A stretch of DNA of 63,379 nt, from positions 163,490 to 226,868 of the forward strand of contig JBBAUX010000001.1 of assembly GCA_040398005.1 (NCBI GenBank). The letters run 5' to 3'. Every line of letters begins with the position of its first letter. The first letter of the stretch is position 1. Positions 1 to 63,379 of this stretch are shown piece by piece. A program made the position numbers and the translations under genes. The stretch comes from Opitutales bacterium (lineage in GTDB: Bacteria; Verrucomicrobiota; Verrucomicrobiia; Opitutales; UBA953). The notes below the pieces were generated by a model. It was not told where the DNA came from, did no database searches, and saw only the letters and a program-made list of their open reading frames with translations.

Positions 1-588
1 AACACGCAGGATATTGAAGCGCGTGTTTGGCTTAAGCAGGGTGGGCTAAAAATCGCTCTCAATGGTGGTGATGCCCAAATCATTCCGGCGGCTAATGCGG
101 AACTTGTTTTACTCTTCTCGCGCGGCGATGTCGATGCAGCCTGGACCGTTGAACCTTGGGTCACACGTCTCACGACAGAATTCGGCGGAGAAATTTTAGT
201 CGAAAACAAAGAATCGATTATCACTGTTCTCGCTTCATCCAAAACCGCGCTCTCCAAAAATAAACGTGGGATCGAAGCCTTCGTTCAATCGCACTACTCA
301 CTGCGCGATAAACTTTTAGCCGACCAAGCTTGGCATGAAAAGTTAATACGTAATGGTATCGGCGGTGAAACAAGATCCGCTGCACCCCAAGCTGAATTAA
401 TTTCCACTGCTTTGAGTCGAGTCGTCTTTGATGCACGTGAAGACGATGCTACTCGCAAAGCACGTCTAACCAGTGCTTTGACTCAGGCGCTTAAGGATTC
501 ACAAGCCTCAGGTTTACTAAATGGCGATGCCCCCATTGATCCTTTGTTAGAATCGCTCATCGCGGATCCAGCTCCGGTGCAAAAGTAA
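1..588 (+). CDS. ABC transporter substrate-binding protein, SsuA/TauA/NitT type (5'-truncated by window)
   Basis: Frame 1 is open from base 1 (NTQDIEARVWLKQGG...DAAWTVEPW...) to TAA at 586-588. NTQD and DAAW-EPW motifs are typical of sulfonate-binding proteins, and it lies directly upstream of an ATPase and permease. Confidence 0.8.
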   Translation, partial: NTQDIEARVWLKQGGLKIALNGGDAQIIPAANAELVLLFSRGDVDAAWTVEPWVTRLTTEFGGEILVENKESIITVLASSKTALSKNKRGIEAFVQSHYSLRDKLLADQAWHEKLIRNGIGGETRSAAPQAELISTALSRVVFDAREDDATRKARLTSALTQALKDSQASGLLNGDAPIDPLLESLIADPAPVQK

Positions 589-650
589 TAGTATCCTCTT
601 ATCTTGCCAACTGAGCCGTATAACTCGCATTCTTATCTACCCCTAGTTCA

Positions 651-1442
651 ATGAGTAACGATAAAGTCATCACCCCTGCGTTGACGCTTCGTAACGTTAC
701 CAAACGTTTCGTAGGTGCCGCCGGTCGCGTGACCGCCGTTGAGGATATCAGCCTCGATGTGCGTGAAGGAGAATTCTTGGTCATCGTTGGCCCCTCGGGC
801 TGCGGTAAATCAACTCTGCTCAGTTTGCTCGCAGGATTAGAACAAACCAACGAAGGTTCTATTTTACTCGGTGAAGAGCCCGTGCGTTTGCCCGGACGTG
901 ATCGCCTCGTCATGTTCCAACAAGATGCGTTGTTCCCTTGGTTAAACGTTTTAGAAAATGTTCTCTTCGGTCTGCGCTTAAAGCCCGGTCTAACCGAGGA
1001 AGAAAGATTAGAATCTGCCCGCTACTATTTATCCTTAGTCGGTCTGGCCGATAAAGAAAAAGCCCGCCCGCATGAATTATCTGGCGGTATGCGTCAACGC
1101 GTCGCCTTAGCTCGCTCACTCGCTCCTAATCCTCGCGTGCTCTTGATGGATGAGCCTTTCTCTGCACTCGACGCCTTAACGCGCGATCAGCTCTACGGTG
1201 ACATCCAACAGATTTTCACCAAGAGAAAGAAAACCATTATTTTAGTAACGCACAATATTCGTGAAGCGGTTTGTTTAGGTGACCGCGTCGTCTTACTTTC
1301 TCCGCACCCTGGACGTATCCGTGAGGTATTTGATATCAACTTACCACGCCCACGTCGCATCAATGACCCTGAATTAGCTTCGCTCGCTGCGAAAGTTACC
1401 GCAGCCTTGTCCTCGCACTTAAATGAAGGAGTAAATTCATAA
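651..1442 (+). CDS. Nitrate/sulfonate/taurine ABC transporter ATP-binding protein
   Basis: Walker [10 protein letters not shown], signature LSGGMRQR, Walker B LLMDEPF, SsuB/TauB-like C-terminus (LPRPR). Confidence 0.92.
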   Translation: MSNDKVITPALTLRNVTKRFVGAAGRVTAVEDISLDVREGEFLVIVGPSGCGKSTLLSLLAGLEQTNEGSILLGEEPVRLPGRDRLVMFQQDALFPWLNVLENVLFGLRLKPGLTEEERLESARYYLSLVGLADKEKARPHELSGGMRQRVALARSLAPNPRVLLMDEPFSALDALTRDQLYGDIQQIFTKRKKTIILVTHNIREAVCLGDRVVLLSPHPGRIREVFDINLPRPRRINDPELASLAAKVTAALSSHLNEGVNS

Positions 1443-1443
1443 A

Positions 1444-2214
1444 ATGAAACTTCCACGTCCAGTAATCCCCACACTTCTTGCCATTACTTTTCTCGGCGTC
1501 TGGGAATGGTATGTTCGTACGGGTCATGTGAATGAGGTTTTAGTTCCATCGCCTTCCCATATTTTTAAATGGTTTTATGAATCCTTAGCTAACGGCGAAT
1601 TATTATCGGCCACCTGGGTGACAATGCGTCGCTTGATGATTGGTTTTGCGATTGGTGCCGCACTAGGAGTTCCACTCGGTGCACTGTGCGCCCGGGTGCG
1701 TTGGATTCGTGATACGCTCGGCGTTCTCGCTTTAGGTCTACAAACCTTGCCCTCCGTTTGTTGGGTACCACTGGCTTTACTTTGGTTTGGCCAAGAAGAA
1801 TCCGCCGTACTTTTCGTCGTCGTGATGGGCACCATTTGGGCCGTAGTGATTGCCGTTCAAGAATCCGTACTTTCAGTCCAACCGCTTTATTTAAGAGCAG
1901 GTATGACCATGGGTTCACAAGGCTGGCATTTATGGTCACGCGTTATTTTCCCAGCGGCCTTACCTGGAATTGTCAGCGGTATGAAACAGGGTTGGGCCTT
2001 TGCTTGGCGCTCCTTGATGGCCGCCGAAATTTTCGTCGTGATTCTCACCGGTTTTGGACTGGGCTCATTATTACACGCCGGACGTGAGTTGCTGCGAATG
2101 GATCAAGTCATGGGAGTCATGGCGGTGGTCGTCGGGGTGGGACTTCTGGCTGACATTATTTTCTTCGCCCCTTTAGAGCGTTGGTTGCGTTGTTCTCGTG
2201 GTTTAGAGCGCTAA
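1444..2214 (+). CDS. Nitrate/sulfonate ABC transporter permease (SsuC/TauC type)
   Basis: Multiple TM segments, AWRSLMAAE motif, GLG motif, operon context. Confidence 0.9.
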   Translation: MKLPRPVIPTLLAITFLGVWEWYVRTGHVNEVLVPSPSHIFKWFYESLANGELLSATWVTMRRLMIGFAIGAALGVPLGALCARVRWIRDTLGVLALGLQTLPSVCWVPLALLWFGQEESAVLFVVVMGTIWAVVIAVQESVLSVQPLYLRAGMTMGSQGWHLWSRVIFPAALPGIVSGMKQGWAFAWRSLMAAEIFVVILTGFGLGSLLHAGRELLRMDQVMGVMAVVVGVGLLADIIFFAPLERWLRCSRGLER

Positions 2215-2265
2215 AAATATTTTCCCCTCGCTCTCGGGCGTTCGCCTCGCCTAATTGTTAGCCAC

Positions 2266-3429
2266 ATGTTTATCGACGAAGCTAAAGTTATTATGAAGTC
2301 CGGCGCAGGCGGTCATGGCTGCGTGAGTTTCCGTCGTGAAAAATTTATTCCGAAGGGCGGACCCGATGGCGGTAATGGTGGCAAAGGCGGCGATATTGTT
2401 TTGCTCTGCGATCGTAATGAAGGCGATTTACAAGCCTATCGCTGGCAACCACACCGCTCTGCCAAAAATGGTATTCCCGGAATGGGTCGTCAGTGCGCTG
2501 GCCCTGATGGTGCTGATTTAATTTTACCAGTGCCCCCAGGCACTCAAGTCGTCGATGAAATCTCCGGTCGCTTAGTCGCTGAGCTCACCGAACACGGCGA
2601 ACGCGTTATTTTATTAGCAGGCGGCAAGGGTGGAATGGGTAATATGAATTTTAAGAGTTCCGTAAACCAAGCCCCACGTCGCACCACTCCCGGCTATCCT
2701 GGCGAATCGGGTAATTTTCGCTTAGTACTCAAGACCATCGCCGATATCGGATTAGTCGGATACCCCAACGCCGGAAAATCGACGCTCACTAATTTGCTCA
2801 CGGCTGCCCGCCCGAAAATGGCGCCGTATCCATTTACTACCTTACACGTCAACGTCGGTGTCATTGAATACCCAGCTATCCACGGCCGTATTTTCATGGC
2901 CGACATTCCTGGGCTGATTGAAGGTGCTCACGAAAATCGCGGTCTCGGTCACCAGTTCCTTCGTCACATCGAACGCTGTGCACTCCTTGTCTTTATTATC
3001 GATATGGCGGGTAGCGAAAATCGTAAGCCCTGGGATGATCACCGTATTTTAGAACGCGAACTTCGCCTGTATTCGAAAATTCTCGCTGGTAAACCGCGCG
3101 TGATTGTCGCCAATAAGATGGATTTACCTAAAGCCGCCGAAAACCTGAAATTGTTTGAGAATAAGGTGAAGGATCCGGTGATTCCTATTTCCTGTTATAC
3201 CCAAGATGGTTTGGAAGAATTGAAAGAAAAACTTTGGAAAGCAGTGAAGGTTTCACCTGTAAAAGCGAAAAAGACTACCATCAAAAAGCCTGTAGCTAAA
3301 AAATCTAAAGCGAAAAAAGTTGTAGCGAAGAAAGCTAAAGCGAAAATTTCGAAACCTAAAACCAAGAAAAAGGTTTTAAAGGTGAAGAAAAAAGTCTCTA
3401 AAAAAGTTTCTAAAAAATCTAAGCGCTAA
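2266..3429 (+). CDS. obgE: GTPase ObgE/CgtA with Lys-rich C-terminal tail
   Basis: MFIDEA..GGHGCVSFRREKFIPKGGPDGGNGG Obg domain, G1 GYPNAGKST, YPFTT, DIPGLIEGA, NKMD. Confidence 0.97.
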   Translation: MFIDEAKVIMKSGAGGHGCVSFRREKFIPKGGPDGGNGGKGGDIVLLCDRNEGDLQAYRWQPHRSAKNGIPGMGRQCAGPDGADLILPVPPGTQVVDEISGRLVAELTEHGERVILLAGGKGGMGNMNFKSSVNQAPRRTTPGYPGESGNFRLVLKTIADIGLVGYPNAGKSTLTNLLTAARPKMAPYPFTTLHVNVGVIEYPAIHGRIFMADIPGLIEGAHENRGLGHQFLRHIERCALLVFIIDMAGSENRKPWDDHRILERELRLYSKILAGKPRVIVANKMDLPKAAENLKLFENKVKDPVIPISCYTQDGLEELKEKLWKAVKVSPVKAKKTTIKKPVAKKSKAKKVVAKKAKAKISKPKTKKKVLKVKKKVSKKVSKKSKR

Positions 3430-3432
3430 GCT

Positions 3433-3987
3433 TTATTGATTCGGAGTCTCGCGAAAGTTCAGCGATTCAGAATTGAGACAGAAACGCAGTCCAGTCGGCT
3501 TAGGTCCGTCTTCGAAGACGTGACCCAGGTGTGCGTCGCAACGGGCACACACGATTTCAACCCGTTCCATCCCGTGACTGCGATCAACGATATTCAAAAC
3601 GTTTTCTTTCGCAATAGGCTGAAAGAAGCTTGGCCAGCCGGTACCAGAGTTGAACTTCGAGTGAGAGGCAAAGAGCGGTAAATCACAGCAAACACAGGTG
3701 TAAACTCCAGTTTTTTTGTTATCGAGTAGGTTGCCGCAGAAGGGTCTTTCGGTGCCCTTGGATCGACAAACATGATACTGACTCGGAGTGAGTTGCTTCG
3801 CCCATTCTTCGTCGGATTTGACCACCCGTTTAACTTTTTGTGGTTCACCTAATTCCCCAGGTGAAATTTCTAGACGAACAGTAACGGTTTCGGATGACGA
3901 CATGGGTGAAAGGGTGGGCGTTGGGTTAGGTGCGCATGCGGTGAGAGCGTGAGAAATTCCTACAAAGAGAAGAGCTCTCAGTACCAC
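3433..3987 (-). CDS. msrB: Peptide-methionine (R)-S-oxide reductase MsrB, probable lipoprotein
   Basis: GTERPF, CxxC pairs, SGTGWPSF, HLGHVFEDGP, RFCLNS. Start placed at GTG 3987, just after the erpA stop, giving a signal peptide ending LTAC. Confidence 0.92.
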   Translation of the reverse strand: MVLRALLFVGISHALTACAPNPTPTLSPMSSSETVTVRLEISPGELGEPQKVKRVVKSDEEWAKQLTPSQYHVCRSKGTERPFCGNLLDNKKTGVYTCVCCDLPLFASHSKFNSGTGWPSFFQPIAKENVLNIVDRSHGMERVEIVCARCDAHLGHVFEDGPKPTGLRFCLNSESLNFRETPNQ

Positions 3988-3988
3988 G

Positions 3989-4306
3989 TTAGCTAAATGA
4001 TTTTCCGCAGCCACAGGTCGATGTGGCGTTAGGATTTTTTACTTCAAAACCTTTTCCGTGTAGACCATCATCAAAATCAATGGTCGAGTTTTCCAGATAA
4101 GCGTGACTGGCAGGATCGATCAGAATTTTAAGACCTTGGCTGACGAATTCTAAGTCATTATCTTTTTTAACATCGAAAGACATCCCGTACTCGAAGCCCG
4201 AACATCCACCCGCTTCAATCAAGATGCGCAAAGAGGATTCAGGGTTGGCCTGTTGGGAGTGAAGTTTGCGAACTTGAATCGCGGCAGGTTCGGTGAGATT
4301 AATCAT
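3989..4306 (-). CDS. A-type Fe-S cluster carrier (ErpA/IscA family)
   Basis: GGCSGFEY and NPNATSTCGCGKSF motifs. Confidence 0.95.
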   Translation of the reverse strand: MINLTEPAAIQVRKLHSQQANPESSLRILIEAGGCSGFEYGMSFDVKKDNDLEFVSQGLKILIDPASHAYLENSTIDFDDGLHGKGFEVKNPNATSTCGCGKSFS

Positions 4307-4313
4307 ACAGTTA

Positions 4314-4341
4314 AAGTTAGAGGTTTGGAAGAGGGAGTCAA
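4314..4341 (-). promoter_or_regulatory. Putative sigma-70 promoter of the erpA-msrB pair (near-leaderless)
   Basis: The minus strand reads TTGACT-16 nt-TAACTT-7 nt-ATG. Confidence 0.45.
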
Positions 4342-4357
4342 ATGACCCATTTTCGGC

Positions 4358-5416
4358 TTATAATTCGCAGGTTTGCTGGGTTTCTCGGGTGGGTCGAGCA
4401 ATGAGCCCGCGGTGTGGCTCGTCCGGATAAATCTCATTCGCGCGTGTTCCCATGAGGTGTGCATCACAGCATTTTAGTAAGTCACCGAGGTTTTCCGTGC
4501 GACGCATGTCGTATAAAAACTTTCCTTCCGTATCGATCGCGAGTCCGATGAAGTTTAAGAATTTCTTGAGTCGCCCCGCTTGTCGCTCTGAATGCATCGA
4601 TTGATCACAACACTCATCCGCTAACTCTTGAATATAAGTTCGAACGTCAGAAAGTTTAGGCTGATAGAGAGGCTGACCTTGTTGCAGTTCGCGCCACTGA
4701 CGAAAGATCCATGGATTTCTTATCGCATGCCGGCCCATCATCATCCCATAGGCACCTGTTTCACGGATGAGCTGCGTGGCCTTAGTCGCTTGGGTGACAT
4801 CACCATTGGCAATGACTGGACACGCTACTTTTTTAACCGCTTGGGTGATCGCCGGGTAGTTTACTTCTGCCCAGTAAAGTCCTTTGACGGTGCGACCATG
4901 CACCGTGAGTAAATCGACCTTATGTTTATTTATTAAATCTAATATCGCTTCATAATTTTCCATACCATCAAAACCGATCCGCATTTTTACGGTAAAAGTT
5001 CCGGCAATCTCGGCACGCATCGCACTTAAGATTTCATCGATTTTTGCTGGGTCTCTGAGCAATCCTCCACCCACGTTCTTCCGATAAACCTTGGGAGCTG
5101 GGCAGCCCATATTCAGGTCAATCCCAGCGATAGGGTAGGCCTGAAGGAGTTTAATCGTACGAATAATATGAGGAATATCCTCGCCGATCAGTTGAGCGAA
5201 GACCGGTCGTCCAGTGCCGTGATTTTGAATGGAATCCAGAATATGTTTTTCCGGGGTCGATGTTTCATGAACTCGAAAATATTCCGTCACAAACCAATCG
5301 GGTACTCCGCGACGTCCGATGACTCTCATGAATCCCGTCGTCGTAACGTCTTGCATCGGTGCTAAGACTGATGGACGTGTGCCACTGACTAACGGTTGGG
5401 GGAGGGCAGAGTTCAC
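4358..5416 (-). CDS. tRNA-dihydrouridine synthase (Dus family)
   Basis: LAPM, IDLNMGCP, TVKMRIG, TVHGRT, ANGDV, MMGR..IRNPWIF. Confidence 0.93.
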   Translation of the reverse strand: MNSALPQPLVSGTRPSVLAPMQDVTTTGFMRVIGRRGVPDWFVTEYFRVHETSTPEKHILDSIQNHGTGRPVFAQLIGEDIPHIIRTIKLLQAYPIAGIDLNMGCPAPKVYRKNVGGGLLRDPAKIDEILSAMRAEIAGTFTVKMRIGFDGMENYEAILDLINKHKVDLLTVHGRTVKGLYWAEVNYPAITQAVKKVACPVIANGDVTQATKATQLIRETGAYGMMMGRHAIRNPWIFRQWRELQQGQPLYQPKLSDVRTYIQELADECCDQSMHSERQAGRLKKFLNFIGLAIDTEGKFLYDMRRTENLGDLLKCCDAHLMGTRANEIYPDEPHRGLIARPTRETQQTCEL

Positions 5417-5856
5417 GATTGTTTTCGGAGTCGGGCCAGAGTCTCAGTCATATCCTCGCAGGCATCTAGGACGACAGGCATAATGAATACCGGACGTTTG
5501 GCTTTAACCGCTAAGACGAGTGCATCGCTGGGGCGGGCATCAACTTCCGCTACCTTGCGGGCCACGGGTCCAGCTTGATTGACAACAATACGGGCAAAGA
5601 AAACGCCTTCCTTCATTTCCACCACGGTTACATGGGAAATGTCGGCATCCAGACCCAGCAGTAAGTGAAGCATGAGATCGTGAGTTTGCGGGCGTTCAGC
5701 GACTTTATTAGCGAGGGCCGCCAGAAGGTATTCACCCACTAAAGTATCAACCTGAATAACGATTGTTTTGTTTTCAGTAACAAGAAACACCGCGGTTCCG
5801 CCCTTGGTCGGAATCACTTCGATGCTCGTGACGGGAATCGCCTCTTTCTTGTTCAT
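5413..5856 (-). CDS. Bifunctional nuclease family protein (DUF151)
   Basis: RPQTHDL, GVFFARI, DARPSDALVLA motifs. Start at ATG 5856 (MNKK) preferred over 5910. Confidence 0.88.
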   Translation of the reverse strand: MNKKEAIPVTSIEVIPTKGGTAVFLVTENKTIVIQVDTLVGEYLLAALANKVAERPQTHDLMLHLLLGLDADISHVTVVEMKEGVFFARIVVNQAGPVARKVAEVDARPSDALVLAVKAKRPVFIMPVVLDACEDMTETLARLRKQS

Positions 5857-5977
5857 CCCTAATACATTTGGGCTCAGGGCTCGTGGCGCAAGCCTGTGTC
5901 GTCGATACATGAAGAAGTTTGCCTGAGAATTGCAGGAGTCCCCTTGAAATTTATCGTACCCTCGTCTTAATGGTCAA

Positions 5978-8080
5978 GTGCACCCATTTCTCAAAGACGA
6001 CTTCCTCTTCGATTGGAGTCAGTTGCAATCCAGCGCCATCGAGCCCGATATTCGCCTAGCTTTGAAACAGGCCCAAGAACGGATCGAGGCATTCAAAAAA
6101 CTTTCTGGTCCGCAACTCACCTATGCCCACGTTCTCCTGGGTTTTGAAAGTGCGACGAAAGATTTATCACGTGCGTGGGGATTGGTTACTCACCTCGACT
6201 CAGTACTTAATTCGCCCGACCTTCGTAAAACCTACAATGCACTTTTGCCAGAAGTTACTGCGTTTTATACTTCACTCACGCTCGATCCCGATATCTGGCA
6301 GGTTTTTAAAAATTACGCAAACACCGCCGAAGCAAAATCTCTGCAAGGGATTAAGCGGAGATTTCTAGAGGAAACCATTGCTGACTTTGAAGAGAATGGT
6401 GCCGGCCTGCCTCCTGAAGAAAAGAAGAGATTGGCCGAGGTAAATGCCGCGCTCGCAGAAAAAACACAAAAATATTCCGAGAACGTTTTAGATTCTACTA
6501 ACGACTGGGAAATTTTTGTTGATGACGAAAATCAGTTGAAGGGCTTACCCCCCAGTGCGCTCGGATTAGCCAAGCAGTCAGCGACAGCTAAAAGCCGTCC
6601 GGATTCCTGGAGAATTAATTTACAACAACCCTCCGTTTTTCCTGTTTTACAATATGGAGAAGATGCCGCCCTCCGCCAAAAATGCTGGGAAGCATTGAGC
6701 CAAGTGGGCTACAAAGGAAAATGGGACAACACTCAGCTGGTTTCCGAAATCCTTTCCCTGCGTGACGAAAAGGCCCGTTTATTGGGCAAAAAACACTTCG
6801 CTGATTTTACGACGGCACGCCGCATGGCCCAAACGGGCGATCAAGCTCTCAAATTTATCGAAGACATGGCGGGGCGCATTCGTCCTAAATTCGAACACGA
6901 AGAGGAAGAGTTAGAACAGTATCGCGCCAAAATTGAAAAAGATGCAGTACGTATTTTGCATCCGTGGGAGTTTGGTTTCTATTCCGAAAAAATGCGTCGC
7001 GAATATCACGGCTTTGATGACGAAGCGCTGCGCCCGTGGTTCCCCGTCGAAGGTGTGATTGCCGGAATGTTTAAACTCTTTGGAAATCTTTTTGGAATTC
7101 AGGTTGTAGCACGTGACACGGTTTATGTTGATGCAACGGGGAAGGCCGAAGTGTTTAAAGCCGCTGCTCCGCGCGTGGAGAATTCGCCGGTCAGCGTTTG
7201 GCATCCGGAAGTTCGATTTTATGAAGTGCATGATGGATCGCGTCATCTCGGTTCATTTTATACTGATTGGTTTCCCCGCGAGTCGAAGCGTGGTGGTGCT
7301 TGGATGAATTTTTTCCGGACGGGTGGGCCGCGTTCTGATGGCTCATTTGCCCCACATTTAGGCCTCATGTGTGGTAATTTCACTCCTCCCGTCAATGGCC
7401 AGCAAGCGTTGCTGACGCACGATGAGGTCACGACGGTCTTCCATGAGTTCGGACATTTGCTGCACCATTTATTATCTGAGGTTGAAGTAGAATCTCTATC
7501 CGGCGTGCGCGTGGCTTGGGATTTCGTAGAGCTCCCATCGCAACTTTTAGAAAACTGGTGTTGGGAAGAAGAGTCACTCGCCCTGTTTGCTCGCCATCAT
7601 CAGACCGGCGAAAAATTACCCTCTGATCTTTTAAAGAAATTAGACGCATCATCGAATTTCCGCGCCGCTTCCCAATGTATGCGCCAACTTTGTTTCTCTA
7701 AACTGGATTTAGATTTACACATTCGCGCGAACGAACTCAAAAATGCGGATCTCGATAAACATTGGAACGATGCGATGGCCTCTTGGCAGACTCGCACTTC
7801 GCAGCGCGTTCCATCCATGGCTCGTCGTTTCAGTCACCTCTTCTCCGATGCTACGGGCTACGCTGCCGGATATTATTCATATAAATGGGCCGAGGCTTTG
7901 GAGGCCGATGCGTTTACCCGTTTCCTTAAAGAGGGGGTCTTAAATTCTCAAGTGGGCAGGGAACTCAGGGAAAAGGTTCTTGCGAAGGGTAATTCTGAGC
8001 CCGCCGATCAGATTTTCCGCGATTTTATGGGTCGAAACCTCGATTCTGAAGCCGTTTTAGTACGCGACGGATTGGCTTAA
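5978..8080 (+). CDS. prlC: M3 family oligopeptidase A
   Basis: KRGGAWM, FHEFGHLLH (HExxH), WDFVELPSQ, YAAGYYSYKWAE. Confidence 0.92.
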   Translation: MHPFLKDDFLFDWSQLQSSAIEPDIRLALKQAQERIEAFKKLSGPQLTYAHVLLGFESATKDLSRAWGLVTHLDSVLNSPDLRKTYNALLPEVTAFYTSLTLDPDIWQVFKNYANTAEAKSLQGIKRRFLEETIADFEENGAGLPPEEKKRLAEVNAALAEKTQKYSENVLDSTNDWEIFVDDENQLKGLPPSALGLAKQSATAKSRPDSWRINLQQPSVFPVLQYGEDAALRQKCWEALSQVGYKGKWDNTQLVSEILSLRDEKARLLGKKHFADFTTARRMAQTGDQALKFIEDMAGRIRPKFEHEEEELEQYRAKIEKDAVRILHPWEFGFYSEKMRREYHGFDDEALRPWFPVEGVIAGMFKLFGNLFGIQVVARDTVYVDATGKAEVFKAAAPRVENSPVSVWHPEVRFYEVHDGSRHLGSFYTDWFPRESKRGGAWMNFFRTGGPRSDGSFAPHLGLMCGNFTPPVNGQQALLTHDEVTTVFHEFGHLLHHLLSEVEVESLSGVRVAWDFVELPSQLLENWCWEEESLALFARHHQTGEKLPSDLLKKLDASSNFRAASQCMRQLCFSKLDLDLHIRANELKNADLDKHWNDAMASWQTRTSQRVPSMARRFSHLFSDATGYAAGYYSYKWAEALEADAFTRFLKEGVLNSQVGRELREKVLAKGNSEPADQIFRDFMGRNLDSEAVLVRDGLA

Positions 8081-8178
8081 TTAAGACCAAAATTGGGTTT
8101 TAGCCGTCACCAATTTGCCACAATTGTTTTATCCCCTTGCAGGGGAGCGATTTTTCCTATGCGTAAGGCTTTTAACAG

Positions 8179-10086
8179 ATGAAATTACGTAACATTGCAG
8201 TCATTGCGCACGTCGACCATGGAAAAACAACCCTGACCGATCGCCTCCTTTACCAGTCCGGTATGTTCCGCGCCGAAGACCTCGACAAGCTCGCGGGTGG
8301 TCAGCACGGCCTAATCATGGACTCGGGCGATCTCGAGCGCGAACGTGGTATCACCATCACCGCCAAAAATTGTTCTATTCGCTGGACCGATCCACGCAAT
8401 AAGGATGAGTACAAAATTAATTTAATCGATACCCCTGGTCACGCTGACTTCGGTGGCGAAGTTGAACGCGTATTAAATATGGCCGACGGTTGTTTACTGG
8501 TGGTCGACTCCTTTGAAGGTCCGATGCCCCAAACCCGTTTCGTACTATCGAAAGCTTTGGCCTTAGGTCTTAAGCCTATCGTTGTTGTTAATAAAATTGA
8601 TAAACCTTCGGCTCGTCCTGACGCCGTCGTGGATGAAATTTTCGACTTACTCGTGGCGCTGGACGCTCCAGAATCCGCTCTCGATTTCCCCGTAGTCTAC
8701 GCTTCTGGTCGTGATGGTTGGGCCACTGTGGATCGTGCGAAAACTGAAGAGGGTAAACGTCCGAAAGATTTATTAGAACTTTTCTACGCCATTGTTGACC
8801 ATATTCCTGAGCCTTATGCTGAAGGTTCCTCCCGTGGTGCAGCTGCTGGATTTAAGAGTCGCGAAGAAGCGCTCGCCAACCCTCTGCAAATCATGGTTAC
8901 CGCGATTTTGTATAGTGATTATGTAGGTCGTATCGCAGTCGGCCGGATCACCGCTGGACGCATTAAACCTTCCATGCCGGTCATGCTCATCAACCGAGCG
9001 GGCGAACAATTTAAGCAACGCACTTTAGAAGTGGAAGTCTTTGAAGCTCTTGGTCGCGTGAAAGCAGAAGAAGTCACCGCGGGTGACATCTGTGCAGTCA
9101 TCGGATTAGATCACGTTGAAATCGGTGCAACGATTACGGATATCGAAACTCCTAAGCCCATGCCTCCCGTCAAAGTGGACGAACCCACCGTAACGATGGC
9201 ATTCCGTGTTAACGATTCACCTTTTGCAGGTCGCGATGGAAAATTCGTCACAGGCCGTCAGGTCGGTGAACGTCTTACTAAAGAACTTGAAAAGAATGTG
9301 GCGCTTCGCGTCGAACGTGAAGCCGGTGCCGATGCGTTCCAAGTTTCCGGACGTGGTTTGATGCACTTAGGCGTGTTAATCGAAACCATGCGTCGCGAAG
9401 GTTATGAACTTTCAGTCGGTAAGCCTCAGGTTATTATGAAGCAGATCGACGGCAAAGAATGTGAGCCTGTGGAAACCTTGGCGGTCGATTGCCCAGTAGC
9501 TTCGCAGAGCGATGTGATGGCGCTGGTTCTCAGTCGCCGTGGCGAATTACGCTCGATGGATGCCAAGGCTGGTACCAGCGGTTGGATTCACATGGAGTTC
9601 AAAATTCCTTCTCGTTCCTTGTTCGGCTTACGTACGATGATGCTGACCACTACCCGTGGTGACGCGGTCATGTACCACAATTTATTAGGTTATGAGCCAG
9701 TGAAGGGCGATGCCCCTCGCCGTGCTGCGGGTGTGATGATCGGTGGTGAGGGAGGTCAAGTAACCTCTTACTCGCTCGACCGTCTTTATGACCGTGGTGA
9801 CTTCTTCGTGAAGCCCACTGATGAAATTTACATGGGTCAAGTGGTCGGTGAACACTGTAAGGACAATGACCTCGAAATTAATTTAGTCATCAACAAGAAG
9901 CTTTCCAACGTTCGTGCTTCCGGTTCGGACGACATGGCGAAGATTAAACCGATGCGCCAAATGTCTCTCGAAAATTGCTTAGAGTATATCGAGTCCGACG
10001 AATTGGTGGAAGTGACTCCTAACTTCATCCGCATGCGCAAACGTTACCTCACGGAAAACGAGCGTAAGCGTTTTGGTAAGCAGTAA
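8179..10086 (+). CDS. typA: Translational GTPase TypA/BipA
   Basis: RNIAVIAHVDHGKTT, ERERGITI, DTPGHADFGGEVER, GRGLMHL..ETMRREGYE, DELVEVTP. Confidence 0.97.
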   Translation: MKLRNIAVIAHVDHGKTTLTDRLLYQSGMFRAEDLDKLAGGQHGLIMDSGDLERERGITITAKNCSIRWTDPRNKDEYKINLIDTPGHADFGGEVERVLNMADGCLLVVDSFEGPMPQTRFVLSKALALGLKPIVVVNKIDKPSARPDAVVDEIFDLLVALDAPESALDFPVVYASGRDGWATVDRAKTEEGKRPKDLLELFYAIVDHIPEPYAEGSSRGAAAGFKSREEALANPLQIMVTAILYSDYVGRIAVGRITAGRIKPSMPVMLINRAGEQFKQRTLEVEVFEALGRVKAEEVTAGDICAVIGLDHVEIGATITDIETPKPMPPVKVDEPTVTMAFRVNDSPFAGRDGKFVTGRQVGERLTKELEKNVALRVEREAGADAFQVSGRGLMHLGVLIETMRREGYELSVGKPQVIMKQIDGKECEPVETLAVDCPVASQSDVMALVLSRRGELRSMDAKAGTSGWIHMEFKIPSRSLFGLRTMMLTTTRGDAVMYHNLLGYEPVKGDAPRRAAGVMIGGEGGQVTSYSLDRLYDRGDFFVKPTDEIYMGQVVGEHCKDNDLEINLVINKKLSNVRASGSDDMAKIKPMRQMSLENCLEYIESDELVEVTPNFIRMRKRYLTENERKRFGKQ

Positions 10087-10088
10087 GT

Positions 10089-10535
10089 TTAATTTATACT
10101 GAGAGTAAACTGATGGCCACCGTCCGCAAGGATGGTGGCTTTTAGTTTCCACAGTGAGCGAGGGAGTCGTGAGGCAACTTTCTCGGGCCATTCAACGATC
10201 ACATTCCAAGGGCTGACCGCTGAATCCCAAATCATTAAATCATCGAAGCTCGACGCTTGGGTGAGTCGATACGCATCGACATGAAAAATCATACGCTCAC
10301 CCTTATAAACATTGAGTAATGAGAAGGAGGGGCTGGTGATGTCTTCGGTGATGCCGAAGCCTTTCACGAGTCCGCGTACAAAGGTGGTTTTACCGACTCC
10401 TAGATTACCTTCCAGTGCGAGCGTGGTGTCGGCTGGAAGAAGCTGAGCAAATACTTGGGCTGCTTGTTCAGTGGCTTCACCTGAATGTGTGATGACGCCT
10501 TGAGTCCAGTCACTCAGTGTCTTCGGTGACTTCAT
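10089..10535 (-). CDS. tsaE: tRNA t6A biosynthesis ATPase TsaE
   Basis: GNLGVGKTTFVRG, ITSPSF, HVDAYRL, VEWPE. Confidence 0.93.
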   Translation of the reverse strand: MKSPKTLSDWTQGVITHSGEATEQAAQVFAQLLPADTTLALEGNLGVGKTTFVRGLVKGFGITEDITSPSFSLLNVYKGERMIFHVDAYRLTQASSFDDLMIWDSAVSPWNVIVEWPEKVASRLPRSLWKLKATILADGGHQFTLSIN

Positions 10536-11113
10536 GAATTGAAATCAACGAAACCTTGGGCCCACTTAACTCCGAAGACGGCAACGTTGCGCACCACGTG
10601 TCCAATCAAGCAGGGCAGGATGGATCGCTCGGGATTGAGCGGATTGTATCGTCCGAGGTATAACCAAACTGAAATAAAGAAAGTAGCGATGAGACTAATT
10701 CTTCCTTGGACGGAGCTAAAATCAAATCCGTGAATCGCACTAAAAATGAGCGAGCCGATGATAACTAGCCCAAGCAATTTGATGCCTCTTAACTGACTCG
10801 GTGCGACGAATCCTCGAAAGACCATTTCTTCAACGATGGCAGCGCCCAGGGTTGCTCCTAGAATATGTAAGTTAATGACCGACTGATTAGCAGTGACCTG
10901 AAAATGAATTTCGGCGCAGGTTTCTGCGACGGTCAACAGAAGGATACCTGAAACAGTGATGAGGATGCCTGAAATAGGGGCCCGCGTGGTGCCTGGCCAA
11001 AAGAGTTCAGGCCCTGGACTCTTGGTGCGTTTCCGGTATTCACTGAACCAAGCAAATGCGACTCCCAATCCAAGTATAAGATAAATAATATCTGATAATA
11101 ACTTGGTGCTCAT
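10532..11113 (-). CDS. CPBP (Abi/CAAX type II) intramembrane metalloprotease
   Basis: EEMVFRG, FSAIH and HVVRN motifs with TM helices. Confidence 0.82.
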   Translation of the reverse strand: MSTKLLSDIIYLILGLGVAFAWFSEYRKRTKSPGPELFWPGTTRAPISGILITVSGILLLTVAETCAEIHFQVTANQSVINLHILGATLGAAIVEEMVFRGFVAPSQLRGIKLLGLVIIGSLIFSAIHGFDFSSVQGRISLIATFFISVWLYLGRYNPLNPERSILPCLIGHVVRNVAVFGVKWAQGFVDFNS

Positions 11114-11119
11114 CGCGGT

Positions 11120-11974
11120 TTACGACAATCCGTCTTCTTTCAGGTACTTGTCGGTGATGATTTGAATTAAGTGATCGCGCGCTTCTTTAACCGAGTCGAC
11201 GTAGATATAAAGTCCACGGTCTTCCGGTGAGACCATGCCCCATTCGTGAAAGACTTCGAAGTCGGTCACGCGTTTCCAGAAATCAGAACCGTAAAGTAAG
11301 ATCGGGAAATATTTTTTAGTTTTACCGGTTTGAATCAGCGTCAACATTTCAAAGAGTTCATCAAAAGTGCCGAAGCCGCCAGGAAATGCGACGAGCGCTT
11401 TTGCCAAGTAAAGGAACCAATATTTACGGACGAAGAAGTAGTGGAATTCTAAATCTAATTCAGGTGTGACGTAAGGATTGTGCTCTTGTTCAAAGGGTAA
11501 AGCGATGCCTAGGCCAATGGAGCGACCATGCGCTTCTTTCGCTCCACGATTAGCGGCTTCCATAATTCCAGGTCCGCCACCTGAGCAAATAAAGAATCTC
11601 TGCCAATCAGGTAGACTCATCGACCACTGGGTCATCTCTTTGGATAATTCGCGACAGGCTTCGTAATAGGGTGCACTCTTTAAATTAATTTCAGCGAGGC
11701 GTAATCGGGCCTTGGCTTCGGAGGGACTGATTTCTCCCTTGGTGATAGCCACCCTCACATCTTCGAGTTCTTTTTGTGCGCGATCGATAGGGAGGGTACG
11801 TGCGGAGCCGAACATCACGACCGTGTTGCGTACGCCGTATTTTTTGAAGCGGTGGTAGGGCTCAGTGAGTTCGGCCATGACTCGCAGGGTCCGGGCCTGT
11901 GGGCTCAATAAAAATTCTTCATTTTGATAGGCCTTAACGGGGGTTGGTCGTAAGGGGGCTTTTTCTGGACTCAT
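11120..11974 (-). CDS. LOG family nucleotide monophosphate phosphoribohydrolase (TIGR00730-like)
   Basis: SGGGPGIMEAAN, YFFVRKYW, FPGGFGTFDE. Confidence 0.9.
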   Translation of the reverse strand: MSPEKAPLRPTPVKAYQNEEFLLSPQARTLRVMAELTEPYHRFKKYGVRNTVVMFGSARTLPIDRAQKELEDVRVAITKGEISPSEAKARLRLAEINLKSAPYYEACRELSKEMTQWSMSLPDWQRFFICSGGGPGIMEAANRGAKEAHGRSIGLGIALPFEQEHNPYVTPELDLEFHYFFVRKYWFLYLAKALVAFPGGFGTFDELFEMLTLIQTGKTKKYFPILLYGSDFWKRVTDFEVFHEWGMVSPEDRGLYIYVDSVKEARDHLIQIITDKYLKEDGLS

Positions 11975-12071
11975 ATTGCGGTATATTCAGTAATTTTAGC
12001 TATCTGCCAAGAAGGGAAGTGTGGGGCTTGACAGTTTTGGTGGGGTCTATTTGGGTAATGCATCTAAATTT

Positions 12072-12209
12072 ATGCATCCCACCTACCGTCCATCCAAGAT
12101 TTCCCGTGCCCGTAAGTGCGGTTTCCGTGCTCGTTCTAAGACCCCTGGTGGTCGCAAAGTTCTCGCCAATCGTCGCAAGATTGGTCGTAAGCGCCTCGGC
12201 GCATCTTAA
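12072..12209 (+). CDS. rpmH: 50S ribosomal protein L34
   Basis: [42 protein letters not shown] from ATG 12072. Confidence 0.95.
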
Positions 12210-12213
12210 TCGG

Positions 12214-12558
12214 ATGCGTCTCCCGCGGGAGCGTCGAATTCGTGCTTCAGCCGATTTCTCGCGTCTCCGCCAAAATGGCTTGCGGCTAGACTGCGGGCCT
12301 TTTCTTTTGAATCTTGGGCAGGGTCGATCCCCTGAAACAAAGGCAAGATTTGCCGTGGTCGTTGCCAAGAAGAGTATTCCTTTAGCCGTGAACCGAAATC
12401 GCGCGAAACGATTAGCCCGTGAGCTTTTTCGCAGTGATGCCGATCTTTTACCCGTTGGGTGGGAATGCGTTTTAATTGCTCGCCCCAGTATCCTCCGAAA
12501 ATCTTTTGCGAGCTTGGTAAAAATTTACAGCACCGCGATAAAATCGACAGTGAAATAG
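12214..12558 (+). CDS. rnpA: Ribonuclease P protein component
   Basis: MRLPRERRI start, AVNRNRAKR (RNR motif), position after rpmH. The longer listed ORF start overlaps rpmH. Confidence 0.9.
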
Positions 12559-12559
12559 T

Positions 12560-12814
12560 ATGATGAATCGACTTCGCAGCAGCGTGGTTTGGTTGGCCTT
12601 GCAGCCGATTTATTTTTATCAGCGGTTTGTTTCAAAACCGTTACATTGGTTGATCCCTGGTTCGGGTTGCAGATTTCACCCAAGTTGCTCCGCGTATGCG
12701 GTAATTGCCCTAAAAAGACATGGTTTTTTCAAGGGCTCATGGCTTTCCATCAAGCGCATTGTACGGTGTAATCCGGCGGGTGGTTCGGGCGTTGACGAAG
12801 TTCCGCCAACCTAA
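12560..12814 (+). CDS. yidD: Membrane protein insertion efficiency factor YidD
   Basis: [29 protein letters not shown]. Confidence 0.93.
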
Positions 12815-12865
12815 ATAAATAGTTGGTATTACGGTTAGTTTAAGCTGCCCCCATCAAATTTGAAT

Positions 12866-14881
12866 ATGCAAAATTTCCTTCTTAAAAAAATACGCTCACG
12901 GCAGGGTGGAGCTTGGTTATTAGCCTTAACGTATATTATTTTAGGGACCGTCCTACGCCTAGGTTTTCTAGTGGTCTCGGCCAAGGAAGTCACTTGGTCA
13001 TGGACGACTGCTCTAGCACTCCTGATTGGGTTTATTTCCGACATCGCGATGGCCGGCTTTTTTGCCATCCCCTTTGCGTTCATCAGTAGCTTTTGTAAGT
13101 CCGAACGTTTTCGTCTATTTTTAATTCCTCTTTGGTGTTTTGGCGTTTTTCTTTTCACCTTCTGGAAAATTTCGGAAATTCTTTTTTGGGAAGAGTTCGC
13201 GGTGCGTTTCAACTTTATTGCCGTTGATTATTTAGTTTATACCAGCGAAGTGGTTAAAAATATTCGCGAGTCATATAATATGCCGCTGATTTTCGCTGCG
13301 GTATTTTCCTTGGCAGCCGGGTTTTATTTCCTCTGGCGTAAATGTGGCTATACTAAGCTTTGGTCGGGCGGAGTAGCTGAAGATTGTACGCCCCGTTGGC
13401 GTACCCCTCTATTTCTGGCTATCCCTATCCTCCTTATTCCAACCTTCAGCTATTTTGTTGGAAAACATGACCTCAAGAAATCCTCCGAGGCTGATTCGAG
13501 CTTCGGCGAGCGCGTCGTGGCAGGACTACGTCACATGGGCGATATTCAACCTCACTTCGCCAATAGTTATGAGACCGAAATCGCCAAGAATGGTGAGTAT
13601 TCATTCTTAGCAGCCTTTTGGGCCAATCAATTAGACTGGCGCCAATTTTATCCTTCACGTGAAAACGCCCCCGCTGCCTTGCGCAAAATTTTGACCTCCG
13701 AAGTTAATGAGAGTAAGAAAGCAGATATCACGCGCGAAATCAAAGCGGCTGGTTCGGCTCAAAAATATAATGTGATTCAGATAACGGTCGAAAGTCTCAG
13801 CGCTGAATTTTTAAATTGTTACGGAACTGAACCGTATGCCACACAAAAATTAACCCCCAACCTGGATCGTATTTCTCGGGAGTCGTTATGGTTCCGACAT
13901 TGCTACGCCGGTGGAACACGTACGGTGCGCGGCATGGAGGCTTTAACCTTATCGATTCCACCTATTCCTGGTCAGTCCGTCTTACGCCGTCGGGGCTGCG
14001 AAAACTTAACCACCTTGGGTTCGGTTCTTAATCAACAGGGTTATGATTCAGCCTTTATTTACGGGGGTGATGGCTTCTTCGACAACATGAACTATTTCTT
14101 CTCCACCAACGGCTATCGCGTGGTAGATTTACCTCGTCAATTAGCCGCCGGTAAGAAAACCACCTTCGAAAATGCTTGGGGCGCTTGCGATGAAGATGCG
14201 TTTAATTGGTCGCTCGACGAAGCAGATAAATCCTTCGCCGCCGGTAAATCTTTTCATCATTTCATTATGACCACTTCGAACCACCGGCCCTATACCTGGC
14301 CGAATGGTAAGATTGATCCTAAGTTACAAAATCGCGAAGGCGGGGTTGCTTATACCGATTTTGCCATCGGTGCTTTCCTAAAGGCAGCCGAATCGAAACC
14401 ATGGTTTAAAAATACGGTATTTGTCATCGTCGCCGATCACTGTGCGTCGGTCGCCGGTAAGCAAGAATTGGAAATCAGAAAATATGAAATTCCACTCTTC
14501 ATTTGGGCTCCGGGATTAGTTAAGTCGCAAGTGTTTGAGCCAATGATGAGCCAGATTGATACCGCTCCAACACTCTTGGGCTTAATGAATATTTCTTACA
14601 CCTCGCGTTTTGTGGGTGCCGATGTGATGAAGCCCGATTATCAACCCCGTGCCTTCATCAGTAACTATCAAAAGGTCGCGGTCCTTCGTCCTAATGGCCT
14701 CTTAACCGTGCTTAAGCCAGTGCGCCAAGTTCAACAATACTGGGCTGATTTAGGTACAGGTAGCTTGAAGGTTATCGAAAAAGATAAAATGAATTCGGAG
14801 GCCGCCGATGAAGCCTTACGCTATTATCAAGGCACCGATGAACTCTTTAATCATGGCGGATTACTCAACCCAGCCCACTAA
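12866..14881 (+). CDS. LTA synthase family / phosphoglycerol transferase (sulfatase-fold membrane protein)
   Basis: N-terminal TM block with RFNFIAVDYLVY, ITVESLS, catalytic GTRTVRG, TTSNHRPY, VADH. The start could also be TTG 12860. Confidence 0.88.
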   Translation: MQNFLLKKIRSRQGGAWLLALTYIILGTVLRLGFLVVSAKEVTWSWTTALALLIGFISDIAMAGFFAIPFAFISSFCKSERFRLFLIPLWCFGVFLFTFWKISEILFWEEFAVRFNFIAVDYLVYTSEVVKNIRESYNMPLIFAAVFSLAAGFYFLWRKCGYTKLWSGGVAEDCTPRWRTPLFLAIPILLIPTFSYFVGKHDLKKSSEADSSFGERVVAGLRHMGDIQPHFANSYETEIAKNGEYSFLAAFWANQLDWRQFYPSRENAPAALRKILTSEVNESKKADITREIKAAGSAQKYNVIQITVESLSAEFLNCYGTEPYATQKLTPNLDRISRESLWFRHCYAGGTRTVRGMEALTLSIPPIPGQSVLRRRGCENLTTLGSVLNQQGYDSAFIYGGDGFFDNMNYFFSTNGYRVVDLPRQLAAGKKTTFENAWGACDEDAFNWSLDEADKSFAAGKSFHHFIMTTSNHRPYTWPNGKIDPKLQNREGGVAYTDFAIGAFLKAAESKPWFKNTVFVIVADHCASVAGKQELEIRKYEIPLFIWAPGLVKSQVFEPMMSQIDTAPTLLGLMNISYTSRFVGADVMKPDYQPRAFISNYQKVAVLRPNGLLTVLKPVRQVQQYWADLGTGSLKVIEKDKMNSEAADEALRYYQGTDELFNHGGLLNPAH

Positions 14882-15548
14882 TCTTAAGCGACTCATCGCT
14901 CCGGTATTATTTTTAGCCGGCGTCGTTGTCTTTTTTGGTTTCCCTTTCGCCCCAGGAGAAAAAGTTGATTTCTGGTTTCAGTCTTTTTTCTGGAATGGCA
15001 AAGCTTGGCTCATCCCTCACGGTAATCCCTTAGGCAAAATCATCGCCTATGATGGACCTAAGGCGCTGCTCATTTTATTCGCAGTGTATTTATTAGTAAT
15101 TATTTTATTACCCAAGTGTGCACCGCGTTGGATGAATCGCCGCCAAGCCATTTATGTTTTTGTATCGATCGCGCTGATTTCAGTTACCTCCACCCAGATA
15201 CGCGCGGTAACAAACATGGCTACGCCCTTGGAACTCACCCGCTATGGTGGAACTTTTCCGCACTTATTATTATTTCAGCTCAAGCCAGTAGGGTATCCCT
15301 GCCATGCATTTCCTGCGGGGCACGCCAGTGGAGGCCTGGCCTTGATCAGTTTATACTGGGCTTGGTCTAATCAGCCTTATCGGAAGCTCGGACTTTGGAT
15401 TGGCTTAGGTCTCGGCGGTTTCATGGGCCTGTATCAAATCGCCCGCGGTGAGCATTTCCTTTCACACACCTTGGCGACATTGGGCCTTGCTTGGTTGCTT
15501 TCGGTGCTGCTCGCCTTGGCAATTAAGCCCACTGAAACTTCTGCTTAA
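14853..15548 (+). CDS. PAP2 family membrane phosphatase
   Basis: FPAGHAS and QIARGEHFLSH motifs with TM helices. Start uncertain. Confidence 0.85.
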   Translation: MADYSTQPTNLKRLIAPVLFLAGVVVFFGFPFAPGEKVDFWFQSFFWNGKAWLIPHGNPLGKIIAYDGPKALLILFAVYLLVIILLPKCAPRWMNRRQAIYVFVSIALISVTSTQIRAVTNMATPLELTRYGGTFPHLLLFQLKPVGYPCHAFPAGHASGGLALISLYWAWSNQPYRKLGLWIGLGLGGFMGLYQIARGEHFLSHTLATLGLAWLLSVLLALAIKPTETSA

Positions 15549-16318
15549 TTGTTGGACCAGTTAACGATATTGTCTGCTCGCTGGAATGAGGGAGGGCTGT
15601 TCGTGTCGTCGTTAAAGTAAGTGGTCGTGATGGTACCTGACTTAGGCATGTCCGTACCGTCCCAGTATTCTACATCATCGGGTACTCCCTCTGTAGTGGG
15701 TTCAACGTAATTGGCTCCGCATGAAACTAGAAGGAAACCAGGATATTTCCACGTACCATAAGTTGTTTCGTAGGCGCCAGTGGTTAAATTTTGAATGGGA
15801 GTAGTGTCTCCAGGTAGAACGCGATAGCGATAGTCGTAAGCATTACCCCAAGGATCGCGGAATTCGTAAGCTTTCGTCCAATCAACCAGCCCGAGAGATT
15901 TATCATCGTTCGATGTGACCACGCCATCGCTTAAGAAAGGTTTCATTTTACGATTACTTCCCCCAGGTAACTTCGCGTCGGTATAATTGAGTAACTGAAC
16001 GGCATTTCCACCGTAGGATAGATTTACGCTATAAATTCTTTTACGCCCCGTCATTTGGTCGAAGAAGTCTTTACGGAATTGTGCGCCGTTAGTCTTAGCT
16101 GCGGTTGAACCGCACGGATAATCACCATAAGTTTTACGATACACTTCGCAGGCCATGCTCAGACCTTGGATTTCACCGCGGGCCTTGGCCTTATTATTAC
16201 CATTTCTAGCCGCTTTGAAGAGGCTAAACATGAGCGTGCTGAGAATGCCAATGACAGCAATCACCAGCAAAATTTCGATGAGGGTGAAACCGCGACGGGC
16301 AAGGGAGCGTGGGGACAT
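15545..16318 (-). CDS. Prepilin-type N-terminal cleavage/methylation protein (type II secretion GspG-like pseudopilin)
   Basis: RRG|FTLIEILLVIAVIGIL and DPWGNAYDY. Confidence 0.88.
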   Translation of the reverse strand: MSPRSLARRGFTLIEILLVIAVIGILSTLMFSLFKAARNGNNKAKARGEIQGLSMACEVYRKTYGDYPCGSTAAKTNGAQFRKDFFDQMTGRKRIYSVNLSYGGNAVQLLNYTDAKLPGGSNRKMKPFLSDGVVTSNDDKSLGLVDWTKAYEFRDPWGNAYDYRYRVLPGDTTPIQNLTTGAYETTYGTWKYPGFLLVSCGANYVEPTTEGVPDDVEYWDGTDMPKSGTITTTYFNDDTNSPPSFQRADNIVNWSNN

Positions 16319-16333
16319 AGGGTAATTTATAAA

Positions 16334-16708
16334 TTAAATATGGCGGGAATCATTTTCGTCTTTTTTGACGTAGCCGGAATCTTGGCGCTGATGATTCACC
16401 GCATTCTTTTTTAAGTAAGCCTGGTAAACATCTTCGGCGGACATTCCTAAGACTTGAGCAATCGAAATGAGAAAGTGAAACAGATCAATGACTTCCACGC
16501 GGGCGTTTTGTTCGTCGAACTTCTGATACTTCGCCCACCACTTCCAAGGCACCGAGTCCGTTAACTCAGCCATCTCTTGCTGCATGGCGCGGAGGTAGTT
16601 GAGCGTCCATTTGATTTTCTCTTCCTCAGTCATGCCTTCCGTGATCACCCCAATGCGCTTATTGAGTTCGGATTGCATTCTGAAGATTTCCTCGAATTTA
16701 TCAGCCAT
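16334..16708 (-). CDS. Dimeric (all-alpha) dUTPase
   Basis: EMAELTDSVPWKWW, RVEVIDLFHFLIS, YLKKNAVNHQRQDSGY. Start at ATG 16708 (MADKF). Confidence 0.87.
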   Translation of the reverse strand: MADKFEEIFRMQSELNKRIGVITEGMTEEEKIKWTLNYLRAMQQEMAELTDSVPWKWWAKYQKFDEQNARVEVIDLFHFLISIAQVLGMSAEDVYQAYLKKNAVNHQRQDSGYVKKDENDSRHI

Positions 16709-16808
16709 AAGCTCATCAAACGGTCTTAAGGGTCGGGGGCAACCCTGTATGCGTGGCTCCTCGCTAATTCGTCTTTGCAGATTCGCTAGAGTATGCCTTG
16801 CTCTGGGT

Positions 16809-19337
16809 GTGCTGTCCGTCCCGCCCATCAAACAATTAAGAAAACCCGAGGTTCTAGCCCCCGCGGGTGAGTGGGATTGTGCAAAAGCAGCGGTCGAGAA
16901 TGGCGCCGATGCAATATTTTTTGGCGTGGGTCGATTCAACGCCCGCGTTCGTGCCCATAATTTTGAAGAGGCCGACTTACCCTCGCTCATGACCTACCTG
17001 CACGGTCGTGGAGTCAAAGGGTATGTTACTTTTAATACCCTTATTTTTCCTGATGAACTCGCCGAAGCCTCCCGTATGCTTCGCACGATCATCGCTTCAG
17101 GGGTAGATGCCGCGATTGTGCAGGACGCCGGCATTTGTCGTTTGATCAGAAAAATATCACCTGACTTTCCTATCCACGCTTCGACCCAGATGACGGTGAC
17201 GAGTGCGGAAGGTGCGCAATTCGCTAAAGACTTAGGTGCATCCCTCGCCGTTTTGGGTCGCGAGGTTTCGATTCCTGAAATGCAAAAAATGCAGACGGAA
17301 TTATCGGTCAAAAATACGTCGCTCGATTTAGAAGTCTTTGTGCATGGTGCACTTTGCGTAGCGTATTCGGGTCAATGTCTCACGAGTGAATCGCTCGGCG
17401 GTCGTTCAGCGAATCGCGGTGAATGTGCGCAAGCTTGTCGTATGCCCTACGAACTAGTCGTGGATGGTGTGGTCAAAGACTTGGGCGATCGCGCTTATTT
17501 ACTGTCACCTCAAGATCTTGCGGGAATCGAAGTAGTTCCTGATTTAATTCGTGCGGGAATAAAATCTTTAAAAATTGAAGGACGTCTCAAATCACCCGAA
17601 TACGTCGCAGCGATTACGCGCGCGTACCGTCGCGCGGTCGACGCCGCTTGGGCAGCCCTACAAACGGGACAAAATGCTGACCAAGCTGCTCATCGCATTA
17701 ATACCGAAGAAGAGTATGCGATGCAGATGACTTTCTCGCGCGGACTTTATAGCGGCTGGCTTCGCGGAATTGATAATCAGAATTTAGTCCACGCACGATT
17801 TGGAAAAAAACGGGGAGCGTATTTGGGACAAGTGGTTGATGTGTCGACGAATGGAGTTACTTTAAAATTACAAGGACCCCTGAAACCGGGTGATGGTGTG
17901 GTTTTCGACCAAGGAAAACCAGCGGAACGCGAACAGGGTGGTTTCGTGCATGGTCTGGAACCCGCACGAGGTGACTTAACTTTTGTGAGATTCGGACGCG
18001 AAGATGTCGACTGGTCACAAGTCGCCCCGGGTGCGCTACTGTGGAAAACTAAAGATCAAGAACTCGATAAACGATTGCACGATTCCTGGGACCGTGAGCG
18101 TCCTAACTTTCGTCGACCCATTTCCGCCAAAGTCATTGGTCGATTGAATCACCCGTTGCGCATTGAGCTTAATGATGGTGAAGGTCACGTGGTTTCGGCG
18201 GATTCGACGATGCCTTGCGTCGCCGCAGAGAAGCGTCCTTTAGCTCAGGAATTATTGCAGGAGCAACTGGGTCGATTAGGTGAGACCGGTTTAGAACTTA
18301 CGGAATTAAAATTAGACTTAGAGGGCTCGTTGATTGTACCGATGAGTGAAATTAATCGCATCCGCCGCGATTTAATCGAACGCTTAACGGAACTCCGCGA
18401 ACAAAGTCCTAAATGGAAATTAAATTCGTTTAGTGAAGAAGCTTATACCGTAGAAAAAGGCACCGAGAAATCGACTACTCGCCCTGAAATTATTACCGTC
18501 ATTCGTGAGCCCGAGCAACTTGAGCCAGCTTTGCAATGGGGCGCACGTGTGATTTACGCCGAATTTGAAGATCCGAAAAAATTCCGTGCTGCGGTCGCCC
18601 GTGTGCGCGAGTTCGAAAACGAAACGGGAAAGAAATGCGAGTTCTGGGCCATGGGTCCACGCATCCATAAAGAGGGTGAGGATCGCCTTACTGAAATAGT
18701 TTTATCCTCCAATGCTGATGGCTACTTGGTGCGTAATCATGATAATTTAAAAGCCTTTGCCGGACATCGTCGCCGCGGAGATTTTTCACTAAATATCGCC
18801 AATGGACTGACCGCTGAATGGTTGGTGAGTCACCATGGACTTGAAGGAGTCACCGCCTCGTACGACTTAGATATAAATCAGTTAACGGCCCTCATTAAAT
18901 CGGCTCCTGCTGAGTGGTTTGAAGTTACCCTACACCAACACATGCCGATGTTCCACATGGAGCACTGCGTTTTTTGTGCTTTTATGTCGAAAGGTAAAGA
19001 CTACCGCGATTGTGGTCGTCCCTGCGATAAGCATCGAGTGAAGTTGCGCGATCGCGTGGGCGCCGAACATATTTTGAAAGCCGACGCTGGCTGCCGTAAC
19101 ACGCTATATAATTCGAGGGCACAAACGGGGGCTGAATACATGGGCGATTTATTAGCTCTCGGGGTAAAACGATTCCGTATCGAATTTGTTGATGAAAATG
19201 CTACCACCGTCACGCAGACGCTTGAAAAATATCAATCATTACTCGACGGAAAGATTACCGGTACCGAACTGTGGAATGATTTAAAAGTTTTAAATCAGTT
19301 AGGTGTAACGCGTGGGACACTGCGCGCAAAAATCTAA
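16809..19337 (+). CDS. U32 peptidase family protein, RlhA-like rRNA hydroxylase with DUF3656
   Basis: PEVLAPAG, HASTQ, EVFVHGALCVAYSGQC..NRGECAQACR (Fe-S Cys), KIEGRLKS. Start uncertain; GTG 16809 chosen. Confidence 0.87.
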   Translation: MLSVPPIKQLRKPEVLAPAGEWDCAKAAVENGADAIFFGVGRFNARVRAHNFEEADLPSLMTYLHGRGVKGYVTFNTLIFPDELAEASRMLRTIIASGVDAAIVQDAGICRLIRKISPDFPIHASTQMTVTSAEGAQFAKDLGASLAVLGREVSIPEMQKMQTELSVKNTSLDLEVFVHGALCVAYSGQCLTSESLGGRSANRGECAQACRMPYELVVDGVVKDLGDRAYLLSPQDLAGIEVVPDLIRAGIKSLKIEGRLKSPEYVAAITRAYRRAVDAAWAALQTGQNADQAAHRINTEEEYAMQMTFSRGLYSGWLRGIDNQNLVHARFGKKRGAYLGQVVDVSTNGVTLKLQGPLKPGDGVVFDQGKPAEREQGGFVHGLEPARGDLTFVRFGREDVDWSQVAPGALLWKTKDQELDKRLHDSWDRERPNFRRPISAKVIGRLNHPLRIELNDGEGHVVSADSTMPCVAAEKRPLAQELLQEQLGRLGETGLELTELKLDLEGSLIVPMSEINRIRRDLIERLTELREQSPKWKLNSFSEEAYTVEKGTEKSTTRPEIITVIREPEQLEPALQWGARVIYAEFEDPKKFRAAVARVREFENETGKKCEFWAMGPRIHKEGEDRLTEIVLSSNADGYLVRNHDNLKAFAGHRRRGDFSLNIANGLTAEWLVSHHGLEGVTASYDLDINQLTALIKSAPAEWFEVTLHQHMPMFHMEHCVFCAFMSKGKDYRDCGRPCDKHRVKLRDRVGAEHILKADAGCRNTLYNSRAQTGAEYMGDLLALGVKRFRIEFVDENATTVTQTLEKYQSLLDGKITGTELWNDLKVLNQLGVTRGTLRAKI

Positions 19338-21535
19338 ACTACCTCTTTGAGCCGAGGGAGTAGTCCTGTGATTCGACCCGAGTCTGAAATGTTTCTTACC
19401 GCCATCGCATAGGCTGTCGGATCGCCTACTAATATAACCTGTTTACGACCGCGCGTGATGGCGGTGTAAATTAAATTTCGGGCCAGCATGATACTGTGTT
19501 GACGGAGTAAGGGGATGACGACGGCAGGGAATTCAGAACCCTGCGATTTATGGATACTCACCGCGTAGGCTAATTGCAGGTCGGATTGTTCACTGCGTTC
19601 GAACTCCACGCGGGTGCCATCAAAATCAATCAGCATATTTCCAGTTTCGGGCTGAATCTCGAGCACGACCCCAAAGTCGCCGTTAAAAATTAATTTATCA
19701 TAATTATTTCGGGTCTGAATGACTTTATCGCCCGTGGTGATTCGACCCGCCTGAGCGTGGGGACCGCGTAATTTTTCTTGGAGGGCTTGATTGAATGCTT
19801 GAATACCACCCGTACCTTTATGCATCGGGGCGAGCACTTGAATGTCACGCAGTGGATCTAGTCTTAATTTATTTGGTAAGATTTCGCAGCAGAGTTGGGT
19901 GACTTTTTGTACGCATTTTTCAGGATCATCGACGCGTAGGAAGTGGATGTCCTGGGTGAAGTCTAATTTATCAAATTCTTCAACCGGGTGGGGTGGATGT
20001 GCATCAGAATGTAAAATCCCGTGAGCAATCGTGACGATGCCCGAGCGCGCACCCTGTCGAAATACGCTATCTAGTCGAGTTACCGCCGCGATGTTGGATT
20101 GGATGATATCGCTTAAAACATTTCCCGCACCGACCGACGGTAATTGATTAACATCGCCGACTAGAAGTAAGTGCGCTGTTCCAGGAATCGCCCGTAGTAA
20201 GGCCGCCGCGAGTTTCGTATCCAACATACTCGATTCATCGATGATGATAAAATCTACGCTGAGTGGATTATCTGTATTGGCGGTAAACCCGCCAGCACTC
20301 GGATCGAATTTTAATAAGCGGTGAATGGTGGAAGCTGCAACGCGTGTTGATTCATGCATCCGCTTGGCCGCACGACCGGTGGGTGCGCCCAGTAGAATCT
20401 TAACACGTTTCGCTACCAAGATATCGCACAAGGCTTTGAGAATGGTTGTTTTACCGGTACCCGGTCCGCCCGTTAGAATACTGACTTTATTTTTTAAGGC
20501 CATCATGACGGCCTGACCTTGGGCTTCCGAAAAAGTAAAACCCGCGCGATCTTGCGCCCACGCGACAGCTTTATCGGCAATGATGGGTGGAAGATTACTT
20601 GGAGTATTAGTTAATCGACGAAGCGAAGCAGTGATGGAACGCTCGGCATTTTCTTGGGCGCGAAGTTGGATGAGTCGAACGCCATTCGTCTCTAGTAAGC
20701 AGACGGAATTTTCTTTAATCAGAACTTTTAACCGATCTTGCACGATGGAGTAGTCGACCTCCAAGAGGGCTGTAGCTTTTTCTAAAAGACCTACTTCGGG
20801 GAAGGCGCTATGACCTTCGCCCTCCAGTTCCTCTAAAGTATGCATAATACCTGCATCCACTCGCTGCGGGCCAGCGGTGGGCAGTCCAAGATTTCGAGCA
20901 ATTTTATCAGCCGTTTTAAATCCCACGCCTTCAACTTCACGACAAACCCGATACGGCTCATTCATTAATATCTTTTTCGCATCGTTACCGTAAGCCTTAA
21001 CAATACGTAGGCAGAGTGCGTTGGTCACGCCGTAGGTTTGAAGAAATACCATCACTTCTCGCAAAGCCTTTTGTTCTTCCCAGGCTGCTTTGATGGATTT
21101 CGCTCGTCCGGGTCCGATGCCTTCAACTTCGCGAAGCCGCGCTGACTGATTCGAAATAATATCGAAAGTGCGTACGCCAAATTTTGCGACGATTTTTTCG
21201 GCGTAAGTTTTGCCGACTCCTTTGACTAAGCCACTGCCTAAATATTTACGGATGCCGTGAACGGAGGAGGGGAGGCGTGAAGTAAAAGATTTTACACGAA
21301 GTTGGGCGCCGTGTTGGTGGTGGCGCTCCCAGAATCCGATCAATTCAACCGTCTCGCCGCATTGCACTCCGGAGAGATTTCCGAGAATGGTAATTTTATC
21401 ACCCGTTTCTGGACTTAATTCCGCAATCGTAAAAAAGGTATCTTCATCTAACCACAAGATACGTTCGACCACACCTGAAAGCGTTATTTCAGGTCCGCGA
21501 GATTCTTGACGCGGGGGCGACATGGTTAAAGCCAA
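19334..21535 (-). CDS. recD2: ATP-dependent RecD-like helicase RecD2
   Basis: N-terminal OB and HhH (GVGKTYA, GIGPGRA), GGPGTGKTT, APTGRAAKR, DESSM, GDVNQLPSV, AYAVSIHKSQGSE, YTAITRG. Confidence 0.93.
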   Translation of the reverse strand: MALTMSPPRQESRGPEITLSGVVERILWLDEDTFFTIAELSPETGDKITILGNLSGVQCGETVELIGFWERHHQHGAQLRVKSFTSRLPSSVHGIRKYLGSGLVKGVGKTYAEKIVAKFGVRTFDIISNQSARLREVEGIGPGRAKSIKAAWEEQKALREVMVFLQTYGVTNALCLRIVKAYGNDAKKILMNEPYRVCREVEGVGFKTADKIARNLGLPTAGPQRVDAGIMHTLEELEGEGHSAFPEVGLLEKATALLEVDYSIVQDRLKVLIKENSVCLLETNGVRLIQLRAQENAERSITASLRRLTNTPSNLPPIIADKAVAWAQDRAGFTFSEAQGQAVMMALKNKVSILTGGPGTGKTTILKALCDILVAKRVKILLGAPTGRAAKRMHESTRVAASTIHRLLKFDPSAGGFTANTDNPLSVDFIIIDESSMLDTKLAAALLRAIPGTAHLLLVGDVNQLPSVGAGNVLSDIIQSNIAAVTRLDSVFRQGARSGIVTIAHGILHSDAHPPHPVEEFDKLDFTQDIHFLRVDDPEKCVQKVTQLCCEILPNKLRLDPLRDIQVLAPMHKGTGGIQAFNQALQEKLRGPHAQAGRITTGDKVIQTRNNYDKLIFNGDFGVVLEIQPETGNMLIDFDGTRVEFERSEQSDLQLAYAVSIHKSQGSEFPAVVIPLLRQHSIMLARNLIYTAITRGRKQVILVGDPTAYAMAVRNISDSGRITGLLPRLKEVV

Positions 21536-21567
21536 TCACTGCTCGGTCTCATGGGCGAAACAAAACC

Positions 21568-22224
21568 TTAAAATCCGAAGATGGATTTTTGTAACGTCGG
21601 TAGGTCGATATGCACAGTGTCCGGTCCATACGGTACCAGCTCCTCCACGGTATGACTACCCGTTGCCACGCAATGGATGGCCGCCAATTTGCCGTTTCTT
21701 GCGGTTTCGATATCAAAAGGTGAATCGCCCACCATGACTGTACTTTGTGGTTTGGCTCCGAGTGTGCTCGTGACGAAATGGGTGAACTCTGGCTGCGGTT
21801 TGCGCCAAGGGTGGACATTGGTGCCGAAGACGCCGTCGACGAGGTGATTGATTTTTAGATAACTGATTATTTTTTTAGAGTTAGTGTCATCCTTGTTAGT
21901 GTAAACGGCCGTACGCACGCCGCGGGCCTTAAGCCCTTCGAGAATTTCTTGGCAGCCCGCATAGGTTTTTAATCCCTGCATCATGACCGATGGAAAATGC
22001 TCACGGAAAAGTCTGGTGGCGACTGCTGCATTTTCCTCACCGGCTAATTTTAATACGGTAACATTCACCGAGCCTCCGACCGCACGACGAATCTCCTCAT
22101 AGCTTACACCCGGTAAGCCCATCAATTTCATAACGTCGTTATAACACTGATGGATGCCTTCAAAGTTATCCACTAAGGTGCCATCGAGGTCGAATAATAC
22201 GGTTTCGGGAAGGGGGGCGGACAT
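21568..22224 (-). CDS. HAD family hydrolase (phosphoglycolate phosphatase-like)
   Basis: FDLDGTL, KPQP, VGDSPFDI. Confidence 0.88.
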   Translation of the reverse strand: MSAPLPETVLFDLDGTLVDNFEGIHQCYNDVMKLMGLPGVSYEEIRRAVGGSVNVTVLKLAGEENAAVATRLFREHFPSVMMQGLKTYAGCQEILEGLKARGVRTAVYTNKDDTNSKKIISYLKINHLVDGVFGTNVHPWRKPQPEFTHFVTSTLGAKPQSTVMVGDSPFDIETARNGKLAAIHCVATGSHTVEELVPYGPDTVHIDLPTLQKSIFGF

Positions 22225-22311
22225 GCTGAGAATAACTGAGACGTTAATGGGCGTCTTTCCAAGTTTGGAATTGAAGAAAAACGTTTTACCCCTACTTCTT
22301 GCGATATTCCC

Positions 22312-22917
22312 ATGACCTTCTCGCTCGATTTAACCAAACCTCTTAGCCGTGTTGGGCTGATCCTTAACCTTGTTTTTCTGAGCGTCGTATTTTCCGCAAT
22401 TTCTTGGTTAAGTTTTGGTTTTATGACGAATACCTTGCCAGCTTCAGGGGCTCATGAAGCGGAGCAAGCGATTGCCCAAAAAGTTCAGGATGAAACATTT
22501 TCAAAATTAAAATCCGCAGCTAAAGGAAAAGTTTTCGACGAAAAAGTAGCGACTGCTGAAGCACGTGCTAAGGGCCTCGAAGCTGCCAAAAAAGATGCTG
22601 AAAAAATTCATCATCACGCCGTTGAAGGATGGGCACCTTTTGGAATCTTCCTCCTTATTTTATCCGCAATCTTCTTTACCGGTTTTCTATCCATCGCTCT
22701 TTTACGTCGTGCCTACGATGCTGCTGCCTCGGCACTATTAGGATTCATCGCCATCGCAGGTGGAGCCGCCTACGCTACCTTTGTCGCCTTTGAGCCGTTC
22801 TTGACGCATCACGCACTGACCAAGACCTGGGCGCCCGCTGGAATCATCGGTTTAGTTTTGATTTTACCCCTGTTTTTCAAGGGTGAAAATCAAGGTCACG
22901 CCGACGACGCTCACTGA
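22312..22917 (+). CDS. Membrane protein, possibly DUF805-like
   Basis: Four hydrophobic segments. N-terminal LSR and ALLRRAYD resemble the DUF805 RRLHD motif, with a charged helical insert. Confidence 0.55.
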   Translation: MTFSLDLTKPLSRVGLILNLVFLSVVFSAISWLSFGFMTNTLPASGAHEAEQAIAQKVQDETFSKLKSAAKGKVFDEKVATAEARAKGLEAAKKDAEKIHHHAVEGWAPFGIFLLILSAIFFTGFLSIALLRRAYDAAASALLGFIAIAGGAAYATFVAFEPFLTHHALTKTWAPAGIIGLVLILPLFFKGENQGHADDAH

Positions 22918-22920
22918 TTT

Positions 22921-23694
22921 TTACAGTCGGCTGACTTGGCCGAAATCAAAAATAGTGTGACTGATAAGGCCTTCTTCAATGGCTGCTAAATCGGTGTCTT
23001 TTCCTGCGCTAATGACTTCGCCGTCGCTCCAGGCAAAACTGTAGCCGAAGGCTGAGGGTTTAAAAAGTGAGTTATGTCGAACAATCGCCGGAATGGTTTT
23101 CTTAACTTTCGTTTCCGCAGTTACTTTGCTCGGATAATTTAAACTATGAACGTGCAATCCAGTGACTGGTTTGCCCACTAAGCTTTTAGCAAACGCGGCG
23201 GCGTGATCGCAGGCCGCATCGAGATGAGGCTGTATGCTGCTGGGGCAAACGCTCGGGTTGCGATGAACGATTTCGAAGACACTTTTATCTAAGTCGAATG
23301 AACAAGCTACGGCGGGCAGTCCCCAAGCACTTCCTTCGGTGGCACCCGCAAGAGTGCCCGAACTTAGACACAAGGGCATGGTGGCATTGAACCCAATATT
23401 CATGCCCGAAAGTACCACATCGGGTTTCTTTTTAAAGAGATTCCCCAAGGCGATATTCACGCAATCCGAAGGGGTTCCATCAATCGACCAAGCTTCGTGT
23501 CCGCAATTGGGGTAGGATGAAACGGTGACTTCACGGTGGCGACTGAAGGCGCGACCGATCCAGCTTCTTTCTCCGGAGGGTGCCGCTACCCAAACGTGAA
23601 AGCCTTGTTTAACGCAGGAGCGAACGAGGTTTTGAAAAAAAGCAGCGCCGATGCCGTCATCATTGGTAACCAGAATCGTGGGAGCTGAAATCAT
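22921..23694 (-). CDS. surE: 5'/3'-nucleotidase SurE
   Basis: ILVTNDDG, DGTPSDCV, VLSGMNIG.N, SGTLAGATE. Confidence 0.92.
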   Translation of the reverse strand: MISAPTILVTNDDGIGAAFFQNLVRSCVKQGFHVWVAAPSGERSWIGRAFSRHREVTVSSYPNCGHEAWSIDGTPSDCVNIALGNLFKKKPDVVLSGMNIGFNATMPLCLSSGTLAGATEGSAWGLPAVACSFDLDKSVFEIVHRNPSVCPSSIQPHLDAACDHAAAFAKSLVGKPVTGLHVHSLNYPSKVTAETKVKKTIPAIVRHNSLFKPSAFGYSFAWSDGEVISAGKDTDLAAIEEGLISHTIFDFGQVSRL

Positions 23695-23743
23695 GAGCCG
23701 AGAGTGCTAATACTTGGCTTACGGGCAATGCGGAAGGCAAAGA

Positions 23744-24232
23744 TTATTTCACTGAAACCTTCGTATCCAGTTCAGCAATCTGATCTCTTAAAGCCGCTGC
23801 CGTTTCAAAATCTTCATTTTTTATCGCCTCCGCGAGTTCGGTTTTCGCTTTTTGCAGGCGATTTTTTAAATCGGTTTCAGAAGGTTGCGGACGGCGACCC
23901 GAATGCGAGATCCCTGGCTGAATTCGTGCAAGCGTAGGCAGAAGTTCCTGCGTGTGGGCCTCGTAGCATTGAGGGCAGCCGATACGGTGGGTGCGCTCGA
24001 AATCCGCCCAACGGAAGCCACAGGAAGGGCAGGATCCCTCGATTTTGGGCATAGGTATATCGAGCTTAATACCTAAAATCTGAGAGGGTAGGCCACCTGC
24101 CAACGGGGAGGTCATGGTACTGGGGCAGTGGGCACAGCAGGTGTAAGTCATAGCCTTTCCGCCCGCCACTAAAGTAATGAAAAGCGTGGAGGGTTTTTTG
24201 CATTGGGTGCAAAGTGGAGAGACTGCTTCCAT
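23744..24232 (-). CDS. McsA-like protein (CxxC zinc motifs plus UvrB/UvrC domain)
   Basis: Four CxxC motifs (CTQC, CAHC, CPSC, GCPQCY) and C-terminal AIKNEDFETAAALRDQI. Confidence 0.85.
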   Translation of the reverse strand: MEAVSPLCTQCKKPSTLFITLVAGGKAMTYTCCAHCPSTMTSPLAGGLPSQILGIKLDIPMPKIEGSCPSCGFRWADFERTHRIGCPQCYEAHTQELLPTLARIQPGISHSGRRPQPSETDLKNRLQKAKTELAEAIKNEDFETAAALRDQIAELDTKVSVK

Positions 24233-24323
24233 GGTTAAGATTATAGAACTATTTGATTCTAATACAAGCCAGAGGCTTTCTTTTCGGTTGAAGCCAAGCC
24301 AAGTCCGTATTGCCTAGTCTACG

Positions 24324-25181
24324 ATGTATTTAACCTTTCTTCCTGCGATACTCGCCGACACTGAAAAAGGCGCGATCTGGTATTTCAAACAAATGGATAG
24401 CGCTGGCCTCGCGGTGGCAGGCGTTCTCGTAATCTGTTCTTTTATTGGTTGGGGTGCGATGATTCAAAAATGGTCCGATGTGCAAGAACTTCGCCGACGC
24501 AATCACGGTTTTGATCGTCGACTACGCGACCAAAGTTCTGTTGTCGCTCTGAATTTTCCCGGAGGCACTAATCTTTCACCTTATGAATATTTAGTAGCGG
24601 AAGCGATTTCTGCCGTACAAAGACACAAGGGTCGTTTGGTAAAACAATCCGATGTTCGCCTGTGCATGGGTCACGTAGAAAACGCACTGCAGCGTGGTGT
24701 GTCGCGTACGATGGTGAAGTACGAAGATAAAATGGTTCTGCTGAGTTCGCTCGTTTCGGGTGGTCCATTCCTCGGTCTGCTCGGAACTGTTTGGGGTGTG
24801 ATGGTGACGTTCGGTGCGCTTACGGAAAAAGCGAGTATTTCACAATTAGCACCGGGTGTTTGTGGAGCGCTCGTTACAACTACGCTCGGTCTATTGGTCG
24901 CTATCCCTGCAACATTTGGATATAATTATTTATTAACGCAGGTAAAAATTATGTCCACCGAGTTAGAAAACTTTGCGAGTACTTTGGCGGACCGTATTGA
25001 GCTAGAACTCGAAGGTGAAGCGCGTGCTAATTTCGAACAACTACAAGAACGCGAAGCCTTGCGTCGAGCAGCTCAAGCGGCTCAGGGTCCAGTAGCGAGC
25101 ACGCCTGTAGCTACACCCGTTATCCCTGTCGACTCACCGAGCCAGTCAACGGCACTTCCTGGTTGGGAGGATGCGCAATAG
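24324..25181 (+). CDS. MotA/TolQ/ExbB proton channel protein
   Basis: GPFLGLLGTVWGVM, APGVCGALVTT.LGLLVAIPA. Confidence 0.92.
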   Translation: MYLTFLPAILADTEKGAIWYFKQMDSAGLAVAGVLVICSFIGWGAMIQKWSDVQELRRRNHGFDRRLRDQSSVVALNFPGGTNLSPYEYLVAEAISAVQRHKGRLVKQSDVRLCMGHVENALQRGVSRTMVKYEDKMVLLSSLVSGGPFLGLLGTVWGVMVTFGALTEKASISQLAPGVCGALVTTTLGLLVAIPATFGYNYLLTQVKIMSTELENFASTLADRIELELEGEARANFEQLQEREALRRAAQAAQGPVASTPVATPVIPVDSPSQSTALPGWEDAQ

Positions 25182-25184
25182 TTC

Positions 25185-25610
25185 ATGGCCCGTTCTTTTT
25201 CCAAGCTCCGTCCGTTGCATGTGATGAACGAGTTAAACGTCACACCGATGCTGGATTTGTGTTTCTGTTTGCTGATTATTTTTATGATTTCGACGCCCGT
25301 TTTGGAACAAACGACGGCGGTTAATTTACCCAAAGCAGAAAAAGGTTCCGGTAAACCAGCGGAATCAAAACAGCAGTATCGTTTCGTGTCTATTGGTCGC
25401 GATGGATTATATACGATGGGCGGAAATTCTTTAACCAAGTCACAATTGGAGAGTGAATTTGCTTTGATTGCTGGGATGGCGGACTCCGTGCAGCCCATCG
25501 TTCGTATTCGTGGCGATGCTACTTTGCCTTACCAAAAAATTATTGATGTCATGTCCTTGGCGAAGGCCAAAGGTCTAACCAAAGTAGGTTTAGACACAGA
25601 AATTCGCTAA
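25185..25610 (+). CDS. ExbD/TolR family protein
   Basis: ELNVTPMLDLCFCLLIIFMI, IRGD..PY. Confidence 0.92.
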   Translation: MARSFSKLRPLHVMNELNVTPMLDLCFCLLIIFMISTPVLEQTTAVNLPKAEKGSGKPAESKQQYRFVSIGRDGLYTMGGNSLTKSQLESEFALIAGMADSVQPIVRIRGDATLPYQKIIDVMSLAKAKGLTKVGLDTEIR

Positions 25611-25612
25611 CG

Positions 25613-26377
25613 ATGGCAAGTGAGAGAAAAGGAGTCATTGGTTCAATTGCCGTTCACGTTGGTATTATCGCGGTGCTGGTGGGTGCGTCGTGGTACGCCG
25701 CCCGACAATCAGGAAAGTCGTTCGAACCCGTGGATCCTCTCTTGGTTGATTTAAATGGCATTCCTGGACGTCGCCCAGGCGAGGTTGGCAAAGCCGATGG
25801 CGTAGCTCAAGGACAAGAAACGGGAACGAAAAAAGGCGTCTCGATGGTAAAAATGAAAAAATTTGATTTTGATAAAAACACCGAAGAGTCCGCCGCTAAA
25901 ACTGAGTCGAGTCGTTCTCAGACCTCGAAAAAAGCCACCAGTAAAAGTACTTCGAAAACAACTTTGAGTGATTTTAATAATGCCAAAGACGGAAAAGGTA
26001 CCTCCACAAAGGTAGCGGGAATTAGTGGAGTGTCGGTTAAAGCCGGACGGAACTACGGTAAAGGCGATAACGGAGGCGAGGGCGGTAGTGCGAGTGAACT
26101 TCAAATTTATGCAGGCGAAGTTAAGACCCGCTTTCAATCAGCCCTAACCAGTCTCGCTTCTGCTGAGGTCGATTTAGGTTCCGGTAATTGCGGCGTTGTT
26201 TTGAAAGTCGATGCAGCCGGGAATGTAAATTTCTCAAGTTGGATTAATAAGCCTAAAAATTCACAAATCGCTACGCTGGTTAAACAAGCAGTTGCGCAAA
26301 TCGGCAATTGTGGAAGTCCTCCGGGGAAGAAGTCTTTCCAGATCGATTTAACCAGCATTACGCTAAGCGATTTTTAA
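25613..26377 (+). CDS. TolA/TonB-like energy transducer
   Basis: N-terminal TM with SIAVH (SxxxH), low-complexity S/K/G linker, C-terminal TonB_C-like domain, position after exbB/exbD. Confidence 0.7.
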   Translation: MASERKGVIGSIAVHVGIIAVLVGASWYAARQSGKSFEPVDPLLVDLNGIPGRRPGEVGKADGVAQGQETGTKKGVSMVKMKKFDFDKNTEESAAKTESSRSQTSKKATSKSTSKTTLSDFNNAKDGKGTSTKVAGISGVSVKAGRNYGKGDNGGEGGSASELQIYAGEVKTRFQSALTSLASAEVDLGSGNCGVVLKVDAAGNVNFSSWINKPKNSQIATLVKQAVAQIGNCGSPPGKKSFQIDLTSITLSDF

Positions 26378-26378
26378 T

Positions 26379-26837
26379 TTAGCGAACTTCTAAAATAATC
26401 TGTACTTCCACGGCCGCGCCGAGAGGCAGGCCGTTCACAGAAACCGCAGCGCGCGCGTGTTTGCCGGCGTCGCCAAATACTTTTAATAAGAACTCCGAGG
26501 CACCGTTGAGTACTTTGGGGCTGTCGCTAAAGCCGTCGATGCCATTGACGAAGCCATTAACCATGACCACGCGGACAACCGCCTCGAGCGATCCGAGAGC
26601 AGCTTTGGCATTGGCGAGGGCATTGAGGGTGCAAAGTTGGGCCGCTTCCGCCGCTTGCACTAAATTGATTTCTTGGCCGACTTTACCCGCGTACACAATT
26701 TTTCCATCACGCATCGGCAACGTTCCCGCCAAGTAAAGCAAGTTGCCCGTCCGGACGGCGGGAACATAGGAACCGGCAGCGGCAGGTGGCTGGGGCAGGG
26801 TGAGTCCGAGTTCTTGAATGTTTTTTTCAGGATTCAT
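26379..26837 (-). CDS. RidA/YjgF family protein
   Basis: LPQPPAAAGSYVP, NGASE, GKHARAAVSV..LPLGAAVE. Confidence 0.9.
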   Translation of the reverse strand: MNPEKNIQELGLTLPQPPAAAGSYVPAVRTGNLLYLAGTLPMRDGKIVYAGKVGQEINLVQAAEAAQLCTLNALANAKAALGSLEAVVRVVMVNGFVNGIDGFSDSPKVLNGASEFLLKVFGDAGKHARAAVSVNGLPLGAAVEVQIILEVR

Positions 26838-26841
26838 AAAT

Positions 26842-27348
26842 TTACCAATAGGTGGGCCAATTACTTTCACGAGACATATTGTGATAAAATAAAGCTAAAA
26901 TTAGTATGATGAGTGCACCTGCAGTTGTGGGGCAGACCAGAAAAAACCAAGTAGGGTTAGTTAAAAAGACGACGATAGAATTAGAGGTAGCAGGAGGATG
27001 GACAACTCGAAGGAGTTTCATGAACAGCACGGTTAATCCTACGGCGATACCCAGACTCCACCACTGCGGTCCAATAAACTTTAAACATAATAACCCCATG
27101 CTCGCTCCAATGATATGAGCACCCAGGACATTGCGGGGTTGGGCAAAAGGGGAATCGGGATAAGCGAAAACAATAAAAGTAGTGGCACCAAAAGTTCCCA
27201 GCAGAACTAAGGTTCCAATTTCTCGATCAACATAAGTTAAGCCAGCGATGATGAGTCCGACCGCCAGAGCGCTCATAAATATTTTCTTAAGGTCCGACCG
27301 GGCGGGAGGCTTTTCTTGTCCCCCGATAAACTTTCTAATCAATTTCAT
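26842..27348 (-). CDS. HPP family membrane protein
   Basis: PDSPFAQPRNV and HPPA motifs. Confidence 0.9.
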   Translation of the reverse strand: MKLIRKFIGGQEKPPARSDLKKIFMSALAVGLIIAGLTYVDREIGTLVLLGTFGATTFIVFAYPDSPFAQPRNVLGAHIIGASMGLLCLKFIGPQWWSLGIAVGLTVLFMKLLRVVHPPATSNSIVVFLTNPTWFFLVCPTTAGALIILILALFYHNMSRESNWPTYW

Positions 27349-28997
27349 TTTTCAAGAGGGACTAGTTTGACCCATTTCAGGGGGTGTTCGCCGAGTAAAG
27401 TCGGATACCAGCCTTGAACTTCGGGACGAATTAAAAACTTATTTTTATTAAAAACGACGGGAATAATCGGCGCGCACTCGATTAAGCGAGCCTCTGCTTT
27501 GCCGAATAATTCAAGACGTTTGGCGGGACTTTGTTCCACCGCGGCCGACTTAATGAAGTCATCGTAGAGGGAATCACTCCAGCCAGTCTGATTTAATTCA
27601 TTACCACTAATAAACATTTCGAGGAATGTATTGGGGTCGTTGTAGTCACCACTCCAGGCGGAGCGGGCGAGCTGATAATCACCTGAGTGCAGTGAGCTGA
27701 GATAAACTTTCCAATCCAGATTTTTTAATTCCACCTCGATACCCAAACTTTGACGCCACATTTCTTGGTAGGCTTGCGCGGCGAGCAGGGAAGTTTCTGA
27801 CGTGTTAAATAAGTATTCTAATTTTGGAAAATTTTTACCATCGGGATAACCTGCGTCGGCCATCAGTTTTTTGGCTTCGGCAAGGTCTTCTTTCCACTGG
27901 GCAGGCGAAGTAAATCCGCCGGTTCCGGTGGGGGTGTAGTAGTAGGCGGGTGATTCGCCCGATCTTAAAACCCGATCGGCAATTTGCTGACGATTAATAA
28001 CCATGCCCAAGGCGCGTCGCACTCTGGTATCAGAAAGTGCTTTTTGCACAGCCTCATTATTTTTTACCACCGTGTTAATGCGGATGAATGAAACCGACAG
28101 AAAGGCATCGAGACGTAAATGCGGTGCTTTGTCGGCGACGAGTTGTACAATTTTGTAAGGAGGAACTGAGCCCGTGATATGCAATTCGCCGCCTTGATAC
28201 GCACGTTCTTCCGCGAATAGATCCGAGATTGCTTTGAACTCAACGGCATTAAGCGAGACTTGGGCTGCATCCCAGTAATACGGGTTTTTCTTAACCACGA
28301 TTTGGCGAGCGACTTCCCAGCTATCTAATTTGAATGCGCCGTTGCCAACGAGGCTACCGGGTCGCGTCCACGGTGTGTGCATCTCGTCAATTTTTCCAAA
28401 TTTTAAAATCGTGGGAGGATGAACCGGCAGCCAACTATTGTGACAGACTAGTTGGAGGAAGTAGGGGACAGGATTTTCTAATTCGACAATGAGCGTATGC
28501 GGATCAGGTGATTTAAATCCGACTTCTTTGAAGTCCTGAATTTTTCCAATCGTATAATCTTTGGCACCCTTAACGCAGTGAAGCATGGAGGCATATTCTG
28601 CTCCAAAGGTCGGCATGAGAATTCGTTGAAAACTAAAAAGGAAATCGGCGGCTACAACAGGGTCGCCGTTGGACCAGCGGGCATTGTTTCTCAATTTGAA
28701 TGTCCAAACCTTGCCATCAGCGGAGCAAGACCAACTTTCGGCTACACCGGGAATGGTGTGCGAGTCCTTGGGGTCAAAATTCACTAACCCTTCAAAAAGA
28801 GAGTAGGCGATGCGTGATTCTAGCATGCCCGTGATTTCCTGTGGATCGAGTGCCGAGGGCTCGGCGGAATTATTAATCAACAAAACGCCTTCGCGGGCTT
28901 TTTGGGCTACGGTTGTTTCTTTTTCACCACATCCCAAAAGACCGATACAGAGAGCGACCAAGAGGAGTATGCGCTGCTTGAATGCAGGGGTGGACAT
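27345..28997 (-). CDS. Oligopeptide ABC transporter substrate-binding lipoprotein (OppA family)
   Basis: Lipobox LLGC, EPSALDP, PGVAESW, WSNGDPV, GNGAF, WSGDYNDP. Confidence 0.92.
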   Translation of the reverse strand: MSTPAFKQRILLLVALCIGLLGCGEKETTVAQKAREGVLLINNSAEPSALDPQEITGMLESRIAYSLFEGLVNFDPKDSHTIPGVAESWSCSADGKVWTFKLRNNARWSNGDPVVAADFLFSFQRILMPTFGAEYASMLHCVKGAKDYTIGKIQDFKEVGFKSPDPHTLIVELENPVPYFLQLVCHNSWLPVHPPTILKFGKIDEMHTPWTRPGSLVGNGAFKLDSWEVARQIVVKKNPYYWDAAQVSLNAVEFKAISDLFAEERAYQGGELHITGSVPPYKIVQLVADKAPHLRLDAFLSVSFIRINTVVKNNEAVQKALSDTRVRRALGMVINRQQIADRVLRSGESPAYYYTPTGTGGFTSPAQWKEDLAEAKKLMADAGYPDGKNFPKLEYLFNTSETSLLAAQAYQEMWRQSLGIEVELKNLDWKVYLSSLHSGDYQLARSAWSGDYNDPNTFLEMFISGNELNQTGWSDSLYDDFIKSAAVEQSPAKRLELFGKAEARLIECAPIIPVVFNKNKFLIRPEVQGWYPTLLGEHPLKWVKLVPLEK

Positions 28998-29064
28998 GAA
29001 ATCTATTTAGTCGGGGAGGGTGCGTCAGTGCAAGGCATAGCTCGTAGCGATTTCATGCAGAAAC

Positions 29065-29092
29065 AAAAAAGGGCGACCGAAGTCGCCCTTTT
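29065..29092 (-). terminator. Rho-independent terminator of the P-II gene (possibly bidirectional)
   Basis: AAAAAA-GGGCGAC-CGAA-GTCGCCC-TTTT. Confidence 0.85.
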
Positions 29093-29112
29093 GGAGGTAA
29101 TGTCGCAGTCGA

Positions 29113-29469
<357 letters not shown>

Positions 29470-29502
29470 TTAAGTTTGGTTTTCGGTTGAGCAAGTCCAC
29501 TT

Positions 29503-29520
29503 ATGCACACCCTGTGCCAA
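29503..29520 (-). promoter_or_regulatory. Sigma-54 (-24/-12) promoter of the P-II gene
   Basis: Minus strand TTGGCACAGGGTGTGCAT: GG-N10-GC with a TGGCAC core, about 50 nt upstream of the ATG. Confidence 0.75.
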
Positions 29521-29543
29521 GTCGGGCACTGCGGAATTCAGGA

Positions 29544-30194
29544 CTACGATTGCTTATTATTGAGCAAGAGGGAACAAATTTCCGCTAATTTTTCAGCAGA
29601 TTTTAACCCAGGGCTGATTTCAACCCCACTATTAAGGTCTAAAATGTCAGCATTTGACCCCAATGCCTCGAGAATATTTTTAGGCCCCAGTCCGCCTGCT
29701 AATACCCAGATCTTATTTTGGTGTAAGTTTTTAAGTTTTTTAAAGCGCTTCCAATCGCCTTGTTTTCCCGTGCCACCAAACGCATCCGCAGCGTGAGCAT
29801 CATGTAAAAAAGTTTTTGCTAAAGAAATAATTTCTTCAGGCCAATCCATTCCATCAGGAACTTTCGGCGCTAACCAAATATTTTCTGAGCCTATTTTTTG
29901 GGAGATAGCCTGCACGTCACACGCTTTAGTGCTGGGATCAAAATGGATTTGTACCGCGGCGAAACCTTCATCCATAAGTTGCTGCGTTTCGCTGAGGGTG
30001 GGATTGACCGTAACCGCGATGCGTTGCTCGGGTTTGATTTCGCGCAAAAGATTTTTACGTAAAGCCGGATGAACAAAGCGTGGTGACCCCGCCCAACAAT
30101 TGACGCCAATATAGTCTGCCCCAAAATGATTCACGGTAGCGACATCTGCAGCATACATGATGCCACATACTTTTATTTTAGTGAAACCCATCAT
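29544..30194 (-). CDS. trpF: Phosphoribosylanthranilate isomerase
   Basis: KIKVCGI, SPRFV, QIH, FGGTG, LAGGLGPKN, DLNSGVE. Confidence 0.92.
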   Translation of the reverse strand: MMGFTKIKVCGIMYAADVATVNHFGADYIGVNCWAGSPRFVHPALRKNLLREIKPEQRIAVTVNPTLSETQQLMDEGFAAVQIHFDPSTKACDVQAISQKIGSENIWLAPKVPDGMDWPEEIISLAKTFLHDAHAADAFGGTGKQGDWKRFKKLKNLHQNKIWVLAGGLGPKNILEALGSNADILDLNSGVEISPGLKSAEKLAEICSLLLNNKQS

Positions 30195-30979
30195 TCTCGA
30201 AGTGCGGAAATGACCGCATCGCGAATCGCTTCGGCGGTAGGTGCACTCGCCACCGCGGCCAGAGGAATACCCGAACGCTTCATTGCGTCGGCTGTGGTGG
30301 GTCCGATGGCAACTGCTTTGGGTTGTTTAGCTCCTGACTCCGGACGCAGTGAGGCGGCTTGGTGAATAAAGGACTCTACGGCTGAAGGGCTGGCGAAAAC
30401 AATGATGTCGGCACCGCGACGGCGAAACTCTGCGGCTTCAGGCGACTCGGTGACGGGTCTTTCTTCGGTCGCATACACTTTGAGTACATCGACAATCGCC
30501 ATCGCCTGGTCGAGTAGGAGCGAAGCGAGTTCGGGTGAACTTAAATTTCCCGTCGCCATTAAAATTTTCTGATTTTCCATATCATGCGAATCCATCATCT
30601 TTTTGCCTAAAGAAAGCCCATCGGCCTGTGTTGAGGTGATGTCGGGTTCTAAATGCAAAGCTCTCACTGCTTTTTCTGTAGCGGGTCCGACGCAGGCAAT
30701 TTTTACTCCTCCGATGGAGCGGATATCCGCGAAGCGTTCGAAGAAGCGATTAAAAAAACCGCGGACGCCATTGGGACTGGTAAAAACAAGCCAATCATAT
30801 TCACCCATACCATCTAAGACTTCCGTTAAAACCATGGCATCGGGTTCGAAAGAAATTTCAATCAAAGGAAGTTCAGCGACCGAGGCGCCTGATTCCATTA
30901 ATAATTCTTTCCAGTCCGCACCGCGTCCTTCGGGGCGTGTTAGGACGATGTGACGATCTCTTAAAGGGAGTTTAGACAT
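30191..30979 (-). CDS. hemD: Uroporphyrinogen-III synthase
   Basis: IVLTRP, FTSPNGV, VGPATE, FASPSAV, IGPTTA; follows hemC. Confidence 0.9.
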   Translation of the reverse strand: MSKLPLRDRHIVLTRPEGRGADWKELLMESGASVAELPLIEISFEPDAMVLTEVLDGMGEYDWLVFTSPNGVRGFFNRFFERFADIRSIGGVKIACVGPATEKAVRALHLEPDITSTQADGLSLGKKMMDSHDMENQKILMATGNLSSPELASLLLDQAMAIVDVLKVYATEERPVTESPEAAEFRRRGADIIVFASPSAVESFIHQAASLRPESGAKQPKAVAIGPTTADAMKRSGIPLAAVASAPTAEAIRDAVISALRE

Positions 30980-30981
30980 GA

Positions 30982-31836
30982 TTAACGGTTCAGTAATTGA
31001 GCTAAGATTAAATCTGCTTGTGATGAAGCCATCGTCAAATCCGATGCAATGAAAGGATAGGCGCGATATCCGAAATCGTTCCTATAGAGGTAGATTTTAT
31101 CGGCATGATGATAACAAGCAAAGGCGGTGTGACAGCCTTCTCCGAGTTTGCTGAGGAAGAGTCGCTCAATGGCGACGGAAAAACTCGTAGTGGCGCAACC
31201 TACGGTTTGGTAGCGTGCAGCATCGGTGGTGCGACATTGAATCGCCACCGCACCTTGTCCGGCTGCTGGTACCATTTTAGCAATCTCTACAGGTTCAAAA
31301 ACTAAACCGTCCCAACTTTCTATACCGAGACGGCTGAGTCCGGCGGCAGCTAAGTAAGTAGCTTCGGCTTCACCTTGGACGATTTTCTTAAGTCGGGTGT
31401 CCACATTGCCACGTAGTTCTGTCCAAGTGGCTTGGGGAAAAATATGAGCACCTTGGGCGCGACGGCGCGGACTGCCCGTTGCGATTTTGTGCGGTGATTG
31501 AATTTGTGTTTGGCGAACGAGCACATCGCGTGGATCGCGACGAGGTAAGCAGGCCGCAATCGTCAGACCCGCCGGCATTTCAGTAGGCAGATCTTTCGCA
31601 CTATGAATCGCCACGTCGGCTTCACCCTTTTGGAGGGCCTGTTCTAATTCAGCGGTAAAAAGACCTTTGCCTCCTTGTTTTTCTAATGACCAGGCCGCTT
31701 GTTGATCGCCCGTCGTGGTTAAGATTTTAATTTCCGTTTTTATCTGTAAAGATTTTTCTAAATGTTGTGCCGCATCCCTAGCTTGTTGAAGGGCTAGTGG
31801 ACTACCTCGAGTGACAATGATAAGAGGCGAGGGCAT
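30982..31836 (-). CDS. hemC: Hydroxymethylbilane synthase (porphobilinogen deaminase)
   Basis: TRGSPLA, GKGLFTAELE, HSAKDLP, GSPRR, RGNVDTRL, PAAGQGA, GCH. Confidence 0.94.
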   Translation of the reverse strand: MPSPLIIVTRGSPLALQQARDAAQHLEKSLQIKTEIKILTTTGDQQAAWSLEKQGGKGLFTAELEQALQKGEADVAIHSAKDLPTEMPAGLTIAACLPRRDPRDVLVRQTQIQSPHKIATGSPRRRAQGAHIFPQATWTELRGNVDTRLKKIVQGEAEATYLAAAGLSRLGIESWDGLVFEPVEIAKMVPAAGQGAVAIQCRTTDAARYQTVGCATTSFSVAIERLFLSKLGEGCHTAFACYHHADKIYLYRNDFGYRAYPFIASDLTMASSQADLILAQLLNR

Positions 31837-31842
31837 TGTTGA

Positions 31843-32175
31843 TTAAGCAGCTTTAATTAATAACATGACAACCCAACTCAAGGGCACGAGTAAATTGGAG
31901 GCTATCAGAACGATGCTCGTTACTCGGAAAAAATTCCAACCGCGTCCGTAGAGTGCCATGTAGGCACAGATGGCGCCCGCGAGAGCGGTAGGAATGCCAA
32001 TCAGGGTACCGACGATTAAATCACGTCCGAAAGGATCGCTTGCGATTCCTAAGTAAACGCGACCGCCTTTATAAGTCATCATGATGGAAGAGACCAAGGC
32101 TACCACAGCCATGAAAATCGCGAACAATTGGATGAGGCGATGGCCAGGAATTTCTTCTTCTGTTTGTTTGTCCAC
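31843..32175 (-). CDS. Hypothetical membrane protein (3 TM)
   Basis: Three hydrophobic segments, fills the gap co-oriented with hemC. Start is GTG 32175 or TTG 32223. Confidence 0.6.
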   Translation of the reverse strand: MDKQTEEEIPGHRLIQLFAIFMAVVALVSSIMMTYKGGRVYLGIASDPFGRDLIVGTLIGIPTALAGAICAYMALYGRGWNFFRVTSIVLIASNLLVPLSWVVMLLIKAA

Positions 32176-32267
32176 ACAACTATCCAAGCCCCTCTGGTTG
32201 AGACTTCCAAGTTTCAACTTCAATTCCCGACCACTTTTAAGCGACTTAAGCGACTTTACTGAGCCAA

Positions 32268-34094
32268 TTAATGGCCCATGCCTTCTTGTTCTTTAATGTA
32301 CTCTTGTTTAAGTCCCAGTGCTTCGGGGGCGTGTAGAACAAGCATTTTCATACGAATGTCGCCCGGAATCTGACGTGCGGTTAATTTCGAAACTACAATC
32401 ATGAGTGTAATCGAAAGAGGCACGGCCCAGATAGCGGGTTGTTCGCAAAGAATACGGACGAGGGGGTGAGCGACCCAATAATCGGCAATCGATTTAGAAA
32501 TTAAATGATCAGCCCAATACGCTGCACGTTCGGCTTCGGGTAATTTCTTGGCGGCAGCGTTGGCGACATCGGAAATCGAAGTGAGGGAAATTGCAACGAG
32601 AGCGGAGAGTCCGCCGACTAACATTCCAGTGGCTGCGCCTTTCATCGTCATACCGCGCCACCACACACTCATAAATAAAAGTGGGAAGTAACTGGCTGCA
32701 GCGATGGCGAAAGCTTGTCCGACCATGAAATTAATTTCAAGAGCTTCGACTTGTGTACCGAGTCCGATGGCTACGGCACCAATAATAACCGCAGCCCATT
32801 TAAAAGCGGTGAGGCGTTGCTCAGGCGTGGAACTTGGTTTTAACATTCTTCCGTAAACATCGTGAGCCAATGCACTGGTCATCGACACGAGTAGTCCGGA
32901 GAAAGTAGACATGAATGCCGCGAAGGCGCCAGCACAGGTAATACCTGAAAGAATCGATCCGAGAAGTGGATAATTTTTTCCGGCAAGCAGGGTAGGTAAT
33001 TCGAGCACTACTTTATCCGTACCTTTAGCACCGACCGCGTCATAAAGTTCAGGCGTCAGTGAACGTCCAATCACCCCGTAAACAGGTGGAAAAACGTAGA
33101 ATACCCCGATCAGAATCATGACCCACATGGTGGTGCGTTTTGCCGCCACGCCATCGGGGTTAGTATAGAAGCGAACTAAGATGTGTGGGAGACCCGCGGT
33201 ACCACATACCAAGGCGATGATTAACGAATACGTGTAGAGAAGTGAGTAAGGTTTCTTGTTCGCTTCGATGGTGGCCTTGGCTTCAGGTGTGGGAGCTGCC
33301 GCAATCGATGCATCGACAGCTTTAGTGGTGAGTTTGCCAAACGGCGCGATCCACTGTTCGTCTTTCGGCGCTTTCGCTGGCAAAACTTTTCGTTCTACCT
33401 GCGAAGCATTGGGCGCGACCGATTCAAAAGCAGTTTTATTAGCATCAAGGTGATGTTCGTAATGTCCGACGACTGAGGCTAAAATAAATATTGGCAGAGT
33501 GATGGCGAAAACCTTGAGCCAATATTGGAAGGCTTGGACTAACGTGATTCCTTTCATGCCACCGAGTGAAACGTTGAGTGTGATGACTGCACCGACGACC
33601 GCGACACCGACCCAGTAAGGAAGATCTGGGAAAATATAAGACAACGTCGTCCCCGCGCCTTTCATCTGGGGCATCGTGTAAAAGAAACCAATGAAGAGAA
33701 CGAAGCAGACCGCGATTTTTCGGAAGACGGGAGAGTCGTAGCGGCCTTCAGCGAAGTCAGGAATGGTGTAAGCACCGAAGCGACGAAGCGGACCCGCGAT
33801 AAATAATAATAAAAATAAGTAACCGCAGGCGTAACAAACCGGGTACCACAGCGCATCATAGCCCGTGGCCATGACCATGCCCGCTACGCCCATGAAGGAA
33901 GCGGCGGAAAGGTATTCGCCTGAGATGGCTGAGGCATTCCAACCGACGGAGACGGAGCGACCGGCGACAAAGAAGTCGCCCGCGTTCTTGGATTTACCGG
34001 CGGACCAAAAACCCATACCGACGGTGATGGCGACGGTGATGAGCGAGCAGACGGCAATCCACGGATCTACTTGGGAAACTTCGGCGAGGATCAT
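32268..34094 (-). CDS. actP: Cation/acetate symporter (SSS family, ActP-like)
   Basis: NASAISGEYLSAASFMG, GTAGLPHILVRFYT, AFAIAAASYFP; paired with a DUF485 gene. Confidence 0.88.
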   Translation of the reverse strand: MILAEVSQVDPWIAVCSLITVAITVGMGFWSAGKSKNAGDFFVAGRSVSVGWNASAISGEYLSAASFMGVAGMVMATGYDALWYPVCYACGYLFLLLFIAGPLRRFGAYTIPDFAEGRYDSPVFRKIAVCFVLFIGFFYTMPQMKGAGTTLSYIFPDLPYWVGVAVVGAVITLNVSLGGMKGITLVQAFQYWLKVFAITLPIFILASVVGHYEHHLDANKTAFESVAPNASQVERKVLPAKAPKDEQWIAPFGKLTTKAVDASIAAAPTPEAKATIEANKKPYSLLYTYSLIIALVCGTAGLPHILVRFYTNPDGVAAKRTTMWVMILIGVFYVFPPVYGVIGRSLTPELYDAVGAKGTDKVVLELPTLLAGKNYPLLGSILSGITCAGAFAAFMSTFSGLLVSMTSALAHDVYGRMLKPSSTPEQRLTAFKWAAVIIGAVAIGLGTQVEALEINFMVGQAFAIAAASYFPLLFMSVWWRGMTMKGAATGMLVGGLSALVAISLTSISDVANAAAKKLPEAERAAYWADHLISKSIADYWVAHPLVRILCEQPAIWAVPLSITLMIVVSKLTARQIPGDIRMKMLVLHAPEALGLKQEYIKEQEGMGH

Positions 34095-34097
34095 GAC

Positions 34098-34394
34098 TTA
34101 TTTCTTTTGGCTGTCCTTCGCAGCCGCGGCTTCAGCATTTTCTAAAGCGATAGATTTTTTGATGAAGCAGAAGGAGATGATCCAAACGAAGGGAAAGAAG
34201 AGTACTCCGAGAATAAGCCAAGTGAGTGTGAATCCGGCCACACGTTGCGCCATCCACTCAGGTTGAAAATAATTTAGGAGGGGAAGGGCGATTAACGCGG
34301 TGACGAAAAATAGGGCACAGGTAATCGACAGCTTTAATTGGTCTCGCATTAAACGAGCCAAAAAGCCGTCCGTGTGTATGGGGTCGGAGCTCAT
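34098..34394 (-). CDS. DUF485 small membrane partner of ActP
   Basis: Two-TM 98-aa protein immediately upstream of actP, the classic yjcH-actP arrangement. Confidence 0.75.
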   Translation of the reverse strand: MSSDPIHTDGFLARLMRDQLKLSITCALFFVTALIALPLLNYFQPEWMAQRVAGFTLTWLILGVLFFPFVWIISFCFIKKSIALENAEAAAAKDSQKK

Positions 34395-34468
34395 GGGGGT
34401 ATGTCTAAAACACCCTTTTTTAGACTCCCTGCAACATTTACATTTTAAGGTCTACAATATCGGAAAAT

Positions 34469-34495
34469 AAAAAGGGCCGACAACGTCGGCCCTTT
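34469..34495 (-). terminator. Rho-independent terminator after ilvC
   Basis: AAAAA-GGGCCGAC-AAC-GTCGGCCC-TTT. Confidence 0.85.
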
Positions 34496-34514
34496 AGAAG
34501 GAAACTAACCAAGA

Positions 34515-35552
34515 TTACTTGGTAGTATACTCGGCTTGAGCGCCACGGATGTTGCGCTTTTGAACCCAAGGCATGAGCGCACGGAGACGTTGTCCGGTCT
34601 TTTCGATATCATGATTTTCGCCCTGCTTCAGGAGCTTATTGTAATTCTTTAAGCCACCCTTGTATTCATTCACCCACTGCTTGGTGAAGGTACCATTTTG
34701 GATTTCTTTGAGAATTTCTTCCATCGCCTTACGGGATCCTTTGTTGATCACGCGAGGTCCGCGGGTGATGTCACCATACTTGGCGGTTTCGGAAATCGAG
34801 AAGCGCATACCGGAGATGCCGGATTCAACCATGAGGTCGACGATGAGTTTTAATTCGTGTAAGCATTCGAAGTAAGCCATCTCAGGTTGATAACCTGCAT
34901 TGACCAGAGTTTCGTAGCCCACTTTAACGAGTTCAGCAGCACCCCCGCAAAGGACGGCTTGTTCGCCGAATAAGTCGGTTTCGGTTTCTTCTTTGAAAGA
35001 GGTTTTAATAACCCCAGCGCGGGTTGAACCAATACCTTTAGCCCAAGCGAGGGCAGTCTTGGAAGCTTTACCTGAAATATCTTGTTCAACGGCGATGAGC
35101 GCAGGAACGCCTTTACCTTCGACGTACTGAGCGCGAACCACGTGGCCAGGACCCTTAGGAGCGACCATCGCGATATCTACATTCTTCGCAGGCTTGATGA
35201 GCTTGTAGTGAATGGAAAGACCGTGGATGAAGAGAACAGTCTTACCACCTTTACCTAAATTAGGGGCGATATCTTTTTCCCAGACAGACGCTTGTTTCAT
35301 GTCGGGAATGCCCACGAGCATGACGTCAGCACGACGAACAGCTTCAGCAGTCTCATAGACTTTGAAGCCTTTTTTCTTCGCAGCAGCAGCGGATTTGGAT
35401 CCCTTATAGAGACCGACAATCACGTTGAGTCCGCTATCGCGAAGATTCATCGCGTGGGAATGGCCTTGTGAGCCAAAGCCAAGCACGGCGAGGGTTTTGT
35501 TTTTTAGGAAACCAAGATCGGCGTCCTTATCGGTGTACACTTTTGCAGGCAT
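34515..35552 (-). CDS. ilvC: Ketol-acid reductoisomerase
   Basis: GFGSQGHSHAMNLRDSG, APKGPGH, ETETDLFGEQAVLCGG, AYFECLHE. Confidence 0.97.
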   Translation of the reverse strand: MPAKVYTDKDADLGFLKNKTLAVLGFGSQGHSHAMNLRDSGLNVIVGLYKGSKSAAAAKKKGFKVYETAEAVRRADVMLVGIPDMKQASVWEKDIAPNLGKGGKTVLFIHGLSIHYKLIKPAKNVDIAMVAPKGPGHVVRAQYVEGKGVPALIAVEQDISGKASKTALAWAKGIGSTRAGVIKTSFKEETETDLFGEQAVLCGGAAELVKVGYETLVNAGYQPEMAYFECLHELKLIVDLMVESGISGMRFSISETAKYGDITRGPRVINKGSRKAMEEILKEIQNGTFTKQWVNEYKGGLKNYNKLLKQGENHDIEKTGQRLRALMPWVQKRNIRGAQAEYTTK

Positions 35553-35569
35553 GGTAGGGATAGAAAAAA

Positions 35570-36082
35570 TTAAGAGATCTTCTTTTTAGAACCACGCGAG
35601 AGGGCAACGGCACCTGTGCGAGCGGTTTCTAAAATTCCGAAAGGTTGGATTAAATCAAGGAATGCAGTGATTTTCGTGACGTTACCGGTGAACTCAATCA
35701 CCAGAGAATCATGTGAAACATCGACCACTTTCGCGCGGAATAAGCCGGCGATTTCTAAAATTTCAGTACGTGTTTTTTTATCACACTTCACTTTGCACAA
35801 AATGAGTTCACGCGCGACGTGATCGACATCTTCGCGAGAAAAATCAATAACCGAGATAACGTTAATCAGTTTATCGAGGGCTTTAACACAACGATCCAAG
35901 GCAGCGTCATCAGCAACAACCGTCGCGGTGATACGTGAGTAAGCAGGGTCGTGCGTAGGACCGACGTTTAAGGTTTCGATATTGAAACCGCGACCGGAGA
36001 GCATTCCAGCGACGCGAGCCAAGACACCGAACTTGTTTTCAACGAGGGCGGAGAGGGTGTGCTTCTTCTTGGCGTCAGTCAT
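35570..36082 (-). CDS. ilvN: Acetolactate synthase small (regulatory) subunit
   Basis: HTLSALVENKFGVLARVAG..SGRGFNIETL, RELIL.KV, ETARTGAVALSRG. Confidence 0.95.
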   Translation of the reverse strand: MTDAKKKHTLSALVENKFGVLARVAGMLSGRGFNIETLNVGPTHDPAYSRITATVVADDAALDRCVKALDKLINVISVIDFSREDVDHVARELILCKVKCDKKTRTEILEIAGLFRAKVVDVSHDSLVIEFTGNVTKITAFLDLIQPFGILETARTGAVALSRGSKKKIS

Positions 36083-36093
36083 AGGTGTGTATT

Positions 36094-36174
<81 letters not shown>

Positions 36175-36274
36175 AGAGGAAGGTTTGGTATAGGGAATCC
36201 CCCCGCCTTTTGTCCACAATGAAAACTACCTGCTAGGCTTGCCCCATCCTAAATTAAGTACTAACCTGCAAATA

Positions 36275-36508
36275 ATGGACCCAGAACGCACAAAGCGTAT
36301 CATTTTAGCCCTCGAATCTTTAACCTCCCCCAAGGCCGCTAAAGACGATATTTTACAGGCTCTTAAGGCATTAGACGCTGAAATTAGTTCGCCTGATTCG
36401 GGTCTGCCAGCCGACCTCGACCATTATCTGCGCCGTCGATCCTACGAAAAAGCACTTATTTCTCTCCAAGGCGGTAAACCTGGCGCCGGTACCTGCGGAC
36501 GCGGCTGA
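36275..36508 (+). CDS. Small conserved-looking hypothetical protein
   Basis: 77 aa from ATG 36275 containing LPADLDHYLRRRSYEKA. Its TGA overlaps the next ATG (TGATG). Confidence 0.65.
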   Translation: MDPERTKRIILALESLTSPKAAKDDILQALKALDAEISSPDSGLPADLDHYLRRRSYEKALISLQGGKPGAGTCGRG

Positions 36509-36843
36509 TGAGCGATAACCCATTTGATTCTTTGCCCTCGGAGGGTCTGCCCCCAGGTCCACCGGCTAAACCAGTTGCACCAGTCGAGCCCGCAAAACCT
36601 AAACGCGGAAAACTTATTTTACAATATGAGCGAGCAGGCCGTGGCGGAAAAGAGGTCACCCTCATCAAAGGTCTCTGGATTGAATCTCAAGAAATGCGCG
36701 TTCGTGATGCTCTCTTAAAAGAATTAAAAAAGGCCTTAGGCACGGGCGGTGCATTAGAGGCCCGTGAAATAGTTTTGCAGGGTGATCGACGTGAAACCGC
36801 GAAAGCTTGGCTCGTTAAGCAGGGCTATACGACAAATCTTTAA
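36508..36843 (+). CDS. SUI1/YciH translation initiation factor family protein
   Basis: ERAGRGGKEVTLIKG, LKKALGTGG, LQGDRR. Confidence 0.88.
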   Translation: MSDNPFDSLPSEGLPPGPPAKPVAPVEPAKPKRGKLILQYERAGRGGKEVTLIKGLWIESQEMRVRDALLKELKKALGTGGALEAREIVLQGDRRETAKAWLVKQGYTTNL

Positions 36844-36892
36844 TCACTAAAACCACTCGCCACATTTAGGTGAGAGGTTTAAACATAGCACT

Positions 36893-38290
36893 GTGCCCGA
36901 CGTCAGACCGAATCTCATCGCCTTCACGGGCGAACATGCCGACACCGTCGAAGTCTTAGAACTTTTGCGGAAGGCAGGGGGTACGCCTTTTATTGTCGGT
37001 GGTTGCGTGCGCGATGCGTTATTGGGCCTGCCGATTAAAGATTTAGATATCGAAGTCTTTGGCATGGGCACGCGCGAAATCGAAAATGCCCTGCGCAAAA
37101 GATTTGGAATCATCACCGTGGGTGCGGCTTTCGGTGTCACGAAATTAAAAGACATGCCGATTGATGTCTCGGTACCTCGTCGGGAAAATCGTACGGGCGC
37201 CCGTCACCAAGATTTTGAAGTGCAAGCGGATCCCACGATGACCCCGAAAGACGCCGCCGAACGTCGCGACTTCACCATCAACGCTATTTCCTGGAATCCA
37301 GCCACGGGAGAAATTATCGACCCGTATAATGGCCTAGCTGATATCAAAGCAAAAGTACTGCGTCATGTTTCTTCTAAATTTAGCGAAGATCCCTTACGTG
37401 TACTTCGTGCCATGCAATTTGCTGCACGACTCCAATTCACGGTCGCTCCGGAAACCGTAAAACTTTGTGCCTCACTTAATCCGTACGACCTCCCTCCAGA
37501 AAGATTATTTGAAGAGTGGAGTAAATTAATTCTTCGAGGAGTGAAACCTTCCTTGGGATTAAATTTCTTACGCGACTGCGGCTGGACTAAATTCTTCCCC
37601 GAATTACACGCCATGATTGGCGTTAATCAGGATCCAATCTGGCACCCCGAAGGTGATGTCTGGGTCCACACGCTCGAGTGTATGGATGTTTTTGCAGCTG
37701 AAAGACTCAATGATCGCGATGAAGACCTCATCGTTGGTCTCGCTGTATTATTGCACGATTTAGGCAAAGCAGTGACCACGAAAGTAGAAGCAGACGGGCG
37801 TATTCATGCCTATGGTCATGAGGCTGAAAGTGTACCCTTGGCGGAAAAGTTTCTGCTACAAATGACGCGCGAAACTAAATTAATGGAATCGATTTTACCT
37901 TTGGTGCGCTGGCACGGTCAACCGTTCGAGTTATGGAAAACTAAATCAGGAGATGCCTCGGTCCGTCGCTTGGCCAAAAAAGTGAATCGTATTGATCGTC
38001 TAATTAGAATCGACTCCGCGGATCGTCAGGGCCGCGGTCCGGCTTCTCGCGGTGTGCCATCTCCTCAAGGTGCATGGTTGCTCGAGCGCTCTCAGGCGCT
38101 GCATGTGGAAGCCTCGGCTCCTAAATCTATTTTAATGGGTCGTCACCTCATCGCCTTGGGTCATCAGCCTTCAGGTCTGTTCACGAAAATTCTCCATGAT
38201 GCGAACGAAGCACAATTGGATGGCGTATTTACCGATGAGTCTTCCGGGCTCATTTGGTTAAAAGAATATTTATCTAAAAATAATTTATAA
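36893..38290 (+). CDS. CCA-adding tRNA nucleotidyltransferase / poly(A) polymerase family with HD domain
   Basis: VGGCVRD..DLDIE, RRDFTINA, EDPLR, HPEGDV..HT, LLHDLGK. Confidence 0.9.
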   Translation: MPDVRPNLIAFTGEHADTVEVLELLRKAGGTPFIVGGCVRDALLGLPIKDLDIEVFGMGTREIENALRKRFGIITVGAAFGVTKLKDMPIDVSVPRRENRTGARHQDFEVQADPTMTPKDAAERRDFTINAISWNPATGEIIDPYNGLADIKAKVLRHVSSKFSEDPLRVLRAMQFAARLQFTVAPETVKLCASLNPYDLPPERLFEEWSKLILRGVKPSLGLNFLRDCGWTKFFPELHAMIGVNQDPIWHPEGDVWVHTLECMDVFAAERLNDRDEDLIVGLAVLLHDLGKAVTTKVEADGRIHAYGHEAESVPLAEKFLLQMTRETKLMESILPLVRWHGQPFELWKTKSGDASVRRLAKKVNRIDRLIRIDSADRQGRGPASRGVPSPQGAWLLERSQALHVEASAPKSILMGRHLIALGHQPSGLFTKILHDANEAQLDGVFTDESSGLIWLKEYLSKNNL

Positions 38291-38749
38291 ATGAGTGCTG
38301 AGTCTGAAAAATGGAATAATCTGATGAAACCTCCCGTCACTTGGACGGAAGTTTTATCTGCGGTTCTCAAAGATTTTGAGTGTGTCACGGGAACCATTCA
38401 CCGCACCGATTCGCAAACCGGTTTATTGGTTTTGGCCGCCCATCAAGGCATTCCGCCCTTTGTTTTAGATAAGATTCACACCATACCTTTTGGGAAGGGG
38501 ATTGCGGGCTGTGCCGCGGAGCGACGCGAGGTGGTGCAACTTTGTAACTTGCAAATTGATGCGACCGGTGTGGCAAAACCTGCGGCCAAGCAAACAAATG
38601 TCCAAGGAGCTTTAGCTATTCCTTTAATCAACTCTGACCACAAAGTCGTCGGTGTTTTAGGAATTGGAAAAATGCAACCTTACGAGTTTTCGGATGAAGA
38701 GATTTCCCGAATCAACATCGTCGGGAATATCATCCAAAAGTATCTTTAA
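38291..38749 (+). CDS. Stand-alone GAF domain protein
   Basis: IPFGKGIAG, AIPL..VVGVLG, FSDEE GAF pattern. Confidence 0.8.
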   Translation: MSAESEKWNNLMKPPVTWTEVLSAVLKDFECVTGTIHRTDSQTGLLVLAAHQGIPPFVLDKIHTIPFGKGIAGCAAERREVVQLCNLQIDATGVAKPAAKQTNVQGALAIPLINSDHKVVGVLGIGKMQPYEFSDEEISRINIVGNIIQKYL

Positions 38750-41568
38750 TTTTTTAAGGCCCGTCCGGTCGGTGACTCTTTGGTCTTTTTGAGATCTTCA
38801 GGCTGGCCTTCAAAAATAATGTGTCCGCCTTCCTTGCCTCCCTCGGGCCCCAGTTCAATCGCCCAATCTGCCGCTAAAATAACATCGGATTGATGTTCGA
38901 TAACAATCAGCGTGGCCCCTGCATCGCGCAGTCTTCCTAAAAGTTTTAAGAGTTTGGCGATATCGTCCCAGTGCAATCCAGTCGTCGGCTCATCGAGTAC
39001 GTAGAGACGACCTGAGTGATCTCGACGGGAGAGTTCGGACGCTAGCTTTAAGCGTTGGGCTTCACCACCCGAAAGGGTGTTGGCGGCTTGACCTAATTTT
39101 AAATAGCCGAGACCGACTTCTTCGAGGGTGCGGAGCTTTTCAGCTAAGCGGGGCTGGGCTTTAAAGACTTCGACCGCTTCTTTGACCGAGAGTTTTAGAG
39201 CGTCGGATATATTTAAACCTTTGAAGCGCACTTCGAGCGTTTCACGATTGAATCGGCGACCGGCACAACTGGGACACTCCACAAAAGTTTCGCCGAGGAA
39301 TTGCATGTCTAGTGCGACGAATCCTTCACCAGTACAAGTTTCACAACGTCCGCCGCGAACATTAAAACTGAAACGTCCCGCATTGTAACCACGTACTTTC
39401 GCCAACGGGAGTGATGACCATAGTTCGCGCATTAAATCCATAATGCCTGTGAAGGTCGCAGGATTTGAACGAGGGCTTCGTCCGATTGGTTCTTGGTCGA
39501 CGGCGGTGAAGGCATTGATTTTTTCAAGACCATCAATTCCGCCGTGAACTCCAGGGATCAGTTTCGCCCCATTAATTTTTCGTGCGGCCACCGCCGATAA
39601 AATATCGATAGCGAGGGTACTTTTTCCTGAACCCGAAACACCGCACACCGCGGTAATATTTCCAATCGGGAATTTAACTGTTATATTTTTTAAATTATTT
39701 TCCTTCGCGTTTTTAATCGTGATGTATTCTTTGCCGACGGGCTTACGTTGAATAATTTTATCTAAGGTAGCACGGCCCGAGAGATAAGCTCCCGTTCGTG
39801 AGGTGGGGTGTTTTTTACACTCATCAGGGGTACCTTCGAAGATGACTTTACCCCCGTCAATACCTGCTCCAGGGCCCATTTCTACTAAGTGATCAGCGGC
39901 CAGCATCATATCGCGATCGTGTTCAACAACCACCAAGGTGTTGTCGAGATCGCGCAATCCGTGCAGTGATTTAATCAGTCGGCTATGGTCAGCGGGGTGA
40001 AGTCCGATACTTGGTTCATCGAGAACGTAGGTGACGCCCACCAGCCCCAGCCCCAGTTGAGTGGCGAGGCGAACTCGTTGACCTTCACCGCCTGAGAGCG
40101 AATTAATTTCTCGACTAAGGGTGAGGTAAGTCAGCCCAGCATCGTTTAAAAAGGTGAGTCTCTGTTCGAGTCCACGTCGGGCTTCTTCCAAACTTTTAAC
40201 GGAATCTAACTCAGAAAGTTTTTGGGTGAAACCTAAAGCTTCGGGAATGGTGAGCGCTAAAAAGTCCGCGATGTTTTTTCCTGCGAGTTTGAGGGAGAGG
40301 GCGGCAGGGTTGAGACGTTGTCCGTGGCAAGTGGTGCAGGTCGAGCCCGATTGGAATTGTAAGAGTCGCTGACGGAGAGACTCACCCGTGGTCGTGCGAA
40401 AAGCTTCGGCTAGTTCGGCGAACATCCCTTCCCATTTTGATTCAACCAGTTTGCGACCTTTTTTTGGCGGGAGTAGAAAAATTCTTTGGGAGTCTCCGTG
40501 TAGTAATACTTTCCTTATTTCTGGAGAAAGTTCGGACCAAGGTTTTTTGAGGTCGAAAGGTAATTGTTCAGCAAGTGCGCGGGTAATCGCATTACGACGA
40601 ATTAAAGTTTTACGCGTGGCACATCTCCAAGGTTTTACGGCGCCGTCATCGATGGAAAGTTTTTCGTTTGGAATCGACAGAGCTTCTTGGAATTTAAGTT
40701 GTCGACCCAGTCCACCGCAATCAGGACAGGCACCCGTGGGATGATTATGCGAAAGGGCACGCGGTTCTAATGGCTCGGAGACTTCGCCGCATTTTTCACA
40801 GGATAAGTTAAGAGAGACTGGATGTTCTTTCCAGGTTTGGTCGGCGGACTCAGCTAAAACGACGGCTCTTTGCCGTCCTTCGCGAAAAGCTAATTCCAGT
40901 GAATCGGCGAGACGACTGCGTTGATCGGCACCCGTGACGAGGCGATCGACTACGACTTCGAGCGTTAAACTTTCGCGACCTTTGAGCATGCCTTCAGCTT
41001 CGTCGGTCGTGATGATTTGTTTGTTGATGCGGACACGGGTGAAGCCACGGCGACTCAGGTCGGCGCAATTTTCAAGAAGCACGGAAGGTCGGTCGTGATT
41101 AACTGGTGCGATGATGATGACTTTGGTGCCGGCGGGAATTTTTTCTAAACTACGGAGGGTATCGTCGAGTGAACGCTGTTTAATGGGAGCGCCGTCTTTT
41201 AAACAGAAACGTTGACCGCCTAAAATCCAGAGAGGCCGAGCGTGGTCAGCGATTTCGGTGAGGGTCGCGATGGTGGAACGCGGATTGGTATTTCCCTGAG
41301 TACGTTGGGCGATGGCGATGACAGGGGAGAGGCCTTTGATGAAATCGATGTCGGGACGATTGACAGATTCGAGAAGTCCGCGGGCTTTGGCGGAAAGGGA
41401 TTCCAAGTATTGTCGAGAGCCCTCCGCATGAAGTGTATCAAATGCCAGGGATGATTTGCCCGACCCGCTCACGCCCGTAATCACCGTCAACTGATGTCGC
41501 GGGATGATCAGTTCGACATTTTTGAGGTTATGGGTGCGGGCGCCCTTGATGTGGATAGGTGAACTCAA
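38746..41568 (-). CDS. uvrA: Excinuclease ABC subunit A (divergent UvrA)
   Basis: GARTHNLKN, two Walker A motifs (GVSGSGKS), LSGGE twice, DEPSIGLH, DEPTTGLH, zinc-finger Cys. TTG start. Confidence 0.9.
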   Translation of the reverse strand: MSSPIHIKGARTHNLKNVELIIPRHQLTVITGVSGSGKSSLAFDTLHAEGSRQYLESLSAKARGLLESVNRPDIDFIKGLSPVIAIAQRTQGNTNPRSTIATLTEIADHARPLWILGGQRFCLKDGAPIKQRSLDDTLRSLEKIPAGTKVIIIAPVNHDRPSVLLENCADLSRRGFTRVRINKQIITTDEAEGMLKGRESLTLEVVVDRLVTGADQRSRLADSLELAFREGRQRAVVLAESADQTWKEHPVSLNLSCEKCGEVSEPLEPRALSHNHPTGACPDCGGLGRQLKFQEALSIPNEKLSIDDGAVKPWRCATRKTLIRRNAITRALAEQLPFDLKKPWSELSPEIRKVLLHGDSQRIFLLPPKKGRKLVESKWEGMFAELAEAFRTTTGESLRQRLLQFQSGSTCTTCHGQRLNPAALSLKLAGKNIADFLALTIPEALGFTQKLSELDSVKSLEEARRGLEQRLTFLNDAGLTYLTLSREINSLSGGEGQRVRLATQLGLGLVGVTYVLDEPSIGLHPADHSRLIKSLHGLRDLDNTLVVVEHDRDMMLAADHLVEMGPGAGIDGGKVIFEGTPDECKKHPTSRTGAYLSGRATLDKIIQRKPVGKEYITIKNAKENNLKNITVKFPIGNITAVCGVSGSGKSTLAIDILSAVAARKINGAKLIPGVHGGIDGLEKINAFTAVDQEPIGRSPRSNPATFTGIMDLMRELWSSLPLAKVRGYNAGRFSFNVRGGRCETCTGEGFVALDMQFLGETFVECPSCAGRRFNRETLEVRFKGLNISDALKLSVKEAVEVFKAQPRLAEKLRTLEEVGLGYLKLGQAANTLSGGEAQRLKLASELSRRDHSGRLYVLDEPTTGLHWDDIAKLLKLLGRLRDAGATLIVIEHQSDVILAADWAIELGPEGGKEGGHIIFEGQPEDLKKTKESPTGRALKN

Positions 41569-41688
41569 AGTCTTATTTAATTAGCTTTTTAGGGAAAAAC
41601 CGCAAATCAGCCAGAAAGTATTTAATCACTTAGGCTGGTCGTTAATAACTTTTATTTAAATCACTTTCTCTCCCGCTTGTAAACGTTC

Positions 41689-42588
41689 ATGGTGATGTCC
41701 ATGCCATGGTTACTTTTTATCTGTCTGATTTGGATACATCCGGCCCTTTACGCGGATAGCTCGGAGCCACGCATTCTCTTTTTAGGAGATGATAATACCT
41801 ATCATGGTGGCTGGGTGGTCGAAGTGGAGTCGGCCATACGTGCGCAAAAAGGGTATGCCCGTGTGAGTATCGTTAATATGGGACTGTTGAGTGAAACGGT
41901 TTCGGGACTATCCGAGTCGGGGCATGCGGGTGGTAGTTTTACCCGGCCTCATTTAAAGAACCGCTTATCCCGAATTTTGACTCAATATAAACCGACACTG
42001 GTGATTGCTCAGTACGGAATGAATGACGGCCTTTATTTACCCCTGGATGAGAACCGATTCAAAGCGTTCCAAGACGGAATTATTAATTTAAGAAATGATT
42101 GTCTGAAGTCGGGGGCAAAAATTATTTTATTAACTCCATCGCTCTATGCGGCTGATAAACTTCCCGAAGTGAAAGAGTATGAAAAAGTTTTACAGGCGTA
42201 TTCGGCGTGGATGGTCGCCCAGCGTAAAGCCGGTTGGCAGGTGGTTGATGTGCATTCACGTTTAATGTTGGAATATAATAATGCTAAACGTGCGGATCCG
42301 AAATTTATTTTTGCCAATGACGATGTACACCCGACAGAAAAAGGGCACAGTCTGATTGCTCGTTCAGTTTGGGGCGGATTAGCGCCCGGCATGTTCTGGG
42401 TGAAGGATGCCCCCTTGATTTCCGATCCTACCAAAAATAGGCCACTTTATAAGAGTATGGTGGTGCTACGTAACGCCTGGCTCTCGGAAACGGGGTCTAA
42501 TCACCCGTTGGTCAATCATGGTTTACCCCTAGATACTGCAGAAATGCGCTCTTCCGAGTACTTAAAGGAGTATTTCAAGGGACTTTAG
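41689..42588 (+). CDS. Secreted SGNH/GDSL-fold protein (block I reads GDD, not GDS)
   Basis: Signal peptide, ILFLGDDNT, NMGLLSETVSG, YGMND, DDVHP. Confidence 0.82.
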   Translation: MVMSMPWLLFICLIWIHPALYADSSEPRILFLGDDNTYHGGWVVEVESAIRAQKGYARVSIVNMGLLSETVSGLSESGHAGGSFTRPHLKNRLSRILTQYKPTLVIAQYGMNDGLYLPLDENRFKAFQDGIINLRNDCLKSGAKIILLTPSLYAADKLPEVKEYEKVLQAYSAWMVAQRKAGWQVVDVHSRLMLEYNNAKRADPKFIFANDDVHPTEKGHSLIARSVWGGLAPGMFWVKDAPLISDPTKNRPLYKSMVVLRNAWLSETGSNHPLVNHGLPLDTAEMRSSEYLKEYFKGL

Positions 42589-42609
42589 AGCTTAAAATTA
42601 ACCCCAAGT

Positions 42610-42650
42610 GGTACATGCCTGACACAGGTTCGTAACAAAAGAATGATACA
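42610..42650 (+). promoter_or_regulatory. Candidate PHO-box-like direct repeats upstream of pstS
   Basis: GGTACA (42610), GACACA (42621) and GTAACA (42632) at an 11-bp period, ending about 25 nt before the pstS ATG. Confidence 0.45.
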
Positions 42651-42663
42651 TTTAGGGTCTAAT

Positions 42664-43656
42664 ATGAACAACTCCCTGAAATCATTATCTCTCCTTGTTT
42701 TCGCCACCTCGGTGCTCTCCGCACAAGATGCTTCGAAGTCAAAATCTACCGTTGATTCCGCACTTCCTGATTACGCTGTCAGCTCAGGTGTTTCTGGTAA
42801 TTTAAATTCAGTTGGATCCGACACCTTGAACAACTTAATGACTTTCTGGGCTGAAGGTTTCAAAGGTAAATATCCTAACGTTAACATTCAAATCGAAGGT
42901 AAAGGTTCTTCCACTGCTCCAACCGCTCTTACTTCAGGTTCCGCTCAACTCGGACCTATGAGCCGCGAAATGAAGTCCAGCGAAGTCGCTGCTTTCGCCG
43001 GTAAGTTCGGTTACAAGCCCACTAAGATCGCTGTAGCGATTGATGCCCTCGCCGTTTTCGTTCACAAAGACAACTCACTGACTGGCCTTAGCCTCGCGCA
43101 AGTTGATGCTATCTTCTCTTCGACCCGTAAACGCGGTGCGCAAGCTGCTGACACCTGGGGTGCCGTTGGTGCCAAGGGCGATCTCGCTGGCAAAACTATT
43201 TCCATCTTCGGTCGTAACTCCGCTTCCGGTACTTACGGTTTCTTCAAAGAAAAAACCTTATCGAATGGCGACTACAAGGGTTCAGTAAAAGAACAAGCTG
43301 GTTCCTCAGCGGTTGTTCAAGGTGTAGCTTCTGACCTCAGCGCCGTAGGTTACTCGGGTATCGGCTACAAAACTTCTGGCGTTAAGGCTTTAGCTTTAGC
43401 GATTAAAGACAGCGGACCTTTCGTTGAGCCTTCCTACGAAAACTGCCTCAATGGTACTTATCCATTAGCTCGTTACCTCTACGTCTATGTTAACAAATCT
43501 CCGAACAAAGACATGGACAAGCTCACCAGCGAATTTATCACTTACGTAGTTTCCAAACAAGGCCAAGAAATCACCGTAAAAGATGGTTACTACCCACTTC
43601 CTGCTGATGTGGCTAATGAAAGCCGCTTAGGATTGAAGTTCTACAGCGCAGAGTAA
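42664..43656 (+). CDS. pstS: Phosphate ABC transporter substrate-binding protein PstS
   Basis: Signal peptide, GSDT, GKGSSTA, MSREMK, RNSASGTY, YPLAR. Confidence 0.93.
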   Translation: MNNSLKSLSLLVFATSVLSAQDASKSKSTVDSALPDYAVSSGVSGNLNSVGSDTLNNLMTFWAEGFKGKYPNVNIQIEGKGSSTAPTALTSGSAQLGPMSREMKSSEVAAFAGKFGYKPTKIAVAIDALAVFVHKDNSLTGLSLAQVDAIFSSTRKRGAQAADTWGAVGAKGDLAGKTISIFGRNSASGTYGFFKEKTLSNGDYKGSVKEQAGSSAVVQGVASDLSAVGYSGIGYKTSGVKALALAIKDSGPFVEPSYENCLNGTYPLARYLYVYVNKSPNKDMDKLTSEFITYVVSKQGQEITVKDGYYPLPADVANESRLGLKFYSAE

Positions 43657-43662
43657 TTTGGT

Positions 43663-43729
43663 CTCGATCCGTCCCATTGCCACCACGCCGTTTGGCCGGT
43701 TAATCAAGTGCAATGGGTACGGACTCGGG
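43663..43729 (+). other. pstS-pstC intercistronic stem-loop
   Basis: TCCGT-CCCATTGC...GCAATGGG-T-ACGGA inverted repeat with no immediate U-tract. Confidence 0.6.
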
Positions 43730-43803
43730 TCCTCCTGCTTTTAGATTGGCGGTTTTTTCTGCCATGTTCAATTTAACGTCAGTCAACCGTTCGCCTAAAT
43801 TAC

Positions 43804-46146
43804 ATGGAGGAAAATCAATCTAAGTATACCGAACAACTCTCTGAATCTCGATTCCAGGTGAGTCGGTCGACCCTGTTGATTGATTTGTGGATGGGTCGGA
43901 TTATCCGCCTCGGCGGAATCAGTGTCGTCATTGCTGTCTTCGGAATGTTGGCTTTTTTAGTTTCTCAAATTCTCCCCTTATTCTCCAAGGCTAAGGTTGA
44001 ACCGCTGACTCCAGTAAATTTCACGCAAGCAAGCAGTGTCGCTTGGGGTGAAGACGAATACGGAGAATTGCCTTTCAGTTGCGATGCGAAAGGAAATATT
44101 ACGTTTCGTAAAGCCAAGGATGGTTTACTCGTCAAAACTTGGACAGCGGATTTTAAAACGACGCCCACCACGATTGAGGGTCAAACCACTCCCGCAGTTT
44201 CGATCCCTGTTACCGCCGTCAAAACTTATCCACGCGACGGTTTAATTTTATTGGGATTAGCCGATGGTAGTGTGAGAGAGTTAAAAATTAGTTACAAAAT
44301 TACCTTCGCCAAAAATGGAAATCGTGAACTCGAACCGAGCGTTGACCTACAATATGCAGGCAAAATCAGTGATTTGAACGGGCCGGTTTTAGAAGCTTGG
44401 AGTGTCAAGGGTCCTGAGGCTAGACTGTATCTTAGTCGTCAACAAAAAGACGGACACGACGTCATCACGGGGCGTCGTTTAGTTGAACGCAAGGGCTTGA
44501 GTGGCAAAGCCAAGGTTACAGTCAGCGAACCTTTTCCCATCGCCACTGATGTCACTGATTTAGAACGTGTGTTAGTTCCTTCAACGGCCGATTCAATTTT
44601 AGTCATCCGCAAAACCGGTGAAGTGAGAGTTTACGACAACAGCGAAAACACTTTTTCTCTAATGCAGTCATTCAAGCCTTTCGGTGAGGCGAAAAATCAA
44701 ACAATCGCCGCGGCGGGTTTTATTTTTGGAAATGTATCCGTCGTATTCCAGGGCAATCAAAATGAAGAAGTCGTTTGGTCTCTCTATCCTCAAAAACAGG
44801 CCGATGGACAATTGCTGCGTCGCTGGGGCAAAATTCATGATTGCGAAACTCTCGCGGGCTTAGGGCAGGGCGTTTTCCCCGCGGCGGGTAATAAATGTTA
44901 TCTCTCGGTGGCCGGTGGTCGTATGCAAATTCGCAATATGACGAATGAATCAATCCGTTGGGAGGGCGCTGCCCCTGCTTCGCCGATTCAACAAGTAGTT
45001 TTTTCCAGAAATTATAATCGATTCTCCGTACTTTGTGAGGACGGAAAACTTTATCGCTGGTCCATTACCGATCACCATCCTGAGGCGTCTTGGAATACTT
45101 TCTTCGGAAAAATTTGGTACGAAGGTGCGGAAGGCCCCGCCTACACTTGGCAATCGAGTTCTGGCTCAGATGAATTCGAAGCAAAATATTCTTTAGTTCC
45201 ATTAATCTATGGCACCGTGAAGGGCACCTTCTACGCGTTGCTCTTTGCTATTCCTATTGCGCTCTTAGCAGCGGTTTATGTTTCCCACTTTTTACGACCC
45301 GAGTGGAAGAATGTGATTAAACCTCTGATGGAGATTATGGCATCATTGCCTTCCGTGGTGCTCGGCTTCCTCGCTAGCCTCTGGCTCGCACCACTCGTTG
45401 ATACCCATTTAATTCCAATTCTCTGCGTGATTGCGATACTCGCTCCCAGTGCACTTTTGGCCGGTTATGTTTGGTCGAAGTTGCCGCAGCCCGTTCGTCG
45501 TCGTGTCGGTGCAGGTTGGGAATTCGCCTACCTTTTCCCTTTCATCGTGCTGTGTGCGTATGGTGCCTGGCAAATGGGGCCTCTCATTGAATCAACTTTC
45601 TTTACAGTAAGAGATTTGGCATCCGGACAGAATATTTCGGACTTCCGTGAATGGTGGCGCCAAAGCACCGGATTGAGTTACGATGCACGTAACTCACTCG
45701 TTGTGGGCTTTGTGATGGGCTTCGCCGTCATCCCCATCGTCTTCACGATTGCAGAAGATGCCTTATCCAACGTGCCTAACTCTTTAATTTCGGGCTCATT
45801 AGCCCTCGGAGCAAGTCGCTGGCAAACTGTTTGGACGGTCGTGGTGCCGACAGCTATTTCCGGAATCCTTTCTGCGATCATGATTGGTTTTGGCCGTGCC
45901 GTCGGGGAAACGATGATCGTGGTGATGGCCACCGGAAATACTGCGGTGATGGAAGCCAATCCGTTCAACGGCATGCGGACTCTTTCAGCGAATATCGCAG
46001 TTGAATTGCCTGAAGCAGCCGCTGGCGAAACTCACTTCCGTGCGCTTTTCTTGGGTGCCTGTTGTTTATTCGCACTCACATTTATTGTGAATACTTTTGC
46101 CGAAACTCTTCGTCAGCGTCTGAGGGAGCGCTATAAAATGAACTAA
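43804..46146 (+). CDS. pstC: Phosphate ABC permease PstC with large extracytoplasmic beta-rich domain
   Basis: C-terminal KPLMEIMASLPSVVLG, GRAVGETMIV, RTLSANIAVE, preceded by a roughly 400-aa soluble domain. Confidence 0.9.
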   Translation: MEENQSKYTEQLSESRFQVSRSTLLIDLWMGRIIRLGGISVVIAVFGMLAFLVSQILPLFSKAKVEPLTPVNFTQASSVAWGEDEYGELPFSCDAKGNITFRKAKDGLLVKTWTADFKTTPTTIEGQTTPAVSIPVTAVKTYPRDGLILLGLADGSVRELKISYKITFAKNGNRELEPSVDLQYAGKISDLNGPVLEAWSVKGPEARLYLSRQQKDGHDVITGRRLVERKGLSGKAKVTVSEPFPIATDVTDLERVLVPSTADSILVIRKTGEVRVYDNSENTFSLMQSFKPFGEAKNQTIAAAGFIFGNVSVVFQGNQNEEVVWSLYPQKQADGQLLRRWGKIHDCETLAGLGQGVFPAAGNKCYLSVAGGRMQIRNMTNESIRWEGAAPASPIQQVVFSRNYNRFSVLCEDGKLYRWSITDHHPEASWNTFFGKIWYEGAEGPAYTWQSSSGSDEFEAKYSLVPLIYGTVKGTFYALLFAIPIALLAAVYVSHFLRPEWKNVIKPLMEIMASLPSVVLGFLASLWLAPLVDTHLIPILCVIAILAPSALLAGYVWSKLPQPVRRRVGAGWEFAYLFPFIVLCAYGAWQMGPLIESTFFTVRDLASGQNISDFREWWRQSTGLSYDARNSLVVGFVMGFAVIPIVFTIAEDALSNVPNSLISGSLALGASRWQTVWTVVVPTAISGILSAIMIGFGRAVGETMIVVMATGNTAVMEANPFNGMRTLSANIAVELPEAAAGETHFRALFLGACCLFALTFIVNTFAETLRQRLRERYKMN

Positions 46147-46148
46147 TC

Positions 46149-47825
46149 ATGGCATCTTCATCGTCCGATAATTCTACGCCGAAAGGAGAGCCTTGGGTTT
46201 GGTTTACTAGCCTTGGACTTATCATTGGTCTAACGATGGTCGCGGGTTTGCTCGGTTTGGTTCTGATTAATGGCTTCTCGGTATTTTGGGCTCCGCAAGT
46301 TCCGACCGTAAAACTTAAAGATGGTACTGAAATCATCGGACAATTTGTTCAGCGTCGCGTTCGTCCTAATTCACCGGCTTCCGATCCGCAATACGAGCGC
46401 CAATATCAAATTGGCCTCCGTGAATTAAATAGTACTTCTTACGTTTGGGTCGATGAACTGAATATCACTGACGAAAAATTCACCACGGAAACACTGGGTT
46501 TAGAGAGAATGGAAAACGGTCCAGCGTTTATCATTCCTAAAACCATTGTTGATTCTACTGGAAAACAACATCCGTTTATCGTCCCTAATGCGACGGTGGA
46601 TTCTGCTGGAAAAGTTCACCCAATCTACACCACCGCTTTTTCACTTATTCGTGCCGAGGTGGATCAGGCGACCGTAATCCGTGAGCGCGTTTTAGATATT
46701 AACCAAAATAAAATCGGTCTCGTGAATGCCGAAATGGAGGAGACCCGGATTGCATTACGACGCGCCGAAGATCGCCAAGAGCCCACGGTTGAACTCACTG
46801 ATAAGCTTAAAACTTTAGACCTAAAATTTGCCGAACTAAAAAAAGAGGCTGAAGAAATTTCAAAACTTACCGCCCTGGGGCATATTGAAGGGATTGATGC
46901 TAAAGGTCGCTCAGTGACGATTCCTTTTGCCGGTATTGTTCGAGCTTGGGAGCCGAATCGAATGACCACCCTTGATCGCATTGGCTTAATGGTTAGTCGT
47001 ATGCAGGAATTTTTATTCGATGCACCGCGCGAAGCGAATACCGAAGGGGGTTTAATGCCTGCGATTTTCGGCACGCTCGTCATGACCGTGTTCATGAGTA
47101 TGTTGGTGACGCCGGTCGGTGTGATTGCCGCGATTTACCTCAAAGAATATGCAAAAGATGGACCCGTCTTACGCGTCGTCCGAATTTGCGTTAATAATTT
47201 AGCCGGTGTTCCTTCCATCGTCTTCGGGGTATTTGGTCTTGGTTTCTTCGTCTATGTTCTCGGTGGCACCATCGACCAACTCTTTTTCTCCGATCAGTTG
47301 AAGTATAATAACAACACTCCGGTCTTTGGTACGGGTGGCTTATTGTGGTGTTCATTGACGCTGGCTCTGATGACGTTGCCCGTGGTGATTGTGGCAACCG
47401 AGGAAGCTTTATCTGCCGTACCTCGCGGTATGCGCGAAGCGTCACTCGCAGCGGGTGCTTCTAAGTGGCAGACGATTCGCGATATTTTATTACCTGCCTC
47501 GGCCCCTGGTATTTTGACCGGCGTCATTTTAGCGATGGCTCGTGGGGCAGGGGAGGTTGCACCACTGATGATTGTCGGTGTGGTGAAACTCGCTCCCACC
47601 TTGCCGGTTGATGGCTTGGCTCCTTTCTTGCACCTCGATCGCAAGTTTATGCACCTCGGTTTCCATATTTACGATTTAGGATTCCAGTCGCCTGATTCCG
47701 ATGCGGCTCGCCCAATGGTTTTCGCAACAACCTTGCTCCTCATCATCTTAGTCGTCTGCTTGAATCTCGGTGCCATCACCATTCGCAATCGACTCCGCGC
47801 CCGCTTCAAGGGTGCCTCCTTCTAA
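46149..47825 (+). CDS. pstA: Phosphate ABC permease PstA with coiled-coil insertion
   Basis: PREANTEGG..PAIFGT, NLAGVPSIVFG, ARGAGEVAPL. Confidence 0.92.
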   Translation: MASSSSDNSTPKGEPWVWFTSLGLIIGLTMVAGLLGLVLINGFSVFWAPQVPTVKLKDGTEIIGQFVQRRVRPNSPASDPQYERQYQIGLRELNSTSYVWVDELNITDEKFTTETLGLERMENGPAFIIPKTIVDSTGKQHPFIVPNATVDSAGKVHPIYTTAFSLIRAEVDQATVIRERVLDINQNKIGLVNAEMEETRIALRRAEDRQEPTVELTDKLKTLDLKFAELKKEAEEISKLTALGHIEGIDAKGRSVTIPFAGIVRAWEPNRMTTLDRIGLMVSRMQEFLFDAPREANTEGGLMPAIFGTLVMTVFMSMLVTPVGVIAAIYLKEYAKDGPVLRVVRICVNNLAGVPSIVFGVFGLGFFVYVLGGTIDQLFFSDQLKYNNNTPVFGTGGLLWCSLTLALMTLPVVIVATEEALSAVPRGMREASLAAGASKWQTIRDILLPASAPGILTGVILAMARGAGEVAPLMIVGVVKLAPTLPVDGLAPFLHLDRKFMHLGFHIYDLGFQSPDSDAARPMVFATTLLLIILVVCLNLGAITIRNRLRARFKGASF

Positions 47826-47837
47826 TTCTATAACGCC

Positions 47838-48641
47838 ATGAGTAACGCTCGCATTCAACCTCGTCCAGTCGCTGATACAACCGGTCGACCAGACTTTATC
47901 AGTATCAAGAACTTTGGTTTTTGGTACGGAGACAAGAAGGCCCTCGAGTCGATGACCTTCGACATTCCTGAACGTCAGGTGGTTGCCTTTATTGGTCCAT
48001 CGGGCTGTGGTAAATCCACGCTCTTACGAAATCTTAATCGCATGAATGATTTGGTAGATGGTATTAGTCACGAAGGAGATATCGCGATTAAGGGACAATC
48101 TATCTATGACCCAGGTCTTGAGGTTATTTCGCTGCGTCGTCGCGTCGGCATGGTTTTCCAAAAATCCAACCCTTTTCCTAAGTCTATTTACGAAAACGTG
48201 GTTTTTGCACTCCGCGTCATGGGCGTCAATAACCGTGCCGTCCTCGATGAGGCTTGCGAAACTTCACTGCGTAAAGCGGCTCTCTGGGACGAAGTTAAGG
48301 ATCGTTTGAATGACAACGCCCTCGGACTTTCTGGCGGCCAGATGCAACGTCTCTGTATCGCTCGGGCCATCGCCAATCGCCCTGAAATCCTACTCATGGA
48401 CGAGCCTTGTTCGGCGCTCGACCCCATTGCAACGAGCAAAATTGAGGAATTGATTCATGAACTCAAAACCCAATTCACCATCGTGATTGTGACTCACTCG
48501 ATGCAGCAGGCCGCTCGCGTGTCGGACCGTACCGCTTTCTTCTACTTGGGTAAACTCATTGAGTACGATACGACCGAGAAGATTTTTATGAACCCAGGAC
48601 AAGCTCAAACCGAGGCTTACATTTCTGGTCGTTTTGGTTGA
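47838..48641 (+). CDS. pstB: Phosphate ABC ATPase PstB
   Basis: [56 protein letters not shown]. Confidence 0.96.
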
Positions 48642-48672
48642 GTTCTAATTATTTTTATAACAAACTACACTT

Positions 48673-49326
48673 ATGCAACGATTCTTCCACGACGAACTCC
48701 GTCAACTCCGTGATGATTTAATTCTTATGGGGGAGCGCTCGATTGATATGACGCGCCTCGTCATGCAAGCATTGGAAACGGGCGACGATAAGTTAGCGCT
48801 CCAAGTGCGTGGTATGGATGATGCGGTTGATGATTTAGAAAAACAGGTCGACCGTGAAATCATGCGCTACCTTACACTTTTTGGTCCGATGGGTAGTGAT
48901 GTACGTTTACTACTCGCTGCTCGTGATATCGGACATGACTTAGAACGCATTGCCGACGAAGCTTCAGTAATCGCTAAACGTATTTTAGTGATTTCCCAAC
49001 GCGGACCATTAAAAGATTTACTGCACGTGCCTGAAGAAGGTCGCATCGCCATTGAAGTTCTCCGTCTGGCCTTAGACGGTTTTGTGGAAGGCGATCTCGC
49101 CAAGGCGAAACTGGTCATCACACGCGACGCTGAAATCGATCAACTGAACCGTAAAAACTACGAAGCGCTTTTCGGTCGTTCGGGCGATACCGTCAAGGTT
49201 TCGGCCTCCAACGTTGAGCTTATCTTCATTTCTAAAGCTTTAGAACGCATCGGTGATCATAGTAAAAATATCTCTGAACAGGTTATTTTTATTCTGTCCG
49301 GCGAAGATATCCGCCACGCGCGCTAA
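48673..49326 (+). CDS. phoU: Phosphate signalling protein PhoU
   Basis: DLERIAD and LERIGDH repeats, ending GEDIRH. Confidence 0.94.
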   Translation: MQRFFHDELRQLRDDLILMGERSIDMTRLVMQALETGDDKLALQVRGMDDAVDDLEKQVDREIMRYLTLFGPMGSDVRLLLAARDIGHDLERIADEASVIAKRILVISQRGPLKDLLHVPEEGRIAIEVLRLALDGFVEGDLAKAKLVITRDAEIDQLNRKNYEALFGRSGDTVKVSASNVELIFISKALERIGDHSKNISEQVIFILSGEDIRHAR

Positions 49327-49369
49327 GGATTGAACTTTACCCAGTCGGTAAATCTGGTTAGCATAAGTT

Positions 49370-49834
49370 ATGATTTTATTGGGTTGTCTCTTCGCTCTCT
49401 TGCGTCTGTTTGCCTTACCGATTTCAATTTTAATTGCTAGTCGTCTTGGTTATATTCAAATCGCGAGCAATTGGGACATAGCGTATTTAACATTCTGGCT
49501 CGGTTTATTTAATATTATTATTCGTCCACTGATTCAGGTTTTCTTACTCTTATTTTCTCTACCTTTTATAATTTCATTGGGACTTTCGAAGACAGTTTTT
49601 GATTTAATCGCGAGGTATGTGGTGCTGTTCTTTGCAAACAGTATTGTTCTTTATCTAAGCTGTAAGGTGCTTGGAATTACCTTAGTTAACTGGTCATTAG
49701 CTACATTGACGATCTCGGTGAGTGCTTACCTCATTTCGCTGAACGCTTCGGCGAGTTTTGTAGCTATGGGACCCAGGGGACCTTCCAATACCGCCTCTAA
49801 GAAGTCTGATGGGTCTGATGTTATCGATATTTAG
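49370..49834 (+). CDS. Membrane protein, phage holin family 4 (YvlD-like)
   Basis: Four TMs with GLFNIIIRP..L..LP; polar tail ending DVIDI. Confidence 0.6.
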   Translation: MILLGCLFALLRLFALPISILIASRLGYIQIASNWDIAYLTFWLGLFNIIIRPLIQVFLLLFSLPFIISLGLSKTVFDLIARYVVLFFANSIVLYLSCKVLGITLVNWSLATLTISVSAYLISLNASASFVAMGPRGPSNTASKKSDGSDVIDI

Positions 49835-49909
49835 GGTGTAGCTCGCTTGGCTTGTTAACTCTTTCTTGCCATCGGGGCTTCTTCCCATTGCTTTCCCGAT
49901 GTCGCTCTT

Positions 49910-51106
49910 ATGTCCAACCTAGCCTCGCTTTCTTCTTGGGCCCGTAATGTCGCCCCTTCGCCAACGCTCGCAGTCGATGCCAAGGCCAAGGCCCTCAAGG
50001 CCGCCGGTAAAGACGTGGTCGGCTTCGGTGTCGGTGAGCCTGACTTCGATACGCCCCAATTCATTAAAGACGCCTGCGCTAAGGCGCTCGCTGAAGGCCA
50101 AACTAAGTACGCACCGACTCCTGGTATTCCCGCCTTACGTAAAGCGATTGCGGAAGACTATACCCGTCGTGGCTTTACCGGAATCGCCGATGCCAACGTC
50201 GTCGTCAGCCCAGGTGGTAAGATGTCCTGCTACCTCGCGATTCTCGCCACCATTAGCCCAGGCGACGAAGTGGTTATCCCCGCACCTTTCTGGGTGAGCT
50301 ATCCTGAGATGGTCAAACTCGCGGGTGGCGTTCCTATATTTATCAACGCTGAAGACGTCACCGGATTTAAAGTTACGCCTTCACAACTTTCCGCTGCGAT
50401 TACCCCGAAGACTCGCATGGTGGTTCTTAACAGCCCCTCCAATCCAACCGGCGCAGTTTACTCTCGTGGAGAATTAGAAGCGCTCGTTGCGATTTGTGTT
50501 AAGGCCAATGTCTGGATCATGTCCGACGAAATTTACGAAAACCTCGTCTACGATAATCAAACCACTTGTAGCCCAGCAACCTTTTCACCCGAAGCGGCTC
50601 GTCTCACGATTACCGTTTCTGGTTATGCTAAGAGTTATTCGATGACCGGTTGGCGCTTAGGTACTTTAGTAGCGAGTGATAAAGCCCTCGCCGCTGCGGT
50701 GGCTGATTTACAAAGCCAAATTTCTTCTAACGCGACGACCTTCGCTCAGTTTGGTGCGTTGGCGGTTCATCAACATCCCGACAAAGCCAAAGCCTCGCTC
50801 GCCGAAATGTGCAAAGCCTTTGACCGTCGTCGCCTCAACTTGCTCGCCGGATTAAACGCTATCCCAGGTTTAACCTGCTACCGCTCCCAAGGCGCATTCT
50901 ATCTTTTCCCAAATATTAAGTCGTTTGGTCTCACCTCAGTTCAATTCTCAGATCGCTTACTCGAAGAAGAACTCATGGCTGTTGTCCCCGGCTCCGCATT
51001 TGGTTCCGAAGGTTACATCCGTATGAGTTATGCAACTTCGGATGAGACGATTGCAAAGGGCTTAGAGCGACTCGCAAGATTCTGCGGTAAGCTGAAACAA
51101 GTATAG
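49910..51106 (+). CDS. aspC: Aspartate aminotransferase (class I/II PLP enzyme)
   Basis: [53 protein letters not shown]. Confidence 0.9.
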
Positions 51107-51181
51107 TGGGCACGTTGGCAAGGTGACACGGAGCACGTGCGTTGCACGTGAGGGGACACGGGGACAAGGTGACAGGGGGAC
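51104..51181 (+). repeat. Left arm: degenerate 8-mer array (KGRCANGK) interrupted by a palindrome
   Basis: TAGT GGGCACGT TGGCAAGG TGACACGG ag CACGTGC-GTT-GCACGTG AGG GGACACGG GGACAAGG TGACAGGG GGAC. Confidence 0.9.
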
Positions 51182-51187
51182 GTTAGA

Positions 51188-51601
51188 CTATTCATCTGTG
51201 CGATCACGATAGCTCTGCGCTCGTGCTTTACGCATATTAATCGTGCCTCCAAGTAGTCGGGCAGCTTCATCTATCTGCTTTGATAAGTTAATTACTGCTG
51301 TTGGTGAAATTAAACCAATTTCTTTGGCTATACTAAGTTGCGTCTCAAGTTCTGCTAATGAACCCCGGGCAATTTGCAGAAATCTTAACGAGTCTTTATT
51401 TGAACCTCGTTCATCACCTTCAGCTATATTAGACGGAATCGAAACTGCAGACCGAATAATTTGGTCCGCTAAACTACGATGACGATAAAATGGCGGCGTC
51501 AGTGAAAGTTTATAAACTTCTACAGCTAGTGATTTGGCTTTTTGCCAGGCAACAAGATTACGATAGGATTTAACTACACCATAAGGTTTAGAAGTATTCA
51601 T
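51188..51601 (-). CDS. Four helix bundle protein (23S rRNA-IVP / TIGR02436, Avd-like fold)
   Basis: SYRNLVAWQKA, LADQIIRSAVSIPSNIAEG, RFLQIARGSLAELETQL; visibly AT-richer than its neighbours. Confidence 0.93.
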   Translation of the reverse strand: MNTSKPYGVVKSYRNLVAWQKAKSLAVEVYKLSLTPPFYRHRSLADQIIRSAVSIPSNIAEGDERGSNKDSLRFLQIARGSLAELETQLSIAKEIGLISPTAVINLSKQIDEAARLLGGTINMRKARAQSYRDRTDE

Positions 51602-51679
51602 CGAAATTGACGATATACTTCGAAGCCATTACGTCATCCCCTTCGTTGATCAATTATACCTTAGTGATTTAGCATCAAT

Positions 51680-51720
51680 TCCCCTTGTCACCATGTCACC
51701 ATGTCACCGTGTCCCCTAGA
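51680..51720 (-). repeat. Right arm: inverted 8-mer array
   Basis: Minus strand TCTAGG GGACACGG TGACATGG TGACATGG TGACAAGG GGA. 51687-51717 is complementary to 51151-51181 at 27/31 positions. Confidence 0.9.
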
Positions 51721-51725
51721 TGGGG

Positions 51726-52334
51726 TTACGCTGGCTCTACCAAAATACACTCCATTCCGGCTGCATCAGCGGCTTCTTTACCTCTGGGGCTGTCTTCAAC
51801 GACAACGCAGTCCGACGGATCAATTCCAATGCGTGCCGCGGCGGCTAAAAATAAATCGGGGTGTGGCTTTAAACGCGTCGCATCTTCGGCCGTAATAATC
51901 GCATCGAAGAGATGCATGATGTCGATGGCCGTGAGCGAGGTATGGACGTGACTCTTGCGTCCGGCTGACGCAATCGCGGTACGGTGTCCAAGACTTTTTA
52001 CGTGATGAACGACGGCAACGACTGCTTTTCTGGGTCGAACGTCTTTTGCTAAATGGATTTCGAGATAGTCGTGTCCGTCGGCTAATAATAACGGTACATC
52101 TAAATCGACGTTATAAAGTTTTTTAAGATTCTTACAGGTATCATGGGCCGACATTCCGCCCATCGAACAAAATAAATCCCAAGGAAAATCAAACGGCTTT
52201 CCGAGTTGTTTGCTGATAATGTGCGTCCAGGTACGATGATGAATACGCATGGTTTCAGCCACGGTTCCATCGCAATCAAAAATCCAACCTCTCTTTTTTA
52301 ACAGAACAGGATCGAATGAAATCATTTCTGACAT
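51726..52334 (-). CDS. HAD family sugar-phosphatase (YqaB/beta-PGM-like)
   Basis: IFDCDGT, KPHPDLFL, VEDSPRG. Start ATG 52334 lies immediately after the ffh stop. Confidence 0.87.
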   Translation of the reverse strand: MSEMISFDPVLLKKRGWIFDCDGTVAETMRIHHRTWTHIISKQLGKPFDFPWDLFCSMGGMSAHDTCKNLKKLYNVDLDVPLLLADGHDYLEIHLAKDVRPRKAVVAVVHHVKSLGHRTAIASAGRKSHVHTSLTAIDIMHLFDAIITAEDATRLKPHPDLFLAAAARIGIDPSDCVVVEDSPRGKEAADAAGMECILVEPA

Positions 52335-52335
52335 T

Positions 52336-53697
52336 TTATCGGAAGCCTCCGCCGGGGAAGCCGCCACGACCGCCGCCCATTTGGCCCATTTTACGCATCA
52401 ACTCATGACCACGACCACCTTTCATCATTTTCATCATCTCACGCATTTGTGTAAATTGTTTAATCATCGCATTCACATCGCTGACCTGAGTGCCAGAACC
52501 CTTGGCAATGCGGGCCCGACGGGAGGCATTAAGAATGTCGGGCTTGCGACGTTCCTTCACGGTCATCGACAAAATAATCGCTTCGGTTTTACCGAGCATT
52601 TTTTCTTCGCGGGCACCGACTTGTACATTCCCCATGCCAGGCATCATTTTCATGATGTCGCCGAGCGGCCCCATTTTCTTCATCTGACCCATCTGCGCTA
52701 AGAAATCTTCTAAATCGAAGTCCGACTTCTTTAATTTCTCTACCATTCTTGCCGCTTCTTTTTGATCCACCACTTCTTGAGCTTTTTCAACGAGTGATAC
52801 CACGTCACCCATACCTAAAATACGTTGAGCGAGGCGATCAGGATGGAAGGTGTCAAAGTCTGCAGATTTTTCTCCGGTTCCAATATAGCGAATGGGCACG
52901 CCGGTCACGGACTTCATAGATAACGCAGCACCGCCGCGTGCATCGCCATCTAACTTGGTTAAAATAATTCCCGTGAGTGGGGTAGAGGTGTTAAATTGTA
53001 CAGCGACATCCACGGCTTGTTGTCCGAGTGCAGCGTCCGCGACTAGAAAGATTTCTTGAGGCTGAATCAGATCACGAATGCGACTGATTTCTGACATTAA
53101 ATCGGCGTCGATTTGTAAGCGTCCAGCGGTATCGACAATCACAATATCCGAGCCCGACGCTTCGGCATCTTTGGTTAATTGTGCCACCATAGCCGGAACA
53201 TCTTTCGCTAAACGATCCGAACGGAAATCAATCCCTTCGTTCTTCGCTAAAGTCTCGAGTTGGTCGATTGCTGCGGGACGACGTAAATCGGCCGCAATTA
53301 AACTAGGTTTTCTGACGCCTTCTTTTTTGATGAGATGTCGGGCTAACTTAGCAGCGCTCGTCGTTTTGCCTGAGCCTTGCAGTCCAACGAGTAAAATTCT
53401 TAAAGGGCGTTGAGGGTTGAGAGTTTTTTCACCTTCGCCGAGTAAGCGAGTGAGTTCGTCGGAGACGACCTTGACGGCCATCTGTCCAGGTGAGACGGCT
53501 TCAACGACTTCTTTTCCGAGACAGGCTACTTTGACTCGTTCGGTAAAATCTTGAGCGACTTTGAAATTAACATCCGCGCTGAGCAGGGCAGAATTAACTT
53601 CATTCAGAGCCGGCACGATGTTCTCAGCCGTAAGTTTGGAAAGCCCACGCAAGTCGCGCAGAGCTTTGGTCAGTTTATCGGTTAAGTTATTAAACAC
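52336..53697 (-). CDS. ffh: Signal recognition particle protein Ffh
   Basis: GTG start (VFNNLTDKL), GLQGSGKTT, DTAGR, TKLDGDARGGAALS, RILGMGD, Met-rich M domain. Confidence 0.96.
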   Translation of the reverse strand: MFNNLTDKLTKALRDLRGLSKLTAENIVPALNEVNSALLSADVNFKVAQDFTERVKVACLGKEVVEAVSPGQMAVKVVSDELTRLLGEGEKTLNPQRPLRILLVGLQGSGKTTSAAKLARHLIKKEGVRKPSLIAADLRRPAAIDQLETLAKNEGIDFRSDRLAKDVPAMVAQLTKDAEASGSDIVIVDTAGRLQIDADLMSEISRIRDLIQPQEIFLVADAALGQQAVDVAVQFNTSTPLTGIILTKLDGDARGGAALSMKSVTGVPIRYIGTGEKSADFDTFHPDRLAQRILGMGDVVSLVEKAQEVVDQKEAARMVEKLKKSDFDLEDFLAQMGQMKKMGPLGDIMKMMPGMGNVQVGAREEKMLGKTEAIILSMTVKERRKPDILNASRRARIAKGSGTQVSDVNAMIKQFTQMREMMKMMKGGRGHELMRKMGQMGGGRGGFPGGGFR

Positions 53698-53823
53698 GGA
53701 TGACTCAAAGAAAACAGGGTTGGTGTTTAGATGCAAGTAAGGAGGCGGTGTTTAATGGTTTTTTGTGCTAAAGTCGTGAGAATGTCTCTTGCACTCTGAG
53801 TTAAGTCTTACACTTTTCGGGGC

Positions 53824-54615
53824 ATGGAAATTATCGTCATGGGCTGTGGTACGTCACAAGGGGTTCCCTTGGTGGCCCATGATAATCCTGGTTTAGATCT
53901 CTCTAATTCCAAAAACTGGCGCACTCGTACCAGCGTCCACGTCATCATCGAAGGCCACCATGTACAGGTCGACGCCGCTCCGGAATTCCGTCTGCAGTGT
54001 CTCGTGAATCGGATTAACGACGTCGATTCCTTCATCCTCACCCACGGTCACGCCGACCACGTCCTCGGTATGGATGACCTCCGCCAGTTTTGTAACAACA
54101 GCGGTAAGGCGATGCCCGTTTACACGACGGCGCAGGGCAAGCTTCGCATCGAAGCAATCTATCCCTATGCCATCGGCGCCATGGCTTCACCTGGATACAT
54201 TGAATTAGACGTCAGCCTTTTCCCTAAGGAATTAAAACTCCCTGGCGGTGGTATTGTGACCTCAACAGTCCTTCCTCACGGCAGCGAGTCTACTCTTGGT
54301 CTCATCTTCTTCGAGCCATCCACTGGGAAGAAGTTCGTCTATTACACCGACTGCAAAACGCTCACGCGTGAAGCGATTGCTTTAGCTCAAGACTGTGACG
54401 TCGCCATCCTCGATGGCTTAAGACCTAATTTTCACCCGACACATATGACGATAGGCAAGGCCTGCGAAATGTCGGTCGAGATCAAAGCTAAGCAGGCTTA
54501 TATTACTCATATGACTTACCAGACTGATTATGGTAAGTGGCCCGAGTCCGAACTAGCCTTAGCGTATCCCAAAGTGGGGCTATGCTACGACGGTCAGCGA
54601 ATCATCCTAAAGTAA
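53824..54615 (+). CDS. MBL-fold metallo-hydrolase (PhnP/YycJ-like)
   Basis: MGCGTSQGVP, THGHADHVLGMDDLR, YYTD, HPTH, THM. Confidence 0.88.
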   Translation: MEIIVMGCGTSQGVPLVAHDNPGLDLSNSKNWRTRTSVHVIIEGHHVQVDAAPEFRLQCLVNRINDVDSFILTHGHADHVLGMDDLRQFCNNSGKAMPVYTTAQGKLRIEAIYPYAIGAMASPGYIELDVSLFPKELKLPGGGIVTSTVLPHGSESTLGLIFFEPSTGKKFVYYTDCKTLTREAIALAQDCDVAILDGLRPNFHPTHMTIGKACEMSVEIKAKQAYITHMTYQTDYGKWPESELALAYPKVGLCYDGQRIILK

Positions 54616-56268
54616 TTAGAGCCCTTGAATAATCGTGCCTTCGGGACGCTCGATAGCGAAACGGAAGGGTACATCTTTCTTCTCGTTAGCTTTTAAATTA
54701 AAACGCCACTCGAGGGATTTGCCGTCCGACATCTTAAGATTCTCTGAATCTTTTTCGTACTTGGGCTCTTCGAGAACGACTTTGATGTCTTCGTGGTCGG
54801 AAAACGGAATCTGATCCCAGACGACGAGTTCGATAGCTGTAGGTTTTGAATTTTTTATTTTAAAGACGTAATCATAAACTGTACGGACGGTTTTCTTTCC
54901 GAAAATACCGCTCGTTTCTTCGCGACGACCGAATTCTCTCCGCTCAACTTTCACCGAAGCATCAACACCGAGGTAGGTCCAGAACTCTTGACCGGCTGGA
55001 ACTAAATCAAGCGAAGCATTAGCTACAAAAGCGCCATCCAAGAAAATCGAGGTTTGTCCAGCGAGCAGGGTGAAGTCGGATTTATTCTTAGCCTTAGCTT
55101 TGAGATAAACGTGCGGTGATAACTTGGGTACGCTGCTGTAACGATAAACGGTCGGGAAGTTTTGCTTCGTGATATTAACCTTAGCGACTTTGTTGTCGGA
55201 TAAAACATCCGCTGTACGATCGATGATAAATGTCTCAGCGGTCGCACCGGTTACGACGGTGGCACCGGCAACGGACATCTCACTTGCAACGTCTTTACCG
55301 CTTTCAAAGGCAGCCACATAAGCATTCATCATTTGGTCCTGTCTGCGGGCCAATCCTTTGGCTATGGGGGCCGATGCACCCAGCGCGACAATAGGTTGTT
55401 GTTTGTTGATGAACCAAGGTGTGAGATGGGGTTCGCGACCGCCGATGCCGGGTTGTGCTGTCGAAAGTTTTAAGGCTACACCTTTCCAGTCTTCACCGGT
55501 GGACTGACGTACCTCTGCATTATAAGTGAGTTCTAAATTACCTTGAATAGTATTGGCACGAACATCGTAGGAAGGTCTCCAACTGGGTCCGTGAACAATG
55601 TACGAGACGTCTAGTTGAATCACGCCTGATTTCTTAACATCGATTTTAATCTTCGCAGTATTCCGATATTTAACCCTTTGAACATTCATATTTTGAATCT
55701 CACGGACGATACGATTGATTTCTTTCTGCACACCGAGCGTGGTTTGAGCATTCGCAAAAATTTCTTTATCACATTTTTCCAGTGATTCATTGTGGAATTG
55801 AAGATAACTCGACCACTTGGCTGTATCCATTTCCGCCGGTGCGGTTGCGGTGGCTGCGGTCGTCGTTAAACGCGTGAGAATTTTCTCCAATGCCGCTTTG
55901 CGATTGTTGATCCGCGCATCGCTCATGTTCAATTCCTTCAGTTGTTTTGATAATTCTTCTTTTTTGTCTTCCAGTTCTTTTAAGCGAGTATCCGCCGTAT
56001 CGGTCGTTTGAATGGTCTCGGCTTTGATATCGATCAACGCAAAGTCACCTTTTCCTTGAACGCGCACCGAACTTAAATCGGCGGATCCTGGTAGATTATC
56101 GAAATTTAAAACATGTTCGCCGGCCTCGAGCTTACCTTCGAGGTGTTTAACCACCTCAGCACGGTCGCTATAAACGGTCACCTCACTGATTTTCGCTGTG
56201 TCGGTGGAAAGCGTTTGAGCACACAGACGAACCAAGAAGAGAGCCAGTACAGCAGGTGAATAGCGCAT
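54616..56268 (-). CDS. DUF4140/DUF4139 protein (mucoidy inhibitor MuiA family)
   Basis: Signal peptide, ISEVTVYSDRAEV, coiled coil, SWRPSYD, QSTGEDW..LSTAQP. Confidence 0.85.
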   Translation of the reverse strand: MRYSPAVLALFLVRLCAQTLSTDTAKISEVTVYSDRAEVVKHLEGKLEAGEHVLNFDNLPGSADLSSVRVQGKGDFALIDIKAETIQTTDTADTRLKELEDKKEELSKQLKELNMSDARINNRKAALEKILTRLTTTAATATAPAEMDTAKWSSYLQFHNESLEKCDKEIFANAQTTLGVQKEINRIVREIQNMNVQRVKYRNTAKIKIDVKKSGVIQLDVSYIVHGPSWRPSYDVRANTIQGNLELTYNAEVRQSTGEDWKGVALKLSTAQPGIGGREPHLTPWFINKQQPIVALGASAPIAKGLARRQDQMMNAYVAAFESGKDVASEMSVAGATVVTGATAETFIIDRTADVLSDNKVAKVNITKQNFPTVYRYSSVPKLSPHVYLKAKAKNKSDFTLLAGQTSIFLDGAFVANASLDLVPAGQEFWTYLGVDASVKVERREFGRREETSGIFGKKTVRTVYDYVFKIKNSKPTAIELVVWDQIPFSDHEDIKVVLEEPKYEKDSENLKMSDGKSLEWRFNLKANEKKDVPFRFAIERPEGTIIQGL

Positions 56269-56328
56269 AGGGGAATGTTTGCTATGTAAGCGACACCCAG
56301 ACCTTTGTCTGTCTAAAAATTCAGACTT

Positions 56329-58131
56329 TTAAGCTTTTGGCTTAGGTTCTTCGTCCACTATCTTGATACGTAATTCGCGGAGCTGCTTAGCCGTCACTGG
56401 GCTTGGGCTTTGCGCCATTAAGTCCTGGCCGCTCTGAGTCTTCGGGAAGGCTAAAATATCACGAATCGAACTGCGTCCAGCCAACATGGCCACCACACGG
56501 TCGAATCCGAGGGCAATCCCACCGTGAGGAGGGGCACCATAGGAAAACGCCTTGAGCATGTAGCCGAAGCGACTTTCAACGACGTCTTGAGGAATCTTAA
56601 GAATATCCTCAAAGATTTTTTTCTGAATCGCTGGGTTATGAATACGAATGGATCCACCGCCGAGCTCGACGCCGTTAAGCACGATGTCGTAGTGCTGACC
56701 GCGAACCTTGGAAGGCTCAGTCTCTAAAAGTTTTTCATCTTCAACCACGGGCGCAGTGAACGGGTGGTGCGCCGAGATGTAACGTTTTTCTTCCGCATCC
56801 CAAAGCATCAGAGGGAATTCAATCACCCAAAGGAAATTATATTGATTGGTCGGTAAACTCATTCTGCCGCGAGCTTTCAATAAGGCAGCGGACTCAAGTC
56901 GGATACGTCCGAGAATCGTCGAGGCTTGTTCCCAAGGCGCAGCAGCGAAGAAGACGATATCTCCGTCCTCAATATTAAGTTCTTTTTTGAGTGCGGCTTT
57001 TTCTTCGTCGGAGAAGAATTTGGTGATCGGAGATTTCCATTCACCGGCTTCACACTTAATGAACGCGAGACCTTTAGCACCTTGGCTCTTCGCGATGGTT
57101 TCGAAATTCGTGAGTTCGCCTTGGGTGATATCTGCTAAACCTTTAGCATTGATGGCACGCACCACCGAACCTTCGGTGTTGGCGACAGTTTGGAAAACTT
57201 TGAAAGCAGAATTTTTGAAGAGAGGGGTTAGGTCCTGAATCTCCATCGCGAAGCGTGTATCAGGTTTATCAATACCATAACGATTCATCGCCTCGGCATA
57301 CATCATGCGAGGGAAGGGGGTTGGGATATCGACGCCAATGGTTTCTTTCCAAGTGCGTTTAAGAATGCCTTCAATCAGCGCGTACATGTCTTCGCGGTCG
57401 ATAAACGACATTTCTAAGTCGACTTGAGTGAACTCAGGTTGGCGATCGGCACGTAAATCTTCATCGCGATAGCAACGAGCCATCTGGTAGTAACGTTCCA
57501 CACCCGCAACCATCAGCATTTGCTTATATTGCTGAGGGGATTGTGAAAGGGCGTAGAACTCGCCAGGGTTGAGTCGGCTAGGTACTAAGAATTCACGGGC
57601 ACCTTCCGGAGTGCTTTTAAAGAGTGTAGGCGTTTCGACCTCGATAAATCCTTGGTCGTCGAGTTGTGCACGAATCGCTTTCGAAGCGGTGTGACGGAGT
57701 TTAAGGAGTCCGAAATTACGCGGACGGCGTAAATCGAGGTAACGATATTCTAAACGTAAGTCTTCATTCACTTTATCTGCCTTGTCGTCATCCATCGGGA
57801 AGGGCAGTTCGGCGCAATGATTGTGCACGAGGATAGATTCTGCAGAAACTTCGACACCGCCAGTTGCCAATTTATTATTCACGGTGTCATCGGTACGTAT
57901 TTTTACTTTACCGACGATTTCGATGACGGATTCCGCTTTAAGTTTTTGGGCGATTTCTTGAATGCCGTTAGTTCCGGGATTAAAGACTACTTGAGTCACG
58001 CCTTCACGGTCGCGCAGATCGACGAAGGTCACGCCTCCGAGGTCGCGCTTGGTGTCTACCCAACCCACCAGGGTGACGGTTTTACCAGCGTCGGAAGGAC
58101 GGAGGGCATTGCAATGTTGTGTGCGTTTCAT
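56329..58131 (-). CDS. aspS: Aspartate--tRNA ligase
   Basis: DLGGVTFVDLRD, STPEGAREFLVP, QSPQQYKQ, RDEDLRADRQPEFTQ, GAPPHGGIALG. Confidence 0.97.
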   Translation of the reverse strand: MKRTQHCNALRPSDAGKTVTLVGWVDTKRDLGGVTFVDLRDREGVTQVVFNPGTNGIQEIAQKLKAESVIEIVGKVKIRTDDTVNNKLATGGVEVSAESILVHNHCAELPFPMDDDKADKVNEDLRLEYRYLDLRRPRNFGLLKLRHTASKAIRAQLDDQGFIEVETPTLFKSTPEGAREFLVPSRLNPGEFYALSQSPQQYKQMLMVAGVERYYQMARCYRDEDLRADRQPEFTQVDLEMSFIDREDMYALIEGILKRTWKETIGVDIPTPFPRMMYAEAMNRYGIDKPDTRFAMEIQDLTPLFKNSAFKVFQTVANTEGSVVRAINAKGLADITQGELTNFETIAKSQGAKGLAFIKCEAGEWKSPITKFFSDEEKAALKKELNIEDGDIVFFAAAPWEQASTILGRIRLESAALLKARGRMSLPTNQYNFLWVIEFPLMLWDAEEKRYISAHHPFTAPVVEDEKLLETEPSKVRGQHYDIVLNGVELGGGSIRIHNPAIQKKIFEDILKIPQDVVESRFGYMLKAFSYGAPPHGGIALGFDRVVAMLAGRSSIRDILAFPKTQSGQDLMAQSPSPVTAKQLRELRIKIVDEEPKPKA

Positions 58132-58214
58132 GGCGGTACGGGTCGGTCTTTATCGAACGGTATGCTTAATGCCCTTAGCGTACCTTGGTCAAAGCCCAAA
58201 ACACCGATAACCCC

Positions 58215-58244
58215 AAAAAAAAGCCCAGTTTTTACTGGGCTTTT
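58215..58244 (-). terminator. Rho-independent terminator
   Basis: AAAAAAAA-GCCCAGT-TTTT-ACTGGGC-TTTT downstream of the permease and small protein. Confidence 0.85.
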
Positions 58245-58249
58245 AGAGT

Positions 58250-58531
58250 TTAAAAAATCGGACGATGTTCCGGCGGTTGTCCTGGTGCGGGCACGGGCTT
58301 TTCTGATTTCTGTGCAGGCTTAGACTGATTGGAGGCTGCCGCAGGCTCTGTAGCTTTAGGAGCTTCAGACTTGGGTGCTTTTTCAGCCGCAGAAGTTTTT
58401 GTTTCAACAGGCGCTACGCCTGTTGACGTTTCCGGTGCTGCTGCATCCTTGGATTGGCACTGGCTGAGTGCGAAAATCGCCAAAGCGAACGCGATGACGG
58501 TGAGAGTGATTTTACTTTTATTTGATTTCAT
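58250..58531 (-). CDS. Small exported or lipoprotein-like low-complexity protein
   Basis: MKSNKSKITLTVIAFALAIFALSQC followed by an A/P/K/E/S/T-rich tail; starts 7 nt after the permease stop. Confidence 0.65.
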   Translation of the reverse strand: MKSNKSKITLTVIAFALAIFALSQCQSKDAAAPETSTGVAPVETKTSAAEKAPKSEAPKATEPAAASNQSKPAQKSEKPVPAPGQPPEHRPIF

Positions 58532-58538
58532 AAAATAA

Positions 58539-60026
58539 TTATTGGGCTTTATTGTTTCGAACGAGTTCAGCGTTTCGTTTTCCGTATAGGAAGTAAACCA
58601 CCAATCCGATGGCCATCCAGACGCCGAGACGGATCCATGTGTCGAGTGGTAAGCTATACATGAGATAAAAACATGCCGCGGCACCGGCTGGACCGACGAA
58701 CCAAATGAACGGAGTTCTAAACGGACGATGGAGTTCAGGATTTACTTTTCTAAGCACCATCACGCCGATACAAACCAAGGCGAAGGCGAAGAGGGTGCCG
58801 ATACTGCAGAGCTCGCCCACGAGTCCAATGGGTGCCAATCCCGCAGCGACCATGATGACCATGCCAGTGACTAACGTAATACGAGCGGGGGTTTGGAACC
58901 GTGGATGAATTTTGCCGAAGTTCACGGGCAATAAGCCGTCTTTCGACATCGCGAAGAAGACGCGGGTCTGCCCCAGCATTAAAACGAGAATCACCGAACT
59001 AAGACCCAAAATCGCACCGAATTTGATAAAGGGGGCGAGCCAAGGTAAGCCCATGGCGTCAATACCTTTGGCAATCGGCTGCGCCACGCTGAGTTGGTCG
59101 TAGGGAATGACGCCCGTGAGTACGTAGGCTACCAAAATATAAAGTACGGTGCAGATGACGAGTGATCCGAGAATTCCCATCGGCATATCGCGTTGGGGAT
59201 TTTTAGATTCTTGCGCCGCCGTCGAAACCGCATCGAAACCAATGTAGGCGAAGAAGACGACGCCCGAGGCACGTACTATTCCATCCCATCCAAATTGTCC
59301 GACTCCCATCTGCGGTGGAATGAAAAGACCAGCAGGATTATTAACAGTCACCCAATTAGAATGTGCCACGTGGCCAAGTCCCACCGCGATGAAGATAACA
59401 ATGATAGTAACTTTGAGAACAACGAAGGCCGCATTCACGCGCGCGGATTCTTCAATACCGATTGTGAGAATGGCGGTTACTGCAGCCACGACTAGCATGG
59501 CTGGTAAATTAATCAACGCTCCCGTGCCGACAAAATGATAGGCTCCAGTACTTGCATCTAAAACCCAATTCACAGGGGCGGAAGCCCAGGCTGCAGGAAT
59601 CGCTAAACCGAATCCTTGAAGAAATCCATTAAGATATCCCGACCAACCGACGGCTACGGTTACTGCGCCGACTCCGTATTCTAAAACTAAATCCCAACCA
59701 ATAATCCAGGCCATCAATTCTCCGAGCGTCGCATAAGAATAAGTGTACGCACTGCCCGATACGGGAACAGCTGCGGCCATTTCGGAATAACAGAGACCTG
59801 CCAATCCGCACGTAATAGCACTGATGATAAAAGAGATCACGACGGCGGGTCCAGCGTGATCAGCCGCGGCGTGACCGGTCAGTACGAAGATACCTGCACC
59901 GATGATTCCCCCGATGCCAATCATCACGAGATTGTAGGCACTGAGTGATCGCTTGAGCGTTTCGCTTCCGGTGAGAGCCGCTTCACGATGTAATTCAGTA
60001 ATACTCTTTTTGGTAAAAATATTCAT
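58539..60026 (-). CDS. APC family amino acid permease (CAT-like)
   Basis: GIGGIIGAGIFVLTG, PVSGSAYTY, FAYIGFD, SIGTL; about 12-13 TMs. Confidence 0.92.
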   Translation of the reverse strand: MNIFTKKSITELHREAALTGSETLKRSLSAYNLVMIGIGGIIGAGIFVLTGHAAADHAGPAVVISFIISAITCGLAGLCYSEMAAAVPVSGSAYTYSYATLGELMAWIIGWDLVLEYGVGAVTVAVGWSGYLNGFLQGFGLAIPAAWASAPVNWVLDASTGAYHFVGTGALINLPAMLVVAAVTAILTIGIEESARVNAAFVVLKVTIIVIFIAVGLGHVAHSNWVTVNNPAGLFIPPQMGVGQFGWDGIVRASGVVFFAYIGFDAVSTAAQESKNPQRDMPMGILGSLVICTVLYILVAYVLTGVIPYDQLSVAQPIAKGIDAMGLPWLAPFIKFGAILGLSSVILVLMLGQTRVFFAMSKDGLLPVNFGKIHPRFQTPARITLVTGMVIMVAAGLAPIGLVGELCSIGTLFAFALVCIGVMVLRKVNPELHRPFRTPFIWFVGPAGAAACFYLMYSLPLDTWIRLGVWMAIGLVVYFLYGKRNAELVRNNKAQ

Positions 60027-60181
60027 TGGGGGTAGTGGAATGCCCAATTTCTACTAGAAAACGCTGATTTCGCAAGATTACATAATCAGGCGGTGCCTAT
60101 TCGCTAAACCCCTATTTACCGCTAATATATGATTTAGCGTATTATCTCGCACTTTCTAAATCTCCTACTCACTTTGCCTCA

Positions 60182-61501
60182 ATGCCATTCGCATCACTAG
60201 GGCTCGACGCCTCCATTCTTAAAGCTGTAGCTGACCAAGGTTACACCGAGCCTACGCCTATTCAAAAGGCCACCATCCCAATTATCTTAGAAGGTACGGA
60301 CGTGATCGGCATCGCCCAAACGGGTACCGGCAAAACAGCTGCATTTACTCTGCCTATTTTAACCCGTCTCGTTACTACAAAATCCAACACCCATAAAGCG
60401 AAGGTTCGTTGTTTGATTCTCGCTCCAACCCGTGAGCTCGTTGTGCAAATCGCCGAAAATGTCGCCGCCTACTCACGCTACTCCGGTGCAACGGTGGCTA
60501 CTTGTTACGGTGGTGTCAGCGAACGTCCGCAAATTGCTGCGCTGCGTAAAGGTTGTGACTTCTTAATCGCCACCCCTGGTCGCTTGCTCGATCTCGGTAG
60601 CCAAGGTCACGGAGATTTTTCTGCGATTGAATGTCTGGTTCTCGACGAAGCTGACCGCATGTTGGACATGGGCTTCTTACCTGCCATCAACACCATCGTA
60701 CGCGCACTTCCTAAAGAGCGTCAGACCTTAATGTTCTCGGCGACTCTCTCGCGCGAAATCGAAACTTTAACCAAACAGTATCAGCGCGAACCTAAACTCA
60801 TTGAGGTCGGACGTCGTTCCAACCCTGCAGAAACGGTCACGCAATTACTTTACGAATGCCCTTCATCCCTCAAGCAGGTGATGTTAAATCAGCTCCTCAA
60901 GGACGAAGAAAATTTCAAGATGGTCCTTGTCTTCGCTCGTACTAAACACGGCGCTGATCGCGTCTGTCGCAAACTCGAAGCTGATAAAATTCATTGCGCT
61001 GCGATTCACGCGAATCGTTCACAAGCTCAACGTCAACGTGCGCTCCAAGCTTTTAAGAATGGTGAAGTGCGTGTTCTCGTCGCGACGGATATCGCCTCAC
61101 GCGGTATCGATGTAGACGGAATTTCACACGTCGTTAATTTCGACTTCCCTGATCAACTCGAAGATTACGTCCACCGTATCGGTCGTACGGGTCGTGCCTC
61201 AGCGAAGGGTACAGCGATTACCTTTATTACTCGTGAAAATCAAGGTGACCTCCGTCGACTTGAAAGAATCATCGGTAAGCATTTACACTGCGGTAAATTA
61301 AAAGATTTCGATTACTCGCAACAAGCTCCGGCCCGTCAGCCCGATGACTTCGTCCGCGAACGCGATCCACGTGCGGGTGCTCACAACAGCGAGCGCTCCG
61401 GCCGTCCTCAAGGTGGCCGTCATGGTGGTTTCCGTGCCGCTCAAGGAAAGTATCGTCCTTTCGGACGTCCAGGTACCCGTCGCACGGGCGGTCCTAAGTA
61501 A
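60182..61501 (+). CDS. DEAD-box RNA helicase (RhlE-like)
   Basis: Q motif PTPIQ, AQTGTGKT, PTREL, TPGR, DEAD, SAT, HRIGRTGR, RG-rich tail. Confidence 0.95.
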   Translation: MPFASLGLDASILKAVADQGYTEPTPIQKATIPIILEGTDVIGIAQTGTGKTAAFTLPILTRLVTTKSNTHKAKVRCLILAPTRELVVQIAENVAAYSRYSGATVATCYGGVSERPQIAALRKGCDFLIATPGRLLDLGSQGHGDFSAIECLVLDEADRMLDMGFLPAINTIVRALPKERQTLMFSATLSREIETLTKQYQREPKLIEVGRRSNPAETVTQLLYECPSSLKQVMLNQLLKDEENFKMVLVFARTKHGADRVCRKLEADKIHCAAIHANRSQAQRQRALQAFKNGEVRVLVATDIASRGIDVDGISHVVNFDFPDQLEDYVHRIGRTGRASAKGTAITFITRENQGDLRRLERIIGKHLHCGKLKDFDYSQQAPARQPDDFVRERDPRAGAHNSERSGRPQGGRHGGFRAAQGKYRPFGRPGTRRTGGPK

Positions 61502-61551
61502 ACAGCGGTCCGGTGATTTGCTTTTGGTATTAAACCACGTCTAATGCAGGC

Positions 61552-63093
61552 GTGGCTACTTCCGTTCGACTGATTCTAGGCGACCAACAGAATTTAAATC
61601 ACTCCTGGTTTAAGAAAGTAAGCCCCGATGTAGTCTATGTTCTAATGGAGGTGCGTTCCGAGACGGATTACGTCCTGCACCACGCTCAGAAGGTCATCGC
61701 CATCTTTGCCGGCATGCGACGTTTGGCGGAGCAGTTGAAAAAAGCCGGCCATCAGGTGAGGTACTTTCATATTTTAGATAAAGATAACACCCAGCATTTC
61801 GCCACGAATCTCAAGAAAGTGATTAAAGAGGTCGGCGCTAAGCGTTTTGAATATCAAGAGCCCGATGAATATCGTCTCGACCAAGAGCTTAAATCCTTCG
61901 CCAAAGATTCAGGTTTGGAATCTGTCTGCGTAAGTTCGGAACATTTTATCGATGAGCGTGCTGGGGTCGCTAAACACTTTCAGAAAGACGCCAAGCGTTG
62001 GGTCATGGAATCTTATTACCGTCGGATGCGTCAACGCACCGATATGCTGATGGAGAGTGATGGTGAGCCGCTGGGCGGGCAGTGGAATTTCGATCACGAC
62101 AATCGTAAGCCCTGGAAGGGTAAACCGAACTTGGTAAAGTCGTGGGATTTATCACATGACCACTCAGCACTTTGGTCGGAGATTCAAAAGAGTGGGGCGA
62201 AGACTTTCGGCAATCCTTCCGCTGATAATTTTCCATGGCCACAAGATCGCGCCGAAGCCCTCGCTCAATTAAAAGCCTTCATTCAAAAAGGATTAACGAA
62301 TTTCGGAGATTACGAAGATGCGATGCACACTGATTCAGATCGACTGTTTCACTCACGTCTATCGTTCGCCTTAAATGTAAAACTGCTTTCGCCCTTAGAG
62401 GTAGCTCACGCTGCGGTTAATGCACATCTTAAAAATCCTGACACCTATCCGCTCGCTGCAACGGAAGGATTTGTCCGTCAAATCATCGGTTGGCGTGAAT
62501 ACATTCGCGGAGTCTATTGGGCGAAGATGCCCGATTACGAAAAATCCAATGGTCTCGAGCATACGTTATCTCTGCCTTCATGGTTTTGGACCGGTAAGGT
62601 GAAGATGAATTGCATGAAGCATTCCGTGGGACAGTCACTAGAGACAGCTTACGCCCACCACATTCAGCGTCTTATGGTGATCGGTTCATTTTGTTTAACG
62701 GCGGGAATCGATCCTGCAGAAGTTGAGAAGTGGTATTTGGGAGTTTATATCGATGCGTTTCAATGGGTTGAACTTCCGAATGTGATCGGTATGAGTCAGC
62801 ACGCAGATGGAGGTTTTCTCGCGACTAAACCTTACTGTTGTGCAGCCAGTTATGTTTCCAAGATGTCGAATTACTGCACCGGTTGCATGTATGACCCGAA
62901 AGACCGATACGGTGATAAGGCTTGTCCGCTCAATGCGTTGTATTGGGATTTTTGGTTACGTCATCAGAAGCGATTTTTAAATAATCCACGCATTGGTATG
63001 GCCGTTCGACAGGCTGCAAATATGTCACCCGCCGAGCAGAGTGCCGTGCGCAAAAAAGCCGATGCCTTAAGGGCGGATATCGATAATCTCTGA
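61552..63093 (+). CDS. FeS-BCP cryptochrome/(6-4) photolyase (PhrB/CryB type)
   Basis: LILGDQ, HHAQK, GGQWNFD..NR, FVRQIIGWRE, AHHIQRLM, and four Fe-S Cys (MNCM; NYCTGC; KACP). Confidence 0.9.
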   Translation: MATSVRLILGDQQNLNHSWFKKVSPDVVYVLMEVRSETDYVLHHAQKVIAIFAGMRRLAEQLKKAGHQVRYFHILDKDNTQHFATNLKKVIKEVGAKRFEYQEPDEYRLDQELKSFAKDSGLESVCVSSEHFIDERAGVAKHFQKDAKRWVMESYYRRMRQRTDMLMESDGEPLGGQWNFDHDNRKPWKGKPNLVKSWDLSHDHSALWSEIQKSGAKTFGNPSADNFPWPQDRAEALAQLKAFIQKGLTNFGDYEDAMHTDSDRLFHSRLSFALNVKLLSPLEVAHAAVNAHLKNPDTYPLAATEGFVRQIIGWREYIRGVYWAKMPDYEKSNGLEHTLSLPSWFWTGKVKMNCMKHSVGQSLETAYAHHIQRLMVIGSFCLTAGIDPAEVEKWYLGVYIDAFQWVELPNVIGMSQHADGGFLATKPYCCAASYVSKMSNYCTGCMYDPKDRYGDKACPLNALYWDFWLRHQKRFLNNPRIGMAVRQAANMSPAEQSAVRKKADALRADIDNL

Positions 63094-63174
63094 TTTCACT
63101 GGGGTAAAAGAAAGGGTCTGGTTTGTCAGATTGACAACTCCACTCCCACACGGCTTAACAAACATTCCTTTGCT

Positions 63175-63251
<77 letters not shown>

Positions 63252-63266
63252 GAGGAAGTTTAAAAA

Positions 63267-63379
63267 TCTAGGGGACACGTGGGCAAGGTGACATGGGGAC
63301 AAGGGGAGATGTCTTTTAACGACTTCGTCGTTCAATTATTTAATATAGGTTTCAGACACAACCCCTTGCCAACGTGCCC
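63267..63379. repeat. Second, ORF-less copy of the 8-mer inverted-arm element (runs to window end)
   Basis: 63267-63307 matches the reverse complement of 51680-51720 at 36/41. 63364-63379 is the exact reverse complement of 51108-51123. Confidence 0.88.

What the first reader, a model, noticed from the sequence alone, without database searches (positions are those of the whole stretch)
51104..51720. Four-helix-bundle (Avd-like) gene enclosed by inverted arrays of degenerate 8-mers: candidate undescribed repeat-bounded element
Seen: a 137-aa TIGR02436/23S-IVP-type gene, AT-richer than its neighbours, sits alone between convergent aspC and HAD genes. The left flank is built of units GGGCACGT, TGGCAAGG, TGACACGG, GGACACGG, GGACAAGG, TGACAGGG. 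The right flank is the reverse complement of GGACACGG, TGACATGG, TGACATGG, TGACAAGG. 51151-51181 pairs with 51687-51717 at 27/31 positions, so a transcript or ssDNA could form a long stem with the ORF in its loop. Known: this family was first found in Leptospira 23S rRNA intervening sequences and shares its fold with the nucleic-acid-binding DGR accessory protein Avd; its function is unknown. Inference: gene plus arms form a mobile or excisable cassette, or the protein binds its own repeat RNA/DNA. No transposase, integrase or RT lies in this window.
Basis: partly seen in the sequence, partly recalled or inferred. Interest (0 to 1): 0.85.

Follow-up and report, generated by a model that had tools for sequence, protein, structure and literature searches.

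The report
Flippable repeat-armed four-helix-bundle gene cassette
A small gene of unknown function, boxed in by mirror-image runs of an 8-base repeat, is gained, lost and flipped as one unit at a fixed spot in related freshwater bacteria, which ties an enigmatic protein family to the unexplained short repeats scattered through bacterial genomes.

Summary
The 137-aa TIGR02436/PF05635 (S23p/Avd-fold) gene and its two inverted octamer arms form one cassette. At this aspC–HAD junction in 71 congeneric genomes the gene faces HAD in 22, is flipped in 3, has collapsed to a fused-arm palindrome in 5, is otherwise absent in 38, and 3 contigs end. The flip breakpoints lie inside the arms, and two other cassette families also occur in both orientations at their own fixed sites. 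79 of 85 family genes in the genus have such arms, the repeat unit tracks the protein clade, and dN/dS is 0.03–0.11. Against a simple cassette story: the octamer array is a genome-wide repeat (66 sites, one gene), persists in genomes lacking the gene, and is tied to GTAG REPs. No mobilising enzyme, excised form or RNA was shown. Best reading: an IVS-like selfish mini-cassette outside rRNA whose pentameric protein probably binds its own arms. This scan found the gene-plus-arms layout many times before on other DNA; I found it in no paper outside rRNA IVSs.

The parts
49910..51106 (+). aspC-like class I/II aminotransferase; left host flank, its TAG stop abuts the first repeat unit
51107..51130 (+). 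Outer left array, 3 octamer units; stays with aspC when the cassette is flipped (G065, G104, G009); missing in a strain variant seen in run X7
51131..51152 (+). 22-nt hairpin insert inside the left array; identical at the same place in G065, where the gene points the other way; similar inserts interrupt other arrays in the genome
51153..51181 (+). Inner left arm (3 units + G tail); its complement is the C-rich 3' arm of the gene's strand
51188..51601 (-). Four-helix-bundle gene, TIGR02436/PF05635, S23p/Avd fold, pI 9.9, under purifying selection
51610..51637 (-). Putative leaderless promoter (-35 at 51632-51637, -10 at 51610-51615, 8 nt before ATG); inferred from post hoc patterns, not shown
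   Evidence: not found by the consensus scan
51681..51717 (-). Right arm, 4 octamer units + G tail, starting 10 nt after the HAD stop; G-rich 5' arm of the gene's strand
51726..52367 (-). HAD-family phosphatase; right host flank
53700..53823 (.). ffh / metallo-beta-lactamase-fold divergent gap: clean empty site of a second four-helix-bundle cassette family (heptamer arms) that fills it in congeners
63272..63379 (.). Gene-less inward-facing pair of the same octamer arrays just after tRNA-Pro (63175-63251); second arm cut by the window end / assembly gap

Best explanation
A selfish mini-cassette of the same build as the ORF-bearing 23S rRNA intervening sequences, but lodged between protein genes: G-rich tandem arm - short leader (probably with its own leaderless promoter) - four-helix-bundle gene - mirror-image arm. 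SHOWN: each protein clade has its own 7-10-nt unit and, in this genus, mostly one fixed site; at that site the cassette is present, absent, collapsed to a fused-arm palindrome or flipped, with the flip breakpoints inside the arms; the protein is under strong purifying selection; gene-less arms and arm pairs are dispersed between genes. INFERRED: the basic S23p/Avd-type pentamer has no evident catalytic partner and binds its own arm units (about 4 units plus a G tail per arm, roughly one per protomer) on single-stranded DNA or RNA and holds the fold-back; host replication or recombination at the fold-back then gives the inversions and the deletions through the shared CACGTG hexamer; filled and empty alleles move between congeners by homologous recombination of the flanks; the same activity seeds the gene-less arrays. 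The G-rich-after-stop polarity and arm pairing probably keep insertions harmless to host transcripts. About 85% that it is a unit of gain, loss and inversion; about 60% that the protein acts on its own repeats; about 30% for this particular route.
For: Junction survey: 22 HAD-facing, 3 flipped, 5 fused-arm footprints, 38 otherwise without the gene, 3 open, of 71; presence is scattered on the host tree (at least 12 changes forced by starred branches). G065 (flipped) has the sister gene of G000/G060 (97/92) and keeps the same hairpin-bearing outer arm at aspC while leader, gene and trailer are reversed; at least 2 switches forced, one origin of the flipped state rejected (p-AU 0.004); longest exact arm-to-arm match 15-18 nt in the two flipped genomes with both flanks, which makes misassembly unlikely. 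Both orientations also at two other family sites (3:2 and 6:1), never at two divergent-promoter sites (6:0, 10:0). 79 of 85 loci have inverted arms against 7 of 1270 genome genes; 17 of 35 loci outside the genus pass the same score. Unit tracks clade: 21 changes against 61 shuffled. dN/dS 0.027-0.11 in 17 of 17 pairs. Fold matches 2GSC, 2RLD and Avd; pI above 8 in 83 of 90; Avd's five protomers bind an RNA stem-loop with flipped-out bases (10.1101/2023.10.23.563531, passages). Coxiella IVS has a 28-bp terminal stem and GACAGAT heptamers (PMC4990558, passages), a rotation of the unit of family F here. Arrays are more numerous in genomes with this gene clade (median 25 against 12).
Against: Arrays are common without the gene: 91 of 96 genomes have them, 27 of 96 have the gene clade, and G066 (95% complete, 52 matches) and G053 (94%, 27) have no PF05635 gene at all. 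15 of 16 GTAG REPs lie within 60 nt of an array, so another system may move them. No G-U bias towards either strand in arm mismatches (88 against 91); arms within a genome are hardly more alike than across genomes (32.9 against 32.4 of 35). No inversion or excision joint in four laid runs (contigs drop rare forms). Inversion and deletion between inverted repeats need no cassette-encoded protein (established knowledge). The scatter on the host tree may reflect allele exchange rather than independent events. Only three loci of this clade sit at other sites, so new insertions are rare.
Confidence: 0.6

Rival explanations
1. The arrays are a REP/BIME-like or host 3'-end repeat family spread by another system (for example a GTAG-type RAYT); the four-helix-bundle gene is passive cargo or a host-useful RNA-binding protein that ends up between two arrays, and the flips are passive.
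For: 66 sites for one gene, all intergenic, 24 of 66 starting within 30 nt of a same-strand stop (null mean 5.2); convergent genes each followed by an array would give an inward pair by themselves; 15 of 16 GTAG REPs adjoin arrays; one inward pair encloses a DUF3800 gene instead; arrays persist without the gene.
Against: Arms stay with the gene when other cargo is inserted between aspC and the cassette (G011, G024, G041, G069, G072). About 16 different units each go with a protein clade, several within one genome. Families B and E carry arms in divergent promoter gaps, not after stops. 0 of 30 Y1-transposase loci carry this REP; 23 carry another REP type, though the search at E 1e-5 may miss RAYTs.
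Confidence: 0.2
2. It works at the RNA level like an rRNA IVS: read-through transcripts fold the arms into a stem that RNase III removes, and the Avd-like protein chaperones this RNA for a reverse transcriptase in trans (retro-homing).
For: Same architecture as the RNase III-excised Coxiella IVS; stem forms in the predicted fold; Avd is an RT partner; degenerate tandem units resemble template slippage (inference).
Against: No RVT_1 match in this 94%-complete genome; NF033474 Avd model not passed (24 of 80 bits); no strand-specific G-U bias; the left and right arms here have 4 mismatches in 31; a leaderless promoter would leave the 5' arm out of the gene's own mRNA (weak).
Confidence: 0.15
3. 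A programmed invertible switch (phase variation) that tunes the gene or its neighbours.
For: Both orientations exist at three sites; the inverting segment carries a putative promoter.
Against: No invertase in the window; the only two tyrosine recombinases lie on another contig; one orientation only in the runs laid; 19 genomes of the large host clade all share one orientation; both neighbours end at the site, so there is no downstream gene to switch.
Confidence: 0.05

Closest known systems
ORF-bearing 23S rRNA intervening sequences with S23p (Coxiella burnetii helix-45 IVS; Leptospira) - PMC4990558, passages read
   Same: Same protein family; ORF in the loop of a ~30-bp terminal stem; tandem heptamers in the 5' arm (GACAGAT, a rotation of family F's unit in this genus).
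   Different: Not in rRNA (no Rfam match in 20 of 20 loci scanned); ORF under purifying selection here whereas the Coxiella ORF is reported as decaying; flips at its site; many gene-less arms dispersed; RNase III excision untested.
G-rich heptamer repeats of Xanthomonas (GGGAATC) and Nostoc - PMC4692102, abstract and passages; TAACTGA repeats of Beggiatoaceae - PMC4679880, abstract and passages
   Same: Intergenic, four units most common (50 of 84), G-rich strand just after stop codons, inward-facing pairs.
   Different: Octamer unit with short G tracts; neither paper links the repeats to a gene family ('S23' occurs 0 times in both main texts); here the arrays are the arms of a four-helix-bundle cassette.
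DGR accessory protein Avd (PDB 4DWL, 8UB7; 10.1101/2023.10.23.563531, passages)
   Same: Four-helix-bundle fold (TM 0.71-0.72 by query), basic surface charge.
   Different: Below the Avd family cut-off; no RT or template/variable repeat found.
REP/RAYT and REPIN systems (PMC3733652, passages)
   Same: Short intergenic repeats, often in inverted doublets; a GTAG REP family is physically tied to the arrays.
   Different: The arms are tandem octamers, not GTAG palindromes; the enclosed gene is not a Y1 transposase; the genome's RAYT has different REPs.
Cyanobacterial STRR arrays and the small dispersed repeats that insert into them (Elhai et al. 2008; recalled, paper not held)
   Same: Short hairpin modules of about 22 nt interrupt the tandem arrays.
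   Different: Different phylum and unit; comparison rests on memory only.

Membership tests
TIGR02436 / PF05635 four-helix-bundle (S23p) proteins | Score above curated HMM cut-offs | tested here: met
   116 vs 24 bits; 118 vs 33.8 bits
TIGR02436 / PF05635 four-helix-bundle (S23p) proteins | Four-helix bundle like XCC0516 / BT_0352 | tested here: met
   Model pLDDT 91.6; Foldseek 2GSC E 5e-7, 2RLD E 3e-4; phmmer 2GSC E 1.8e-17
TIGR02436 / PF05635 four-helix-bundle (S23p) proteins | Homopentamer | not tested
   Inferred from 2GSC (5 chains; described as homopentamer)
ORF-bearing rRNA intervening sequence | Located inside an rRNA gene | tested here: not met
   Between aspC and HAD; no Rfam match in 20 loci
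ORF-bearing rRNA intervening sequence | Terminal inverted repeats closing a stem around an S23p ORF | tested here: met
ORF-bearing rRNA intervening sequence | Excised from the transcript by RNase III | not testable with these tools
Diversity-generating retroelement (Avd) | Avd family score above cut-off | tested here: not met
   NF033474 24.2 vs 80 bits
Diversity-generating retroelement (Avd) | Reverse transcriptase in the cassette or genome | tested here: not met
   PF00078: no match in G000, 94% complete; none in the window
REP/RAYT system | Y1 (HUH) transposase flanked by the repeat | tested here: not met
   The genome's one Y1 gene has another REP type; 0 of 30 Y1 loci carry the array-linked REP, 5 have a stray octamer match
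Insertion sequence / MITE | Transposase encoded between the inverted repeats | tested here: not met
   Only PF05635
Insertion sequence / MITE | Target-site duplication | tested here: inconclusive
   Empty footprints join the two outer units at a shared CACGTG; this fits a duplication or a deletion through microhomology; filled alleles in both deep host clades favour deletion
G-rich long simple sequence repeats (Xanthomonas/Nostoc type) | Four-unit mode, intergenic, G strand after stop codons, inward pairs | tested here: met
   50 of 84 arrays have 4 units; 0 of 66 sites inside genes; 24 vs 3 of 66; 10 gene-less inward pairs
G-rich long simple sequence repeats (Xanthomonas/Nostoc type) | G-quadruplex formation | not testable with these tools
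   Needs spectroscopy
Invertase-driven phase-variable inverton | Dedicated recombinase nearby and both orientations within one population | tested here: inconclusive
   No recombinase in the window; one orientation in contigs of four runs, which drop rare variants; both orientations only across species

The most novel reading that the evidence does not exclude
S23p/TIGR02436 proteins are the sequence-specific engine of a class of mobile element with no transposase, integrase or RT of its own: each pentamer recognises its cognate 7-8-nt unit, drives site-specific gain and inversion of its cassette, and seeds the gene-less tandem arrays, so that rRNA IVSs, the excess of 7-8-nt repeats between bacterial genes and DGR Avd share one origin.
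Probability: 0.3. Interest if true: 0.9.

Novelty: new variant of a known kind. Interest (0 to 1): 0.68.

Why it matters
PF05635 is a large family with solved structures and no known function, and the dispersed G-rich 7-8-nt arrays of many bacteria have no known source. This locus gives cognate protein-repeat pairs, filled, empty, collapsed and flipped alleles of one site, and about 16 unit-protein pairs within one genus. That makes both questions directly testable by cross-wise binding and reporter assays. If the protein does the moving, it is a kind of mobile element without a recognised catalytic enzyme.

Tried and rejected
RAYT as the partner: the genome's Y1 gene and 23 of 30 Y1 loci in the genus carry a different REP; a more distant GTAG-type RAYT is not excluded. 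GxxExxY (PF13366) and RT (PF00078): no match in G000. G-U wobble asymmetry as a sign of RNA-level selection: none (88 vs 91). Concerted evolution of the two arms within a genome: weak (32.9 vs 32.4; 29.2 vs 26.9 of 35 in the small clade). Rfam: no match in 20 loci. Consensus promoter/terminator scan: 2 promoter-like sites against 1.1 by chance, no terminator. Misassembly as the cause of the flipped alleles: unlikely, though G009's contig ends inside the gene. Elhai et al. 2008 could not be read. The Flavobacterium paper and the CPR paper mention the family without arms. The ffh-MBL survey stopped after 14 of 30 loci. Supplements of the papers were not read and might list repeat-adjacent genes.

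Full report
1. Observation. The region reads aspC (49910-51106, +), a repeat array, a 137-aa ORF (51188-51601, -), a second array, and a HAD phosphatase (51726-52367, -). The ORF passes TIGR02436 and PF05635 and fails the Avd model NF033474. Its GC is 0.403, lower than 99.5% of 1206 genes. The arms 51151-51181 and 51687-51717 pair at 27 of 31 positions. The left flank is 3 units, a 22-nt hairpin, then 3 units; the right flank is 4 units. Chance gives 0.01 two-unit matches in the window against 10 seen. One contig of run X1 (possibly the source) spans the stretch without a difference, and a contig of X2 (another study) spans 50998-52500 with one. The nearest named relatives of the protein are from Opitutales/Opitutia MAGs.

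2. The arrays are a genome-wide family. G000 (1.44 Mb, 94% complete) has one PF05635 gene but 84 arrays at 66 sites, none inside a gene by my own hexamer-model gene calls, against 0-2 in shuffled genomes. 50 of 84 have four units. The G-rich strand starts within 30 nt of a same-strand stop at 24 of 66 sites, the C-rich strand at 3, null mean 5.2. Of 14 inward-facing pairs, 10 are gene-less with 15-216 nt between them, one holds this gene, one a DUF3800 gene, and two are nested cases. 15 of 16 GTAG-type REPs lie within 60 nt of an array. Three-unit arrays occur in 91 of 96 genomes of the genus; this gene clade in 27 of 96 plus a cut copy in G009. Median array counts are 25 with and 12 without the gene (p 5e-5 ignoring kinship, 0.03 among 35 near-complete genomes), but G066 and G053 have 52 and 27 matches and no PF05635 gene.

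3. The site is polymorphic. I recovered the aspC 3' end in 71 genomes of the 96 searched. The gene faces HAD's direction in 22, the opposite way in 3 (G065 and G104 with both flanks on one contig; G009 cut inside the gene), and 3 contigs end too early. Five have a collapsed footprint in which the two outer units are fused into a short palindrome around a shared CACGTG (G054, G079, G082 minimal; G004, G006 slightly longer). The other 38 carry REPs, terminators, single arm stubs or other cargo (HigA/HigBA-like genes, a 6-kb metal-uptake block). On a host tree of aspC plus HAD (70 rows; G013 dropped for short sequence) presence is no more clustered than shuffles, with at least 12 changes forced; recurring empty allele types suggest that exchange between congeners contributes. 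Where other cargo lies between aspC and the gene, the arm stays with the gene.

4. It flips between its arms. G065's gene is sister to those of G000 and G060. At aspC, G065 and G000 share the outer three-unit block and the identical 22-nt hairpin, while leader, gene and trailer (76% identical over 507 nt) are reversed, so the breakpoints are inside the inner arrays. At least two switches are forced; one origin of the flipped state is rejected (p-AU 0.004), one origin of the other state is not (0.079). Exact arm-to-arm matches are 18 and 15 nt in G065 and G104, short for an assembly artefact. Mapping 90 loci onto G000 genes shows both orientations at this site (18:2), at a second convergent site (3:2, the two being one protein sequence) and at a tandem site (6:1, where the odd one is another protein lineage nested in the old arm), but not at two divergent-promoter sites (6:0, 10:0). 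G000 holds clean empty versions of six other families' sites, one of them in this window. G104/G009's gene is closest to a copy at another locus (G106), so those two may be re-insertions rather than flips.

5. The family rule. 80 of 95 other genomes have PF05635. I fetched 90 of about 245 matches (30 best-scoring, 60 picked by hand); 5 had short flanks. 79 of 85 have an inverted-repeat score of 15 or more, 5 a direct one; 7 of 1270 G000 genes reach it. The 5' arm is G-rich in 76 of 79. About 16 unit types track protein clades (21 changes against 61 shuffled; labels were my regexes, set after seeing the arms, with three mislabelled rows and four unlabelled). Outside the genus 17 of 35 chosen loci pass the same score, in Verrucomicrobiota, Bacillota, Acidobacteriota, Nitrospirota and deltaproteobacteria. 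dN/dS is 0.027-0.11 in 17 of 17 pairs. The model is a four-helix bundle matching XCC0516, BT_0352 and Avd; pI exceeds 8 in 83 of 90. Leaders lack Shine-Dalgarno motifs (1 of 50) and show -35-like (39 of 50) and -10-like (30 of 50) patterns at leaderless spacing against shuffled means of 8 and 7; the patterns were chosen after inspection, so this is a hint.

6. How it most likely works. Shown: a unit of gain, loss, collapse and inversion with clade-specific arms and a selected protein. Inferred: the protein is a basic pentamer like Avd, whose five protomers grip an RNA stem-loop (passages); with about four units plus a G tail per arm it plausibly binds its own arms and stabilises the fold-back, after which host replication or recombination inverts or deletes the loop, and flank recombination spreads alleles. 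No catalytic partner was found: no RT or GxxExxY in the genome, a RAYT with other REPs, two tyrosine recombinases elsewhere. Results against this reading: arrays without the gene, their tie to GTAG REPs, no G-U strand bias (88 vs 91), little within-genome arm homogenisation, and no alternative joints in four runs.

7. Comparison with what is known. The closest described element is the Coxiella 23S IVS: S23p ORF, 28-bp terminal stem, GACAGAT heptamers, RNase III excision (PMC4990558, passages). Family F in this genus uses a rotation of that heptamer but lies between protein genes. The dispersed arrays match the Xanthomonas/Nostoc G-rich heptamers in unit number, polarity and pairing (PMC4692102, abstract and passages) and resemble the Beggiatoaceae repeats (PMC4679880, abstract and passages); neither main text mentions S23. 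It is a member of PF05635, works like an IVS cassette in build, and is not an rRNA IVS, DGR, IS or RAYT system by the tests listed. Searches found no paper describing the arm-gene-arm unit outside rRNA; the library lacks most subscription journals and I read no supplements. The STRR/SDR parallel is recalled, not read.

8. Earlier scan notes. The layout was noted many times on other genomes; these are unchecked notes and not counted as support. A look-up for inversion at one site returned no finding with all the words. What this locus adds is the allele series at a fixed site, including flips with mapped breakpoints.

9. Verdict. Real feature; new variant of a known kind (IVS-type S23p cassette outside rRNA, invertible, with dispersed gene-less arms). 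Interest 0.68. Most novel reading (the protein itself drives mobility and seeds the repeats): probability 0.3, interest 0.9.

Noticed in passing
window 53700-53823; L065, L066, L068, L197, L200: The ffh / MBL-hydrolase divergent gap is empty here, holds a heptamer-armed four-helix-bundle cassette in several congeners, and a gene-less inverted array of yet another heptamer in G111 and G068.
   Followed up: partly
window 63272-63379: Gene-less inward pair of the same octamer arrays directly after tRNA-Pro; in G106 a cassette of this clade follows the same photolyase-related gene.
   Followed up: partly
L141 (G101) aspC-HAD junction: A gene-less inverted pair built from a different unit occupies the same junction, with a small hairpin inside one arm; the junction is a hotspot for several repeat families.
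   Followed up: no
L071 (G092): A cassette whose two arms are in direct, not inverted, orientation while its close relative in G100 (L069) has inverted arms.
   Followed up: no
L126 (G077): A different protein lineage with its own repeat sits nested inside the outer arm of family F at family F's site, in the opposite orientation.
   Followed up: partly
G000 genome, e.g. C1:35716, C5:121212, C6:51167: A GTAG-type REP family (16 copies) almost always sits 6-20 nt inside an octamer array; no matching RAYT was found in 30 Y1 loci.
   Followed up: partly
L223 (G000:C6:1218-2090): RAYT-like Y1 transposase flanked by doubled inverted REPs of a GGGGTCAGAC type, conserved in the genus.
   Followed up: partly
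L203 (G000:C1:35674-36669): An inward pair of the octamer arrays plus a REP encloses an atypical-composition DUF3800 gene, a possible second cargo.
   Followed up: no
L211 (G000:C8:1-20000): Dense cluster of arrays, all on one strand, around a rhodopsin-carotenoid operon, Fic and YefM-YoeB genes.
   Followed up: no
L033, L036, L037, L016 (aspC-HAD junction of congeners): HigA or HigBA-like genes and a 6-kb metal-uptake block are inserted at the same junction in several genomes (names from my reading of the translations).
   Followed up: no
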